Under the pieces are notes generated by a model. That model did no database searches, had not been told where the DNA came from, and saw nothing but the letters and a program-made list of their open reading frames with translations. From positions 261,702,001 through 261,766,000 of the forward strand of contig NC_091282.1 in NCBI RefSeq assembly GCF_032444005.1: 64,000 nucleotides of DNA. The letters are read 5' to 3'. The position numbers and the translations under genes are program-made. Below, piece after piece: positions 1 through 64,000 of the stretch; position 1 is the stretch's first letter, and each line of letters starts with the position of its first letter. Source of the DNA: Ranitomeya imitator (taxonomy: Eukaryota).

Positions 1-825
1 AAAAAACCCTCCCCCAAATCCAGCTTAACCCAATAGAAAAATAGTTTAACCTGTAAAAAAACATACATCATCAGTAAAAATGTTAACTTGTCCTACAAAA
101 AAAATAAGTTATAGGTGTTGGAATACATGACCCATTTCCCCACCTCCTTCCATGAACCTACCAAAGCATAACAAAATACATACATTTGCTATCATCATCA
201 TGATGTCGATTTTGATTATCAAGTTAGTTGAAATGAATAGTGAATGGTGTTTAAAAAAAACTAAAAAAATCCAAAGTTACTGTTTTGTTCATTCCACTTC
301 CCAAAAACATTAATAAAAGGAACAAAAGTGTTCTGTACCTAAAAATGGTACCACTGAAAAATATATCACCCAATATAATAGCACGATAAGCCCTCGGACA
401 GCTTCATTGAAGGAAAAAATATTAAGCTTATGGCTCTCAGAATATGCCGACGCAAAGCAAATTATTGTTTTTTCTCAAACAGCATATTTATTGTACAAAA
501 GTTATAAAAGTTATAAATATAGTGAATCACAAAATAAAAGTTAACACTATATTTGTATATACACCACAAAAGACAACAGCAGAATTGCTGTTTGTTTTCT
601 AATTCTCAATATAAATGGTTGATAAAAGTTAGGTAATAATTTATATTTACTTTAAAAATCTGCCACTGACAAATGCAATTCATTCTACAAAAAACAATCC
701 CTTATACAATTACATCATTGAAAAAATATAAGTATGCTGAATGTAATGATGTAAAGAAAACAAAATAAAAATTGTTGTCCTCCAGAGGCCCAAAATGAGC
801 CAGTTCTTAAGCAGTTTATAACTTC
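1..825. mobile_element. Right part of an AT-rich non-autonomous DNA transposon (piggyBac-like MITE family)
   Basis: Shares motifs with 12510-13022 and 50130-51191; ends near gccagttcttaagcagttta, resembling the TTAA-flanked termini of those copies. Boundaries approximate. Confidence 0.35.
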
Positions 826-1857
826 ATATTGACTTAAAACTAATGGAAAAAAACAGCAAGAAAAAAGAAAAATATATATGAAACCATTTCTGGAAGCTAC
901 TTTACAACACGTTTTGCTTGTTATGAAGCTTTTTAGTCAAAACCAGAAATAGATTCATAAAGAATGGCGAAATTAAAGGAAGACACAGAGGCATAGCTAG
1001 GGTTCTGGTTCAGGGGGGGCGAAGCTTCTGAGTGGGCCCCTAACCAGATAACCTTGATTACAACTGGGTGACGCACCCTAATAGTGGAGGAGAACCTCAG
1101 CAGATGACTGCACTGTTACTGAAGGTAACCTCTATATAACGACCAACATGGATATTACCGCCATATGGTCAGTGGTAGATACCAGTCCTACAGAACATAT
1201 AAGAGATCACTGCACAGTTACAGATAATGTCTTACCGCTGATGTTCTTTATGATGGAGTCATCACTCTTCCCGTCTTTTCCATCTGGCCCAGACCAACAT
1301 GATGACTTCTTCCAGCCATGACTCGGCTGCAGAGAATACAACAAAGACACATTTCACTTCTCAAATTCCAGCCCCATCATCATCTATTCCAAACCTGCAC
1401 AAACTCCTTATCCTACTGATACACCAATACTGAGCCGCTGCTGCCATATTTGACCTTATTACTGCCCCTGCTGTGTGGTTCTGTGTGCCCTCTAAATTCT
1501 AAAGCACCCCTCTATAATATAGTAATGTGGTGCTCGAGTGCCCTAGAAACCAGTGCCCATATTTTGCCCCCTAGAAAGTAATAATGCCCTGTGTGCCCCT
1601 TTGATAGTCACAGTAACTTGAGTTCCCCTATAACAATAAGTACCCACTTTACATTTAATTATGTCCCGAGTCTCCCCCTGTACAGCTCCCCTATACACAG
1701 TATGATGCTCTCTTATACATAACATGATGCCTCCTCACTGTATAGTACCACCCACACAGTATACTGACCTCTTAGTAGCCTCCAAACTGTTTGATGGCTC
1801 CAACACTGTAATCCCCACACTATGTGATGTCCCTCTAGATAGCCTCCATATAGTATA

Positions 1858-3718
1858 GTAACATAGTAACATAGTAACATAGTTAGTAAGGCCGAAAAAA
1901 GACATTTGTCCATCCAGTTCAGCCTATATTCCATCATAATAAATACCCAGATCTACGTCCTTCTACAGAACCTAATAATTGTATGATACAATATTGTTCT
2001 GCTCCAGGAAGACATCCAGGCCTCTCTTGAACCCCTCGACTGAGTTCGCCATCACCACCTCCTCAGGCAAGCAATTCCATATTCTCACTGCCCTAACAGT
2101 AAAGAATCCTCTTCTATGTTGGTGGAAAAACCTTCTCTCCTCCAGACGCAAAGAATGCCCCCTTGTGCCCGTCACCTTCCTTGGTATAAACAGATCCTCA
2201 GCGAGATATTTGTATTGTCCCCTTATATACTTATACATGGTTATTAGATCGCCCCTCAGTCGTCTTTTTTCTAGACTAAATAATCCTAATTTCGCTAATC
2301 TATCTGGGTATTGTAGTTCTCCCATCCCCTTTATTAATTTTGTTGCCCTCCTTTGTACTCTCTCTAGTTCCATTATATCCTTCCTGAGCACCGGTGCCCA
2401 AAACTGGACACAGTACTCCATGTGCGGTCTAACTAGGGATTTGTACAGAGGCAGTATAATGCTCTCATCATGTGTATCCAGACCTCTTTTAATGCACCCC
2501 ATGATCCTGTTTGCCTTGGCAGCTGCTGCCTGGCACTGGCTGCTCCAGGTAAGTTTATCATTAACTAGGATCCCCAAGTCCTTCTCCCTGTCAGATTTAC
2601 CCAGTGGTTTCCCGTTCAGTGTGTAATGGTGATATTGATTCCCTCTTCCCATGTGTATAACCTTACATTTATCATTGTTAAACCTCATCTGCCACCTTTC
2701 AGCCCAAGTTTCCAACTTATCCAGATCCATCTGTAGCAGAATACTATCTTCTCTTGTATTAACTGCTTTACATAGTTTTGTATCATCTGCAAATATCGAT
2801 ATTTTACTGTGTAAACCTTCTACCAGATCATTAATGAATATGTTGAAGAGAACAGGTCCCAATACTGACCCCTGCGGTACCCCACTGGTCACAGCGACCC
2901 AGTTAGAGACTATACCATTTATAACCACCCTCTGCTTTCTATCACTAAGCCAGTTACTAACCCATTTACACACATTTTCCCCCAGACCAAGCATTCTCAT
3001 TTTGTGTACCAACCTCTTGTGCGGCACGGTATCAAACGCTTTGGAAAAATCGAGATATACCACGTCCAATGACTCACCGTGGTCCAGTCTATAGCTTACC
3101 TCTTCATAAAAACTGATTAGATTGGTTTGACAGGAGCGATTTCTCATAAACCCATGCTGATATGGAGTTAAACAGTTATTCTCATTGAGATAATCCAGAA
3201 TAACATCCCTCAGAAACCCTTCAAATATTTTACCAACAATAGAGGTTAGACTTACTGGCCTATAATTTCCAGGTTCACTTTTAGAGCCCTTTTTGAATAT
3301 TGGCACCACATTTGCTATGCGCCAGTCCTGCGGAACAGACCCTGTCGCTATAGAGTCACTAAAAATAAGAAATAATGGTTTATCTATTACATTACTTAGT
3401 TCTCTTAGTACTCGTGGGTGTATGCCATCCGGACCCGGAGATTTATCTATTTTAATCTTATTTAGCCGGTTTCGCACCTCTTCTTGGGTTAGATTGGTGA
3501 CCCTTAATATAGGGTTTTCATTGTTTCTTGGGATTTCACCTAGCATTTCATTTTCCACCGTGAATACCGTGGAGAAGAAGGTGTTTAATATGTTAGCTTT
3601 TTCCTCGTCATCTACAACCATTCTTTCCTCACTATTTTTTAAGGGGCCTACATTTTCAGTTTTTATTCTTTTACTATTGATATAGTTGAAGAACAGTTTG
3701 GGATTAGTTTTACTCTCC
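1858..3718 (-). mobile_element. 5'-truncated CR1 LINE
   Basis: (TATGTTAC)n 3' microsatellite tail from 1858; open RT reading frame; TATA duplicated at 1854-1857 and 3719-3722. Confidence 0.95.
1972..3718 (-). CDS. CR1 ORF2 reverse transcriptase domain and C-terminus (5'-truncated, frame open)
   Basis: Motifs KSPGPDGIHPRVLREL, NYRPVSLTS, YLDFSKAFD, GVPQGSVLGP, FADD, DLGILV, LEKRRLRGDL. The frame is open upstream of the called Met (3621) to the truncation point. Confidence 0.95.
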
Positions 3719-3799
3719 TATAATGCACCAGATTGTCCTCAATATAGTATAATGCACTCCCCATAGGCCTACTTTATATTGTATAATGCACCCCCCATA

Positions 3800-4830
3800 G
3801 GCAAACTCTATAGCACAAGGCAGCACCCCATAGGCAGACCCTGTAGAATAAAGTAGCACCCCACAGGCAGACCCTGCAGTATAAAGCAGCACCCCTATAG
3901 GCAGACCCTGTAGTATAAGACAGTATCCCTATAGGCAGACCCTGTACTATAAGGCAGCACCCCAATAGGCAAAACCTGTAGTATAAGACAGTACCCCCAT
4001 AGGCAGATCCTGTAGTATAAGACAGCACCCCCCATAGGCAGACCCTGTAGTATAAGGCAGACCCCCCATAGGCAGACCCTGTAGTATAAGACAAACCCCC
4101 ATTGGCAGACCCTGTAGTATTAGGCAGACCTCCCACAAAGGCAGACCCTGTAGTATTAGGCAGACCCCCACATAGGCAGACCCTGTAGTATTAGGCAGAC
4201 CCCCCATAGGCAGACCCTGCAGTATTATGCAGACCCCCATAGGCAGATGCTGTAGTATTAGGCAGGCCCCCATAGGCAGACCCTGTAGTATTAGGCAGAC
4301 CCCCATAGGCAGACCCTGTAGTATTAGGCAGACCCCCATAGGCAGACCCTGTAGTATTAGGCAGACCCTGTAGTATTAGGCAGACCCCCCAAAGGCAGAC
4401 CCTGTATAATAAGGCAGACCCCCCTCAGGCAGACCCTGTAGTATTAGGCAGACCCCCCAAAGGCAGACCCTGTATAATAAGGCAGACCCCCCTCAGGCAG
4501 ACCCTGTAGTATTAGGCAGGCCCCCATAGGCAGACCCTGTAGTATTAGGCAGACCCCCATAGGCAGACCCTGTAGTATTAGGCAGACCCCCCATAGCAGA
4601 CCCTGTAGTATTAGGCAGACCCCCCATAGGTAGACCCTGTAGTATTAGGCAGACTTCCCACAAAGGCAGACCCTGTAGTATTAGGCACACCCCCACATAG
4701 GCAGACCCTGTAGTATTAGGCAGACCCCCCATAGGCAGACCGTGTAGTATTAGGCAGACCCCCACATAGGCAGACCCTGTAGTATTAGGCAGACCCCCCA
4801 TAGGCAGATTCTGTAGTATAAGGTAGAACC
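3800..4830. repeat. Minisatellite, about 33-bp unit (ataggcagaccctgtagtattaggcagaccccc)
   Basis: Direct tandem array visible in the sequence; source of the spurious GGLPNTTGSA ORFs. Confidence 0.95.
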
Positions 4831-5929
4831 CCTTAAAAAAATAAAAAAATGCTCACCTCTCCTCTTCCTGGTTCATGCGCTGCTGAGCTCCCTCTCGTCT
4901 CAGTGCTGGGCAGTGACTCATCGTGTCCACTGTCAGCGTCGCTGATGTCAGATGCTGACAGGGGGATGCTGGGGGAAGGAGCGCAGTGCTTCTTCCCTCA
5001 TCATTGCGGTCAGCTGCATCGGCTAAATGCTGGTACAGATGACCATGCGATGACAGGCTGGGGACCCACTGCTGGCACCGGGCCCCCTCGCCTGCTCAGG
5101 GGCCCCATAGCGGCCAGCAGCAGAGCAGGGAGATCAATTCTCCCTGCTCTGCAGCAGAAGATAGCTGTATCGGCGCGCTGCGCACGTTGATACAGTTACA
5201 GTAGCATAGCTCCGGATGGGCCCCCACAGAGCCAGAGGCGCCCGCTCCCTCTGCCCCCCCCCCGGTAGCTACCCTACCGGGAAGACATAAACTTTTTTTT
5301 TCTGGATCAATTTAGATTTTGGCTGAAAAAACTGAATACAAATTGTAGTGGCATTAAAAAATAATACACTTCTTGTGAAAGCCGAATTAGGTTAAGTTGA
5401 GGAATTTAGCCTTTACACATGGCCATTATATCTCTATGCGAGCCATAACAGCCATCCCTGTATGCATACTTTTACAAAGAAAGCGGTCAATCAATGATAA
5501 GACCACCCACTGGACCCAGAAAGATCAGATGATTAAATGATAGAAACACAGGTTAAACTGAATCTTTTCTCGCAAAATTTTATAAAATCAAGCTACTCTG
5601 CTCCCCCTGCTTTATAACATGATGCTTGCAGATTGGACTGCATTCTCATGGTGACTTGTTTCCTTTAAAGTTTTGACCAATCTGCTTTTTGCCAAGGGAA
5701 CTACTGTAGAATCGGTACTGCTGAGGGCCAGTAATTGATGAGGTTTCTATCACCATTGTATAATGGGCTGGGTGGTGGAACTGCTGTGCCATGGACCAAG
5801 GAAAGCCTGGAGGGGCATGACTAAGAGCCTCACCTAATCTGACCTCAGATACACAGCTGCATATGATATCATGATCTGAAAGAGGTGGACTAGGCGCTAC
5901 ACCAGGACTGACCTTGGGTAGATGACAAC

Positions 5930-6260
5930 TGACCCTCTAGGGATGGGTAGATGGGATGACCTGCAGGATGGTACAGTGGATGCAGGCAGGTGATGTAAGA
6001 ACAAGGGAACAACAGATGCAGATGGGACCAGCTGACATAGAGATGAGAACTGGCAGATGTGACTGGATTGGCTAACGTAGAGATGAGCACTAGCAGGTGC
6101 AGCGGGACAGTCTGACATAGAGATGAGCACTGGTAGGTGCAGTGTGACTGGATGACAGAGAGATGAGCACTGGCAGGTGCAGCTGGATTGGCTGATGTAG
6201 AGATGAGCACTGGCAGGTGCAGCAGACCAGCTGATAGACAGGCAGGCTGGCGCAGGTGAT
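5930..6260. repeat. Degenerate minisatellite, about 40-bp unit (gatgtagagatgagcactggcaggtgcagctggattggct)
   Basis: Several imperfect tandem copies of agagatgagcactggcaggtgcag. Confidence 0.75.
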
Positions 6261-7288
6261 CAGCTGGCGGCTGCAACTGTTAGGCAGGCAAGTGTGCGGG
6301 GATACAAGCACTGGGACCTGAGAACTAACAAAAGTGTCAGGATACAAACTTACAACATTGCAAAGGCACCTCCATGTTGGAGGAGGTACATTAAATAGTA
6401 AGCGTCATACAGCTATTGCATGGGGACACTTTTGGAGAACACATGCAGCCCCTTTAAGAAAGGGGAAGTGTGCGTGTGTGCACCCTAAGTGCTCTAAGTG
6501 CAAGGGACCTGCGTGCGGTGCACATTCACCGGGCAGCTGGAAGGAGGAGATGGAGCAGGACAGGGGCCATTGTGGTGAGTACGCTGGCGTCTCTGCACGG
6601 GGAAAGGGGCAGGAAGCAGAGATGCTGGCGCTACACATTTCACAGCTCATCCAGCAAGTTTAGCAGAAGATAGAGTGCACAAGCCACTGATATCAGGGAA
6701 CTCTTTAAATGCCAGCTAGCTTATCCCTTTTGGAGTATTATTGATGCATTGTCATAAGGTAAACTGCCAATTGGTTTTTATAAAAATTATAAATGCTAAC
6801 TAATATACATTTTATTACGTACTCTAAAAAGATTATTCCCTTCTCAGGCAGACATTCAGGGTTTAGCAGGGAATGTCTGTCTTATTGTGCTAGACATGGA
6901 TGGTTGAATTTCTGGAACTACTTAATGGGCTTTGTTATGCTCCCTTACCTCCCATAATAGTGATGTGTAACTTGCTATTCTGTTTTCTTAACTCCCATTC
7001 ACTTCAAAGGCTGTTACAAAAGCATCATAGCATAGCTCTCTTCCGCATGAAATGGATGAAGTGAGAAATAATCCTGTATCTTCATTTTCAATGTCCCATT
7101 GGTACGAGAAAATGCTATTTAGGTGCAAATATAGTATGTGTGAGGATGTTGGCCATTTCTGAACAAGTCTATGACTGGAACTTGTAAACGAGGGAATATT
7201 GGTATTTACGGATATAAAATTATAAAGGTCCACTTGTGATAAAGCCTTTACTAGCGATATAAATATATTCAGTTGATATACACATATA

Positions 7289-8900
7289 CAGGTCCTTCTC
7301 AAAAAATTAGCATATAGTGTTAAATTTCATTATTTACCATAATGTAATGATTACAATTAAACTTTCATATATTATAGATTCATTATCCACCAACTGAAAT
7401 TTGTCAGGTCTTTTATTGTTTTAATACTGATGATTTTGGCATACAACTCCTGATAACCCAAAAAACCTGTCTCAATAAATTAGCATATCAAGAAAAGGTT
7501 CTCTAAACGACCTATTACCCTAATCTTCTGAATCAACTAATTAACTCTAAACACATGCAAAAGATACCTGAGGCTTTTATAAACTCCCTGCCTGGTTCAT
7601 TACTCAAAACCCCCATCATGGGTAAGACTAGCGACCTGACAGATGTCAAGAAGGCCATCATTGACACCCTCAAGCAAGAGGGTAAGACCCAGAAAGAAAT
7701 TTCTCAACAAATAGGCTGTTCCCAGAGTGCTGTATCAAGGCACCTCAATGGTAAGTCTGTTGGAAGGAAACAATGTGGCAGAAAACACTGTACAACGAGA
7801 AGAGGAGACCGGACCCTGAGGAAGATTGTGGAGAAGGACCGATTCCAGACCTTGGGGAACCTGAGGAAGCAGTGGACTGAGTCTGGTGTGGAAACATCCA
7901 GAGCCACCGTGCACAGGCGTGTGCAGGAAATGGGCTACAGGTGCCGCATTCCCCAGGTAAAGCCACTTTTGAACCATAAACAGCGGCAGAGGCGCCTGAC
8001 CTGGGCTACAGAGAAGCAGCACTGGACTGTTGCTAAGTGGTCCCAAGTACTTTTTTCTGATGAAAGCAAATTTTGCATGTCATTCGGAAATCAAGGTGCC
8101 AGAGTCTGGAGGAAGACTGGGGAGAAGGAAATGCCAAAATGCCTGAAGTCCAGTGTCAAGTACCCACAGTCAGTGATGGTGTGGGGTGCCATGTCAGCTG
8201 CTGGTGTTGGTCCACTGTGTTTCATCAAGGGCAGGGTCAATGCAGCTAGCTATCAGGAGATTTTGGAGCACTTCATGCTTCCATCGGCTGAAATGCTTTA
8301 TGGAGATGAAGATTTCATTTTTCAGCACGACCTGGCACCTGCTCACAGTGCCAAAACCACTGGTAAATGGTTTACTGACCATGGTATTACTGTGCTCAGA
8401 TGGCCTGCCAACTCTCCTGACCTGAACCCCATAGAGAATCTGTGGGATATTGTGAAGAGAAAGTTGAGAGACGCAAGACCCAACACTCTGGATGAGCTTA
8501 AGGCCACTATTGAAGCATCCTCGGCCTCCATAACATCTCAGCAGTGTCACAGGCTGATTGCCTCCATGCCACGCCGCATTGAAGCAGTCATTTCTGCCAA
8601 AGGATTCCCGACCAAGTATTGAGTGCATAACTGAACATTATTAGTTGTTGGTTTCTTTGTTTGTTATTAAAAAACACTTTTATTTGATTGGATGGGTGAA
8701 ATATGCTAATTTATTGAGACAGGTTTTTTGGGTTATCAGGAGTTGTATGCCAAAATCATCAGTATTAAAACAATAAAAGACCTGACAAATTTCAGTTGGT
8801 GGATAATGAATCTATAATATATGAAAGTTTAATTGTAATCATTACATTATGGTAAATAATGAAATTTAACACTATATGCTAATTTTTTGAGAAGGACCTG
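7289..8900 (+). mobile_element. Full-length Tc1/mariner transposon with about 200-bp IR/DR terminal repeats
   Basis: TA TSD at 7287-7288 and 8901-8902; TIRs 7289-7488 and 8701-8900 (caggtccttctcaaaaaattagcata...), each with an internal repeat of aaattagcatat. Confidence 0.97.
7618..8622 (+). CDS. Tc1 DD34E transposase, uninterrupted (334 aa from MGKTSDL)
   Basis: N-terminal HTH, GR-R NLS-like region, [35 protein letters not shown]; 34 residues between the second D and E. The ORF track starts at an upstream in-frame ATG (7555). Confidence 0.95.
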   Translation: MGKTSDLTDVKKAIIDTLKQEGKTQKEISQQIGCSQSAVSRHLNGKSVGRKQCGRKHCTTRRGDRTLRKIVEKDRFQTLGNLRKQWTESGVETSRATVHRRVQEMGYRCRIPQVKPLLNHKQRQRRLTWATEKQHWTVAKWSQVLFSDESKFCMSFGNQGARVWRKTGEKEMPKCLKSSVKYPQSVMVWGAMSAAGVGPLCFIKGRVNAASYQEILEHFMLPSAEMLYGDEDFIFQHDLAPAHSAKTTGKWFTDHGITVLRWPANSPDLNPIENLWDIVKRKLRDARPNTLDELKATIEASSASITSQQCHRLIASMPRRIEAVISAKGFPTKY

Positions 8901-9305
8901 TAATACCTACGCATAAATACATATATATATATATGTATATATATATTACACACCCATACAACCAGCACAAAACAGCCATACCTACTCAAATCTTCCATAT
9001 GTTCCAGGGACTTAAAATATGTGTCAGACCCAGATCCATGTCATATATGAGAGTTGATGACACAAGAATTCCTAAACAAGGTAGACAACACTTTCTAGTG
9101 ACAATCTCACAGGAAAAGGCGCTGATGTCTCAAGGCCATCAGAGAAGGTGTAGTTTGCCTCCTAATAGGAAAGTGTGGCATGCACGCTAATTAGAAAGAT
9201 TGCTTCTATCAGACAGGTATAGAAAAAAGGCTTGTGAGTCACCTGTGATAAATTAGAGCTATTGCAGAATTGATTAGATGATTTATGCTTTGATCAGTGC
9301 GGTAA

Positions 9306-9599
<294 letters not shown>

Positions 9600-9799
9600 T
9601 AAAACCTTCTTTATTAAAATCCTTAGGCTGACTTTGCTCAGATGTTGGCACGTGAGTGTCTCATCTACATTATTCAAGAACACCTCTATTATTCATCATG
9701 TTTGTGTATTAAATGTTCAATTAGGCCAGTGATTATCAAAGAGTAGGAAATATTGTGGAATATTTATCATGACTTGTACCATATTTATGATGTGTGTTA

Positions 9800-10045
9800 G
9801 GCCGGCGTCACACTCAGCGCAGGGAAATACGGTCCGTTATTTACATGCGTAATGAGCAGAAACTATCCCAAAACAGTGATCCGTATGTCATCCGTAGGCA
9901 AGGTGTGGCTGCGTATTTTACGCATGTCATCCTCCGTATGTAATCCGTATGGCATGGTACTGCATTTTTTTCTCGCAACCTTGTAAAATGGACATATAAT
10001 GGATCCATGGGCTCAAATATTCGTGAAAACATATATACAGTCTAT
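9800..10045. mobile_element. Harbinger-type MITE fragment
   Basis: Terminus taggccggcgtcacac resembles the GGC..TCACA termini at 26312 and 27404; second TIR not found. Confidence 0.45.
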
Positions 10046-10062
10046 ATAAATATATATATAGA

Positions 10063-10295
10063 CAGTACAGACCAAAAGTCTGGACACACCTTCTCATTTA
10101 CAGATGTTTCTGTATTTTCATGACTATGAAAATTGTACATTCACACTGAAGGCATCAAAACTATGAATTAACACATGTGGAATTATATACTTAACAAAAA
10201 AGTGTGAAACAACTGAAATTATGTCTTAAATTCTAGGTTCTTCAAAGTAGCCACCTTTTGCTTTGATGACGGCTTTGCACACTCTTGGCATTCTC
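10063..10295 (+). mobile_element. Tc1-family 5'-terminal fragment
   Basis: cagtacagaccaaaagt.tggacacacc terminus followed by a typical Tc1 subterminal sequence (aagtagccaccttttgctttgatgac...cacactcttggcattctc); no ORF. Confidence 0.65.
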
Positions 10296-11790
10296 ATATC
10301 TCATCCTTTTTTTTATGCCTTGTCCGCCTAGGGGGTGGCATAGCTGAAAAACGCCATACCTTATTGGTCAAAAAGGCATGGCTCAACATGCGAAAAATGC
10401 ACCAAAGAATGTGCCAAAATGATTGCATACATTTATGGCACAAAGTAAGCTAACGGGGGATTTTCCTTTTTATTGTTTTCAGTTCTTTTTCTCCTGCTTC
10501 CGGCTTCCAAGAATCATAACTTTTCTATTCTTTTGTCTACATAATGTATGAGGGCAGGCTTTTTTTTGTGGGACAAGTTGCAATTTTGAATTACGCCATT
10601 TATGTTTTCACATGATGCACTGGAAAGCGGACAAAAAATTCCAAATCGCAAAAAAAGTGCAATTCCCCAATTTTTTTTTATTTGCATGTTCTTTTACTAT
10701 ACGGTAAAACTGACCTGACAATATGATTCTCAAGGTCAATACGAGTATTCCGATGCCAAAAATGTATAGTTTTTTTTTATTTAAGTGGTGAAAAAAATGA
10801 TTATGTTGCTATTCTCCAAGACCCATAATGTTTTAAATTTGGGGCTGTATAATGGCTTATTTACTGTGCCCTGAGCTGATGTTTTAATTGATACTATTTA
10901 GGGGCAATATGTTTTGATCGCCTCTTATTACATGTTATTACAATGTTGCAGTGGTCAAAAAAATTTAATTCTGACATTTTAATTTTTTTCACATTATGAC
11001 GTTTACCAATTGGATTACTTTATTTATATGTTTTGATGGATCTGAGATTTTAAATTCAGCAACACCAAGTGTTTATTTACCGTATATACTCTAAGGGGAC
11101 ATACCTTAAGGGGGCATAAAGCTGCAATCATCCGCTCGCTTGTGCTATACATAACAGCGCATCAGCACGGCTACAGTATGCCTAGTGAAAAATCACAATG
11201 TCCTAATCTCCTGTGAACACCAGGTACAGACTGACTTTCACAGGAGAATTGTCATGGCAAGCTCAGAGGTCTTCAACAGACTTCTGGCTGTCATGCCAAT
11301 CCATGATCACGATCACATCACGGGTGCTGATAGCTGCATGGATTGACGTGCCCCCCTGCTGGCATGTATTAGATGCCACTGTCAGAGGTTGATAGTGGCA
11401 TTTAACAGATTAACAGATTAATAGCAATTATCTGCCAGGAAAGTCAGGAACACGACATATCATTTAAATGTACATCATGTCTTGACAGAGTTAGGCTAAA
11501 CAGTGTTAAAATTAGACAGATTGATCAAACAATGTTAAGCACATGATACATTTGGCACATGTTAAGACTTTAGTGTCACCACTCTGTTATCAGATTAGCC
11601 AGGGCCAGGGGCTCTGCCCTGTCCCTAACGTTAGGGTTGCCTTAGCTATCTTTGCTCCCCGGATTACTTCTGATGATGGTGAAGACATTGGGGTGACATA
11701 TCTTGCTGGACTCCTGAATCAGCTCTATATCTGTCCCCCTCCCCTACCCAGAGAAGTTACAAAGTTATTAAGGTTGAAGGAAGACTTTAA

Positions 11791-12262
11791 AGGGAACCTG
11801 TCACCCCGAAAATCGTGGGTGAGGTAATCCCACCGGCATCAGGGGCTTATCTGCAGCATTCTGTAATGCTGTAGATAAGCCCCCGATGTTACCTGAAAAA
11901 GGAGAAAAAGACGTTATATTATACTCACCCAGGGGCGGTCCCACTGCTGGTCAGGTCAGATGGGCGTCTCCGGTCCGCTGCGGCGCCTTCTATCTTCATT
12001 CCATGACGTCCTCTTCTGATCTTCAGCCACGGCTCCGGCGCAGGCGTACTTTGCTCTGCCCTCTTGAGGGCAGAGGATAGTACTGCAGTGCGCAGGCGCC
12101 GGAAAGGTCAGAGGCCCGGTGCCTGCGCACTGCAGTACTTTGTCTGCCCTCAAGAGGGCAGAGCAAAGTACGCCTGCGCCGGAGCCGTGGCTGAAGATCA
12201 GAAGAGGACGTCATGGAAAGAAGATAGGAGGCGCCGCAGACCGGAGACGCCCATCCGACCTG
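11791..12262. mobile_element. Kolobok/T2-type palindromic MITE with truncated right arm
   Basis: TTAA then AGGGAACCTGTCACC terminus (same as 32703); long internal palindrome centred near 12110; right TIR absent. Confidence 0.8.
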
Positions 12263-12500
12263 GAGTCCTGGGTTCAAGCTCCACTAAGGACAACATCTGC
12301 AAAGAGTTTGTATGTTCTCTCCGTGTTTGCGTGGGTTTCCTCCGGGTTCTCCGGTTTCCTCCCACATTCCAAAGACATACTGATAGGGAATTTAGAGCCC
12401 CAACACGGACAGCGATGATAATGCGTGCAAACTGTAAAGCACTGCGGAATATGTTAGCGCTATATAAAAATAAAGATTATTATTATTATTATTATTATTA
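12263..12500 (+). mobile_element. V-SINE-like SINE, 5'-truncated
   Basis: B-box-like gggttcaag; V-domain core gtttgcgtgggtttcctccgggttctccggtttcctcccacattccaaagacat; LINE-like 3' end (agcgctatataaaaataaag) and (TAT)n tail. Confidence 0.8.
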
Positions 12501-12509
12501 AATGCAATT

Positions 12510-13022
12510 ACGGGTGATCAAAACATTGTATCTACACCAAGATGATATCAATGAAAACGTCAGCTCGGCACGCAAAAAACAAAGCCCTCACACAGGCCCA
12601 GATCACGAAAAAATGGAAATGCTACAAGTCTCGGAAAATGGCGTCATTTTTGTTTTTAAAATAAATTTTTCTCAACATTTAAGTTAAAAAGAACCTATAC
12701 ATATTTGGTGTCTGTAAAATCATAATTGCCTGGAGAATCATAATGGCAGGTCAGTTTTAGCATTTAGTGAACATGGTAAAAAAAATCATAACTATGGAAT
12801 TGCATTTTATTTTTCAATTTCACCGCACTTGGATTTTTTTTCCAGTTTTCCAGTACATGATATACTAAAACCAATGGTGTCATTCAAAAGTGCAACTTGT
12901 CCCACAAAACAAAAACCCTCACATGGCCATATTGACAGAAAAATGAAAAAGTTATAGCTCTGGGCAGAAGGGGAGCAAAAAACAAAAATGCAAAAAAGGA
13001 AAATGTCCTGGAGGTCAAGGGG
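12510..13022. mobile_element. piggyBac-like non-autonomous element, right end
   Basis: Ends ...ggtcaagggg followed by TTAA (13023-13026). Confidence 0.5.
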
Positions 13023-13753
13023 TTAACCCCTGCAATGCTAACAGAAATTTGCAATATGAAGGATATTTGCAAATTGAGATTCTGGTTTGGCTATTATCCT
13101 AAGTCATGTGACAAGGCTCGTTAAAGGGTCGACATTGACTTTTAGGATTGCTACTTCCAATAGGTGGCACTAGAGTTCTAGTCCTCTTCCTCTCTGAAGA
13201 GACAATTTGCATATTTCCCAGAGGAGCATTGCCGCTTTAAGTCTCCTCACCTCGACATGGTTATCATGTCACTCTCCGCAAGGAGAAACGATACTTCTTG
13301 GATCCCAATATGAAGGAGATGTGCTTCTAATCAGTGCAGGAGTACATGATATCAGAGCCTGCGGTCTTCTGGCCCGCTCTGTCGTGGTAAACCCATTATG
13401 TTTGGTTTAAGTTTGCACTGTGTAAGAATTTGGTTGTTTTGATAAATAATACATAATGCATAAAACATAATGTTGCTCGCTATTTCGCTTTAAGCCTGGT
13501 TTTATATTTTACATTGTCTAATTTCTCCAATCTTCATCAAGACTGGAGTAACAAATGTCAGTCTTGAAACACATCCTCCACAGGATTATTGTTTTAGGAT
13601 GCCATCTTGTTATTTTTTATATGTTTTTGTTGCACTTTTTTAATTTCAGTAGATAAAAAGCAGCAAATACCACAGGAAAAATAGCGTTTGTGGTCCAACC
13701 CTCATGTAAACTGTGAATGTAAGAGGGCAGTTTAATGTGAAACAGATAATTAA

Positions 13754-14065
13754 TAGTGATGAGCGAATATACTCGTTGCTTGAGATTTCTCGAGCACGCT
13801 CGGGGGTCCTCCGAGTATTTTTTAGTGCTCGGAGATTTCGTTTTTCTTGCCGCAGCTGAATGATTTACATCTGTTAGCCAGCATAAGTACATGTGGGGGT
13901 TGCCTGGTTGCTAGGGAATCCCCACATGTAATCAAGCTGGCTAACAGATGTAAATCATTCAGCTGCAGCGATGAAAACTAAATCTCTGAGTTCTAAAAAA
14001 ATTCTCGGAGGACACCCGAGCATGCTCGAGAAATCTCGAGTAACGAGTATATTCGCTCATCACTA
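13754..14065. mobile_element. hAT MITE, near-perfect 312-bp palindrome
   Basis: TIR tagtgatgagcgaatatactcgtt / aacgagtatattcgctcatcacta; perfect 8-bp TSD ATAATTAA (13746-13753, 14066-14073). Confidence 0.95.
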
Positions 14066-15081
14066 ATAATTAAACATTATGGAAATAATTGTTTTCTGAC
14101 AGTATAACCAATACATTATAAAGTATTCCACACACCATCCAATTCTAGAAAAAGAGATTAGCTAGAGGGGTTTTATGGAATTAGAAAAACTTGGTTCTTT
14201 TCTTCAGAGACAGTGCCAAAATTATCCAAAAGCTGTATTTGTTATTGCAACTACAACTTGTGTGTATTTGGCAAGAAATTCCTCCTAATAATAAAATAAT
14301 TTAAAATCAACACTATGATTATCAGACATTGCTGGAAGATATTCACCAAAGCTTTATATGACATATTTTAAACTAGCTGTACTTAGCTACATTCCTAATA
14401 TACAGTAAGTATATGCTTATCATCCGCTAAGAAAGTGAAATAGAGCAGTGGAGTTGCAGGTGACTTTACTTTGTTTTGGTTTACTCTTCTTTAAATTGTC
14501 TGTTTCAGATCACTTGATCTCACTTCATAGGTAATTTGCTAAATAGACAATATGAAAATCATCTCCCTTAAGAATTATGAGGTCTTACCCCCAAGGAGCC
14601 GGCCACTAGGCCTATCCCTTCTATGTAATTTGATGTCCACTGCCTGTTGTGAAATGTAATCCATCTGTATTTGCAGAGACAATGATATGGGTTACAAGAA
14701 ACTGGGCAGGTCTTTTGTCTATCTGTTATAATACATTACAGAGTGTCAAGCTTTCAGTCAGAGCAGACTAGTCTTTTATTTATTTATTATGGTTGCTTAT
14801 ATAGTGCCAACATATTATGCAATAGTTTACAGACCTTCTCATCACAGGCCATGGTGGCACTCCCAATCTAAATTCGCTAACAATATGTCTTTGGCGTGTT
14901 TGTACAATAGCCATAGTAATGCAAGCTGGGAAGCTTGAAAAAGAAAGTTCCAGCCCCAAAAGTGCTGGCAGAATACTGATGAATAGAAACTGTCCATGGA
15001 AAAATAATGAATGGCTTGTTATAGAGCATGAGACTCAGGACAGTTTATTGAGACAATAATATGTGCACAAAATCAGTTTAA

Positions 15082-15488
15082 AAGGGGTTGTCCAGGTTTG
15101 GCACAAAAGGCTATAGTCACTTTGTCACTGCAGATTTGTGAATCCATACAGTGCGGACATTATGTACTGTTAGGATTCTTCAGTGTCGATGCCGAAAGCG
15201 GGCGGTCATGTAACCGGAAGTATGCAATATGCATATTCCAGGCCACATTCCAACTAGACGTGCAAGGCCTCGATCAGTACAAGTGAATTGATCAAGGCTG
15301 CTCACCATCTAGTCAGAATGTGGCCAGATGTATGCATATTGTATACATGTGGTCACATGACCGCCACGCCTTTGTGCTGCCACCGGAGAATCCTGATAGT
15401 GTGCAATGTGCATGCTGTTAGGATTCACAAGTCTGCAATCACATAGAATAAACGCTGAGTTTTGTGCCAAACTTGGACAACCCTTTAT
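15082..15488. mobile_element. Kolobok/T2-type MITE
   Basis: Inverted termini ttaaaaggggttgtccaggtttggcac / gtgccaaacttggacaacccttta. Confidence 0.7.
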
Positions 15489-15599
15489 CTTGTTGGGCAT
15501 GAGGACAGCAAAACTATGTTTATCTAGAGGTTTAGTATTAAAGCGTAGGTACATGACTCTACAAGAACCAAAATGTAATTGTGAAAAGTTACAGATTTG

Positions 15600-16020
15600 A
15601 TTTCCTCTTAATGAATATTACTCTCTCTATTGAACGAGGTAATCCTAATTTCCTTATCTCTCTTCTGTTATGAGAGACTCAGACGTATTTTAAATGATTG
15701 CTCTAATGAATCTCTTCAACATTGGAGGAAAATATTCATAAAATTGGTGATCTAAAAGCAAATTGCTGAAATCACAAGGTAGAGAAGACCCTGCGACCTC
15801 TGTTTTATGGAGAACGGAAACATCTATGGCTTTGATATGAACATCTTGTGGTCCTTCTCCAGGTAGTGTTAGAGGAGACTCATTAGGTTTCAGAAGCTTC
15901 AGAATAAAGATGAACGTTCACTGATCTGCTGCAGTTCTCAGTACCTTGGTAATATCTTCAGAGTTCCTTGGGTGAAGTTGTTTTAATGTCTTCAGTCGCT
16001 TTGACTGGAATGCATTTGTA
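15600..16020 (-). pseudogene. Decayed L1/Tx1-like ORF2 fragment (EN-RT linker)
   Basis: Manual translation gives ...FSNLLLDHQFYEYFPPMLKRFIRAII*NTSESLIT..., resembling the WRxNxxLL...F...L..F...N...SLxTxWE linker of vertebrate L1; several stops. Confidence 0.35.
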
Positions 16021-16579
16021 AGAAATAATTAACATGTACAAGTTGTGCACTTTCTGGTCAAAGTAACTTGGGAACTATAGGTCATCACTAGCAATGTGGT
16101 ATTATAAACTGTGAAAGATTCATACTTTGCTCCTGACTTTTCATTCTTGGAGTAAATAATAATAATAATCTGTCTCAGACGATTTTCTCCTAATGTCCTT
16201 TAATAATGTAGCACATCGCTGTCTGTGATTTCGAGGCTTTATACTTTGTGCAGCCTGATACCACTTAAAGCCATTTTATTCCTTTTCATCTGTTTATGCT
16301 AATAATTATTGGGGTCCAGTGAATATATTACAAGGAAGAGAAGAGAGCTAACTTATTATTGGCTTAGGCAGAGATGAGATTTTTTTTTATGCATTTGTGG
16401 AGATTAAGTGTATAAATTCACATGCTTTACCTGATCTTTTGTATTTAGTTTTTGAGTTCACAGCAATGGATTTCCTATTGTAGAAACTTGCCCATAGGGA
16501 GCTCAGGGGAAAGTGTTTTCTAAAGTAAAAAAGCTTGTAGACCTATTGATCTGGATGTTAGGCATTCATATGGACAGTA

Positions 16580-17022
16580 TTAAAGGGGTTATCCAGCACT
16601 TACAGTATATTTGTGCATTGGGCTAAGAACTAACAGGCAGATATTTATGCACGTGGGCTATCTCTGATGGCGATTCCCCTGCTTCATTTCACATCTTTTC
16701 AATAGAGCAGCTCTTCCTCTTCCGCTCTGTACTGTCAGTGCGTCACTACAGATGTCATGCTGATTGACAGCCAGCTCCCCAAATTTAGGCAGTGGAGAGC
16801 TGGCGATCAATCAGCATGACATTGACATCAACAGAGGAAAGCGGAAATGAAGACTCTGTTCTGATAAAGTAAAGACAATGGAAGCAGGGGAAGCATGAGG
16901 TTTCCTTGACCATGCTGAGACAGCAGAAATCGTTACCAGGCACATCAGGCAACTACCTGCCTTTTAGTTCTTAGCGGCACGCCATATGCAAAAATAATGA
17001 AAGTGCCATCTAACCCCTTTAA
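16580..17022. mobile_element. Kolobok/T2-type MITE
   Basis: ttaaaggggttatcc ... tctaacccctttaa termini with inverted internal segments (gtcatgctgattgacagccagctc / gagctggcgatcaatcagcatgac). Confidence 0.65.
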
Positions 17023-17627
17023 CTCATTTATACCTACTGACAGTTTTGTTTTGCACAATTCATATGTCCAGGTTTTTTTTCCATCAGTGGCCTCCATTGC
17101 ATAACATTGCATACATCATCAGAAACTAGCGCGTGCACACTGCTGATGGATAGGTCTGCTTACATGATCCTCCATCAGCAGCCATGTTAATGAACAGAGC
17201 ACCCTGCAGACAGGGCAGAAGACTCTATATAATAAGAGGTCATTGCTTCTTAGAGCAGGACATCAACCCTGAGTCTGCAATATGTACATGTTACTAAGTG
17301 GCTTTCAGTGCTGTTTTCAGCATGTTTAGGAACATGATAACACTTTTTTAAGCCATGGTTTTAATAACCTACATAATTAAACTTTATGTGAAAGTAAATG
17401 TTAGCTAGTTGGTTATTTTCTGTTTTTCAACATTACAACACAGGACAGTTTTCCCTGATCATAAAATGGCTCATGATCAATTTAAAGCAAATAAGTCATC
17501 AGATTTCACAATTTGTACAGATTATGAAATAGATCTCTTAAACCTGGTGAGGCTGATGAACTTTGAAATTCCATGTCAGAAAAGCTGTATAAACTGGATG
17601 TTAAGATAAGTCCAGCTATAGAATGAA

Positions 17628-18197
17628 ATGTCGTGCTGGTAATTTGCACACCTTCTCATAGCATTACTGCAGTTTCCTGCTGTCTCCACCTGGCTATAGG
17701 GAGGCATGGTAATTCTCTGCATGAATTTAACCGTGATGTGTCCTGCAGAGTTTACCTTCCCTGGCCTATTCCCTGCCAGCAGGAGATATATTAGGTAGCT
17801 ACTCCCTCCACTCCTTACCTGAGATTTGGTTCCAGTTTGCAGTTCGCATCTAGTGTTTTGTTGTTTATCTCTCCCGTTACCGACCCGGCTTGTCTTCTTG
17901 TTTTGACTGATCTCTGTGCTATTGACCCCGGCTGCGTATTTGAACCTATGCTGCTTGCCCCAACCTCGGACTGTCTAACTACATCTCTGCCTGCGACCTC
18001 TGTACCTAACATCCCTGCTTTGACCCATTGGTCAGCTGCTGCAGGTCCAGGCACTGCTCTGAAGTGGCACCTGGTGGCTACCTAACGGCCCAAGCCTATC
18101 TTCACCATTAGAGGATCTCGTGAAGACCTGGTTGCCATTTAGTCTCTCTCCTCCAGGGTAAGCCCGGCCAGTGGCTTTATACCCACCATCGTCACAC
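17628..18197. mobile_element. Probable decayed solo LTR (Gypsy-type)
   Basis: TG...CA ends (tgtcgtg / cgtcaca) and pyrimidine-rich gacccgg repeats typical of these LTRs; TSD not recognisable. Confidence 0.4.
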
Positions 18198-19329
18198 TGG
18201 AAATTATACTGCCTAAAAACCTCTTTTTTTGCATTTATCCACATCAGCATTGTAGAATTAGTATTAGCTATGTTACTTTTCAGAATATAAGATTTTAATG
18301 TATTTGGCTTATAACCTGTTGGGATATATACATTTATAAAGAATGAATTAAAACTTTAGACTTTATTTACCTCTATATTTTTATGTTTATGCCTTACAAG
18401 ATCTTAACGCACACTGGTGCTTTCAAGTTTGTGGTAACTAAAAGCTGCTGGGAGCAGGACAGGTTCTGTGTACCAGCCTGTCTGAAACTGATAAAAAATA
18501 GGAATAGCAAGAAAACTCCTGCATATTTTAGGTTTGTTTTACTTTACATCTATAGGACATGTGTTGCTAATAGGTGGTAGAGCGCGAGATCTTAAAATTA
18601 TTTTTTACTCTATTCGATGTAATTGACTTCAGCAAATAATGCAATGCAATTTAACTTGCGTAATACAAATTAATAATCTTAAGATATAATTTCTGCTTGC
18701 GTTTAGTTTATTTTCCAGTAGATGACATAGTCTTCCTTTAACAAAGTCTTTCTTGTCCATAATAAATCTGTTGCATATCTTAACAAAACTTTGAAAATTC
18801 ATCCAGCTGCTTAAGAAATCAAAGTGATGTGGTGATACACAGAAATATCTCTTACTTGTCGCACATGGATCAATTGTGACCCCAATGCAGATCTTTCTAT
18901 ATCATTCTAAATAAATCACAACAACAATTACAAATCTGAAAATCACAATGCATTAATTGATTGTCTATTACGTTTGAAAATGGAACCCTTCATTTAATAT
19001 TATGTAGGTGGGGTCAGCTATAAGCAAATGCACATTTCCTGGCCATACAATTAAGTGCTAATTTATTACTGTATTTGTATTTCTTTTAAATATTTCTAAT
19101 TTCTTAACATTTCAGCTAACAGATGTTGTGTTTCTATAAATGGGTTGTCTGGCTTTTTTTTAGATGAGTATCTTATTTGGTATTAAAATAAATGCATTAA
19201 AAAATAAATAAAACAACCTCGGGTTAGTTTTACTGAAACTTAACTTTTTGATGGTTAGTAGGCAGTCTTAAAATGGGCCAAATTGATCAAAGTGTCTCAA
19301 GCTGGATAATACATTTATTGCATTTTTAA

Positions 19330-21060
19330 CCTCTTCATGACATATGATGTACAGTTACGCCATATGCCGTGTCTCTGCCTTTGATGCATGCTCGCAAGCC
19401 AAGCCCACATCTTTTCTGGCAGATGATGGCTAATTTACCCAACCTACATCTGACTCCAACAACCATAGTTGAAGCTGAACTGTCAATTTTTTACAGCAGC
19501 ATTTTACACTTGCACACAGGGGCAAGCGTCATTCCATAAACCCACTGGCACACCCGTGATGTGATCAAATGAGCATGACAGCCGAGAGTCTGCCAAAGAC
19601 CGCCGTGCACAATTCTCCTGTGAAAGTCAGCTTTCAACTGGCATTCATAAGAGATTGAAATTTTAACTATAAATTGTAATGCTATGTATTGCTCAGGTAA
19701 TCAGATGATCGCAGCTTCATGTCTCCTAAGGGGACTATTTAATATAGTAAAAAAGTGAGAAAAAAGTTTTTAGAAATATGGAAAAAATATAAAAATACAC
19801 ACGTGCAAATCACAACCATTTTGTCCCATTAAAAATAAAACAATCAACCCCTACACCCCAAAGCCTGTTTTCACCTTCCTGAACAGGCCAAATATTACAG
19901 TTTTGTCCAGTGTCCCTTGATAAGGTAATAACTCTGGGACAAATCAACGTGTCCCTGTGATTCTGAGGTTAATTTTTCAAGACATGTTGTACTTTATGTT
20001 AGTGGTAAATTTTTTGTGTTTATTTGTTAAAATGTCGGAACTTTGGTGAAAATTTTTTAAATGTTGCGTTTTTTTAACTTTTAATTTTTATACCCTTAAA
20101 CAAGATAGTTATATCACACAAAATAGTTAATAGTTAACCTTTACCATATGTCTACATGACATCACACCATTTTTGAAACATAATTTTGTTTTGCTAGGAA
20201 GTTAGGTTAAAAATTGATCAGCAATTTTTTCATCAAAATTTACAAAACCATTTTTTAGGGACCACATCATGTTTGCAGTTACTTTGAGGGGTCTCTGTGA
20301 CAAACAATACTCCCAATCTACACCATTTTAAAATATGCACCCTCATAGTGCTCAAAAAAAGTTCAAGAAGTTTATTAACCTTTTAGGTGCTTCACAAAAA
20401 TTAAAGCAGTGTGGAAGGAAAAAATGAAATTTTACTTTTTTTTTCACAAAAATGTTCCTTTTGCCCCAACTTTTTTATTTTCACAAGGATAACAGTATAA
20501 AATGGACCATACAATTTATCATGCAATTACTCCTGACTGAGTACACTGGTATTCCATATGTGGTAGAATGTTAATGTTTGGGTGCCCAGTTGGGCTTGTA
20601 AGGGAAGGAGCGCCATTGTACTTTTGGAGCACAAACTTGGCTGAACTAGATAGTAGACATCATGTTGCATTGGCAAAGCTTCTGATGTGCCCAAACATTG
20701 CAGACACCCAACAAGTGACCTCATTTTGGAAACTTAAACCCCTCAAGGAATTTATCTAGAGATGTGGTGAGCACATTGAGCACACACGTGCATTACACAG
20801 TTTTATAACACTGAGCCATGAAAATAAAAAAAGTATATTGCTTTAGCTCCAAATTTGTAATTTTCAAAGGATGGTAGGAGAAAATGGACCATACATTTTG
20901 TTGTGCAATTTTTACTGAGTACGCCAATACTCCATATGTGATATAAATCAGCTGTATGGGTTCACAGCAGGGCTCAGAAGGGATGGAGCACCAATTGAAT
21001 TCTGGAGCACAATTTTGGCTGGAATAGATTGCGGATGCGATGGCACATTTGAAGAGCCCC
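19330..21060. mobile_element. piggyBac-like non-autonomous element (left end and AT-rich body)
   Basis: TTAA (19326-19329) followed by cctcttcatgac...; internal duplicated segments (20490-20570 versus 20880-20940). Confidence 0.5.
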
Positions 21061-22849
21061 TGACATAAAATAGCAGAAACCCCAAGGGATTCAATCACTA
21101 TGAGGCATCTATGTTACTCTGGACTTCATCTGGCCTCTTTTCAGCATTGTCCTTCTTTTCAGAAGTGCACAAATTTGTGGCCAACTGCGCTTTTATGCAC
21201 GGCCGGATGATAGGCTAGACAGAGTCCACAGTTCTACATCGGCCTCATTATAGAGGATCTTCAGGTTTCGTTTGAATAACATATTTCATAGATTTACACG
21301 GAAACCCTGGTGTAAGTATTCAGCGTAGAGCACAGGATAAATGTGAGCTGGGGTTTACTGCGATCTTTCGAAGGCAGAATAAACAAATCAACGGCAAGTC
21401 AAGAATTGATTTTACTTTTTATGACATTCCTCTTGTGGTATAAGTTATTAGACGACTGTATTCTTCGGGTCGGTGTGATTACAGTGATATCAGATTTATA
21501 TCTGTTTTTGCAGGATTGTTTTTGCGAAATAAGTTGACATTTTACTGGTATCAGTTTTTGGCACATAACATTTTTTGATTGCTTTTTATTCCTTATTTTT
21601 GAGAGGCAGAATGAATAAAAAAAGCTATTCAGGTATTGTTTTTTATGCCATTCAGTTGATAATACAGCTTTATTCTTTGGGTCAGTACGATTACAGCGAT
21701 ACCTATTTATATCGTACGTCGGTGCGACGCATAGTGACGGACCCGTACCGACGCAAGTGTGAAAGAGGCCTTAATGAGCGTTGAATTTAAAAAAAAAAAA
21801 AAACGGAAAAAAACGGCAATTTTCTGCGCCAGAGGGGGAAAGCCGACGGCCGGGGGCCAATATTTGTAGCCTGCTATGAATATCAGCCCGCAGCTGTCTG
21901 TGTAGCCTTTACTGGCTATTAAAATAGGGGGACCCCCCAAAAATGACGTGGGGTCCCCCTATATTTTATAGCCTGAAAGGCTATGCAGACAGCTGCGGGC
22001 TGATATTCATATCCTAGAGAGGAGCCATGGATATTGGCCCCCCCGGCTACAAATTCCAGTCCGCAGCCGCCCCAGAAATGGCGCATCTGTAAGATGCACC
22101 AATTCCAGCACTTAGCCACTCTCTTCCCACTCCCGTGTAGCGGTTGGATATGGGGTAATAAGGGATAAACGTCACCTTGCTATTGTAAGGTGACATTAAG
22201 CCGGGTTAATAACGGAGAGTCGTCAATAAGACTCCTATCCATTATTAATCCAATAGTAATAAAGGGTTAATAAAACACACACACATTAGGAAAAAAGTAT
22301 TTTAATATTCTTCAGTTAACCATACTTACCATACTTCAGCGCCTGCTAAAAACTTAAAATAATAAACCGTATACTACCTGTCTGCCGTAGTCCAATTAAT
22401 AATGAGTGTCCCACGACGATCTCCCCTATAGAACAGTGACATTGGGTTATGTCACTGCTCTATAGGACCCTCAGTGACACACTGACAGGAGACAATGGCT
22501 CCTGCAGTGCATCACTGAGGTTACTATATTTCAAAGTCTCACTTTATGGCAATTGCTGCATGGGAAAATTTCTCACACAGCAATGCCAAAAGTGAGACTA
22601 GGGACTATTTTTTTACAGCGGCGGAGGAATACAGTGCAGAAGGATACCTTCCTCCCGTCATTGCGTTCCTGGAGCCCCTGGAGAGCGGTTGCATCAGCTG
22701 ATGCTGCCGTTCTCCAAGGGAGATCGTCATGGGACACTCGTGGATTTCTGCAGACAGGGAGTATATTGGTTGTTTGTTATTTTAATATTTTTTTACAGAT
22801 GACACTGGCTTCGGGGAACAAAGTGACAAGTTATGGTGATGGTGAGTAT

Positions 22850-23110
22850 GTACTCTATGTTATATGTACTGTATGTCTATATGTATGTACTGTATTTAAT
22901 GTATGAAGGTATTGTATGTAGTGTGTATGTAGTATGCATGTAGTATATATGTAGTATGTAGTATGTGTGCAGTATGTATGTAGTATGTATGTATGTAGTA
23001 TGTATGTTGTATGTATGTATGTAGTATGTATGTATGTACTATGTTGTATGTATGTAGTATGTAGTATGTATGTAGTATGTCGTATGTATATGTGTAGTAT
23101 GTATGTAGTA
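22850..23110. repeat. (TATG)/(TAGTATG) compound microsatellite
   Basis: Directly visible. Confidence 0.95.
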
Positions 23111-23259
23111 TTTTTTTTTACATTCAACACATTATCAAGATGATGTGACTACTACTGTCCCATCATTGGCTAATGTGTCAATCACTGTCACTGTAGCAGG
23201 CATCGTCCGATGGGACTTGTAGTCCCATCGGACGATGCCTGCACACACGCACGCACGCA

Positions 23260-23520
23260 CAGACCCCTGGCAGGCCCGTACAGACCTCCGGCAGCCCGCA
23301 CAGACCCCCGGCAGCCCGCACAGAGCCCTGGAAGGCCCACACAGACTCCCAGAAGCCCGCACAGACCCCCGACAGCCCACACAGAGCCCCACCAGGCCAG
23401 CACAGACCCCCGGCAGGCATGCACAGACCCCCGGCAGGCTGCACAGACGCCCGGCATGCACACGCAAACCCCCGGCAGGCCCACACAGATCCCCCACGGT
23501 CACGCACAGACTCCGCCTGC
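23260..23520. repeat. GC-rich minisatellite, about 20-bp unit (cacagacccccggcaggccc)
   Basis: About 12 imperfect tandem copies; source of spurious ORFs. Confidence 0.9.
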
Positions 23521-24467
23521 ACACACACACATCCAGTCTCCGCCCACACACCGCCCACACTCCATTATAGTGCATCATTGCACTATAGGAACTTCCGATT
23601 CCGGTATCCGATATCGCAAAAGTATCAAAACTTGTTATCGGAATTCTGATACAGCGAATATCGGCCGATAACCGAAATTTGCTGTATCGGAATGGTCAAC
23701 ACTAATGAGGAAACATTCAGGACCAAAGTCATTAATACTGGCGTTTTACACGTATAGTCTTAATGAGGAGTAAGATGCATCTAATTCATTAAGATTTACG
23801 TTTATCTTATAACTGACGTGCAACTCCATGTGCTTCGCCAGATATGTTACTCCACTAACTGCTGTAAGTTAAATCACAAAAAAGGCATACATTTTGAAAA
23901 ATTTTGAGGGTGAGTGTTGCAATGCCCGTCCAGCTTATGCTCCACCCACCTTGCCAGGGCTAGTTTGAAAATGGCAAAAATTTAAATATTTTGCGCAACT
24001 TTAGTGGTGCAAAAGTTTTGTGACTTTTCAAAGTGTTTGATGACATAAATATGACAAAAACAGTCTAACCCCTTTACACCTTCATCCATTTTCCTTTTTT
24101 TATTTCCTTTTTTCCTCTCCTTCTTACTCCTTTTTATTTTTTTCATAAATATAGCAATGTGAGGGCTTGTTATTTTAATGGACGAGTTGTACTTTTGAAT
24201 GACACTATTGAGTTTACCACATAGTGTACTGAAAAATAGGAAAAAAAAATAAGTGGAGTTAAATTGCCAAAGTGCAATTACACAATTGTTTTTTGGGATT
24301 TTTATTTAACATGTAAAAATGACCTGGAAATATAATTCACCAGGTCAGTACAGGTACGCTGATACCATGCATTCCAATTCATACTCCAGTTCATTTTTTT
24401 GGGTTAAGTTTCAGGTTTCTGCACTTAGTGCACACAATGGCACGGCCTCCCTTTCTTTAAGTTGGAC

Positions 24468-26212
24468 CTGAGGTATGGCTAGGGTTTTGGTTCGGGGGGT
24501 GAAGCTTCTGAGTAGCCCCTAACCAGGTATGAGTAGCCCCTAACCAGGTAACCTTGAATACAACTCGGTGACGCACCCTAATAGTGGAGGAGAACTTCAG
24601 CAGATGATTGCGCTATTACTGAAGATAATCTCTATATAAAGACCAACATGGATATTACCACCATATGGTCAGTGGTAGATACCAGTTCTACAGAACACAG
24701 ATAATGTCTTACCGCTGACGTTCTTTATGATGGAGTTGTCACTTTTCCCGTCTTTTCCATCTGGCCCAGACCGACATGACAACTTCTTCCAGCAATAACT
24801 CACCTGCAGAGATTACAAAAAAGACACATTTCACTTCTCACATTCCAGCCCCATCACCATCTATTCACAACCTACACAACTTCCTCATCCTACTGATACC
24901 CCAATACTGAGCCGCTGCTGCCGTATGTGTCCCTATTACTGCCCCTGATACCCTAATGCTGAGCTGCTGCTGCCGTATGTGTCCCTATTACTGCACCTGA
25001 TACCCCAATACTGATCTGCTGCTGCCATATGTGTCCCTATTACTGCACCCGATACCCCAATACTGAGCCACTGCTGCCGTATGTGTCCCTATTACTGCCC
25101 CTGATTCCCCAATACTGAGCCGCTGCTGCCACATGTGTCCCTATTACTGCACCTGCTGTGTGGTTTTGTGTGCCCTCTAAATTCTAAGGCACCCCTCTAT
25201 AATATAGTAATGCCGGGTACAAGTACCCTAGAAAACAGAGCCCACATTTTGCCCCCTAGAAAGCAATATTGCCCTGTGTGCCCTTTTGATAGTCACAGTA
25301 ACCTGAGTTACGCTATAACAATAAGTGCCAACTTTACATTTAATAATGTTCCGAGTCTCCCCCTGTACAGCTCCCCTATACACAGCATGATGCTCTCTTA
25401 TACACAGTATACTGACCCTTTAGTAGCCTCCAAACTGTTTGATTGCTCCAACAGTGTAATCCCCACACTGTATGATGCCCCTCTAGATGGCCTCCATGTA
25501 GTATAATGTGCCAGATCATCCTCAATATAGTATAATGCACCACATAGTCCTTAATATAGTATAATGTACCAGATAGTCCTCAATATAGTATAATGCACTC
25601 CCCATAGGCCTACTCTATATTGTATAATGCACCCCCCATAGGCAGACTCTATAGCACAAAGTAGCACCCCAGAGGCAGACCCTGTAGTATAAAGCAGCAC
25701 CCCCATAGGCAGACTTTGTAGTATAAGACAACACCCCCCATAGGCAGATTCTGTAGTATAAGGCAGCACCCCTTAAAAAAATAAATAAATACTCACCTCT
25801 CTTCTTCCTGGTTCCTGCGCTGCTCCCGCTGATCTCCTTACAGCGGGCCCGGGTAGTGACGTCATCGCACCCGCTGTCAGTGTCGGTGACGTCAGATGTC
25901 GACTCTGACAGGGGGATGATGGGAGAAGGAGTGCAGCGCTCGTTCCCTCATCATTGCAGTCAGCTGTGTCGGCTAAATGCTGGTACAGTTGACCCTGTGA
26001 TGACAGGCGGAGGGCCCACTGCTGGCACCGGGCCCCCCGCCTGCTCAGGGGCCCCATAGTGGCAGAGCAGGGAGATCGATTCTCCCTGCTCTGCCACAGA
26101 AGGCAACTGTATCGACTACAGTTACAGTAGCATAGCTCCATTTGGGCCCCCTCTGAGCTCCGGGCCCGGGCGTCCGCACCCTCTGCCCCCCGGTAGCTAC
26201 GCTACGCTACTG
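24468..26212. mobile_element. Non-autonomous hAT element, sibling of 986-5279, without the CR1
   Basis: Colinear similarity throughout; TIR ctgaggtatggcta / tagctacgctac...tg; decayed 8-bp TSD AGTTGGAC / AGCTGGAT (6 of 8). Confidence 0.8.
24895..25160. repeat. Minisatellite, about 50-bp unit (ctgataccccaatactgagccgctgctgccgtatgtgtccctattactgccc)
   Basis: About five tandem copies, versus a single copy at about 1415-1470 in the sibling element. Confidence 0.9.
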
Positions 26213-27403
26213 AGCTGGATATTATGTTTATATAGATTCCCTGTTGATGTGTGTCCATATTTGGGACCTGGTTCTGCTCAGCCCGTGTTCACATTGATGT
26301 TACTTTGACTTAGGCCGGTTTCACATGTCAGTGCCTCCAGTATGTGTAGTAACAGTTTTCTCACGTACCGGAGACACTGACATACGTAGACCCATTCAAA
26401 TGAATGGGTCTATGCTGATGTCAGCGTGTTTTGATGGACCGTGTGTCTGTGTGCAAAACACGCAGACATGTCCGTTTTTACCCGGGCACACGGCCCGCCA
26501 AACGTCCTGCGCATGTGCACACGAAGAACAGTGTACACTGTCCTCCGTGTGCACAGATGGCTGCAGGGGAAGCAGTGCTACTGTCAGCCGCTGTTCCCCT
26601 GCGTGTGGTGCTGAACCTGGCTTTCATCCTTTGTCCTCTGCTCTGCCGGTAGCAGAGCGAGCAGAGGACAATGAATGAAAGAAAAAACAACATGGGGTCC
26701 CCCCTATATTTTACAACCAACCAGGCAAAACTCACAGGTTCGGGCTGCTATTCTCAGGCTGGTAATGGGCCATGGATATGGGCCCCACAGCCTTAAAAAA
26801 GCAGCCCGTGACTGCCCAGAAAAGATGCATCTATTAGATACACCAATTCTTGAGCTTTGCCCGCTTCTTCCCACTTGCCCTGTAGCATTGGCAAGTGGGG
26901 TAATGAGGGGTTAATGTCACCTTCCTATTGTAAGGTGACATTAAGCCGGCTTAGTAATGGAGAGGTGTCAATAAGACGCCTATCCTTTACTAATCCTGGA
27001 GTAGTTAAAGGGTTAATAAAACACCACACAGTTAGAAAAAAGTATTTTAGTAAAATAAAGCCATATACACATTTTTTCCATCTTTAATACTCTGCCAACA
27101 CAAGCTAAGCCCGCGAAGCTCGCGGTCTCCTGGAAAAAAAGTAAAAAAAAAAAATAGACCAACAATATCCCATACCTGTCCGGCGTACAGTCAGTCCCAC
27201 GTAGTAATCCATATCTAGGGGAATTAACAGTTTACAATCGGGAGCAGTGCTAATACGAGCGCACCCGGCTGTAAACTACTGGTGAATGAATGAAATGCTG
27301 GGAGCGGAGCTTTGGTAAATAGCGGTGATGTCACCGAAGCTACCTTTCATTTCTTTTTCTGTATGTTGGTGTTCACAATCTTACATCTAAAAGACCACCT
27401 AAG

Positions 27404-27920
27404 GCTAAGTTCACACGTTGCATTTGCAGCAGCTTTTTTTTAAATGAAAAGTTTAAGCTGCGTTTTATGCTGCTTGCAAAAAGCAGGTTTTGCTTTGTTT
27501 TTGCTGCATTTTTGCTGCGTTTTTATTGCTGCATTTTTGTGAGGGTACATTTGTCTCTTGTGCATGCTGATAAAGTGCATATAAAAAATAATCTGATTCA
27601 ACTTCAAAAGGTTTTGGCACCAAAAACACAGCAAAACCTGATACCTGCATTCTTTGCAGCATTTTTCAGCATTTTTCGCACTACCCATTGCTTTCAATGG
27701 CTGAAAAACCATACAAAAACGCTGAAAAAAGCTGAAAGAAGTGAAATTCTGCTTTTTTGCAGAAGCACAGCTCTTTGACAAAACAGTCTAAAAAAAAAAA
27801 AAGGTGTGTGCATGAGATTTCTGAAATCTCTTAGACTTTGCTGGTACTGTTAAACGCAGCTGAAAATATGTATAAAAAATGCAGCAAAAAAATGCAAAAA
27901 TGCAACGTGTGAACATAGCT
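27404..27920. mobile_element. Harbinger/PIF-type MITE
   Basis: TAA then ggctaagttcacacgttgc ... gcaacgtgtgaacatagc; AT-rich palindromic body. Confidence 0.75.
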
Positions 27921-30251
27921 AAAAAAAGATAGTTTTTTTTACATTTATCTACATTTATCTATCAATTTGTATCAAGTGGGCATATACAGTATGTTCCATT
28001 TAAAAGCATGGTATAAAATTAGGCAACAGAAAATGTTGAACCGAGGGATTTGTCAAAGTCATTACAAAAATGCTTTAGGTTTTCGGTTAACTGAAAGCCT
28101 TCAATGTTTATGGTCTCCTCACCGAAGACTGACAGTCGTGTGACATTTTGAACACATTATCAGATTACTGTGTAGAGATGAGTTAGAGAGAGCTGAGTGC
28201 TGTCAGTCAATGAGAAAACAGTTTACTAGCTGGATGTAATACTTTCCTTGTCTTTCTAGTGTATAGATATTGATGTATCCAGACAGGATTCCAAACATTT
28301 CATTTAGAGACATTACAATGATTGTCCAAGTTCTACTAATTCATAAGATTAAACACTAATATAATTTGTGCTCTGATTCTTCAGGATTCATCTATTTTAG
28401 TTTGGTTTCATGTGACGTAAATTGCTGATAGCTGGTATCCAATGTTTTTTTCCATGTCTGACCATCGTATCACCTAGAACTGGCATAGATTAATGAAGCA
28501 TTGTCTAGTGAACACTTTGTTGTATCAGAGTCTCTGAAAAATAGTTAGATTTGTTGAAGGTTGTAATAGTTGTTTAGAGAACAAAAAAATTAGATCAGGT
28601 TGATTCTAGCAAAAAAAAGGTCAAATTTTTCAGAAAGGACAAAAATGACCTAGGTGAAAGTGACAGCCAAGGAATGTGGTGAGGTAAGCTGAAATCCAAA
28701 AATCTTAGACACAACATAAGGGACATGCATACTGAAGTAATGGAAAAAAATGAAATTCCTTTCCAAGCATTGTGCTATGATTGTGGAGTTATCATCACTA
28801 TCTTTTAAAAGACCTACGTGCTGTAATGTGCACACAAGAACAAACAATATAATGTAGATATGTAGACAGTGGGATGTGCCAGCATTTTTTGACACATATA
28901 ATCTCAGCAGCTCATGAGAAAGACAGAAGTCAATGATTTTTGAATGAAGAGAAACAACGTGATGATAAAGGGGTATTCTCTAGTTTGGAAATTATCCTTT
29001 ATTTACAGGATAGGGGACAACTTCCTTATCGTTGCGAGTCTGTCTGCCGAAACCCACTCCAATTCCAAAATCTGGTCCTCAGAAGAGCTCCTTGTGACTG
29101 GAGCAGTGGTCAGTTAGGTACACTGATGATCCTTTCATATTATGGTAGTGCCGAAGTCAATCCGAGTGCAGCTCTCTATCTCTGGCATTCCCATTAAGAA
29201 TGAATGGAACGGCAGTGCACATAGTCGGTGACTGCTCCAGTCAATCGGGGTTCTTCTGAGAACCAGTTCTTGGAATTGGTGGGAGTTCAGCAGACACACC
29301 CTCAGTGATCAGGAAGTTATCCCCTATCCTGTGGACAACATGATTGCACAGCAAAATTGAATGTGTCTATGGGTGAGAGAAACATAATATCATTATTAGT
29401 CAGGGCCGGACTGGGACTAAAATTCAGCCCTGGCATTTAAAATTACACAGGCCCACTTGTCACATGGTGACTGTATAATATGTTTGTACACTTGTAGGTT
29501 ACAAGAAGTGAGGGGAGTGTAACACGACTATATAACATATAATCACAGCTTTATCCAGCATTACAGCTCAGTCCTATTTATTGCTTTTAGTTGCAGTACC
29601 AAGGAAAGCCGCTACTTTACCTACATAACTGGATCTCGTAGATAATGAAGAGATGGAGATGACCAAAGGCTATGGAACCTCATTCTGATGCTTCATAAAC
29701 TTTGCCTACAGCCACTTTTGGTTCCGCTGCGCAGCACGAGACCCAGTTACTCTGAAGAGCGGTGACATCAGTAACGTCACCGCTCTTCAGATATTCTGGG
29801 TCTTGCGCTGAGCTCGGTGACTGTGAAGAGCAGTATTGTTACTACCGTCACCGCTGGGTCTCGCCAGGTCTGGGCTAGTAGTGGGGGTGTCTGATACTTA
29901 CACCAGGGATTGATAGCAGCTGACATTACGCAGCTGACATCAACCCTAAAAATCATTATACATACCAGAATTAAATGCTTTGGCAGCTGGGAAAAGCAGT
30001 AGAGTTAGCACTATTCCCAGGCTCCGGGTGCTAACCACAACTGTCATCATCCTTGCCTGGTCTCCCTGCAAAGCATTTCTGCTGTATTTACATGCGCTGA
30101 TATCAGGCCACTAAATGAGTGTGATCGACAATAGTGAAGTCGTTCGCTTGTTTCCCGGCCTCTTTACACCAACTGAGAAAGAATGATGGGAACAGAACAA
30201 TCACAATTAGATCAATCTGTCCCCATACAATATCATGTTATCAGCAGCACA

Positions 30252-30335
30252 TAGTAACATAGTAACATAGTTAGTAAAGCCGAAAAAAGACATTTGTCCA
30301 TCCAGTTCAGCCTATATTCCATCATAATAAATCCC
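30252..30335 (-). mobile_element. Extremely 5'-truncated CR1 (3' tail only)
   Basis: Nearly identical to 1858-1950, including the (TATGTTAC)n tail. Confidence 0.9.
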
Positions 30336-30469
30336 AACTACAGCTAATAAAAGCTGTAATAAAGCACAACTACAGTTTACACCGGCGATGTGCTGCTGAG
30401 AACAAGGATTTCTGTTCCCACATAAACAATCCAATCACTCGATGAATAGGCAGCATTTTGCTTGTTTAG

Positions 30470-31345
30470 TATAATACACCCCATAGTCCTCCATATATTA
30501 TAATGTGCACCTCAGTCCTCCATATAGTATAATACACTCCTCAGTCCTCCATATAGTATAATACACTCCTCATAATGTTCCATATATTATTATGCACCGC
30601 CATAGTCATGCATGAAGTACAATACACTTCCCATAGTATAATGCACCCCATAGTTCTTCATATAGTATAATGTATTCCCCATAGTCCTCGATACAGTATA
30701 ATGCAGCCCACAAATAGTATAATGATGCCACCCCAGAGTATAATGCAGCAACCCCACAGAATATATTGTAGCCCTGAGTATAATGTAACCCGCCAGAGAA
30801 TATAATGCAGCCCCATCATATAGTATAATGCAGCCCCTGCATATATAATATATGGTAGCCCCCTCATAGAGCATAATGCAGCCCCCCATAGAATATAATG
30901 TAGCCCCTCCATAGAATACAATGCCGCCCTCCTTATATAGTATAATGCAGCTCCCCATAGAATGTAATGTGCCCCCTCATAGAATATGATGCAATCACCC
31001 CTCATAGAATATAATAAATTTAATACATAGAATAAATTTAATATAAAATATAATACAGCCCGCCTCCCCATAGAATATAATGTTGCCCCATAAAAGAGTA
31101 TGATGCAATCCTCCCTCATAGAATGTAATACAGCCCCCCATAGAATATAATACAACCCCCATAGAATGTAATACAGCCCCCCATAGAATGTAATACAGCC
31201 CCCCCATAGAATGTAATACAGCCCCAATAGAATGTAATACAGCCCCCCATAGAATATAATAAAATCCCCATACAATGTAATATAGCCCCCATAGAATGTA
31301 ATACAGCCCCCCATAGAATGTAATGTAGCGCCCCCAATAGCCCCA
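30470..31345. repeat. Minisatellite, about 21-23-bp unit (cccccatagaatgtaatacagc)
   Basis: Direct tandem array; source of the spurious GLYYILWG ORFs. Confidence 0.9.
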
Positions 31346-31489
31346 CAATCCAGTTATCACTCATTGATATATTAAAAAAATAAACATACAATCCTCACCT
31401 CTCCTCGTGCCCCGCGCTGCTCTTGGCTCCGGTCTCAGCGGCTGACAGCGGCACAGCGTGCACGGATCGAGTGGCCCTTCTGGCATTTG

Positions 31490-32430
31490 CCAGTAATTAG
31501 GTATTCGAGTGACCCGCCTAACATGTTTGGTGCTTTATTTGCAGCCAATGAACATGATGGGCCTGCTTGCCAATCACAGTAATGCCATTGCCATCTTTGT
31601 TGTGGCATTACAGTGATTGGCTGGCCTTACAGCATCATAGGGGGTATTTAAGCCTTGCCGGCGCCATCTTGCGCACATTGTATGCGGAAACAGTGTAGTG
31701 AGAGTGTAGTGTGAGCATAGAGAGTGTTTCTGAGTCCAAAAAGCTCTTTTAAGAACCACTTAGAGTAAAGATGAGTTCTCTGTTAGGTTGAGATAACGTA
31801 TGGAGAGATTTAATATGAGGGGAGGGAAAGGCAGGCAGAGTGTTAGCATTGCAAGTACATGCTGCAGATCTCTGCTAGGTTGCATTGTGTATAGGGTATG
31901 AACTATTGATGAGCGAATACATTAGGCACTGTTTGTTACTAGCACAAATAGTACGCTCTTCGGGCTATTCTTTACTCAGCTAGTAATTTGGTATTCGCCT
32001 CGGTATATTCGAGTGACCCGCCCAGCATGTATGGTGCTTTTTTTGAAGCAAATGAAAATGCTGGACTGGCTTGCCATGCACAGTAATGCTTGTGCCATCT
32101 CTGGTGTAGTGTTACTGTGATTGGCTGGCCTTATAGTGTCATTTAATTGCCTGCCGGTGCCATCTTGTGCACATTTCAGCTGGAAACAGCATATGGAGAG
32201 TGTAGTGTGAGAATAGGGAGATTGAAAGGAGCGCATAAGGAGATTTATTGATTCCAAAAAGCTCTTTTAAGAGCTACTGAGGTTGAAGATAAGTAATTTG
32301 TTAGGTGGAGATGGCATAGGGAGAGATTTCATACATAGTGGGAGAGAAAGGCAGGCACCTGGGTGTTATCAGTTCACGTATTCATTGCAAGTACATGCTG
32401 CATATCTGTGCTATTTTGCATTATGTACTG
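31490..32430 (+). mobile_element. Two tandem decayed hAT 5'-end segments with promoter-like motifs
   Basis: 31490-31900 and 31980-32430 are similar (attcgagtgacccgcc...gtgattggctggcc...gccatctt); a TIR-like tattgatgagcgaata lies at about 31903. Confidence 0.5.
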
Positions 32431-32702
32431 TATATTTTAGAATTTGGAACAGACTCTGGGATTAAGGAGAGATAGGCAGGCATTCTTCCACTACCATAAT
32501 CTACAAATCAGCTATTTTAAGAGGCAAATAATATTAGATAGTACCAACATATACAAAACCAATTTTTTTGAAACGACATAATATTCCTGCATAGCAGCAT
32601 ATAATTTTTTTTTACAGCTAAATAATATTTCTCAGTGCCAGCATATAGTAAAATATGTTTTAAAAGCTAATTGCTAAATAATATTAGTTGCCTTTTGCTT
32701 AA

Positions 32703-33285
32703 AGGGAACCTGTCACCCCCCCTCAGGCGTTTGTAACTAAAAGAGCCATCTTGTGCTGCACTAATGCTACATTCTAACAAGGTGGCTCTTTTAGTTATGT
32801 TCCCTGCACACGCTGAAATAAACGCTTATAAAATGTGCCCCCCATGCCCTGAAATCGTCCCGGGGCGGGACTTTCCCTCCTAATCAGACGCAGCACAGCC
32901 GTCACTCCAGGCCTGTGCGCGCCAGGTGCCGCCTCCTCTTGCTGCATTATCATCCCCGGCGCCTGCGCTGTAAGTTTTTTTCCAGGCATGTGCAGTTGCA
33001 CTGCCCTTCATACTTACAGCGCAGGCGCCGGGGACGATAATGCGGCAAGAGGAGGTGGCACCTGGCGCGCACAGGCCTGGAGTGACGTCTGCGCTGCGCC
33101 TGATTAGGAGGGAAAGACCTGCCTCCGGGAACATTTCACGGTATGAGGGGACACATTGTATAAGTGTTTATTTCAGCGTGTGCAGGGAGCATAACTAAAA
33201 GAGCCACCTTGTCAGAATGCAGCATTAGTGCTGCACAAGGTGGCTCTTTTAGTTACAAACACCTGAGGGGGGTGACAGGTTCCCT
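32703..33285. mobile_element. Kolobok/T2 MITE, near-perfect 583-bp palindrome
   Basis: TTAA TSD at 32699-32702 and 33286-33289; TIR agggaacctgtcacccccc / ggggggtgacaggttccct. Confidence 0.95.
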
Positions 33286-34189
33286 TTAAAAAGCTGAGTT
33301 TGTTTTCCCCACTATTTGGTTAATGCTGCCTTACAATAAACCAACGGGGGCTTTAAAGAGATGGTGGTTTTCCCGTTTTTTCTACCTCTGTGTGACGTCA
33401 CGTGAATGAACTACCACAGTGGTATAATATTGATAGTGATATAGATGAGCGAGCTAATAACAAGCAGACATTGTAAATAAATTAGTAAGAACTAACAAAA
33501 TGGAACATAAAAGTAAAATTAATGAACTGATTTATACATAATTTGCACTTTTCCTTTAGTAAATTACCTCTCTGGTTTGCATAAGCAACAACATAAATAA
33601 GACAGTTTATAACTATAATCCATTAAGAGCTCTTTCCCATTATACATATGTAATTGTTTTCACAGTATTCTCAGTCCTGCTCTAAAGAGTTTAATTGTAG
33701 CTGATTATTTATGATCAGGTAGCAATAAATGCCCAGGGCAGCTAATTATTGTTTGGCTGGCAGAGCAGTGCTTGTAGTGTTACATGCAGGTCTGCTGTGC
33801 TTTGCTTGTACTAGAATTGCATGAGTAATGCTTCAGCGGAAGCCCATGGCTCATTCAATTGATTTTACTTATAATGTGCAACATTCATTAAGGTTTGTTA
33901 GGTTAATTGCTGACACAATTGGGCACCGGGGTGTATGTAAACAGATACTAAGGGAGCAGTATCATATTGTACCATGAAATAACAAGAGCGGGTATATTTC
34001 GTTTTTGTCTGCTCAGTGGATACACAATCCATTGCACATGTTCTCTAGAGATCCTGTCACTACATTTAATAAGTGTTCTGTATGCTGTTATAGATACAAG
34101 ATAAAGGTGCACTGTATACCTTGCATGTAACTTATTGGTCTACTACGGTAAATTACTTTAAGTACTCTTATTAGAGGGATTGCTCACCT

Positions 34190-34900
34190 TTGTGGCCAGT
34201 CTTTTTTCTTACTTAAATGCATATAATTGAGGCTTAAAAAAATTAGTAGTTGGGTTTCCTTAAATATTTTGCACCATTTTCCTCTTATAGCCTCTGTATT
34301 ACACTGTCTTTTGCTGGCTGTAGATTGCCTTAATGGGGTTGGCCATATTATATTTAATTTATCAGATGTGTTGGGCACATACAGTAATTTTGTGGCATAC
34401 CACTATTATATAGGTAAGACAGGTTCTCCTCCTCGTGTTAGTGCAAATTTACTCACAGACTATACAGCTCTCCAGTCCATAAAATGGCTGCTGGTGGAGA
34501 AGCATGTGACCAGACCTGTCCAATTGGAAACATCACATGAGAAAACTGCTTTTCTATTGGAGGAGGCTGACGGACAGGTCTGGTCACATGTTTCAACACC
34601 AGCAGCCATTTTATGGACTAGAGATTCACAGTCTGTGAGGAAAGCTGCATTAACAAGAGCAGGAGAAGAACTTGTCATAACTATATAATAGAGATGTGCC
34701 ACAAAATCAAAAATCATGTCCTCCACACATTATATAGATAATGTGGCCAACACTCGTTACCTCATTCTGCAGCCAGCGATAGCAAAATACATAGGCTGTA
34801 AGAGGAAAACGGTGCAACATTTTTATGGAAGTCCAATTGCAAAATGTATTTTTAGTCCTAATTACATGGATTTAAGTAGGGGAAAAAATTTTCCCAATCA
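34190..34900. mobile_element. Older palindromic MITE
   Basis: Inverted arms, e.g. ttttgcaccattttcctcttatagcct (about 34265-34295) versus aggctgtaagaggaaaacggtgcaac (about 34793-34818). Confidence 0.55.
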
Positions 34901-36999
34901 TTTCATTGTTACGATGACTTATTCTTATAAGTCACTATAACTGATAAATCTTATTTGCTACTAAGTTGTATTTTTGCTGCCAGGCTTCTGTACTATATCC
35001 GTTATTGAGCAGACGATGTCCATTACGGAAACAATTCTTCAATTCAGCAGATTTCCCAAATGTGGCTCACTAGTGATAGTACAGAACCTTGATGCCTAGA
35101 ATGACAGCACGACTTGGTGACATTGCACTGTACTGACAGCACCGGGTCAGCCATACAAGCTCCAGGAAAGTGATCTTACTGTAGGATCGAGATAGCGTAG
35201 AGTAGTTATAACTTAATTAGGACACATCAAAAGTAATTTGTTCCTTGCAGATATTTTATTCACCCATTATTGAAAGCTCATCTTGTATTCTAAAGCTTTA
35301 TTTGGCTTCTGTTATGTTCATTGTGATAATAAAGAAAGTTTATTCATAATCCTTAACATGGTGCAAAGTCTATTCCAGGAGCGCATGTTGCTCAACTCAA
35401 GATCTAGAAACCTTGATTAGTGTCATGTCTTCTATCCTACATAGGCGCCCGCGAGAGGTGTGGTGGCCTAGAGGAGATAGTCTATGGTCCCACTGGTTGA
35501 TTGTCAAATGCCGAAATTTAAATAAAAAATTATGGCAAAAATGCCTCATGCTGTATTTGGTGTTTCACTTTGATGTAACATTTTGCGAAATACACTGGGA
35601 CAGTGTATTTAGCAGCGGGGGTCTCTCGTGCTCTCCAGAATGTAGCAGTGACTATAATTGCTATGTTGCTAAAAGTTGAGCACAAATTTCATATTAACTT
35701 GAGAAATAGCTTGTGATTATGGAGTCTCTCTCAGCAGTGGGGAACGTCTCTACTACATTACACATTGGTATATTGGAACTCTCAATGATAAAGACTGCCA
35801 TTGAATGTCGCAAGTTGCATAGTTTTATAGTTTTTAAAGTTGAAAGTAGATGTAGGTCCATCAAGATCAACCTATAACCTAACATGTTGATCCAGAGGAA
35901 GGCAAACGCCCCATAAGACAAATTAAAACCCCATCATGTGTTCTCTCTTACATGGTCAATATTCACAGAATTCTGGAGAAGGTACAGGTTGTGGCCCTTG
36001 AATTACTTTTAGCCACCCTACACCGGAATAAATCGGTGTCAAGAACCCACACAGTTTTATGACTTTTAACCTTTAACACAAGAACAAGCTTTTGTAGTGA
36101 CATATTTCTCTGCAGCTCTTTCAGCAGGAGGACCAGAGACCTTAGCACCAAGCTCTAGCTCCATGTACATTTGTTCTATATTTCAGTCTAAGAAGAGGTT
36201 TCACATGTACCCATTCAGATGGAGACGTTTATTCTCAGCGAGGAAGGCAAGCGTAGGACCTGGTATAAGAGAGATGCCATAAAGAGGCTACCAGGTACAC
36301 ATAAAATTGGCCATTTTTATGCGCTAAAAGCTCTCATTTTTCATATTTCTAGTGCAGTAATGCAGTTCAAATTTCGTGTTTTCAAGTTTGCATGTTTTAG
36401 CGCTGCAGTGTGCTGCCTTATTTACTTAACTACATTTGTTCTATAGTTCTGGGTCCTCAGAAGACCAAGGCCACACTGCCCCAACATGTATTGCCAATCT
36501 GACCCTACATAAACTAAGTGTCACCCACTAGAGATAGGGGCATTTTCTGCAAATTTTATTCACCTAATGTACTGCGGTTCTGCAGAAAGATGTTGAATGA
36601 TTATTACAGCCGGATGACTCTGTTTATAAGGCAAAAGAAAAACTGCAGCATTATTGAAAGATGAGATCCTTTGGTACTGAAGATATGGTCACCCATTCAA
36701 CCACACTGATGCTGTTCCAAAAAATGTAGCAATTAATCTACCGTAAGTCTTTTATGCAAGATTTTTTGCGAAAATACTTTTGAGAAATTGGGGGCCATAG
36801 TGAATTAAATACCGTATATTAATTTATCATCTCAACATATGCCAAGAAATAAATCCATCCATCCAGTCTATTTAATCTTTTAATATATGCAAATAGTGAG
36901 TGCAGCAGTGCAGCCACATACATCTGCATAAAGATGCACAGAATGCTGCTCTGAAAAAGGACATATAAATAATACAGACAGCAAGAAATGCTGGCTCAG

Positions 37000-37260
37000 A
37001 GGAGGGAGATTGTGGCATCTGGAGAGTTCTCATGGAAGCATATGTGACACGACAATTTTTAAATGGTCTATCGATACTATTAATATTTATAATAGACCGC
37101 ACAAAACATCTATTGTCTGACACATCCATCAAAGAATATTTTGTCAGGTCTGCCTGCGATTCCTGTAGTTTGTTGGAATCTGAGATGCTAGATGACAGTT
37201 GAAGAAGGTTATAAAATAGACTTTAATGTGCAGATTCTTAATGAGAAATATCTTCAGAAG
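37000..37260 (-). pseudogene. Possible decayed L1 ORF2 fragment
   Basis: Manual translation SEDISH*ESAH*SLFYNLLQLSSSISDSNKLQESQADLTKY resembles the coiled segment after the L1 endonuclease; weak. Confidence 0.25.
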
Positions 37261-37494
37261 TCACAGTGTTCCATTGCGGAAAAGGAGTCTTTGCAAGACC
37301 AAAACAAATGGGCTTTGTCAGTTGGCAGGAAGCACATTTGATTACTTGAATAGCAGGCCCTGATTAAAGTCCATTGCAGGGAGCAAAATGTCATTACTTC
37401 CACATTATGTGTGATTGTTTACAATGGGGAAATGTTATCGCTAAGAAAGCAACAGCAAATGCCTAGAAATGCAGGATAGAGTGGGTCAAGGCTT

Positions 37495-37705
37495 TGCGTG
37501 TGTATGTGTAAGTGTGTGCGTGTGTGTATGCACATGTGTGCGCGTGTGTGTATGTACATGTGTGTGTATTTATGTGCGTGTGTGTATACTGTATGTGTAT
37601 GTGTGAATGTGTGCGTGTGTATGCATGTATGTATGTAACTGTGTGTATGTGTGTATTCGTGCGAGTGTATGTGTGTGCGTGTGGGTAAGTGTATTTGTGT
37701 GTGTC
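37495..37705. repeat. TG-rich compound microsatellite
   Basis: Directly visible. Confidence 0.95.
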
Positions 37706-38399
37706 TATCTTTTTACTGAATAAGGTTGCTTACTGTTAAGGAGTACATGTTTCAATTTGATAACTAAAAGCATACAGTGTTTACATCAGCTTACCGAGGC
37801 TGTTAAATGACTTTTGATCCGTTACTTGTAAGCCATTCACACGTATATGTGCACAGCCACAGAAAAATCATATAATCAGAAGTTTGTATAATTAAACATT
37901 TTGATTTGTGTAGCCATTTTCTGAGACCAGTTTTATATTTCTATCAATGGAGCTGTGTTAGGGCATGTTTTTGACATGGTAAACTGAAGTTTTAATTTAT
38001 ACCGTTTTGAGGTATATAAGACTTTTTGATTGCTTTTTAGGTTTTTGGCTAAACGAATAACTGAAAACCTTCATTTTTTATATATAGCATTTGATATATG
38101 GCACTTTTATGGCATTTACTATAAGGGTTAACTAATTTTAGATTTTAATAGTGTTATCCCACAGGGCCAGAGTTAGGGTTCAGTGTCTCCCCCCCAAAAA
38201 TGGAGATTCAAATTCTCACACAGTGTATATTCAGCTGTACTGCTAGTGCGTCGTATATCAGGCAGACACTTTCTTCCACGTTCATAGTGTTGTGTTATAC
38301 CACAGGGCCAGAGTTGGGGTTCTGTGTCTCCCCCCAAAAGCAAGTCATCTTTCAGGCAAGCTACGTGTCAGCAGGGGAAGGTGGGGCAAAAGAATGTGA

Positions 38400-41300
38400 A
38401 ATCCATGATTGGTTAATTTAAATGAAGATTAGATCATCAACATTTTTGGTAGCCAGACGTGTCCTTTTTTCGGTCAGTATTGAACCAGCAGCACTGAACA
38501 CTCTTTCTGAAAGCACACTGACAGCAGGGCAATCGAGGTTCTGTAATCCATATTCTGGCAATTCAGGCCAGGTGTCTAGTTTAGATGCCCAGTAATCAAA
38601 GGGGAATGACCTGAGAGGGAGAACATCGATAAGGGCGGAATAGTAGTTTGTAACCATACTGCACAAATGCTGTCTCCTGTCACTTTGAATCGATGCAGCT
38701 GTCCCTGTCGTGTCAGCGGTCATTGCGAAATCATTCCACAACCTTGTCGTAAAACCCCTCTGTCCAACGCCACTTCGGATTTCTGTACCTCTAGCACCTC
38801 TGCCATGTTGCCCCCTGCAGCTCAGGTGAGAACCATCACCAGCGCTGTGTGCTGGGAATGCCTGAACCAAACGGTCTACAAGAGTTGCTTGTTTGGTAGC
38901 CAATATTTGACCTAGGTTCTCATGTGGCATGATATTTTGCAGTTTTCCTTTATATCTTGTATCTAGGAGGCAGGCCAACCGGTTGTCGTCATCGGTCATC
39001 ATTTTAAAAATGCGGGGGTCCCTTTTTAGGATACGCAAGGCATACTCAGCCATGTGGGCCAATGTTCCAGGTGTGAATTAACTGTTTCTGCTGGGTTGAG
39101 GCCCACTTTCTTGCAAATCAACATCACAAGTGTCCCGCAATAAAACTGTACCAGACCTTGCAATGCCACCAGTTTCTATTGCCACCTGAGAATCATCCTC
39201 CTCCTATACATATTCATCCCCATCATCCTCCCCCTCATCCTCTTTGTCCGCCAATTCGTCCTGTACAGTTCCCTGAGCAGACAATGGCTGACTGTCATCA
39301 AGGCTTCCCTCCCCCTCGGCTGCAGACGCCTGCTCCTTAATGTGCGTCAAACTTTGCATCAGCAGACACATAAGTGGGATGTTAATGCTTATGATGGCGT
39401 CGACCACTGCACACCAGACAACTCCATGTCTGCCATCCAAGTGCCTGCCCGTGTTTCCTCCCACAAATTTATAACAGCACGCCTCTGTTCGCACAGCCTC
39501 TGAATCATGTGCAGTGTGGAGTTCCACCTTGTTGCAACGTCGATAATTAGGCGGTGCTGGGGAAGATTCAGCGATCGCTGATGGTTCAGCATACGGCTGG
39601 AGTGTATGGGCACCCGGCGGATGTGCGAGCAAAGTCTTCGCACCTTCAGGAGCAGGGCTGGTAACTTTGGATAATTTTTGAGGAAGCCCTGCACCACCAG
39701 GTTAAAGGTGTGAGCCAGGCAAGGTATGTGTTTCAGTTCTGAAAGGGCTATGGCAGCCATAAAATTCCTTCCGTTATCACTGAATACCTTGCCTGCCTCA
39801 AGATGTACACTGCCCAGCCATGACTGAGTTTGTTGCTGCAAGTACTCCACCAGTACTTCCGCGGTGTGTCTGTTGCCACCCAAACACTTCATTTGCAACA
39901 CAGCCTGCTGACGCTTACCACTAGCTGTTCGATAATGGGACACCCCGTGTGCAACACTGGCAGCTGTGGGTGGAGTGGTAGGGCGACTGCGCTCTGTGCA
40001 CGAGCTTTCGCTTCTGGAGGAGGAGGAGGAGTTGCGAACGCCGTATGCCAACTTTTTCCTGAGACTGTGGGATAGGCTGAACTGTCGCACTATGGCTGCC
40101 CCCTGTGGACCCTGCATCCTACACATTAACCCAGTGTGCCGTGATTGACACGTAACGTTCCCGGCCATGCCTACTGGTCCATGCATCTGTTGTGAGGTGC
40201 ACCTTTCCACTGACTGATTGCCTCAAGGCATGGACAATGTGGTCTTTGACATGCTGGTGGAGGGCTTGGATGGCTTTTCTTGCAAAGAAATGTCGACTGG
40301 GTAGGTCATAGCGTGGTACTGCGTGGGCCATCAGGTCTTTGAAAGCTTCGCTTTCAACCAAACGGTAGGGCATCATCTGTAATGAGATTAGTATAGCAAT
40401 GTGGGCATTCAAATCCTGTGTACGCGGATGAGAGGATGAGTACTTTCTTTTCCTAACGAGAGTCTCTTGTAGGGTGAGCTGGACTGGAGAGCTGCATATG
40501 GCGGAACTAGCGGTGGTTGTGGTGGTGGACATGGCGGATTGAGAGAGAGTTTGTTATGGTATTCTTGTTGTTGCCCAACATAGAGTCTTTCCTACCAATA
40601 ACCTTGTGATTCCCTGACTGCTTTGGCCTTACGACGATACCTCCACATTTGCTGCTGGTGGTGTCCTAACCGGTGGGCTTACAGTGAGCGAAGCAATGTA
40701 GCATTGCTGACTACCTTCACTCCGAGCAGGTGAACCAACGGTATGGGACGTTTCGTAGTTAGTCCAGGCTTGCAAGTGCATGGTGGTTAAATGTCTAAGC
40801 ATGCACGTTGTATTTAAATTTTGAAGATTCTTCTCTCTGCTAAAGGTCTTGGAGCATTTCTTACAGATAACTTTTGACTGATCATTCTGATCTTGGTGAA
40901 AAAATTGCTACGCGACACTCTTCCTACTATCGAAAACCTTTTCAGGCATTGTGCGCTGTGCTACTTTCACCGAATGACCACGCTCTCCTAACACTGTTTT
41001 TGTTTTTCGCAAACATTTTTGGCCTGATACGGGCCTGCCAGATGACAGCTGTTGCAATGTAGATGGCTGATGCGGATCATCCTCCTCCGCTTCTGAGCTA
41101 GTGGCAGCGGCACCCTCTTCCCCCAATGGCTGCCAATCTGGGTCAACAACTGGGTCATCTGTCACCTCCTCCTCAATGTCATGTGCACCTTCCTCAGTGT
41201 CACCATGTAAGGTGCTATAGCGTTCGGGACAGGGCACCATAGTCTCATCAGGGTCACATTCTGGCTCAGTAAACTGCGAGGGCAATGTAGTGATCACAGT

Positions 41301-41837
41301 CAATGGAACAGCATCACAATCTAGCTGTGGCTGTGCATCAGTGCACTCCATGTCCTATTCTTCTTGTAATTGGCAGTGTACAATTTCCCTTTCGAACCCA
41401 GGCACGGTATGTGTAAAGAGCTTCATGGAGTAACCTGTAGTGTCGCCTGCTGCATCCTTCACTTTTGGTTTGGGAGAAGGACACAAGGAAACGTCTTTTT
41501 CCTGACCGGGAGCATCCACTGACGACTGGCTGCTCTTACATTTAGAACTTTGGGAAGAGGAGGCGAAAGAGCTAGAGGGTGAGTCAGCAAGGAAAGACAA
41601 CACTTTTTCCTGCTTCTCCAGCTTTAAAAGCTGTTTTCCTACTCCCAGGTAAGGGAGCCTTCGAGGCCTTGTGTAGCCAGACGATGACCCAGGCTGAACA
41701 CCTCCAACCTTAGGTGCTACTGTGCTTTTGCCACTACCACGAGATGCACCAGCACCATCAGTACCAGCTGGCAACCCCCACCCATGGCCTCTTCCACCAG
41801 ACTTCCTCATTTTTGGGGGGGAGACACTGAACCACAA
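38400..41837 (-). pseudogene. hAT (ZBED/Ac-like) transposase pseudogene
   Basis: Fragmented ORFs: basic GRG N-terminus, start of BED finger (KSVA...), VHLTTDAWTS, SDNGRNF, CLAHTFNLVV, DVATRWNST, LACLLDTRYK, and C-terminal dimerisation motif WPEL...CPAVSVLSERVFSAAG. Multiple frameshifts and stops. Confidence 0.92.
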
Positions 41838-41868
41838 CTCATATTACACCGTCGTAATATGAGGGGCC

Positions 41869-44800
41869 TGTTATGATAAGGTAATTCAGTACCACAATGG
41901 ACATAGAGGTCAGAGCACATACAGTGACCTGACAATAACCCAAAAACATTGAACGAGCTCTGAGACGTGGGAACTCTGCTGACCGCAATCCCTAATCCTC
42001 TCCAACCACACTAGAGGCAGCCATGGATTGCGCCTAATGCTCCCTATGCAACTCGGCACAGCCTGAGAAACTAGCTAGCCTGAAGATAGAAAATAGGCCT
42101 ACCTTGCCTCAGAGAAATACCCCAAAGGAAAAGGCAGCCCCCACATATAATGACTGTGAGTTAAGATGAAAAGACAAACGTAGAGATGAAATAGATTTAG
42201 CAAAGTGAGGCCCGACTTTCTGAACAGAGCGAGGATAGGAAAGGTAACTTTGCGGTCAACACAAAACCCTACAAAAACCACGCAAAGGGGGCAAAAAGAC
42301 CCTCCGTACCGAACTAACGGCACGGAGGTACACCCTCTGCGTCCCAGAGCTTCCAGCAAGCAGGAAAAAACAAATAGACAAGCTGGACAGAAAAAACAGC
42401 AAACAAAATAGCAAAGCGGAACTTAGCTATGCAGAGCAGCAGGCCACAGGAACGATCCAGGAGGAAACAGGTCCAATACTAGAACATTGACTGGAGGCCA
42501 GGATCAAAGCACTAGGTGGAGTTAAATAGAGCAGCACCTAACGACTTCACCACATCACCTGAGGAAGGAAACTCAGAAGCCGCAGTACCACTTTCCTCCA
42601 CCAACGGAAGCTCACAGAGAGAATCAGCCGAAGTACCACTTGTGACCACAGGAGGGAGCTCTGCCACAGAATTCACAACAGTACCCCCCCTTGAGGAGGG
42701 GCCACCGAACCCTCACCAGAGCCCCCAGGACGACCAGGATGAGCCATATGAAAGGCACGAACAAGATCGGGAGCATGGACATCAGAGGCAAAGACCCAGG
42801 AATTATCTTCCTGAGCATAACCCTTCCACTTAACCAGATACTGGAGTTTCCGTCTTGAAACACGAGAATCCAAAATCTTCTCCACAATATACTCCAACTC
42901 CCCCTCCACCAAAACCGGGGCAGGAGGATCAACAGATGGAACCACAGGTGCCACGTATCTCCGCAACAATGACCTATGGAATACGTTATGTATAGAAAAA
43001 GAATGTGGAAGGGTCAGACGAAAAGACACAGGATTAAGAACCTCAGAAATCCTATACGGACCAATGAAACGAGGTTTAAACTTAGGAGAGGAAACCTTCA
43101 TAGGAATATGACGAGAAGATAACCAAACCAAATCCCCAACACGAAGTCGGGGACCCACACAGCGTCTGCGATTAGCGAAACGTTGAGCCTTCTCCTGGGA
43201 CAAGGTCAAATTGTCCACTACATGATTCCAAATCTGCTGCAACCTGTCCACCACAGTATCCACACCAGGACAGTCCGAAGACTCAACCTGCCCTGAAGAG
43301 AAACGAGGATGGAACCCAGAGTTGCAGAAAAACGTCGAAACCAAGGTAGCCGAGCTGGCCCGATTATTAAGGGCGAACTCAGCCAAAGGCAAAAAGGACA
43401 CCCAGTCATCCTGATCAGCAGAAACAAAGCATCTCAGATATGTTTCCAAGGTCTAATTGGTTCGTTCGGGCTGGCCATTAGTCTGAGGATGGAAAGCCGA
43501 GGAAAAAGACAAGTCAATGCCCATCCTACCACAAAAGGCTCGCCAAAACCTCAAAACAAACTGGGAACCTCTGTCAGAAACGATATTCTCTGGAATGCCA
43601 TGTAAACGAACCACATGCTAGAAGAACAATGGCACCAAATCAGAGGAGGAAGGTAATTTAGACAAGGGTACGAAATGGACCATCTTAGAGAAGCGATCAC
43701 AGACCACCCAAATGACTGACATCTTTTGAGAGACGGGAAGATCTGAAATAAAATCCATAGAGATATGTGTCCAAGGCCTCTTCGGGACCGGCAAGGGCAA
43801 AAGCAACCCACTGGCACGAGAACAGCAGGGCTTAGCCCGAGCACAAATCCCACAGGACTGCACAAAAGAACGCACATCCCGCAACAGAGATGGCCACCAA
43901 AAGGATCTAGCCACTAACTCTCTGGTACCAAAGGTTCCAGGATGACCAGCCAACACCGAACAATGAACCTCAGAGATAACTTTATTCGTCCACCTATCAG
44001 GGACAAACAGTTTCTCCGCTGGGCAACGATCAGGTTTATTAGCCTGAAATTTTTGCAGCACCCGCCGCAAATCAGGGGAGATGGCAGACACAATTACTCC
44101 CTCTTTAAGAATACCCGCCGGCTCAGATAAACCCGGAGAGTCGGGCACAAAACTCTTAGACAGAGCATCCGCCTTCACATTTTTAGAGCCCGGAAGGTAC
44201 GAAATCACAAAGTCAAAACGGGCAAAAAACAGCGACCAACGAGCCCGTCTAGGATTCAACCGCTTGGCAGACTCGAGATAAGTCAAGTTCTTATGATCAG
44301 TCAAGACCACCACGCGATGCTTGGCTCCTTCAAGCCAATGACGCCACTCCTCGAATGCCCACTTCATGGCCAGCAACTCTCGATTGCCCACATCATAATT
44401 TCGCTCAGCAGGCGAAAACTTCCTCGAAAAGAAGGCGCATGGTTTCATCACCGAGCAATCAGAACTTCTCTGCGACAAAACAGCCCCTGCTCCAATCTCA
44501 GAAGCATCAACCTCGACCTGGAATGGAAGCGAAACATCTGGTTGACACAACACAGGGGCAGAAGAAAAACGACGCTTCAACTCTTGAAAAGCTTCCACAG
44601 CAGCAGAAGACCAATTGACCACATCAGCACCCTTCTTGGTCAAATCGGTCAATGGTTTAGCAATACTAGAAAAGTTGCAGATGAAGCGACGATAAAAATT
44701 AGCAAAGCCCAGGAACTTTTGCAGACTTTTCAGAGATGTCGGCTGAGTCCAATCATGGATGGCTTGGACCTTAACAGGGTCCATCTCGATAGTAGAAGGG

Positions 44801-47686
44801 GAAAAGATGAACCCCAAAAATGAAACCTTCTGAACACCAAAGAGACACTTTGATCCCTTCACAAACAAAGAATTAGCACGCAGGACCTGAAACACCGTTC
44901 TGACCTGCTTCACATGAGACTCCCAATCATCCGAGAAGATCAAAATGTCATCCAAGTACACAATCAGGAATTTATCCAGGTACTCTCGGAAGATGTCATG
45001 CATAAAGGACTGAAACACTGATGGAGCATTGGCAAGTCCGAATGGCATAACTAGGTACTCAAAATTGCCCTCGGGCATATTAAATGCAGTTTTCCATTCA
45101 TCGCCTCGCTTAATACGCACAAGATTATACGCACCACGAAGATCTATCTTGGTGAACCAACTAGCCCCCTTAATCCGAGCAAACAAATCAGATAACAATG
45201 GCAAGGGGTACTGAAATTTAACCATGATCTTATTTAGAAGGCGGTAATCTATACAAGGTCTCAGCGAACCATCCTTCTTGGCTACAAAAAAGAACCCTGC
45301 TCCTAATGGCGACGATGACGGGCGAATATGCCCCTTCTCCAAGGACTCCTTCACATAACTCCGCATAGCGGCGTGCTCAGGCACAAATAAATTAAACAGT
45401 CGACCTTTTGGGAATTTACTACCAGGAATCAAATCGATAGCACAATCACAATCCCTATGCGGAGGTAGGGTATCGGACTTGGGCTCATCAAATACATCCC
45501 GGTAATCAGACAAGAACTCTGGAACCTCAGAAGGGGTGGATGACGAAATAGTCAGAAATGGGACATCACCATGTACCCCCTGACAACCTCAGCTGGACAC
45601 AGACATTGATTTCCAATCTAATACTGGATTATGGACTTGTAGCCATGGCAACCCCAACACGACCACATCATGCAGATTATGCAACACCAGAAAGCGAATA
45701 ACCTCCTGATGTGCAGGAGCCATGCACATGGTCAGCTGGGTCCAGTACTGAGGCTTATTCTTGGCCAAAGGTGTAGCATCAATTCCTCTCAATGGAATAG
45801 GACACTGCAAGGGCTCCAAGAAAAACCCACAACGCCTAGCATACTCCAAGTCCATCAAATTCAGGGCAGCGCCTGAATCCACAAATGCCATGACAGAATA
45901 CGATGACAAAGAGCAGATCAAGGTAACGGATAGAAGAAATTTTGACTGTACCGTACCAATGGTGGCAGACCTAGCGAACCGCTTAGTGCGTTTAGGACAA
46001 TCAGAGATAGCATGAGTGGAATCACCACAGTAGAAACACAGCCCATTCAGATGTCTGTGTTCTTGCCGTTCAACTCTGGTCAAAGTCCTATCGCACTGCA
46101 TAGGCTCAGGTTTAAGCTCAGGTAATACCGCCAAATGGTGCACAGATTTACGCTCACGCAAGCGTCGACCGATCTGAATGGCCAAAGACATAGACTCATT
46201 CAGACCAGCAGGCATAGGAAATCCCACCATGACATCCTTAAGGGCTTCAGAGAGACCCTTTCTGAAAATAGCTGCGAGCGCACCTTCATTCCATTTAGTG
46301 AGTACGGACCACTTTCTAAATTTCTGACAATATACCTCTATCTCATCCTGACCCTGACACAGAGCCAGCAAATTTTTCTCTGCCTGATCCACTGAATTAG
46401 GTTCATCGTACAGCAATCCGAGAGCCAGGAAAAACGCATCGATATTACTTAATGCAGGATCTCCGGACGCAAGAGAAAATGCCCAGTCCTGAGGGTCGCC
46501 ACGTAAAAAAGAAATAATGATCCTAACTTGTTGAACTGGGTCACCAGAGGAGCGAGGTTTCAAAGCTAGAAATAGTTTACAATTATTTTTGAAACTCAGA
46601 AATTTAGTTCTATCTCCAAAAAACAAATCAGGAATAGGAATTCTCGGTTCTAACATAGAATTCTGAACCACAAAGTCTTGAATATTTTGTACTCTTGCCG
46701 TGAGCTGATCTACACATGAAGACAGACCTTTAATGTCCATCGTTACACCTGTGTCCTGAACCACCCAAATGTCTAGGGGAAAAAAAAGGCAAAACACAGT
46801 GCAGAGAAAAAAAAATGGTCTCAGAACTTTTTTTACCTCTATTGAGAATCATTAGTACTTTGGGCCTCCAGTACTGTTATGATAAGGTAATTCAGTACCA
46901 CAATGGGCATAGAGGTCAGAGCACATACAGTGACCTGACAATAACCCAAAAACATTGAACGAGCTCTGAGACGTGGGAACTCTGCTGACCGCAATCCCTA
47001 ATCCTCTCCAACCACACTAGAGGCAGCCGTGGATTGCGCCTAACGCTCCCTATGCATCTCGGCACAGCCTGAGAAACTAGCTAGCCTGAAGATAGAAAAT
47101 AAGCCTACCTTGCCTCAGAGAAATACCCCAAAGGAAAAGGCAGCCCCCACATATAATGACTGTGAGTTAAGATGAAAAGACAAACGTAGAGATGAAATAG
47201 ATTTAGCAAAGTGAGGCCCGACTTTCTGAACAGAGCGAGGATAGGAAAGGTAACTTTGCGGTCAACACAAAACCCTACAAAAACCACGCAAAGGGGGCAA
47301 AAAGACCCTCCGTACCGAACTAACGGCACGGAGGTACACCCTCTGCGTCCCAGAGCTTCCAGCAAGCAGGAAAAAACAAATAGACAAGCTGGACAGAAAA
47401 AACAGCAAACAAAATAGCAAAGCGGAACTTAGCTATGCAGAGCAGCAGGCCACAGGAACGATCCAGGAGGAAACAGGTCCAATACTAGAACATTGACTGG
47501 AGGCCAGGATCAAAGCACTAGGTGGAGTTAAATAGAGCAGCACCTAACGACTTCACTACATCACCTGAGGAAGGAAACTCAGAAGCCGCAGTACCACTTT
47601 CCTCCACCAATGGAAGCTCACAGAGAGAATCAGCCGAAGTACCACTTGTGACCACAGGAGGGAGCTCTGCCACAGAATTCACAACA
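41869..47686 (-). mobile_element. Full-length chromoviral Ty3/Gypsy (Sushi-like) LTR retrotransposon
   Basis: Two 812-bp LTRs (41869-42680, 46875-47686; TGTT...AACA; about 7 substitutions by eye). PPT aaggggggggtac precedes the 3' LTR. PBS TGGAGGCCC at 46862-46870 fits a tRNA 3' end, Thr-like. 6-bp flanking duplication GGGGCC. Confidence 0.97.
42673..46797 (-). pseudogene. Single-frame Gag-PR-RT-RH-IN-chromodomain polyprotein with two in-frame nonsense codons
   Basis: The three track ORFs (45589-46797, 43618-45513, 42673-43449) share one frame. Motifs: CFYCGDSTHAISDC knuckle, FVDSGA protease, LRPCIDYR/MPFGL/YLDD RT, DAS RNase H, HHCC integrase, EYIVEKILDSR...YLVKWKGY chromodomain. Stops TGA at 45589-45591 and TAG at 43618-43620. 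Confidence 0.95.
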
Positions 47687-47693
47687 GGGGCCC

Positions 47694-48488
47694 TGTTATG
47701 ATCTGGTGGTTTAGGAGCAACATGGGACGAGCTCTGAAGGAAGTGGTACTTGTACTGACCGCAGTCCCTAAGCTCAACACAACACTAGAAGTAGCCGTGG
47801 GATGCTCCTGACACTCCCTAGGCACCTCGTCACAGCCTGAGAACTAACTACCCCTAAAGATAGAAACAGGAAAACTATCTTGCCTCAGAGAAAATCCCCA
47901 AAGGATAGATAGCCCCTCACAAGTAATGACTGTGAGTGGAGAGGGAAAAGACATACACAGAATGAAACCAGGATGAGCACAGGAGGCCAGTCTAGCTAGC
48001 TAGATAGGACAGGATGGAATACTGTGCAGTCAGTATAAAACACTACAAAAAATCCACACAGAGTTTACAAAAATCTCCACACCTGACTAAAGGTGTGGAG
48101 GGTAAATCTGTTTCCCAGAGCCTCCAGCTACACAGAATCAATTCATACTGACAAGCTGGACAAACATAGAAAGCACAGAACGGATAAGTCCACAACCTGT
48201 GGACAGAAAAGAGCAAGCAAGGACTTAGCTTTGCTGAACTGGTCAGGAAAACAGGGAAATCCAAAGAGATGTGAATTCAACCAGGAACCAATGACAAGTG
48301 GCACAATCTGAAGGAAAGAGCCAGGCTAAATAGCCGAGCAGAATAGACAATCAGTGGAAGCAGCTGCTGACTGCTAAATCCAAGGAGCAGCCATTCCACT
48401 TAAAACCACCGGAGGGAGCCCAAGAGCAGAACTCACAAAAGTGCCAATTACAACCACCGGAGGGAGCCCAAGAGCAGAATTCACAACA
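47694..48488. mobile_element. Solo LTR of a related but distinct Gypsy family
   Basis: tgttatgatc ... gaattcacaaca termini; patchy similarity to the 812-bp LTR; flanked by GGGCCC on both sides (47688-47693, 48489-48494); internal tandem duplication of accaccggagggagcccaagagcagaa. Confidence 0.9.
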
Positions 48489-48699
48489 GGGCCCTGTGCC
48501 AGTACCGCCGCCCACAAGAGAGTGTTCCCCCCCCCCCCAGATTGAACTGTGCTCTACCACTTGCAATACTACCTCTCCTAGCTCCACCACTGTGTAGTCT
48601 GTGCGGGTAAAACCTGAAATGGCACTGCCAATACGAATTATTTGAAATGATAGATGATAGTTAAAATATACAGGGGCCCTGGACTCCATTTAATACTTT

Positions 48700-49270
48700 G
48701 CGCCTACTACCACTGTCTTTATTATTTGGGCGTAATAACGGTGTCTGCCGCTGCATCTTTTTTTTCCTTCACTGAACAAAGCTGAACTTCAACTGTTGTC
48801 CCGTTTCAAATATTAAACTGCATTTGCCCTACTTGTTGGGATGGGGCCTACTAACGGTGTCTGCCGCTCCTTGGTGTTCTCCTGGTTTATTTTTCTTGCG
48901 CTTCAATCTTCAGGCTTTCGTTTAAATATTTTTTATATTAAACTGCATTTGGCCTACTTGTTGGGTAGGGCCTAGTAACATTGTCTGCTGCCGCCTCTTG
49001 TTTTCCTCTACTAAACAAAGCTGAGCTTGAAGCTTCAGGCTTTCGGCCTGTAACAACAATATGAAACTACATTTGGCCTAGTTCTTGGTTTGGGCCTAGT
49101 AACATTGTCTGCTGCTGCCTCTTGTTTTCCTCTACTACACAAAGCTGAGCTTCAATCTTCAGGCTTTCGGCCTATATTTAGAATATGAAACTGCATTTCG
49201 CCTACTTGTTTGGTTGGGCTTACTAACGGTGTCTGACGCTGATTGTTGTTCTCTTCCACTGAACAAACCA
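48700..49270. repeat. About 120-125-bp tandem repeats inside the hAT 5' region
   Basis: Recurrent aaactgcatttggcctac...gggcctagtaac..tgtctgc units (ctgagc at 49021 and 49145). Confidence 0.75.
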
Positions 49271-50129
49271 ATGCCGCCTGTTTACTCCTGTTACCAATTT
49301 TTAACAGCTTTTAGCCTACTTTTTTTTATTTTGGGCCTATATCTGTGTTTCCTCCTCATTCCTGCCCATTGCCCAGCCACTGCTAGATGAGTCTGCTGGT
49401 ACATTGACACAGACCACTACATTCCCCTTGCACTCTACACAGCCTGAATCTGACCCTGCTGAAACTCAGGTTCCCCTTCCCGCATACTATACCACCTTAC
49501 ATGGGGACAAAGAGGAAGGTGCAGATCAAAGTGCAGGTTCCTTCAACAGGTGGGGGGGGCATACTCGTTGGCGACGTCACTGGCACAGGGCCCTTCATAG
49601 TACGCAAAAGTGTCTCTGCCGGTGGGAGGCGCCCCCGCCGTCAATCACAACGCCGTACTTTGAGGAGCCCTGTGCCAGTGGCAATGCGAATGAGTGTCCC
49701 CCCCCTGCTTGCTCAGGATCACAGCACTTGCAAAGTTGAAATACTTACCTTTCCCTGCTCCACCGCTGTGACGTATTCCACATTTCCTGGGCCCAAGAAA
49801 AAATTGAGCCAGCCCTCCCCCCCTACAACTTTAACCAAATGACCCCCAATTTTCAATACCTAACTATTATTATAAGGTTAATTAAGATTGACAAGCTTAA
49901 GTAACAAGAATTGATGTTTTTAACATTAAAATGGGCTCTGTAGGTGTTTTTCTGTCCTCCACTCACTGCCGACTTTTATTCCCCATTGACTTGCATTGGG
50001 TTTCGTGTTTCAGTCGGCCCCCCGACTTTTCGCAATGATCGGCCGATTTCACCCGACCCGACTTTTGACAAAGTCGGGTTTCGCGAAACCCGACTCGATC
50101 CTGAAAATGTAAAAGTCGCTCAACCCTAC

Positions 50130-51191
50130 CGTGAAGTAAAAGTGATAAGACCGATTTGTTCGTGGGTTCAGTACGATTACAGTAATACCAGACTTACGTA
50201 GTATTTTTATGCTTGCCATTTTTACAGACTAAAACCAATATTTAACAAACATGAATTTGGTTGTGCATCATCATATTCTGAGAGCTGTAACTTTTTTTTG
50301 CTTTTTTTTGCTGAATGAGCCATATTAATGCTTGTTTATTGCGGAAGGGCTTGGCGTTTTCATTTATATCTTTTTTTTACTTTTGATTTTTTGATTGCAT
50401 TTTATTCACTTTTTGTGAGTCAGTAAGATGAAAAAATAAATTTTTTAGCATGTTTTTTATTTTTTTTATGGCGTAAGCCATTCAGAATAAATAACTTGGC
50501 AGTTTTATAGAGCGGGTCATTTTGGACGCAGCGATACTAATTATATATACATTTTTTGTTTCTTTTTGCTTTATTACAAAAGCTGCATTTTGAGTTGCGA
50601 AACGTTTTTTATTGATTTGTGTGCTTTTTTTGTGCTTTACATATTTTATGTAATGTTTTATACTTTTTTACTTAGTCCCATTGTGGGACATGTATAATTT
50701 TTATTTTGATCTCTGGTCTCATACACTGCAGTACTCGTGTATTGCAGTGCATGAGACTGTCAGTGTCTCTCTGGTCACAGCCTGTGAGACCCACACAGCC
50801 TGTGAGGCTTATAGTTGAATCTCACAGGCCACCGTACCCTGGAGTCATTACATGACTTTAGGGTACCATGTTAACCATCGACACCTGGGATTTTCATCGC
50901 AAGTGTCTGATGGTTGCAAAGGGGGTCTTGTAACCCCATTGTAACCAATTGAATTTTGCTGTCGTGATTTGACAGCGGTATTTAAGGGGCTAATCAGTCC
51001 CGATCAGCTGCAAAACTGGCTAGGTCCGATTTTGCAGGGTGTCAGATGACATGTACAGCTGACACCCATGGGAACAGCGGCTGCTTGGCAGCTCTATATA
51101 GTTATTCCCAATCGCCATTTTAAATTAGCGATGAAGGAATAAGGCCCCTTAATGACTGCCGTTTTAACGCGTATTAGCGGTCGTTAAGGGG
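50130..51191. mobile_element. piggyBac-like non-autonomous element, right end
   Basis: Ends gcggtcgttaagggg followed by TTAA (51192-51195). Confidence 0.6.
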
Positions 51192-53311
51192 TTAAGTAAC
51201 ACAAAATCAATAATAGTAGTAAGAAACAGGGTGGCATGCTGTGTAATATTAACAAAATAAGTTACCACTTTTTTTAGTGTCACAGAAGAAAGTGCAAGCA
51301 GAAACCGTAACCATTTTTTAGACTCCCGTTGAAAATATTTGTCCCCTATATTGCGATTACAATTATGCAACATAGGAGCCAGCACAAAAGATTCAATTTG
51401 TAAGTCTTCAATATAAAGTTAACATGTAGGAATAGTGCCAGAAAAAAGATATCAACATGTACAGTGCAATATAGTCAATCAGTAATTCAAAGAGAATGTG
51501 ATAGATCACAACATGACTAGAACACCCCTCATAAATCTATGACAGATGTCTTCCGTTGCATGATTTTCACAAGAATCATTAGGCAGTGAACGGCATTTAA
51601 CAAAGTAAAGGTCAAACATAAGGCCAAAAGTGAGTGAAATCCATCACATCATGAAAAATGCTTCTGTAGGATTTTATTGATGATTTTGCTATAAGATACT
51701 AGATACCTAAACACATAAAATCAAATGTGCCAAACAATTCTCAGTAATTGTCACCTCTTGTCTCTAGCAATGAGAGATTGTTTTTAACTACAATAGAGTG
51801 TGATATTTCAGGCATCATATTTTGGAATAGGATTATGACTTCTGATGTTCATAATTATTGAAACTTCAGTTTCCGTACTACATATGGAGTCTCTGCCATT
51901 TAATGGAAGATAATAATTTCAATGATGCTGTTGGACCCCAGCTTAAAGCAAATCGTAGCGTAAGTTAAGCTTTATTATATCAATAGTTTTGTTCCCTTGT
52001 GATGAAAAATATTGAAAATGCCAGACCCCCTTTATGGACATCATTGACGCCAGATGAATCCAATTGACTATGATGGGATAATTTACTGGACAAAATATTG
52101 CAGCCTACAGCATGGTTTTGTTTGGTATTTTTGGTTGGATCTGCGAGAGCTCCTATAGTGCAGATGTGAACACAACCAAGCTATTATAACTATTATGAGT
52201 TAAGATAAAGTCATTATTTGGCTTTGAATGTACAAACCTTGACTTGACATGTTGATACCACAAACCTTAGTATCACATTTTCTCGTGATGTGTGAACACG
52301 ATAGTGGCACACTCCATGGTTTGGTTGCTGAAAAAGCACAGGTGGGCTTAAAACTTCTAGTATTAGTAAGTTGTGAGGGTACCAGAGAGATCCCATGGAG
52401 AGGTAGTAAATGCTTATTGCAGGAAATTAATGTTAAAACAGATCCTGTCACTTGATTTTATTACTGCTTTGTAAAATCTTTCTCAGCAACTCCCCAGATA
52501 AACTGTGCATTTTAGCATTGCGTTAAAAATGAAGTTCCAATAGTGCATGTGGTATATGCTAAATACCCCTCAAAAATCACAGATGATGCTCTCTGGGTGG
52601 AGGGTTATGCAGTCCTAGTCCATTTTTGGCTTTGTTGACATTTCGTAGGCTGAAAACTATAATTCCATCAGGTGCATAAAGCTTAGGCCAGTACATCAAT
52701 AATATCAATAAGTATTATCCTAAACTTTAATAGCTAATTATAATTACTCATCAACGAAGAGGAGGAATTAAAAATTAACAACTACGTTTTACTCAGATCC
52801 GCAGCTGCTATTCCATGATATGGCCATCTTAGCATGCTCAAACTGGAGAAAGGACCTATTTAAAAAGGGATTGTGGTGAGATATAAGTGGACTTTCCTAA
52901 TTAACTTTGAGCAATTTTGTTCAATGTCTGCCCCTGCTGCATAGATTAACATCATCACAAATGATGACAAATGGAAGCAAAATGTGCTGAAAAATTATAA
53001 ATTATTACCATAAATCACTTTTCATGACTTTTGTTGGAACAATATAAAGTTTATAAGGGAAATGACCTCACAGCAGAACTTCACAAATATTTGTATTGTA
53101 TTTGGCACTTTCAAATAAGCGAACCCTGCAGCCAATCATCGTCTACTTCCAAGGGAGCCAGTGCCGTCATTACCGAAACAGTGTAGATTTTTATTTTATT
53201 TTAAAAGGGTAAATATAGCAGTTGGGGAGGGGTTGTCTGAGTAGTGGACAACCCCTTTAATGTGCGTGTATATATATACATATATATAATCTGCCCAAAA
53301 AAATATATATA

Positions 53312-53545
53312 CAGCTCTGGCAAAATGTTCAGTTTGTATTTATTTTCTGAAAATGAGAAATGGTCAAAATAAGAAAAAAACATGCATTGTTTGAAGACCT
53401 CAAATAATGCAAAAAAAAGTTCATACTCATTTAGAAACAACAATACTAATGTTTTAACTCAGGAAGAGTTCAGAAACCAATATTTTGTGGAATAACCATG
53501 CGTCTTGGCATGCTTTCCACCAGTCTTTCACACTGCTTCTAGCGC
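53312..53545 (+). mobile_element. Tc1-family fragment
   Basis: TA then cagctctggcaaaa terminus after a TA run, with Tc1-like subterminal sequence (tattttgtggaataacc...gcgtcttggcatgc). Confidence 0.5.
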
Positions 53546-53645
53546 AAAAATGTAAGCAGTCCTTCTTTGTTTTGATGGCATATATACTATATATATATAT
53601 ATATATTTTTTTTTTTTTCTGAAGTTTTCAACAACTAGTGAGATA

Positions 53646-55254
53646 CAGTGGGGCAAAAAAGTATTTAGTCAGTCAGCAATAGTGCAAGTTCCACCACTTA
53701 AAAAGATGAGAGGCGTCTGTAATTTACATCATAGGTAGACCTCAACTATGGGAGACAAACTGAGAAAAAAAAATCCAGAAAATCACATTGTCTGTTTTTT
53801 TAACATTTTATTTGCATATTATGGTGGAAAATAAGTATTTGGTCAGAAACAAACAATCAAGATTTCTGGCGCTCACAGACCTGTAACTTCTTCTTTAAGA
53901 GTCTCCTCTTTCCTCCACTCATTACCTGTAGTAATGGCACCTGTTTAAACTTGTTATCAGTATAAAAAGACACCTGTGCACACCCTCAAACAGTCTGACT
54001 CCAATCTCCACTATGGTGAAGACCAAAGAGCTGTCAAAGGACACCAGAAACAAAATTGTAGCCCTGCACCAGGTTGGGAAGACTGAATCTGCAATAGCCA
54101 ACCAGCTTGGAGTGAAGAAATCAACAGTGGGAGCAATAATTAGAAAATGGAAGACATACAAGACCACTGATAATCTCCCTCGATCTGGGGCTCCACGCAA
54201 AATCCCACCCCGTGGGGTCAGAATGATCACAAGAACGGTGAGCAAAAATCCCAGAACCACGCGGGGGGACCTAGTGAATGAACTGCAGAGAGCTGGGACC
54301 AATGTAACAAGGCCTACCATAAGTAACACACTACGCCACCATGGGCTCAGATCCTGCAGTGTCAGACGTGTCCCACTACTTAAGCCAGTACATGTCCGGG
54401 CCCGTCTGAAGTTTGCTAGAGAGCATTTGGATGATCCAGAGGAGTTTTGGGAGAATGTCCTATGGTCTGATGAAACCAAACTGGAACTGTTTGGTAGAAA
54501 CACAACTTGTCGTGTTTGGAGGAAAAAGAATACTGAGTTGCATCCATCAAACACCATACCTACTGTAAAGCATGGTGGTGGAAACATCATGCTTTGGGGC
54601 TGTTTCTCTGCAAAGGGGCCAGGACGACTGATCCGGGTACATGAAAGAATGAATGGGGCCATGTATCGTGAGATTTTGAGTGCAAACCTCCTTCCATCAG
54701 CAAGGGCATTGAAGATGAAACGTGGCTGGGTCTTTCAACATTGATAATGATCCAAAGCACACCGCCAGGGCAATGAAGGAGTGGCTTCGTAAGAAGCATT
54801 TCAAGGTCCTGGAGTGGCCTAGCCAGTCTCCAGATCTCAACCCTATAGAAAACCTTTGGAGGGAGTTGAAAGTCCGTGTTGCCAAGCCAAAAGCCAAAAA
54901 CATCACTGCTCTAGAGGAGATCTGCATGGAGGAATGGGCCAACATACCAACAACAGTGTGTGGCAACCTTGTGAAGACTTACAGAAAACGTTTGACCTCT
55001 GTCATTGCCAACAAAGGATATATTACAAAGTATTGAGATGAAATTTTGTTTCTGACCAAATACTTATTTTCCACCATAATATGCAAATAAAATGTTAAAA
55101 AAAACAGACAATGTGATTTTCTGGATTTTTTTTTTCTCAGTTTGTCTCCCATAGTTGAGGTCTACCTATGATGTAAATTACAGATGCCTCTCATCTTTTT
55201 AAATGGTGGAACTTGCACTATTGCTGACTGACTAAATACTTTTTTGCCCCACTG
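53646..55254 (+). mobile_element. Full-length Tc1/mariner transposon (IR/DR type), second family
   Basis: TA TSD at 53644-53645 and 55255-55256; about 210-bp TIRs starting cagtggggcaaaaaagtatttagtcag. Confidence 0.97.
54013..55036 (+). pseudogene. Tc1 transposase with a single +1 frameshift
   Basis: [10 protein letters not shown]...WSDETK...MLWGCF...FQH, then DNDPKHT...[15 protein letters not shown] in the next frame. An extra T at 54741/54742 (caacaTtgataat) breaks the codon before the second catalytic Asp. Confidence 0.95.
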
Positions 55255-55523
55255 TAAATGTAGGCACACATGGATCACATATGACTGGTATATGTATATG
55301 TATACACATGTAGTATATTATCAGTCCCAGTAGTAAACATAGGACCTTACAAAGTTCTATTCTGCAAAAATAGCGTAGTTACAATTGTCACTGTGGAGGC
55401 TAACCTTCAGTTGGAATTTGACTGGAAAGTTGTACCATTGTAACAAAGGGTGTTTACAAAAGTTGTCAGATGAGATGGACAAGAATATAAGGTACAGAAA
55501 AGAAATAAGGGGAAAAGGTCAAT

Positions 55524-55690
55524 GTATTATTATTATTATTTATTATTCTAGTGCCATTTATTCCATGGTGATTAACATGTGAGGAGGGATATACATAATA
55601 AAAAAGTACAATAATCTTTATCAATACAAGGCACGACTGGTACAGGAGGAGAGAGGACCCTGCCCGCAAGGGCTCACAATATACAAGGGT
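55524..55690 (-). mobile_element. L2-type LINE/SINE 3' tail, minus strand
   Basis: (TAT)n, gtgccatttattccatggtg, and ggtacaggagagaggaccctgcccgcaagggctcacaat, the reverse complement of the motifs at 57770-57937. Confidence 0.8.
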
Positions 55691-55724
55691 ATAGGTTGGA
55701 ATGCCCTCGGTGATGTTGAGAAAA

Positions 55725-57937
55725 TGGCTATCACCCCATATCACTGCTCCCGTTTGCTTCAAAACTTCTGGAGCAGCATGTCCATGCTCAACTTTCCTCC
55801 TACCTCTCATCTAACTCTCTCCTTTACAACCTCCAGTCTGGCTTCAAAGGCCTTGCCTTGTCCTGGATTGCCTCATACCTTTCCAACCACATATTTAGCG
55901 TTTCCCACTCCCGCACTACCTCCTTATCCTGCCCTCTCTCTGTTGGAGTCCCTCAAGGCTCTGTCCTAATGCCCCTACTTTTTTCTATCTATGGCCTAGA
56001 ACAGCTCATAAAGTCCCATGGCTTCCAGTTGCACCTGTATGCGGACAACACTCAGATCTACTTCTCTGGCCCAGATGTCACCTCTCTGCTGTACAGAATC
56101 CCGGAGTGTCTATCAGCCATATCCTCCTTCACCTCTTGCTTCCTAAAACTAAATGTAGTCAAAAACGAACTCATCATCTTTCCCCCATCTCGCGTATCCC
56201 CCCTACCAGATCTATCTATTATGGTAAATGGCATCACGCTCTTTCCTGCACCTGAAATCCGCTGCCTCGGGGTAACTCTCGACTCTGCCCTGTCCTTCAA
56301 ACCATATGTCCAAATTCTTGCCACCTCCTGTCGCCTCCAACTCAAAAATATTGCCAGAATTCGTCCCTTCCTCAGCCCACAATCTACTAAAACTCTTGTG
56401 CATGCCCTCATCATCCCCACCTCGATTACTGCAACACCCTCTTCTGTGGCCTCCCCACTAACTCTCTCCAGTATGTACTCAACTCTGCTGCCTGGCTAAT
56501 CCACCTCTCTCGCTACTCCCCTGTTTCTCCTCTCTGCAAATCCCTCCACAAATCCCTCCACTGGCTCCCTATTACCCAACGAATCCAGTTCAAACTACTA
56601 ACACTGATCTACAAAACTATCCACAACTTGTCCCCTCCCTATATCTCTGAACTAATCTCCCAATATCTTCCCTCACGTAATCTTCGATCCTCCCAAGACT
56701 TCCTACTCTCCTCCACACTTATTTGTTCCTCACACAACCACCTCCAAGATTTCTCCCGAATATCCCCCTTCTTCTGGTATTCCATGCCTCAACACATCTG
56801 ATTATCCAACACCCTCGGATTCTTCAGACGAAACCTGAAAACCCATCTCTTCAGGAAAGCCTATGTTAGGGCTCGAGTTCCCACCTCTGCACAGGGGGAA
56901 TCTCAAGCCATCTCTGCTGCGGTCTCCCATTCTTCTCCAGCTGCAATGGAGCCTGCGCAGTGGAGACTTCGGTCCCAGAGTCTGGCTCAGGCAGATACTC
57001 TGTGTCTGGCTACTGCTGTTCTTCTAGGCGCTGCCATTATAGCTAGTACTGGTCGGTGGCAAGGACTCACTTCAAGGACTAAATCCTGCTTTCTCCCTTC
57101 TGAGCATGCCCAAAGGAAGACCTCTCATTGGAAGCCAGGGGTCACATGTTCCGGTCCTGAAGCAACTCCCATTGGTCCTCTAGAAAGTTCCTGAAGTTGC
57201 TGCAACTATAAAAGGTTTGCATGGCCGCACGGCCATGTGCTAGTATCAATCTTTGTTATGAGCTTTGCGCCCATTTGGCCATGTATGCTTGTGGTCAGGG
57301 CTTGGCTGAAATAAGCCACTAGAATACTGGCACCTCCGGTGAGGAGTTTGTTCGCATGTATTCAGGGCCCGGCTGAAATAAGCCACTAGAATACCGGCAC
57401 CTCTGGTGAGGAATTGTTTGTGTGCTTCTCTGACTGCATGACCACTGACTGCTATCAGCTCAGCAGTTAGCTGTGTACTCCTGTGAGCTTAACAAGACAC
57501 AGTGCTTTTCTATCACGGCAACTCTGTGAAGTAACAGAGCTCGCTTATACAGCCATATAGTGCCATTTTCTAGCAGCAGGTTCTCCTCCTGCACGGTGGA
57601 CACCGGGCTGCGAACGCACCAATAATAACATCTATATTTACTCGTTGCATTCCACCAGCCCTAACAGCCTACAATAACCATTCTGCCGCCTCACCACCAC
57701 CCGAGCTGCCACCTAACCTCGACCAGAGCTGCTGCACCCACGACCTTCTGTCTCTTCCCCATTATCCCGTAGAATGTAAGTCCGCAAGGACAGGGTCTGC
57801 GACCCTCTGTACCAGTCTGTCATTGTAAATTTGTTTGCTGTAAACTATATCTATAACTCTGTACGTAACCCCTTTCTCATGTACAGCACCATGGAATTAA
57901 TGGTGCTATATAAATAATAATAATAATAATAATAAAC
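55725..57937 (+). mobile_element. Decayed L2 LINE (RT to 3' end) with an inserted solo LTR
   Basis: PISLLPFASKLLEQHVH, SWIASYLS, GVPQGSVL, LYADNTQIY, CLGVTLDS, hallmark L2 3' UTR, (TAA)n tail at about 57915-57937; frameshifts and an internal deletion. Confidence 0.92.
56864..57666. mobile_element. Solo LTR inside the L2
   Basis: Inverted termini tgttagggct / agccctaaca; perfect 5-bp TSD GCCTA. Confidence 0.92.
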
Positions 57938-58890
57938 TTTTGTAGCTCCACATGAATGTAATATTTGTGTGTATATTAGGTGAGATTCTTAAATTGGAGA
58001 GTAGACACGGAACAGAACCCATGATGGTAAATTATCTTTTGACAACTTCACAGAAAAAATCCCCAGTGTAAACTAGATAAAAAATACCTTTATTAATTAA
58101 TTAAAACTTATAATAATAAGTGCACTTCACATAAACCATCACCATGACAACAACATAAAATAGAAAAGACCAGGGTGATGCCTAGCCCTGTACTGCACTA
58201 CCTGCACCCTACCTACCAGCGGAGGTTGGCACCCTAAAGACCTGCGCAATTGGCGCCCCCGCTCACCGTCGACTATCCCTTCTACCCCTATTGGGCCCTA
58301 ATAGGACGGGATGAAAATACATACACAGTCATACAAAAGTGCTATAATATGATGGAGAAACAGGGGGAGTCTATATTGCTACCTGCTCTTCCCCTACCTC
58401 TCAGCGGAGGTTGGCACCCTATGATAGTACGTGGCGCCCCCGCTCAACGACGACTGTACACTAAACTGTCCCTTTTTTAGATGTTTCGGGAGATAAACTA
58501 CTGTATGTATAGTAAAGTGCTGTAGTGCTTGTAAACCATGTCTAAACACACTCCACAGGTTTAAATATACTTGTATGGATTCTCTTTATATATATATATA
58601 GCGCTCATTCATAAACCAGGTACTCCAGACAAAGTGAAGTTTGATATACACAAGATGTAAATAATCAGTGTTCATCAAGATAAACCTGATGCACCGATTG
58701 AACACCCAAATACCTAGTCCAAACCCACTAGGCAGAATCCCCAGTCAGGCCACAAACAAAAAAACACAGTCAGTCGGTACCTTTGTTATAGAGAATCCCT
58801 ACATAACAACCATTTGGGTCACCCCAATACCCTACTAATGTATATATATAAACACCATTAGTATATTCTCAAACAAAGCCTCCCTTGTAG

Positions 58891-58935
58891 ACTCGACGCG
58901 TTTCCCCTCACTGTTACATGAGGTTCATCAGGAGT
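58891..58935 (-). ncRNA. Minimal type I hammerhead ribozyme motif of the PLE
   Basis: Minus strand reads ACUC-CUGAUGA-A-CCUCA(UGUAACAG)UGAGG-G-GAAA-CGCG-UC-GAGU: complete core, 4-bp stem I, 5-bp stem II, palindromic ACGCGU stem III, GUC cleavage triplet. Confidence 0.85.
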
Positions 58936-59071
58936 AAAACACGATAATAAGGGGTTACTTAGCTTGTATTAGATGTCAAAACCGAAACCGATACATGGTA
59001 TAGCATCCCAGGGCTCCAGGGCAGATCCCCTCTTGATATGGCGCCTCGAAAGAAGTGCTAAAGTGTATGCG

Positions 59072-59340
59072 CTTTATACCTTGCTTTTAGATTGTGCCAC
59101 CCACCTTGTAGCTCTGCGTACATGCCGGTATAGACTTCCGGTAAACTCTCGGCGTTCCGGATGTGATCACATCACACAAGGGACTCCAGTGTGATGTGCG
59201 CATGCGCAGAAATCTCGCGCACGCGCTGACGCTCAAGCGTTCCACAGATGCGTTCCAGTTGCTGCGCTTGCGTGGTAAAACGTCCCCACAACTGTACCAG
59301 CGTTATACAAAGGCACTATGGAGACTACGCATGCGTCCCC
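59072..59340 (-). promoter_or_regulatory. Candidate internal (pseudo-LTR) Pol II promoter of the PLE
   Basis: CpG-rich patch; perfect NRF1 palindrome TGCGCATGCGCA (59197-59208); second CGCATGCG near 59328-59335; two TTCCGG ETS-like cores at about 59135-59160; TATAAAG on the minus strand at 59072-59078, about 140 nt upstream of the hammerhead. Motif-level evidence only. Confidence 0.45.
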
Positions 59341-59805
59341 CTCAATATGGATCCAGCGATCTGTAGACATATCGAAAGCACTGTGCCGGCGCAACCCACA
59401 TATGTATGGGAAGCGCTAGCACCGCACTACAAACCAAGAGCTGAGGTACCACAACTGACACAGATGTAGAAGGTACCGTGTTACCAATGCTGCAGACATA
59501 GATAATGATAAAAATATGATTAAACCATAACCCATAGAAATAGCCGATAGACTTATTGCAACCATACCTTAATATCACAATTTAGGCTTTTACTACCCAT
59601 ATTTACACTATACATCTCTAAGCGCATATCACTACTAAATCTCATTATAATTCATGTGTCCGGGAATATATTTCCACAACACACAGTTAGATGCAGTATC
59701 TCAAAATTGAGATCAGTGAATATATATTTATACAGGTTTGTCCCATTAGGAACAATACTGCAGGAGAAAAATCAGGTGACCAATATTTTATCAACAGGGA
59801 ATAAT

Positions 59806-62340
59806 TTACAGATAACACCCAAAGTTCATCTGTTCATTGAGTCCCCTAGGGAAAACCGTGTCCAACCTATGGATCCATTTCAACTCCTTCTGTAGAATGG
59901 TCCTATCCCAATTTCCACCCCGAACTGATGGGGCCACAACCTCCACTGCACAGAAAGAAAAGGAACTGAGGTCACCCTGGTGAACATCACGAATATGTCT
60001 AGATACGGGAGTGTCCCTAGCATGCCTGATGTCACCCAGGTGTTCACCTATCCTTCTTCTCAGTTCTCTTTTAGTTTTTCCCACATAGTTCTTTGGGCAG
60101 GCACACTTAAAAAGATATATCAAACCACTCGTTTTGCAATTAGCAAAATGTCTGGTCTCAAAAACTCGACCTGTACTAGCACTGGAGAAATGTTTACCCG
60201 TAGAAATATACCCACAGAAGGAACATCCACCACATCTAAAAGTACCCATCTGTCTTTTGTCAAGCCAAGTACCACTCTTTCTTGGGGGGGTAAAAGTGCT
60301 GTGCACCAATTGATCCCTCAATGACCTCCCCCTTTTATAGGTAATGGTCGGTGTTCCTGGTAAAAATTCATGAATGTCAGTGTCTGCCAACAAGATATCC
60401 CAGTGCCTGCCGATAATATCTCTCACCTCCCGGGAACAGTCATCAAAGTTACCTATGAGTCTTACAATGGAGTCAGATTCTACCTTGCTCTTAGATTGTA
60501 ACAGGCTGCTTCTTGGGATTTTTTCTACATACTTAAATGTATCCCGAAGGATATTATTGGGGTAACCCCTTTCACGGAATCTATTTCTCAGGTTTCTCGT
60601 TTCAACGTAAAAGGATGAGTCCGTGGAGCAATTTCTCCTTGCCCTCATATATTGACCTTTGGGTATTCCCCTTCTGAGCCCATAGGGATGATGACTGCTC
60701 CATCTGAGCAGATTGTTAGTAGAGGTCGGCTTCCTGTATATTGCGGTTTCCAGGCGACCTTCCTTATCCTTACTGATAGTAACATCCAGGAAGTTAATTT
60801 TTTCTTTATCAATCTCAGCTGTAAACCTTAGGCCAATGTCATTCTTATTCAAACCCTCTATGAAGGTGTTGAAAGAAATAGTGTCGCCTGTCCACAAAAT
60901 CAGAACATCATCTATATATCGCCCCCAGAATAGTATCTGGGGGCACCACCAAGATGACCTCCCTTCATCAAAAACCACGGTATCCTCCCACCAGCCCAGG
61001 AGCAAATTGGCATAGGTAGGAGCACATGAGCTACCCATAGCCGTGCCCCTGAGCTGGTGGTAAAATTTGCCGTCAAAAAGAAAATAATTGTGGGTCAACA
61101 TAAAATTTAATAGGCGACCTATGAACCGGTTATGCTCCACAAACTGAATCCCCTTAGTTTTTAGAAAATAATCAACAGCTTGCAAGCCTGCATCATGAGG
61201 GATACTGCTGTATAAGGCTTCCACATCAATAGATGCTAGCCATGTATCCTCCCCAACTGTGATATCCTCTATTTTTAATAAGAGATCAGCAGTGTCTCGT
61301 ATATATGAAGGCAGAGCAATAACAAATTCACGTAAGACTTTATCAATGTAGATGCCACAATTCTGTGAGATTGAGTCATTACCCGAAACTATCGGTCGTC
61401 CCCTCAAAGGTACCAGCCCCTTATGTACCTTTGGCAAGGCATAGAATACAGGTATTGTTGGTGTTTTTTGTACCATAAAGTCCCTTTCGTTCTTTGATAT
61501 TAGCCCCTGTGTCAGAGCCTCATCTAATAAATAGACAAGTTCAGAGTTAAACCTATCAGTAGGATCCTTCCTCAAGAGTCCATATGTTGACTCGTCCTTT
61601 AATATTTTAAGACACATATCTCTATAATTGTCACAGTCCAGGATCACGAGGTTACCCCCCTTATCCGAAGGTTTAAACACCAGCTCCTTCTTTTTTGATA
61701 GAGCATCAAGGGCCCTCCTTTCACATGATGTTAAATTTGACATATTGCTCTTCTTTTTGGCACCTAGTCTCTTGAAATCAGTCAATACCAACTGTGTAAA
61801 TATATCTATACTGGTGTTTATAGACAAGGGGGGCATCCTCGTGCTTCCAGGTTTGAGTTTAGTAAAAGGACCCATGCCCATTGGTCTCATACCTTCCTCC
61901 AACATATCTGTCAGAATTCTTACATCAGATAGTTCAGTTATGTCAATACCCAAACTTAGGCACTCAGCTTGATCATGACTCTTGAAGAATTTTTTCCACT
62001 TTAGTTTGCGAGCAAACAGATTAATATCCTTCACCCACTCAAACTCATCGAACCTATTAGTCGGGACAAAACCTAAACCTTTATCAAGGACTCTCTTTTC
62101 TACATCCGACAAGGTATAAGATGATAAATTAATAATGCTGTTATCATTATTTCCTTTTCTTAGTACCGGGGAGTTCCCAGTCGCTCCCTTAATTGGTAGG
62201 GGAGCCCTCGTCTCTCTAAAAAAGTGGAAGCAGAGGGCACAGTTGAGGACCCAGATGTACCAGAATGACCCGGATAAGGTGGTTGATAGCCCATTCCACC
62301 TCTTGGTGCACCATATCTCTTTTTTGTATTCCTTCCCCAT
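59806..62340 (-). CDS. Penelope-like RT/GIY-YIG endonuclease ORF, uninterrupted (844 aa)
   Basis: IINLSSYTLSDVEKRVLDKGLGFVP, FKPSDKGG, FYALPKVHK, RPIVS, SIDVEALY, GTAMGS, RYIDD, FLDV, IYRKPT, CGGCSFC, GLIY...YVGKT, R..EH, E..WI..L. The true N-terminus may derive from the upstream frame. Confidence 0.96.
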   Translation of the reverse strand: MGKEYKKEIWCTKRWNGLSTTLSGSFWYIWVLNCALCFHFFRETRAPLPIKGATGNSPVLRKGNNDNSIINLSSYTLSDVEKRVLDKGLGFVPTNRFDEFEWVKDINLFARKLKWKKFFKSHDQAECLSLGIDITELSDVRILTDMLEEGMRPMGMGPFTKLKPGSTRMPPLSINTSIDIFTQLVLTDFKRLGAKKKSNMSNLTSCERRALDALSKKKELVFKPSDKGGNLVILDCDNYRDMCLKILKDESTYGLLRKDPTDRFNSELVYLLDEALTQGLISKNERDFMVQKTPTIPVFYALPKVHKGLVPLRGRPIVSGNDSISQNCGIYIDKVLREFVIALPSYIRDTADLLLKIEDITVGEDTWLASIDVEALYSSIPHDAGLQAVDYFLKTKGIQFVEHNRFIGRLLNFMLTHNYFLFDGKFYHQLRGTAMGSSCAPTYANLLLGWWEDTVVFDEGRSSWWCPQILFWGRYIDDVLILWTGDTISFNTFIEGLNKNDIGLRFTAEIDKEKINFLDVTISKDKEGRLETAIYRKPTSTNNLLRWSSHHPYGLRRGIPKGQYMRARRNCSTDSSFYVETRNLRNRFRERGYPNNILRDTFKYVEKIPRSSLLQSKSKVESDSIVRLIGNFDDCSREVRDIIGRHWDILLADTDIHEFLPGTPTITYKRGRSLRDQLVHSTFTPPRKSGTWLDKRQMGTFRCGGCSFCGYISTGKHFSSASTGRVFETRHFANCKTSGLIYLFKCACPKNYVGKTKRELRRRIGEHLGDIRHARDTPVSRHIRDVHQGDLSSFSFCAVEVVAPSVRGGNWDRTILQKELKWIHRLDTVFPRGLNEQMNFGCYL

Positions 62341-62446
62341 CTCTCTCTACGGGGTCTGAAAACTGGACTGGTATTATTACTTCCCAGATACCTAGAGGAC
62401 CCACTTTTTTCACTATCTGATGTCTCAATGTCTGATGATGATACAC
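62160..62446 (-). CDS. C-terminal remnant of an upstream basic, Ser/Arg/Gly-rich ORF of the PLE, overlapping the RT ORF
   Basis: VSSSDIETSDSEKSGSSRYLGSNNTSPVFRPRRERWGRNTKKRYGAPRGGMGYQPPYPG...ASTFLERRGLPYQLRERLGTPRY*; open to the 5' truncation point. The RT ORF is in the -1 frame relative to it. Confidence 0.6.
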
Positions 62447-62886
62447 TCATCTCTCTCTACGGGGTCTGAAAACTGGACTGGTATTATTACTTCCCAGATA
62501 CCTAGAGGACCCACTTTTTTCACTATCTGATGTCTCAATGTCTGATGATGATACACCCATCTCTCTCTACGGGGTCTGAAAACTGGACTGGTATTATTAC
62601 TTCCCAGATACCTAGAGGACCCACTTTTTTCACTATCTGATGTCTCAATGTCTGATGATGATACACGCATCTCTCTCTACGGGGTCTGAAAACTGGACTG
62701 GTATTATTACTTCCCAGATACCTAGAGGACCCACTTTTTTCACTATCTGATGTCTCAATGTCTGATGATGATACACCCATCTCTCTCTACGGGGTCTGAA
62801 AACTGGACTGGTATTATTACTTCCCAGATACCTAGAGGACCCACTTTTTTCACTATCTGATGTCTCAATGTCTGATGATGATACAC
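62338..62886. repeat. Five identical 109-nt units (110-nt period) at the PLE 5' truncation point
   Basis: Units start at 62338, 62448, 62558, 62668 and 62778; joining bases are T (62447), C (62557), G (62667) and C (62777). Confidence 0.98.
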
Positions 62887-62889
62887 ACA

Positions 62890-64000
62890 CTGGGGGCGAT
62901 ATATAGATGATGTTCTGATTTTGTGGACAGGCGACACTATTTCTTTCAACACCTTCATAGAGGGTTTGAATAAGAATGACATTGGCCTAAGGTTTACAGC
63001 TGAGATTGATAAAGAAAAAATTAACTTCCTGGATGTTACTATCAGTAAGGATAAGGAAGGTCGCCTGGAAACCGCAATATACAGGGAGCCGACCTCTACT
63101 AACAATCTGCTCAGATGGAGCAGTCATCATCCCTATGGGCTCAGAAGGGGAATACCCAAAGGTCAATATATGAGGGCAAGGAGAAATTGCTCCACGGACT
63201 CATCCTTTTACGTTGAAACGAGAAACCTGAGAAATAGATTCCGTGAAAGGGGTTACCCCAATAATATCCTTCGGGATACATTTAAGTATGTAGAAAAAAT
63301 CCCAAGAAGCAGCCTGTTACAATCTAAGAGCAAGGTAGAATCTGACTCCATTGTAAGACTCATAGGTAACTTTGATGACTGTTCCCGGGAGGTGAGAGAT
63401 ATTATCGGCAGGCACTGGGATATCTTGTTGGCAGACACTGACATTCATGAATTTTTACCAGGAACACCGACCATTACCTATAAAAGGGGGAGGTCATTGA
63501 GGGATCAATTGGTGCACAGCACTTTTACCCCCCCAAGAAAGAGTGGTACTTGGCTTGACAAAAGACAGATGGGTACTTTTAGATGTGGTGGATGTTCCTT
63601 CTGTGGGTATATTTCTACGGGTAAACATTTCTCCAGTGCTAGTACAGGTCGAGTTTTTGAGACCAGACATTTTGCTAATTGCAAAACGAGTGGTTTGATA
63701 TATCTTTTTAAGTGTGCCTGCCCAAAGAACTATGTGGGAAAAACTAAAAGAGAACTGAGAAGAAGGATAGGTGAACACCTGGGTGACATCAGGCATGCTA
63801 GGGACACTCCCGTATCTAGACATATTCGTGATGTTCACCAGGGTGACCTCAGTTCCTTTTCTTTCTGTGCAGTGGAGGTTGTGGCCCCATCAGTTCGGGG
63901 TGGAAATTGGGATAGGACCATTCTACAGAAGGAGTTGAAATGGATCCATAGGTTGGACACGGTTTTCCCTAGGGGACTCAATGAACAGATGAACTTTGGG
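62890..64000 (+). mobile_element. Inverted copy of the PLE 3' portion (RT motif C to GIY-YIG), running off the window
   Basis: Reverse complement of 59818-60928 (1111 bp); only one substitution noticed (AAG to GAG near 63086). Confidence 0.97.

Follow-up and report, generated by a model that had tools for sequence, protein, structure and literature searches.

We found that a very young Penelope-like (PLE) insertion on the minus strand of a 64,000-nt stretch of the Ranitomeya imitator genome (the window) holds a candidate slip site at which two reading frames overlap. In most of the related families sampled from this genome, a first open reading frame, ORF1, overlaps the RT/GIY-YIG frame in -1 phase at a slippery heptamer; the heptamer is conserved within clades and replaced by another between them, and one clade carries ORF1 and RT in a single frame. 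The best explanation, with a probability of about 0.82 as judged from sequence comparison, is a -1 programmed frameshift in a two-ORF element of the Neptune type. A helical ORF1 would overlap the RT/GIY-YIG frame at the conserved heptamer, where ribosomes would slip by -1 to give a predicted ORF1-RT-endonuclease fusion of ~1070 aa; unshifted ribosomes would yield free ORF1 beside the fusion. The slippage itself, and its rate, are inferred. Because the ORF1 start has been lost from the window copy, this copy could not make the fusion itself.

Structure and class of the element

The insertion and its surroundings comprise the following features:

59806-62346, minus strand: RT/GIY-YIG frame, stop to stop, intact and stop-free, 846 aa
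59806-62223, minus strand: RT, CxxCxxC linker and GIY-YIG frame counted from the slip site, intact, 805 aa
62160-62447, minus strand: 3′ remnant of ORF1, which has 287 aa in full-length copies
58036-58563, minus strand: 3′ pseudo-LTR, duplicating the 5′ sequence upstream of ORF1 in full-length elements
58901-58931, minus strand: minimal-hammerhead-like motif in the 3′ UTR, from a motif scan (CUGAUGA, CCUCA/UGAGG stem, GAAA)
62338-62889, no strand assigned: five 110-bp copies of part of ORF1, arranged head to tail (four of them extra), at the truncation/inversion junction
62890-64000, plus strand: inverted copy of the 3′ part of the element, extending 1780 bases beyond the window end

Counted from the AUG at 62340, the RT/GIY-YIG frame has 844 aa (59809-62340, minus strand). 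A domain search of the frame returned GIY-YIG at E 1e-4 and RVT_1 at E 6e-5, the latter scoring under the curated cut-off. A CX2-5CxxC Zn-finger-like linker (CGGCSFC) precedes the endonuclease (EN), and two cysteines lie between the GIY- and YIG-like motifs, by eye like the Neptune-1_Ac row (the CCHH motif of the Neptune EN). The CxxCxxC linker and a GIY-YIG with two inner cysteines agree with the Neptune type, a placement by domain and structure features; the RT tree covered this genome's families only. The element also has the pseudo-LTR and the tandem/inverted insertion structure of Neptune. Pfam family PF28514 was found on 8/8 RT homologs and went unreported for the window frame by the Pfam search used here.

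The 5′ end of the element is cut at 62447, with the 110-bp repeats and the inverted copy beyond. The inverted copy is 99.86% identical to 58036-60928 over 2893 bases. Every 110-bp repeat terminates precisely at the conserved leader AUG. The joints differ in a single base (GG, CG, GG, AG), as expected for repeated template jumps with an untemplated base. Among the query-selected loci L001-L030, we saw no shared 5′-truncation point that would mark a subgenomic start. The motif scan that located the hammerhead-like motif at 58931-58901 recovered its core with stem II only, and an Rfam search matched nothing; a hammerhead-like string on the plus strand of the 110-bp repeats was dismissed for want of an evident stem II. 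Copies of the element are spread over many contigs at internal positions, and its named protein relatives are from frogs. The 5′/pseudo-LTR region (L031:2585-2836) had matches on numerous contigs of four runs; their flanks are unrelated, and ACCCTAA-like repeats occur in some. This repeat is widespread and possibly non-autonomous.

A slippery heptamer at the ORF1/RT junction

The preliminary description had placed a slippery heptamer, followed by a hairpin, between an upstream basic ORF and the RT frame, and the window sequence shows these features. On the minus strand, the upstream frame reads ACU UUU UUA GAG (T-F-L-E), which places TTTTTTA at 62223-62217 in phase, and the -1 reading, F-F-R-E-T, is that of the stop-free RT/GIY-YIG frame (59806-62346). 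An 11-nt spacer leads to a stem of GCUCCC (62205-62200) and GGGAGC (62188-62183), GGUA lies at 62167-62164, and ORF1 stops at 62162-62160. The upstream ORF is also real, but its 98 aa are merely the 3′ third of the 287-aa ORF1, cut at 62447. In full-length copies, the ORF1 stop sits 20 codons past the heptamer's first F. The junction thus contains two candidate elements:

62217-62223, minus strand: U_UUU_UUA slippery heptamer (TTTTTTA), read as F-L in ORF1 and as F-F-R in the -1 frame
62183-62205, minus strand: GCUCCC/GGGAGC hairpin, 11 nt past the heptamer, kept in some close families only

The check that had been proposed for the heptamer and its phase was run on relatives in the same genome. 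We fetched 90 near-family loci, 89 of which had a downstream RT; these represent 15 families, down to 43% ORF1 identity. T6[A/G]G was present in both phases at 82/89 loci, and the remaining 7 had indels yet retained T6A. The background is 5 in-phase T6R per 3337 ORF1 codons. In every case F is encoded by TTT and follows a codon with T in third place, an outcome whose probability under synonymous choice is 0.03-0.20 per family; the families are related and come from one genome, so p-values overstate their independence. On this comparative evidence, the heptamer is more than a chance occurrence. One lineage of 10 loci has T6G-G in its place and has lost the AG, and its RT is open for at least 767 aa in 6/10.

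Distant ORF1 proteins end in K-N-G, not F-L-E, so such families were fetched for a junction check (90 loci, 88 with RT and 78 with a clean -1 overlap; some places were fetched twice). A_AAA_AAC/U occupied the same phase at 77/78 clean-overlap loci, in 22/23 families, where ~1.0 is expected by chance. This A6C clade is distant, with RT about 30% identical. After deduplication, all 57 of its 57 junctions lacked an upstream Met in the RT frame, and 52/57 lacked any Met before the first RT motif. The -1 peptide right past the site, KKRKRRGGRKH, is better conserved than the 0-frame peptide. A third clade, with 13 junctions, has U_UUU_UUA followed by U and no AG; its RT frame opens at the heptamer (median of 0 open codons upstream), and 9/13 have a Met downstream of the heptamer but ahead of the first RT motif. 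A long-branch family represented by a single locus, L210, has C_CCU_UUA in -1 phase at its ORF1/RT overlap.

One supported clade (L217, L220, L226, L235, L239) carries ORF1 and RT in a single frame of 1026-1050 aa with no heptamer, in a quick RT tree with long branches and this genome's families only; frames of at least 1000 aa occurred in 27/146 matches. The length of the fused frame matches the ~1070-aa predicted slip product, which supports a -1 frameshift in the split families. The canonical single ORF is found in the fused clade only and not in the window family. In total, a conserved X_XXY_YYZ heptamer lay in phase inside the overlap, as -1 programmed frameshifting calls for, at 165/193 distinct junctions (the 193 leave out 5 loci without a downstream RT). 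Of the others, 17 had a heptamer with a nearby indel, 6 had no heptamer and 5 belonged to the fused clade.

The window hairpin has a z of -1.44, and 15/200 shuffles fold equally well, so it is no more than chance would give; across 22 representatives the mean z was -0.63, with strong folding in a few families (z to -3.7). The six core stem pairs are intact in 8/17 close relatives, with two compensatory changes. A pseudoknot had been suggested in which the hairpin loop pairs with GGUA, but this partner is kept in only 4/17 close relatives. Seventeen A6C-clade sequences gave no consensus fold. No conserved stimulatory structure emerged from these comparisons.

Other possible routes to the RT

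A first alternative starts from the AUG at 62340, which opens the following feature:

62224-62340, minus strand: leader of 39 codons in the RT frame, beginning with the AUG, basic at first and hydrophobic further on; its frame stays open in the window's subclade only

The preliminary description took the first ~40 aa of the RT ORF for a shadow translation. We found instead that the AUG and an open -1 frame are present at 80/82 loci of the subclade. Stop-forming T is scarce in the leader, at 2/70 sites vs 59/118 matched control sites (the families being non-independent) and at 0/28 vs 26/53 when seven deep lineages are compared. The AUG overlaps the conserved last Trp codon of ORF1, and the codon before this Trp ends in A in 15/15 representatives, vs 18/65 for other Trp codons. 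From the AUG to the heptamer, the -1 frame is stop-free in 14/15 representatives (30-50 codons), and it closes 1-16 codons upstream of the AUG. The base at -3 is a purine in 13/14, and the leaders contain a hydrophobic segment.

These data would also fit if the window's subclade made its RT solely from this AUG, by an internal start, a shorter transcript or reinitiation, the heptamer being dual-coding or vestigial. We consider this improbable. The AUG trait is confined to a single subclade (support 87 in the quick RT tree), and its sister U6A-G families, which have no AUG, retain the same heptamer. The six U never change, whereas nearby residues of the leader alternate among L, F, I and V. The full-length element has 15 AUG triplets upstream of the leader AUG, so plain scanning cannot reach it, and the hydrophobic segment follows automatically from the poly-Ser TCN codons. 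Nevertheless, the AUG and its stop-free leader weigh against -1 frameshifting as a route needing no frameshift, and some heptamer bases could be fixed by dual coding (FLE over FFR). At about even odds, in our judgement, the derived AUG would provide a second, ORF1-free route to RT with a hydrophobic N terminus in the window's subclade, beside the frameshift.

A second alternative is that UUUUUUAG is a 3′ splice site and that splicing joins RT to ORF1 or to a 5′ exon. An AG does follow the heptamer in most loci of the near clade, after a pyrimidine-rich tract (Ser codons there are 126 TCN vs 4 AGY), which also counts against -1 frameshifting; PLEs carry introns, according to the available part of PMC8557442; and automated models in other frogs (P0010, P0013, P0016) join ORF1 to RT, although these are predictions, not evidence. 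However, the AG is missing from the T6G-G lineage with its intact RTs, from the U6A-U clade and from the A6C clade, and the next AG falls at no shared position (GAG vs GAA families). C never occurs within the six U, although acceptors allow C, and an intron would need no open -1 frame. By eye, and near the AUG only, there was no shared GT donor. Splicing into this AG is thus very unlikely. Contigs of four RNA runs did not span the junction in either of the two families checked.

At the ORF1 stop, three of 15 families (L073, L075 and L101, including the T6G lineage) have a UAAUG or AUGA stop-start overlap that puts a Met five codons ahead of the first RT motif. Termination-reinitiation at such an overlap, or polymerase slippage on the homopolymer, is the least likely source of RT: the overlap is missing in 12/15 families and in the window copy, and although transcription could slip on six consecutive U or A, such slippage does not require the X_XXY_YYZ phase rule seen across heptamer types, including C_CCU_UUA.

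The lack of a conserved stimulator, the downstream Met in 9/13 U6A-U junctions and the stop-start overlap in three families of the window's subclade all count against -1 frameshifting as well. On the other side stands the junction set as a whole: with its heptamer swaps, its clades without AG or Met and its fused clade, it cannot be explained by splicing at an AG or by a start codon, and it can be by -1 frameshifting. Of the gag-pol-like two-ORF strategy first envisaged, the -1 shift joining ORF1 to RT is therefore strongly favoured by the comparison, whereas the pseudoknot and the shadow leader have fallen away. A broader proposal, which we advance tentatively as somewhat less probable than not, is that most frog Neptune elements are two-ORF and gag-pol-like, with the annotated "single ORF" being the pol half only. 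They would rely on a -1 shift in which one heptamer can stand in for another and no stimulator is fixed, and would have moved between the frameshifted and the fused state. In the window's subclade a third product would be made as well, an RT-endonuclease started at the AUG whose leader, basic and hydrophobic (membrane-anchor-like), is encoded beneath the Ser-rich tail of ORF1.

ORF1 and known two-ORF systems

ORF1 is widespread. A genome search gave 134 scored matches, of which almost all lie in open frames of ~280-300 codons, and a profile search of public data gave 1139 clusters at E ≤ 0.001. Pfam had no match to the ORF1 remnant. The structure model (pLDDT 65, pTM 0.49) shows three long helices followed by a disordered, S/R-rich tail with PYxLR at its end; compared with the PDB, it had no match at E ≤ 0.001 and no Gag fold, and an Atlas search also had no match. 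We infer that ORF1 may have a Gag-like role in RNA packaging. In many families and in other species, a PYxLR or YxLR motif ends ORF1 after the slip site (window 62163-62205, minus strand), and since it is located past this site, only unshifted ORF1 carries it. The motif may resemble chromatin-tethering motifs of foamy-virus Gag.

Other species are represented here by proteins only, and all junction DNA is from one genome. Longer, fused ORF1 proteins were absent from 2547 candidates, which is weak evidence and is contradicted by P0013 and the fused loci. A metagenome scan for ORF1 loci yielded 346 pattern matches, with 0 confirmed. The three automated frog gene models P0010, P0013 and P0016 combine parts of ORF1 and RT with each other and with host genes (cytochrome P450, DPY19L4); such models are likely annotation artefacts.

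We compared this layout with published accounts of PLEs. Canonical EN+ PLEs are called single-ORF in the available part of Craig et al. 2021 (PMC8557442), and the available part of Arkhipova and Yushenova 2019 (PMC6431247) describes PLEs as having either a single ORF with an EN or two ORFs without one. The preliminary description, which gave GIY-YIG PLEs as usually described as single-ORF elements, agrees with this account of canonical EN+ forms, but an ORF1 frameshift is not wholly unknown in PLEs: the Fig. 1 legend of PMC8557442 states that a frameshift with a pseudoknot may set ORF1 apart. Because two ORFs are assigned to EN-lacking elements in the part of PMC6431247 at hand, this mark probably refers to the endonuclease-less Athena. 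For a killifish Neptune, the accessible text of PMC12602865 has a 419-nt upstream ORF without similarity, and the term "frameshift" is absent from it. The accessible portions of PMC3846280, PMC5408684, PMC4209133 and bioRxiv 10.64898/2026.07.22.740005 contain no programmed frameshift in PLEs. In our literature search, no report of a frameshift in Neptune or EN+ PLEs came up, and an earlier description may exist.

The window element resembles Neptune, as far as the available part of PMC8557442 describes it, in its RT with C-terminal GIY-YIG, CX2-5CxxC linker, pseudo-LTR and inverted 5′-truncated insertion, and possibly in its hammerhead-like motif. Unlike Neptune as described there, most families sampled here have ORF1 and RT split by a putative -1 shift, and one clade has them fused. 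Athena/Terminon and Coprina are EN-minus PLEs with a coiled-coil ORF1, Athena and Coprina being telomere-associated. In contrast to Athena and Coprina, the window element has an endonuclease, lies at internal positions of many contigs and lacks a conserved pseudoknot.

The heptamers themselves are known viral slip sites, U_UUU_UUA being that of HIV-1 and A_AAA_AAC that of MMTV and HTLV. The junctions share with retroviral gag-pol and gag-pro -1 frameshifts the same heptamers, the phase and the order of a structural ORF followed by an enzyme ORF. Unlike retroviruses, this element has no Gag fold, protease, integrase, LTRs or conserved stimulator, and several heptamers are found in one family group.

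The RTs of PLEs form the sister group of telomerase RT; their expression and packaging are poorly known. If the -1 reading is correct, a conserved ORF1 and a frameshift in endonuclease-bearing vertebrate elements would revise the textbook single-ORF model and would explain RT frames without a start codon, and biochemistry on the RT ORF alone would miss about 270 N-terminal residues. ORF1 constitutes a large unannotated protein family that automated annotation joins to host genes. Together, the naturally occurring U6A, U6G, A6C, CCCUUUA and fused junctions offer ready material for studying frameshifting without a fixed stimulator.

Elsewhere in the window, long inverted repeats at 53644-53853 and 55045-55256, about 1.2-1.4 kb apart, probably mark a DNA transposon.

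What the first reader, a model, noticed from the sequence alone, without database searches (positions are those of the whole stretch)
62338..62890. Five exact 109-nt re-copies joined by a variable single base: possible record of reiterative, telomerase-like template jumping by a Penelope RT
Seen: where the minus-strand PLE is 5'-truncated, the last 109 nt are repeated five times with no mismatch inside the units. The single base linking units differs (T, C, G, C), and the last unit is followed by ACA before the inverted arm. Slippage, unequal crossover or rolling-circle copying of a circle would propagate one fixed junction, and later mutation hitting only the junction position is implausible. 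Established: PLE RTs are the sister group of telomerase RTs, and non-LTR/group II intron RTs add non-templated nucleotides and jump templates on reaching a 5' end. Inference: first-strand cDNA, read left to right here, ran off the RNA 5' end at ...GATACAC, gained one untemplated base, and re-engaged four times at the same register 109 nt back (or on a discrete 109-nt RNA fragment). That would be repeat-addition-like behaviour with a fixed long template. I am not aware of this being described for GIY-YIG PLEs but cannot search the literature.
Basis: partly seen in the sequence, partly recalled or inferred. Interest (0 to 1): 0.85.

Follow-up and report, generated by a model that had tools for sequence, protein, structure and literature searches.

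The report
Five-fold recopied end of a Penelope insertion
Inside one very young frog retrotransposon insertion, the enzyme that copies RNA into DNA seems to have copied the same last 109 letters five times, putting one unpredictable letter at each join; this looks like a rare natural trace of how that enzyme acts at the end of its template, but it is a single case that no independent reads confirm.

Summary
There are five identical 109-nt units at 62338-62886, period 110, with linker bases T, C, G, C. The array is followed by ACA and an inverted arm (62890-64000) that differs from 59818-60928 at one base in 1111. Mutation cannot explain three changes in one column and none elsewhere (p about 4e-5).

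The array sits at the 5' break of an otherwise intact minus-strand Penelope-like element with an 844-aa RT/GIY-YIG ORF. The unit is internal to the family's ORF1. Other genomic copies read straight through it, so about 0.7 kb of 5' sequence is missing here.

Donor and acceptor share no homology, and no ribozyme was found. This argues against telomerase-style realignment.

Best reading (0.45): serial end-to-end template jumps. Each jump carries one overhang nucleotide and lands back on the same terminal RNA piece, before a last switch creates the inverted arm.

The unit starts with GU, and reverse transcriptases are known to misread a 2'-5' branch nucleotide in about 70% of reads. The branch and polypyrimidine signals are poor, however.

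Public read-derived contigs are too fragmented to confirm or refute the junctions. The scan had noted this same stretch once before. Interest is moderate: one locus, a new variant of known PLE behaviour.

The parts
59806..62340 (-). Intact 844-aa RT plus C-terminal GIY-YIG ORF of the Penelope-like element. Its first ATG (62340-62338) is the first three bases of unit 1.
   Evidence: ORF list. Pfam RVT_1 scores 23.2 bits (below cutoff) and GIY-YIG 22.7 bits (at cutoff). The ORF is 52% identical over 92% of its length to frog PLE-type proteins.
62160..62450 (-). C-terminal part of the family's ORF1 frame, running from the array into the body. The U_UUU_UUA slippery site is at 62223-62217, ahead of the RT frame.
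   Evidence: ORF list. It aligns to residues 188-296 of the 300-aa ORF1 of related transcript contig L001.
62337..62337 (-). C on the + strand immediately before unit 1. This is the position that the variable linker occupies in later rounds (acceptor -1 or putative branch nucleotide; G in the RNA).
   Evidence: The family contig shows the same base (record 7 with 0 other letters).
62338..62446 (-). Unit 1 (109 nt), continuous with the element body. In sense it reads GTGTATC...GAGAGAGATG.
62447..62447 (-). Linker 1 = T, the same as the family's next templated base.
62448..62556 (-). Unit 2, identical to unit 1.
62557..62557 (-). Linker 2 = C.
62558..62666 (-). Unit 3, identical to unit 1.
62667..62667 (-). 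Linker 3 = G.
62668..62776 (-). Unit 4, identical to unit 1.
62777..62777 (-). Linker 4 = C.
62778..62886 (-). Unit 5, identical to unit 1.
62887..62889 (-). ACA. This is either a fifth linker (A) plus the first two bases (CA) of a sixth round, or three untemplated bases.
62890..64000 (+). Inverted, 5'-truncated second arm of the same element, starting in the YIDD region of the RT. It is cut off by the window end.
   Evidence: It is the inverted repeat of 59818-60928, 1111 nt with one mismatch at 60732/63086.

Best explanation
The array is a by-product of one Penelope-like element integration. It is neither a functional part of the element nor the result of later mutation. First-strand cDNA, read left to right on the + strand, copied a 5'-shortened element RNA up to its end at ...GATACAC. 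The reverse transcriptase then added one overhang nucleotide and jumped end-to-end onto a 3' end lying 109-110 nt back. The most economical acceptor is the same terminal RNA piece, separated from the rest of the template by a single nick and still tethered to the fresh cDNA. The enzyme recopied that piece, and this happened four or five times. The overhang nucleotide sits opposite the acceptor's terminal G. That keeps the period at exactly 110 and makes that single column vary: C twice (paired), T once (wobble), G and A once each (mismatched). Finally the enzyme switched onto the opposite cDNA or onto its own cDNA, producing the inverted arm that is typical of this element class. Shown here: the anatomy, the identity of the units, the lack of homology at the joins, the truncation and the inverted arm. 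Inferred: the nick, the tethered fragment, the one-nucleotide overhang rule for this particular enzyme, and the claim that everything occurred in a single event.
For: The five units are exact, the linkers vary and there are no indels. The whole insertion is very young: 0 changes in 545 unit bases and 1 in 1111 between the arms. The variable column therefore arose at synthesis, with p about 4e-5 for mutation. The array lies exactly at the 5' break, next to the inverted arm, which is where first-strand synthesis ends in the known PLE architecture (PMC8557442). A purified PLE protein cleaves and extends both target strands and starts reverse transcription without primer-template homology (PMC11167929). 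Group II intron RT switches end-to-end best from a 1-nt overhang opposite the acceptor's 3' nucleotide and makes serial switches (10.1101/792986). R2 RT needs untemplated addition to jump (PMC8857657). Donor and acceptor share at most 1 nt, as expected for end-to-end jumps rather than homology-driven slippage. Other family copies lack the array, so it is not a native part of the element.
Against: Template jumping has not been shown for any PLE RT. The model needs two unobserved RNA ends, one at 62446 and one at 62337/62338. Three of five overhang nucleotides would be mismatched, whereas the group II enzyme discriminates against mismatches. If the CA after the last linker is templated, the last jump left the template after only 2 nt. 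No second example could be examined. The junction words were not found in independent read-derived contigs.
Confidence: 0.45

Rival explanations
1. Rolling-circle reverse transcription of a lariat intermediate. A cryptic first splicing step joined the G of GUGUAUC (62446) by a 2'-5' bond to the G at 62337, releasing the upstream ORF1 exon. The RT came up the 3' tail and copied the branch G correctly (C at 62337). It then went round the 110-nt circle five times, misreading the branched nucleotide on each 2'-5' crossing (T, C, G, C, A). It left the circle 2 nt into a sixth round.
For: The topology alone predicts four features: a homology-free fixed register, exactly one variable base per round, continuity with the downstream body and loss of the 5' part. 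The unit begins with GU in sense. The expected copy C appears in 2 of 5 rounds, a 60% error rate, against 70.4% mismatches at branch nucleotides in lariat reads (PMC4315302). G and C branchpoints occur and resist debranching, giving stable cytoplasmic lariats (PMC6879206). An AG lies 18-19 nt after the putative branch. PLEs are known to retain introns, which suggests their templates can be unspliced RNA (PMC8557442).
Against: The 5' splice site context CAA|GUGUAU fits the consensus only at -3, -2, +3 and +6. The branch context GAUG[G]GGAAG is not yUnAy apart from U at -2. The stretch before the AG is A-rich rather than a polypyrimidine tract (consensus from general knowledge). In the related contig L001 the GU at this position is simply a valine codon. 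The related transcript contig and the family contigs run through the region unspliced. Ordinary RTs stop at a branch when arriving from the 3' tail and cross 2'-5' bonds inefficiently, so six passes demand an unusual enzyme.
Confidence: 0.25
2. DNA-level repair synthesis. The two cDNA or target ends were joined by a host polymerase (for example theta-mediated end joining or break-induced template switching) that copied the same 109-nt flank repeatedly.
For: The array lies at the join between the two arms, where host repair must act. Iterative templated insertions are a known repair signature (general knowledge).
Against: Such insertions depend on microhomology and are usually short and patchy. 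Here there are five full 109-nt copies with identical ends and at most 1 nt of homology.
Confidence: 0.08
3. The array already existed in the template, either in a particular source copy or as a native repeat of the family, and was simply inherited.
For: Some PLE families carry internal tandem repeats (PMC8557442). Only one copy of this family is visible in the window.
Against: Contigs from other genomic copies read through the unit into upstream ORF1 sequence without any unit-to-unit join, and junction words are absent from them. The array shifts the ORF1 reading frame, since 110 is not a multiple of 3. A promoterless truncated copy is an unlikely source. Even if true, this only moves the same question back by one generation.
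Confidence: 0.07
4. Assembly or consensus artefact: the true locus has fewer units or identical linkers.
For: No independent read support could be obtained. PLE tandem and inverted structures are known to trouble assemblies (PMC8557442).
Against: A 550-bp array is far shorter than a long read. Sequencing or polishing errors would not hit one column of an otherwise perfect array with three different bases in an identical sequence context.
Confidence: 0.05

Closest known systems
Canonical endonuclease-positive Penelope-like elements with complex tandem/inverted insertions (Penelope/Poseidon/Neptune type)
   Same: RT plus C-terminal GIY-YIG, 5' truncation, and an inverted 5'-truncated copy abutting the 5' end (PMC8557442).
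   Different: The known tandems are whole or partial element copies forming pseudo-LTRs. Here a 109-nt internal coding fragment is reiterated five times with a variable linker. No hammerhead ribozyme or pLTR is visible in the window.
Serial end-to-end template jumping by non-LTR-type reverse transcriptases (R2/BoMoC, group II intron RT)
   Same: Homology-free joins, one extra nucleotide per join and several jumps in a row (10.1101/792986; PMC8857657).
   Different: Those ladders are described in vitro with free acceptor molecules. Here the acceptor would be the same 109-110-nt stretch each time, in vivo, and the enzyme is a PLE RT for which jumping has not been demonstrated.
Telomerase repeat addition and DRT2 concatemeric cDNA synthesis
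   Same: One enzyme recopies one fixed template stretch many times. DRT2 uses a template of about 120 nt on a linear RNA (PMC12039810).
   Different: Both of these realign by base pairing between the product end and a redundant template end, giving exact joins. Here there is no terminal redundancy and an extra variable base is inserted.
cDNA reads across lariat branchpoints, and rolling-circle cDNA from circular RNAs
   Same: There is a single error-prone nucleotide at the point of closure, the join pairs the 5' splice-site G with sequence upstream of a branch, and circles yield concatemers (PMC4315302; PMC6879206).
   Different: Those are laboratory cDNAs. A genomic insertion carrying such a concatemer has, to my knowledge, not been reported, and the splice signals here are poor.
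Animal retrozymes (hammerhead-bearing tandem repeats mobilised by PLEs)
   Same: Short tandem units laid down in the PLE tandem-plus-inverted pattern (10.64898/2026.07.22.740005; earlier notes on this genome).
   Different: There is no ribozyme in the unit. The unit is a piece of ORF1 coding sequence, and its joins vary.

Membership tests
Penelope-like element (endonuclease-positive, canonical) | Reverse transcriptase of PLE type | tested here: met
   RVT_1 scores 23.2 bits (below the Pfam cutoff) and a YIDD motif is present. The ORF is 52% identical over 92% of its length to frog proteins carrying PF00078, PF28514 and PF26215.
Penelope-like element (endonuclease-positive, canonical) | C-terminal GIY-YIG endonuclease | tested here: met
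   PF01541 scores 22.7 bits against a cutoff of 22.6, at residues 739-777.
Penelope-like element (endonuclease-positive, canonical) | Inverted 5'-truncated copy adjacent to the 5' end | tested here: met
   The arms 59818-60928 and 62890-64000 differ at 1 of 1111 bases.
Penelope-like element (endonuclease-positive, canonical) | Pseudo-LTR with hammerhead ribozyme, and a target-site duplication | tested here: inconclusive
   There is no Rfam ribozyme hit in 58000-64000. The right end of the insertion lies beyond the window, so the ends and the TSD cannot be seen.
Serial end-to-end template jumping product | Joins without donor-acceptor homology and carrying a few extra nucleotides | tested here: met
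   There is exactly 1 nt at four joins, and shared sequence is at most 1 nt.
Serial end-to-end template jumping product | Donor is a template 5' end and acceptor is a template 3' end | not testable with these tools
   The family RNA continues upstream of the donor, so a shortened or nicked RNA must be assumed. No RNA-end data are available.
Serial end-to-end template jumping product | The enzyme is able to add untemplated bases and to jump | not tested
   The only PLE biochemistry found (PMC11167929) shows homology-independent internal initiation and does not address jumping.
Telomerase-like repeat addition | Realignment by pairing of the product 3' end with a redundant end of the template | tested here: not met
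   The unit ends (...GATACAC and CATCTC...) and their flanks share at most 1 nt, and an extra base is inserted.
Lariat (2'-5' closed) rolling-circle template | The unit starts at a 5' splice site GU | tested here: met
   In sense the unit starts GUGUAU after ...CAA. The context is weak, and in the relative L001 the GU is a Val codon.
Lariat (2'-5' closed) rolling-circle template | Branch-site consensus, polypyrimidine tract and 3' AG | tested here: not met
   The branch context is GAUG[G]GGAAG followed by an A-rich stretch. Only the U at -2 and an AG at +18/19 fit.
Lariat (2'-5' closed) rolling-circle template | A single error-prone nucleotide at the closure | tested here: met
   The linkers T, C, G, C, A compare with an expected C, so 3 of 5 differ. 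The literature figure is 70.4% (PMC4315302).
Retrozyme / ribozyme-bounded circular RNA | Hammerhead or HDV-like ribozyme in each unit | tested here: not met
   No ribozyme family is matched even at E up to 10, on either strand.

The most novel reading that the evidence does not exclude
The array is a genomic fossil of a retroelement reverse transcriptase that entered a lariat splicing intermediate of its own RNA through the 3' tail. It then ran five times round the 110-nt 2'-5'-closed circle, leaving the branch nucleotide as the one misread base per turn. This would be direct in vivo evidence that a retrotransposon RT can use branched RNA as a template. It would bear on the old, unresolved debate about lariat or debranching involvement in retroelement cDNA synthesis, and on why PLEs retain introns.
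Probability: 0.22. Interest if true: 0.8.

Novelty: new variant of a known kind. Interest (0 to 1): 0.5.

Why it matters
How Penelope-like elements finish first-strand synthesis, and how they build their odd tandem and inverted insertions, is unknown. Only one PLE protein has been studied in vitro. Because it is so young, this insertion preserves a base-by-base record of what the polymerase did at the end of its template. It returned to one fixed point about five times without any homology, and each time left exactly one unpredictable base. If the record is genuine and recurrent, it gives a testable rule for PLE RT behaviour in vivo: either a one-nucleotide overhang with end-to-end jumps, or traversal of a branched RNA. 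It would also suggest how the class's tandem multimers and retrozyme arrays could arise. As a single locus without read-level support, it is for now a lead and not a result.

Tried and rejected
1. Ribozyme-defined ends. Rfam at E up to 10 on 58000-64000, and on the array alone, found no hammerhead, HDV-like or other ribozyme. The CTGATGA/GAAA motifs on the + strand do not form a hammerhead stem II.

2. Homology-driven slippage. Donor and acceptor share at most 1 nt. A GGGAAGG direct repeat flanks the unit, but it would give a 121-nt period rather than 110.

3. Structure-driven positioning. The unit RNA fold (z = -1.07) and the upstream hairpin (z = -1.07) are no better than shuffled sequences.

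4. Re-initiation at the family's canonical internal RT start site. Neither the unit nor any ORF1 5' part recurs at the element's 3' side within the window. The insertion's outer ends are not visible, so this stays open.

5. CpG decay or mutation. The spectrum includes transversions, and p is about 4e-5.

6. Read-level confirmation. Logan contigs of four runs show no unit-to-unit bridge and only unit-internal words, but they are too fragmented to decide.

7. Other copies. No second copy lies in the window. The nearest database proteins are only 52-63% identical. The scan's notes list no other array of this kind.

8. Microhomology at the array-to-arm join. GATAC occurs on both sides but is out of register by one base.
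Full report
**What is there**

TRF reports a single array at 62336-62886 with period 110, 5.0 copies, 99% matches and no indels. Reading the sequence and comparing the units by script gives five 109-nt units. They lie at 62338-62446, 62448-62556, 62558-62666, 62668-62776 and 62778-62886, and they are identical to one another. The units are joined by T (62447), C (62557), G (62667) and C (62777). The base before unit 1 is C (62337). After unit 5 come A, C, A (62887-62889). Probes from both ends of the unit hit only these five places in the 64-kb window, against 0 expected by chance.

I add two refinements:
- The CA of the trailing ACA equals the first two bases of a sixth unit.
- The first linker T is the base that the family itself carries at that position (see "The unit is internal to the element").

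**Setting**

The array abuts the first ATG (62340-62338) of an intact 844-aa minus-strand ORF, 59806-62340.
- It is 52% identical over 92% of its length to Penelope-type proteins of dendrobatid and other frogs.
- A second frame runs from the array into the body. It corresponds to the C-terminal third of an ORF1 and is followed by a U_UUU_UUA site at 62223-62217 leading into the RT frame. Earlier notes on this genome describe this layout.

To the right of the array, 62890-64000 is the reverse complement of 59818-60928, with a single mismatch at 60732/63086 in 1111 nt. This is the head-to-head, 5'-truncated inverted copy already described as typical of the class (PMC8557442). The insertion is very young: there are 0 changes in 545 unit bases and 1 in 1111 between the arms.

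**More than chance, and not mutation**

At the arm divergence, about 0.5 substitutions are expected in the whole array. Three substitutions falling in one column of different units, and nowhere else, has a probability of about 4e-5. The changes include transversions and are not CpG-driven. The variable column therefore arose when the array was made.

**The unit is internal to the element**

Contigs from three sequencing runs of the same species (two samples, two studies) run through 62259-62447 without a difference. They then continue with T + TGCCCCTTCCCTTCTCTGGGGAGGGTCTTC on the + strand. In sense, this extends ORF1 upstream as ...EDPPQRREGA|SVSSSD. A related 4.4-kb transcript contig (L001) has a 300-aa ORF1, and the window's fragment aligns to its residues 188-296. 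This copy therefore lacks about 0.7 kb of 5' sequence. The array is absent from other family copies and so is not a native repeat.

**Read support**

This could not be settled.
- Junction-spanning 31-mers make up about 61% of the distinct words in 62417-62917. The best runs hold 0.40 of the sampled words, which is what unit-internal words alone would give.
- No contig bridges two units.
- These contigs average about 66 nt and seem to carry mostly multi-copy sequence, so absence proves nothing.
- An artefact is unlikely on internal grounds, because an identical sequence context receives three different bases. It is not excluded.

**Mechanism: what the sequence constrains**

Any explanation has to account for five features:
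- (a) The same donor and acceptor positions are used in four or five successive rounds.
- (b) There is exactly one base of unpredictable identity at each join.
- (c) There is no homology between the donor end (...GATGATACAC) and the acceptor (...TTCCTTCCC|CATCTC) beyond one C.
- (d) The array is continuous with the downstream body and the upstream part is lost.
- (e) A final switch leads into the inverted arm.

Several candidates fail these tests:
- No ribozyme bounds the unit.
- RNA folds around either end are no better than shuffled sequence.
- Neither the unit nor the ORF1 start recurs at the element's 3' side in the window. I therefore cannot tie the acceptor to the family's normal internal start site for reverse transcription (PMC11167929).

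**Best reading (0.45)**

I favour serial end-to-end template jumps.
- Non-LTR-type reverse transcriptases add untemplated nucleotides at a template's 5' end and then continue on the 3' end of another template without homology.
- The group II intron enzyme does this best from a one-nucleotide overhang placed opposite the acceptor's terminal nucleotide, and it makes several switches in a row (10.1101/792986).
- The R2 enzyme needs untemplated addition in order to jump (PMC8857657).

Suppose the shortened RNA was nicked once, 110 nt from its end. The terminal piece would stay tethered to the fresh cDNA and offer the nearest 3' end. Each recopy would return the enzyme to the same state, which explains the constant register. 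The overhang would lie opposite the terminal G, giving C twice, T once, and G and A once each, and would fix the period at 110. The last switch, onto the opposite or its own cDNA, makes the inverted arm. This fits a PLE protein that cleaves and extends both target strands (PMC11167929).

The weaknesses are:
- Jumping is unproven for PLE reverse transcriptases.
- Two RNA ends have to be assumed.
- Three of five overhangs would be mismatched.

**The 'telomerase-like' label does not hold**

Telomerase, and the bacterial DRT2 enzyme that builds concatemeric cDNA from a roughly 120-nt template (PMC12039810), realign by base pairing at a redundant template end and give exact joins. Here there is no redundancy, and an extra base is inserted at each join.

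That is true only for a normal circle. A lariat intermediate has a circle closed by a 2'-5' bond, with the rest of the RNA attached as a 3' tail. A polymerase coming up the tail would behave as follows:
- It copies the branch nucleotide once through the normal backbone. This gives C at 62337, the family base.
- It enters the circle and meets the same nucleotide again across the 2'-5' bond on every turn.

Reverse transcriptases misread branch nucleotides in 70.4% of lariat-spanning reads (PMC4315302). Here 3 of 5 linkers differ from the expected C. The topology also gives features (a) to (d) without any further assumption.

Points in favour:
- The unit begins with GU in sense.
- An AG lies 18-19 nt beyond the putative branch.
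- G and C branchpoints exist and make lariats resistant to debranching (PMC6879206).
- PLEs are known to retain introns (PMC8557442).

Points against:
- The 5' splice-site context is weak, and the GU is simply a valine codon in the relative L001.
- The branch context is not yUnAy.
- There is no polypyrimidine tract.
- The available contigs are unspliced.
- Ordinary reverse transcriptases stop at branches.

I rank this reading below jumping, but it is the most interesting one that the data allow.

**Other rivals**

- Host repair synthesis (0.08) lacks the microhomology it normally needs.
- Inheritance from a source copy (0.07) is contradicted for the family as a whole, and in any case only moves the question back by one generation.
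- Assembly artefact: 0.05.

**Comparison and novelty**

The element is a member of the canonical endonuclease-positive PLEs. RT, GIY-YIG and the inverted truncated copy were all tested and met; the pLTR, hammerhead and TSD could not be seen. The complex tandem and inverted insertion style is known. Reiteration of a short internal fragment with a one-base variable join at the inversion point is not described in the PLE papers I could read (PMC8557442, PMC3846280, PMC11167929). It also does not appear elsewhere in the scan's notes on this genome. I rate it a new variant of a known kind, of moderate interest (0.5). It is a clean natural record with two testable and informative readings, but it is a single locus without independent read support or a second example.

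Noticed in passing
window 62446-62319 (minus strand): Removing these 128 nt (GU...AG in sense) would join the upstream ORF1 frame (...EDPPQRREGA) directly to the RT frame (KIWCTKRWNGL...). That would bypass the -1 frameshift site. The chance of the frame fitting is 1 in 3, and no spliced form was seen.
   Followed up: partly
window 62223-62217 (minus strand): A U_UUU_UUA heptamer sits where the ORF1 frame overlaps the RT frame. The related transcript contig L001 shows the same ORF1/RT overlap, with a TCTTTTTTA stretch at about 965-973. This candidate -1 frameshift was already noted by others on this genome.
   Followed up: partly
window 60732 / 63086: This is the only difference between the two inverted arms. 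It gives Lys in the left copy and Glu in the right arm. It could be a reverse-transcription error or the first post-insertion mutation.
   Followed up: no
window 62320 (run X5 contig): A 410-nt contig from a run of unrecorded type carries 16 T before 62320, next to the element's A6 run, and then continues 255 nt upstream into ORF1. This looks like oligo-dT internal priming and hints that the family is transcribed.
   Followed up: no
window 62096 -> 62940 (run X1): One contig joins these two points, skipping 843 nt with 5 nt of shared sequence. It may come from another rearranged copy of the family elsewhere in the genome.
   Followed up: no
L001:127-1029 and window 62160-62450: ORF1 of this PLE group (300 aa in L001) has no Pfam match. 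It ends in a Gly/Arg-rich and Ser-rich tail before the frameshift site, so it is an uncharacterised PLE accessory protein.
   Followed up: partly
window 3781-4832, 25595-25772, 30467-31336: There are several degenerate 22-35-bp minisatellite arrays with related CCCCCATAGGCAGAC-type units. They are unrelated to this finding.
   Followed up: no
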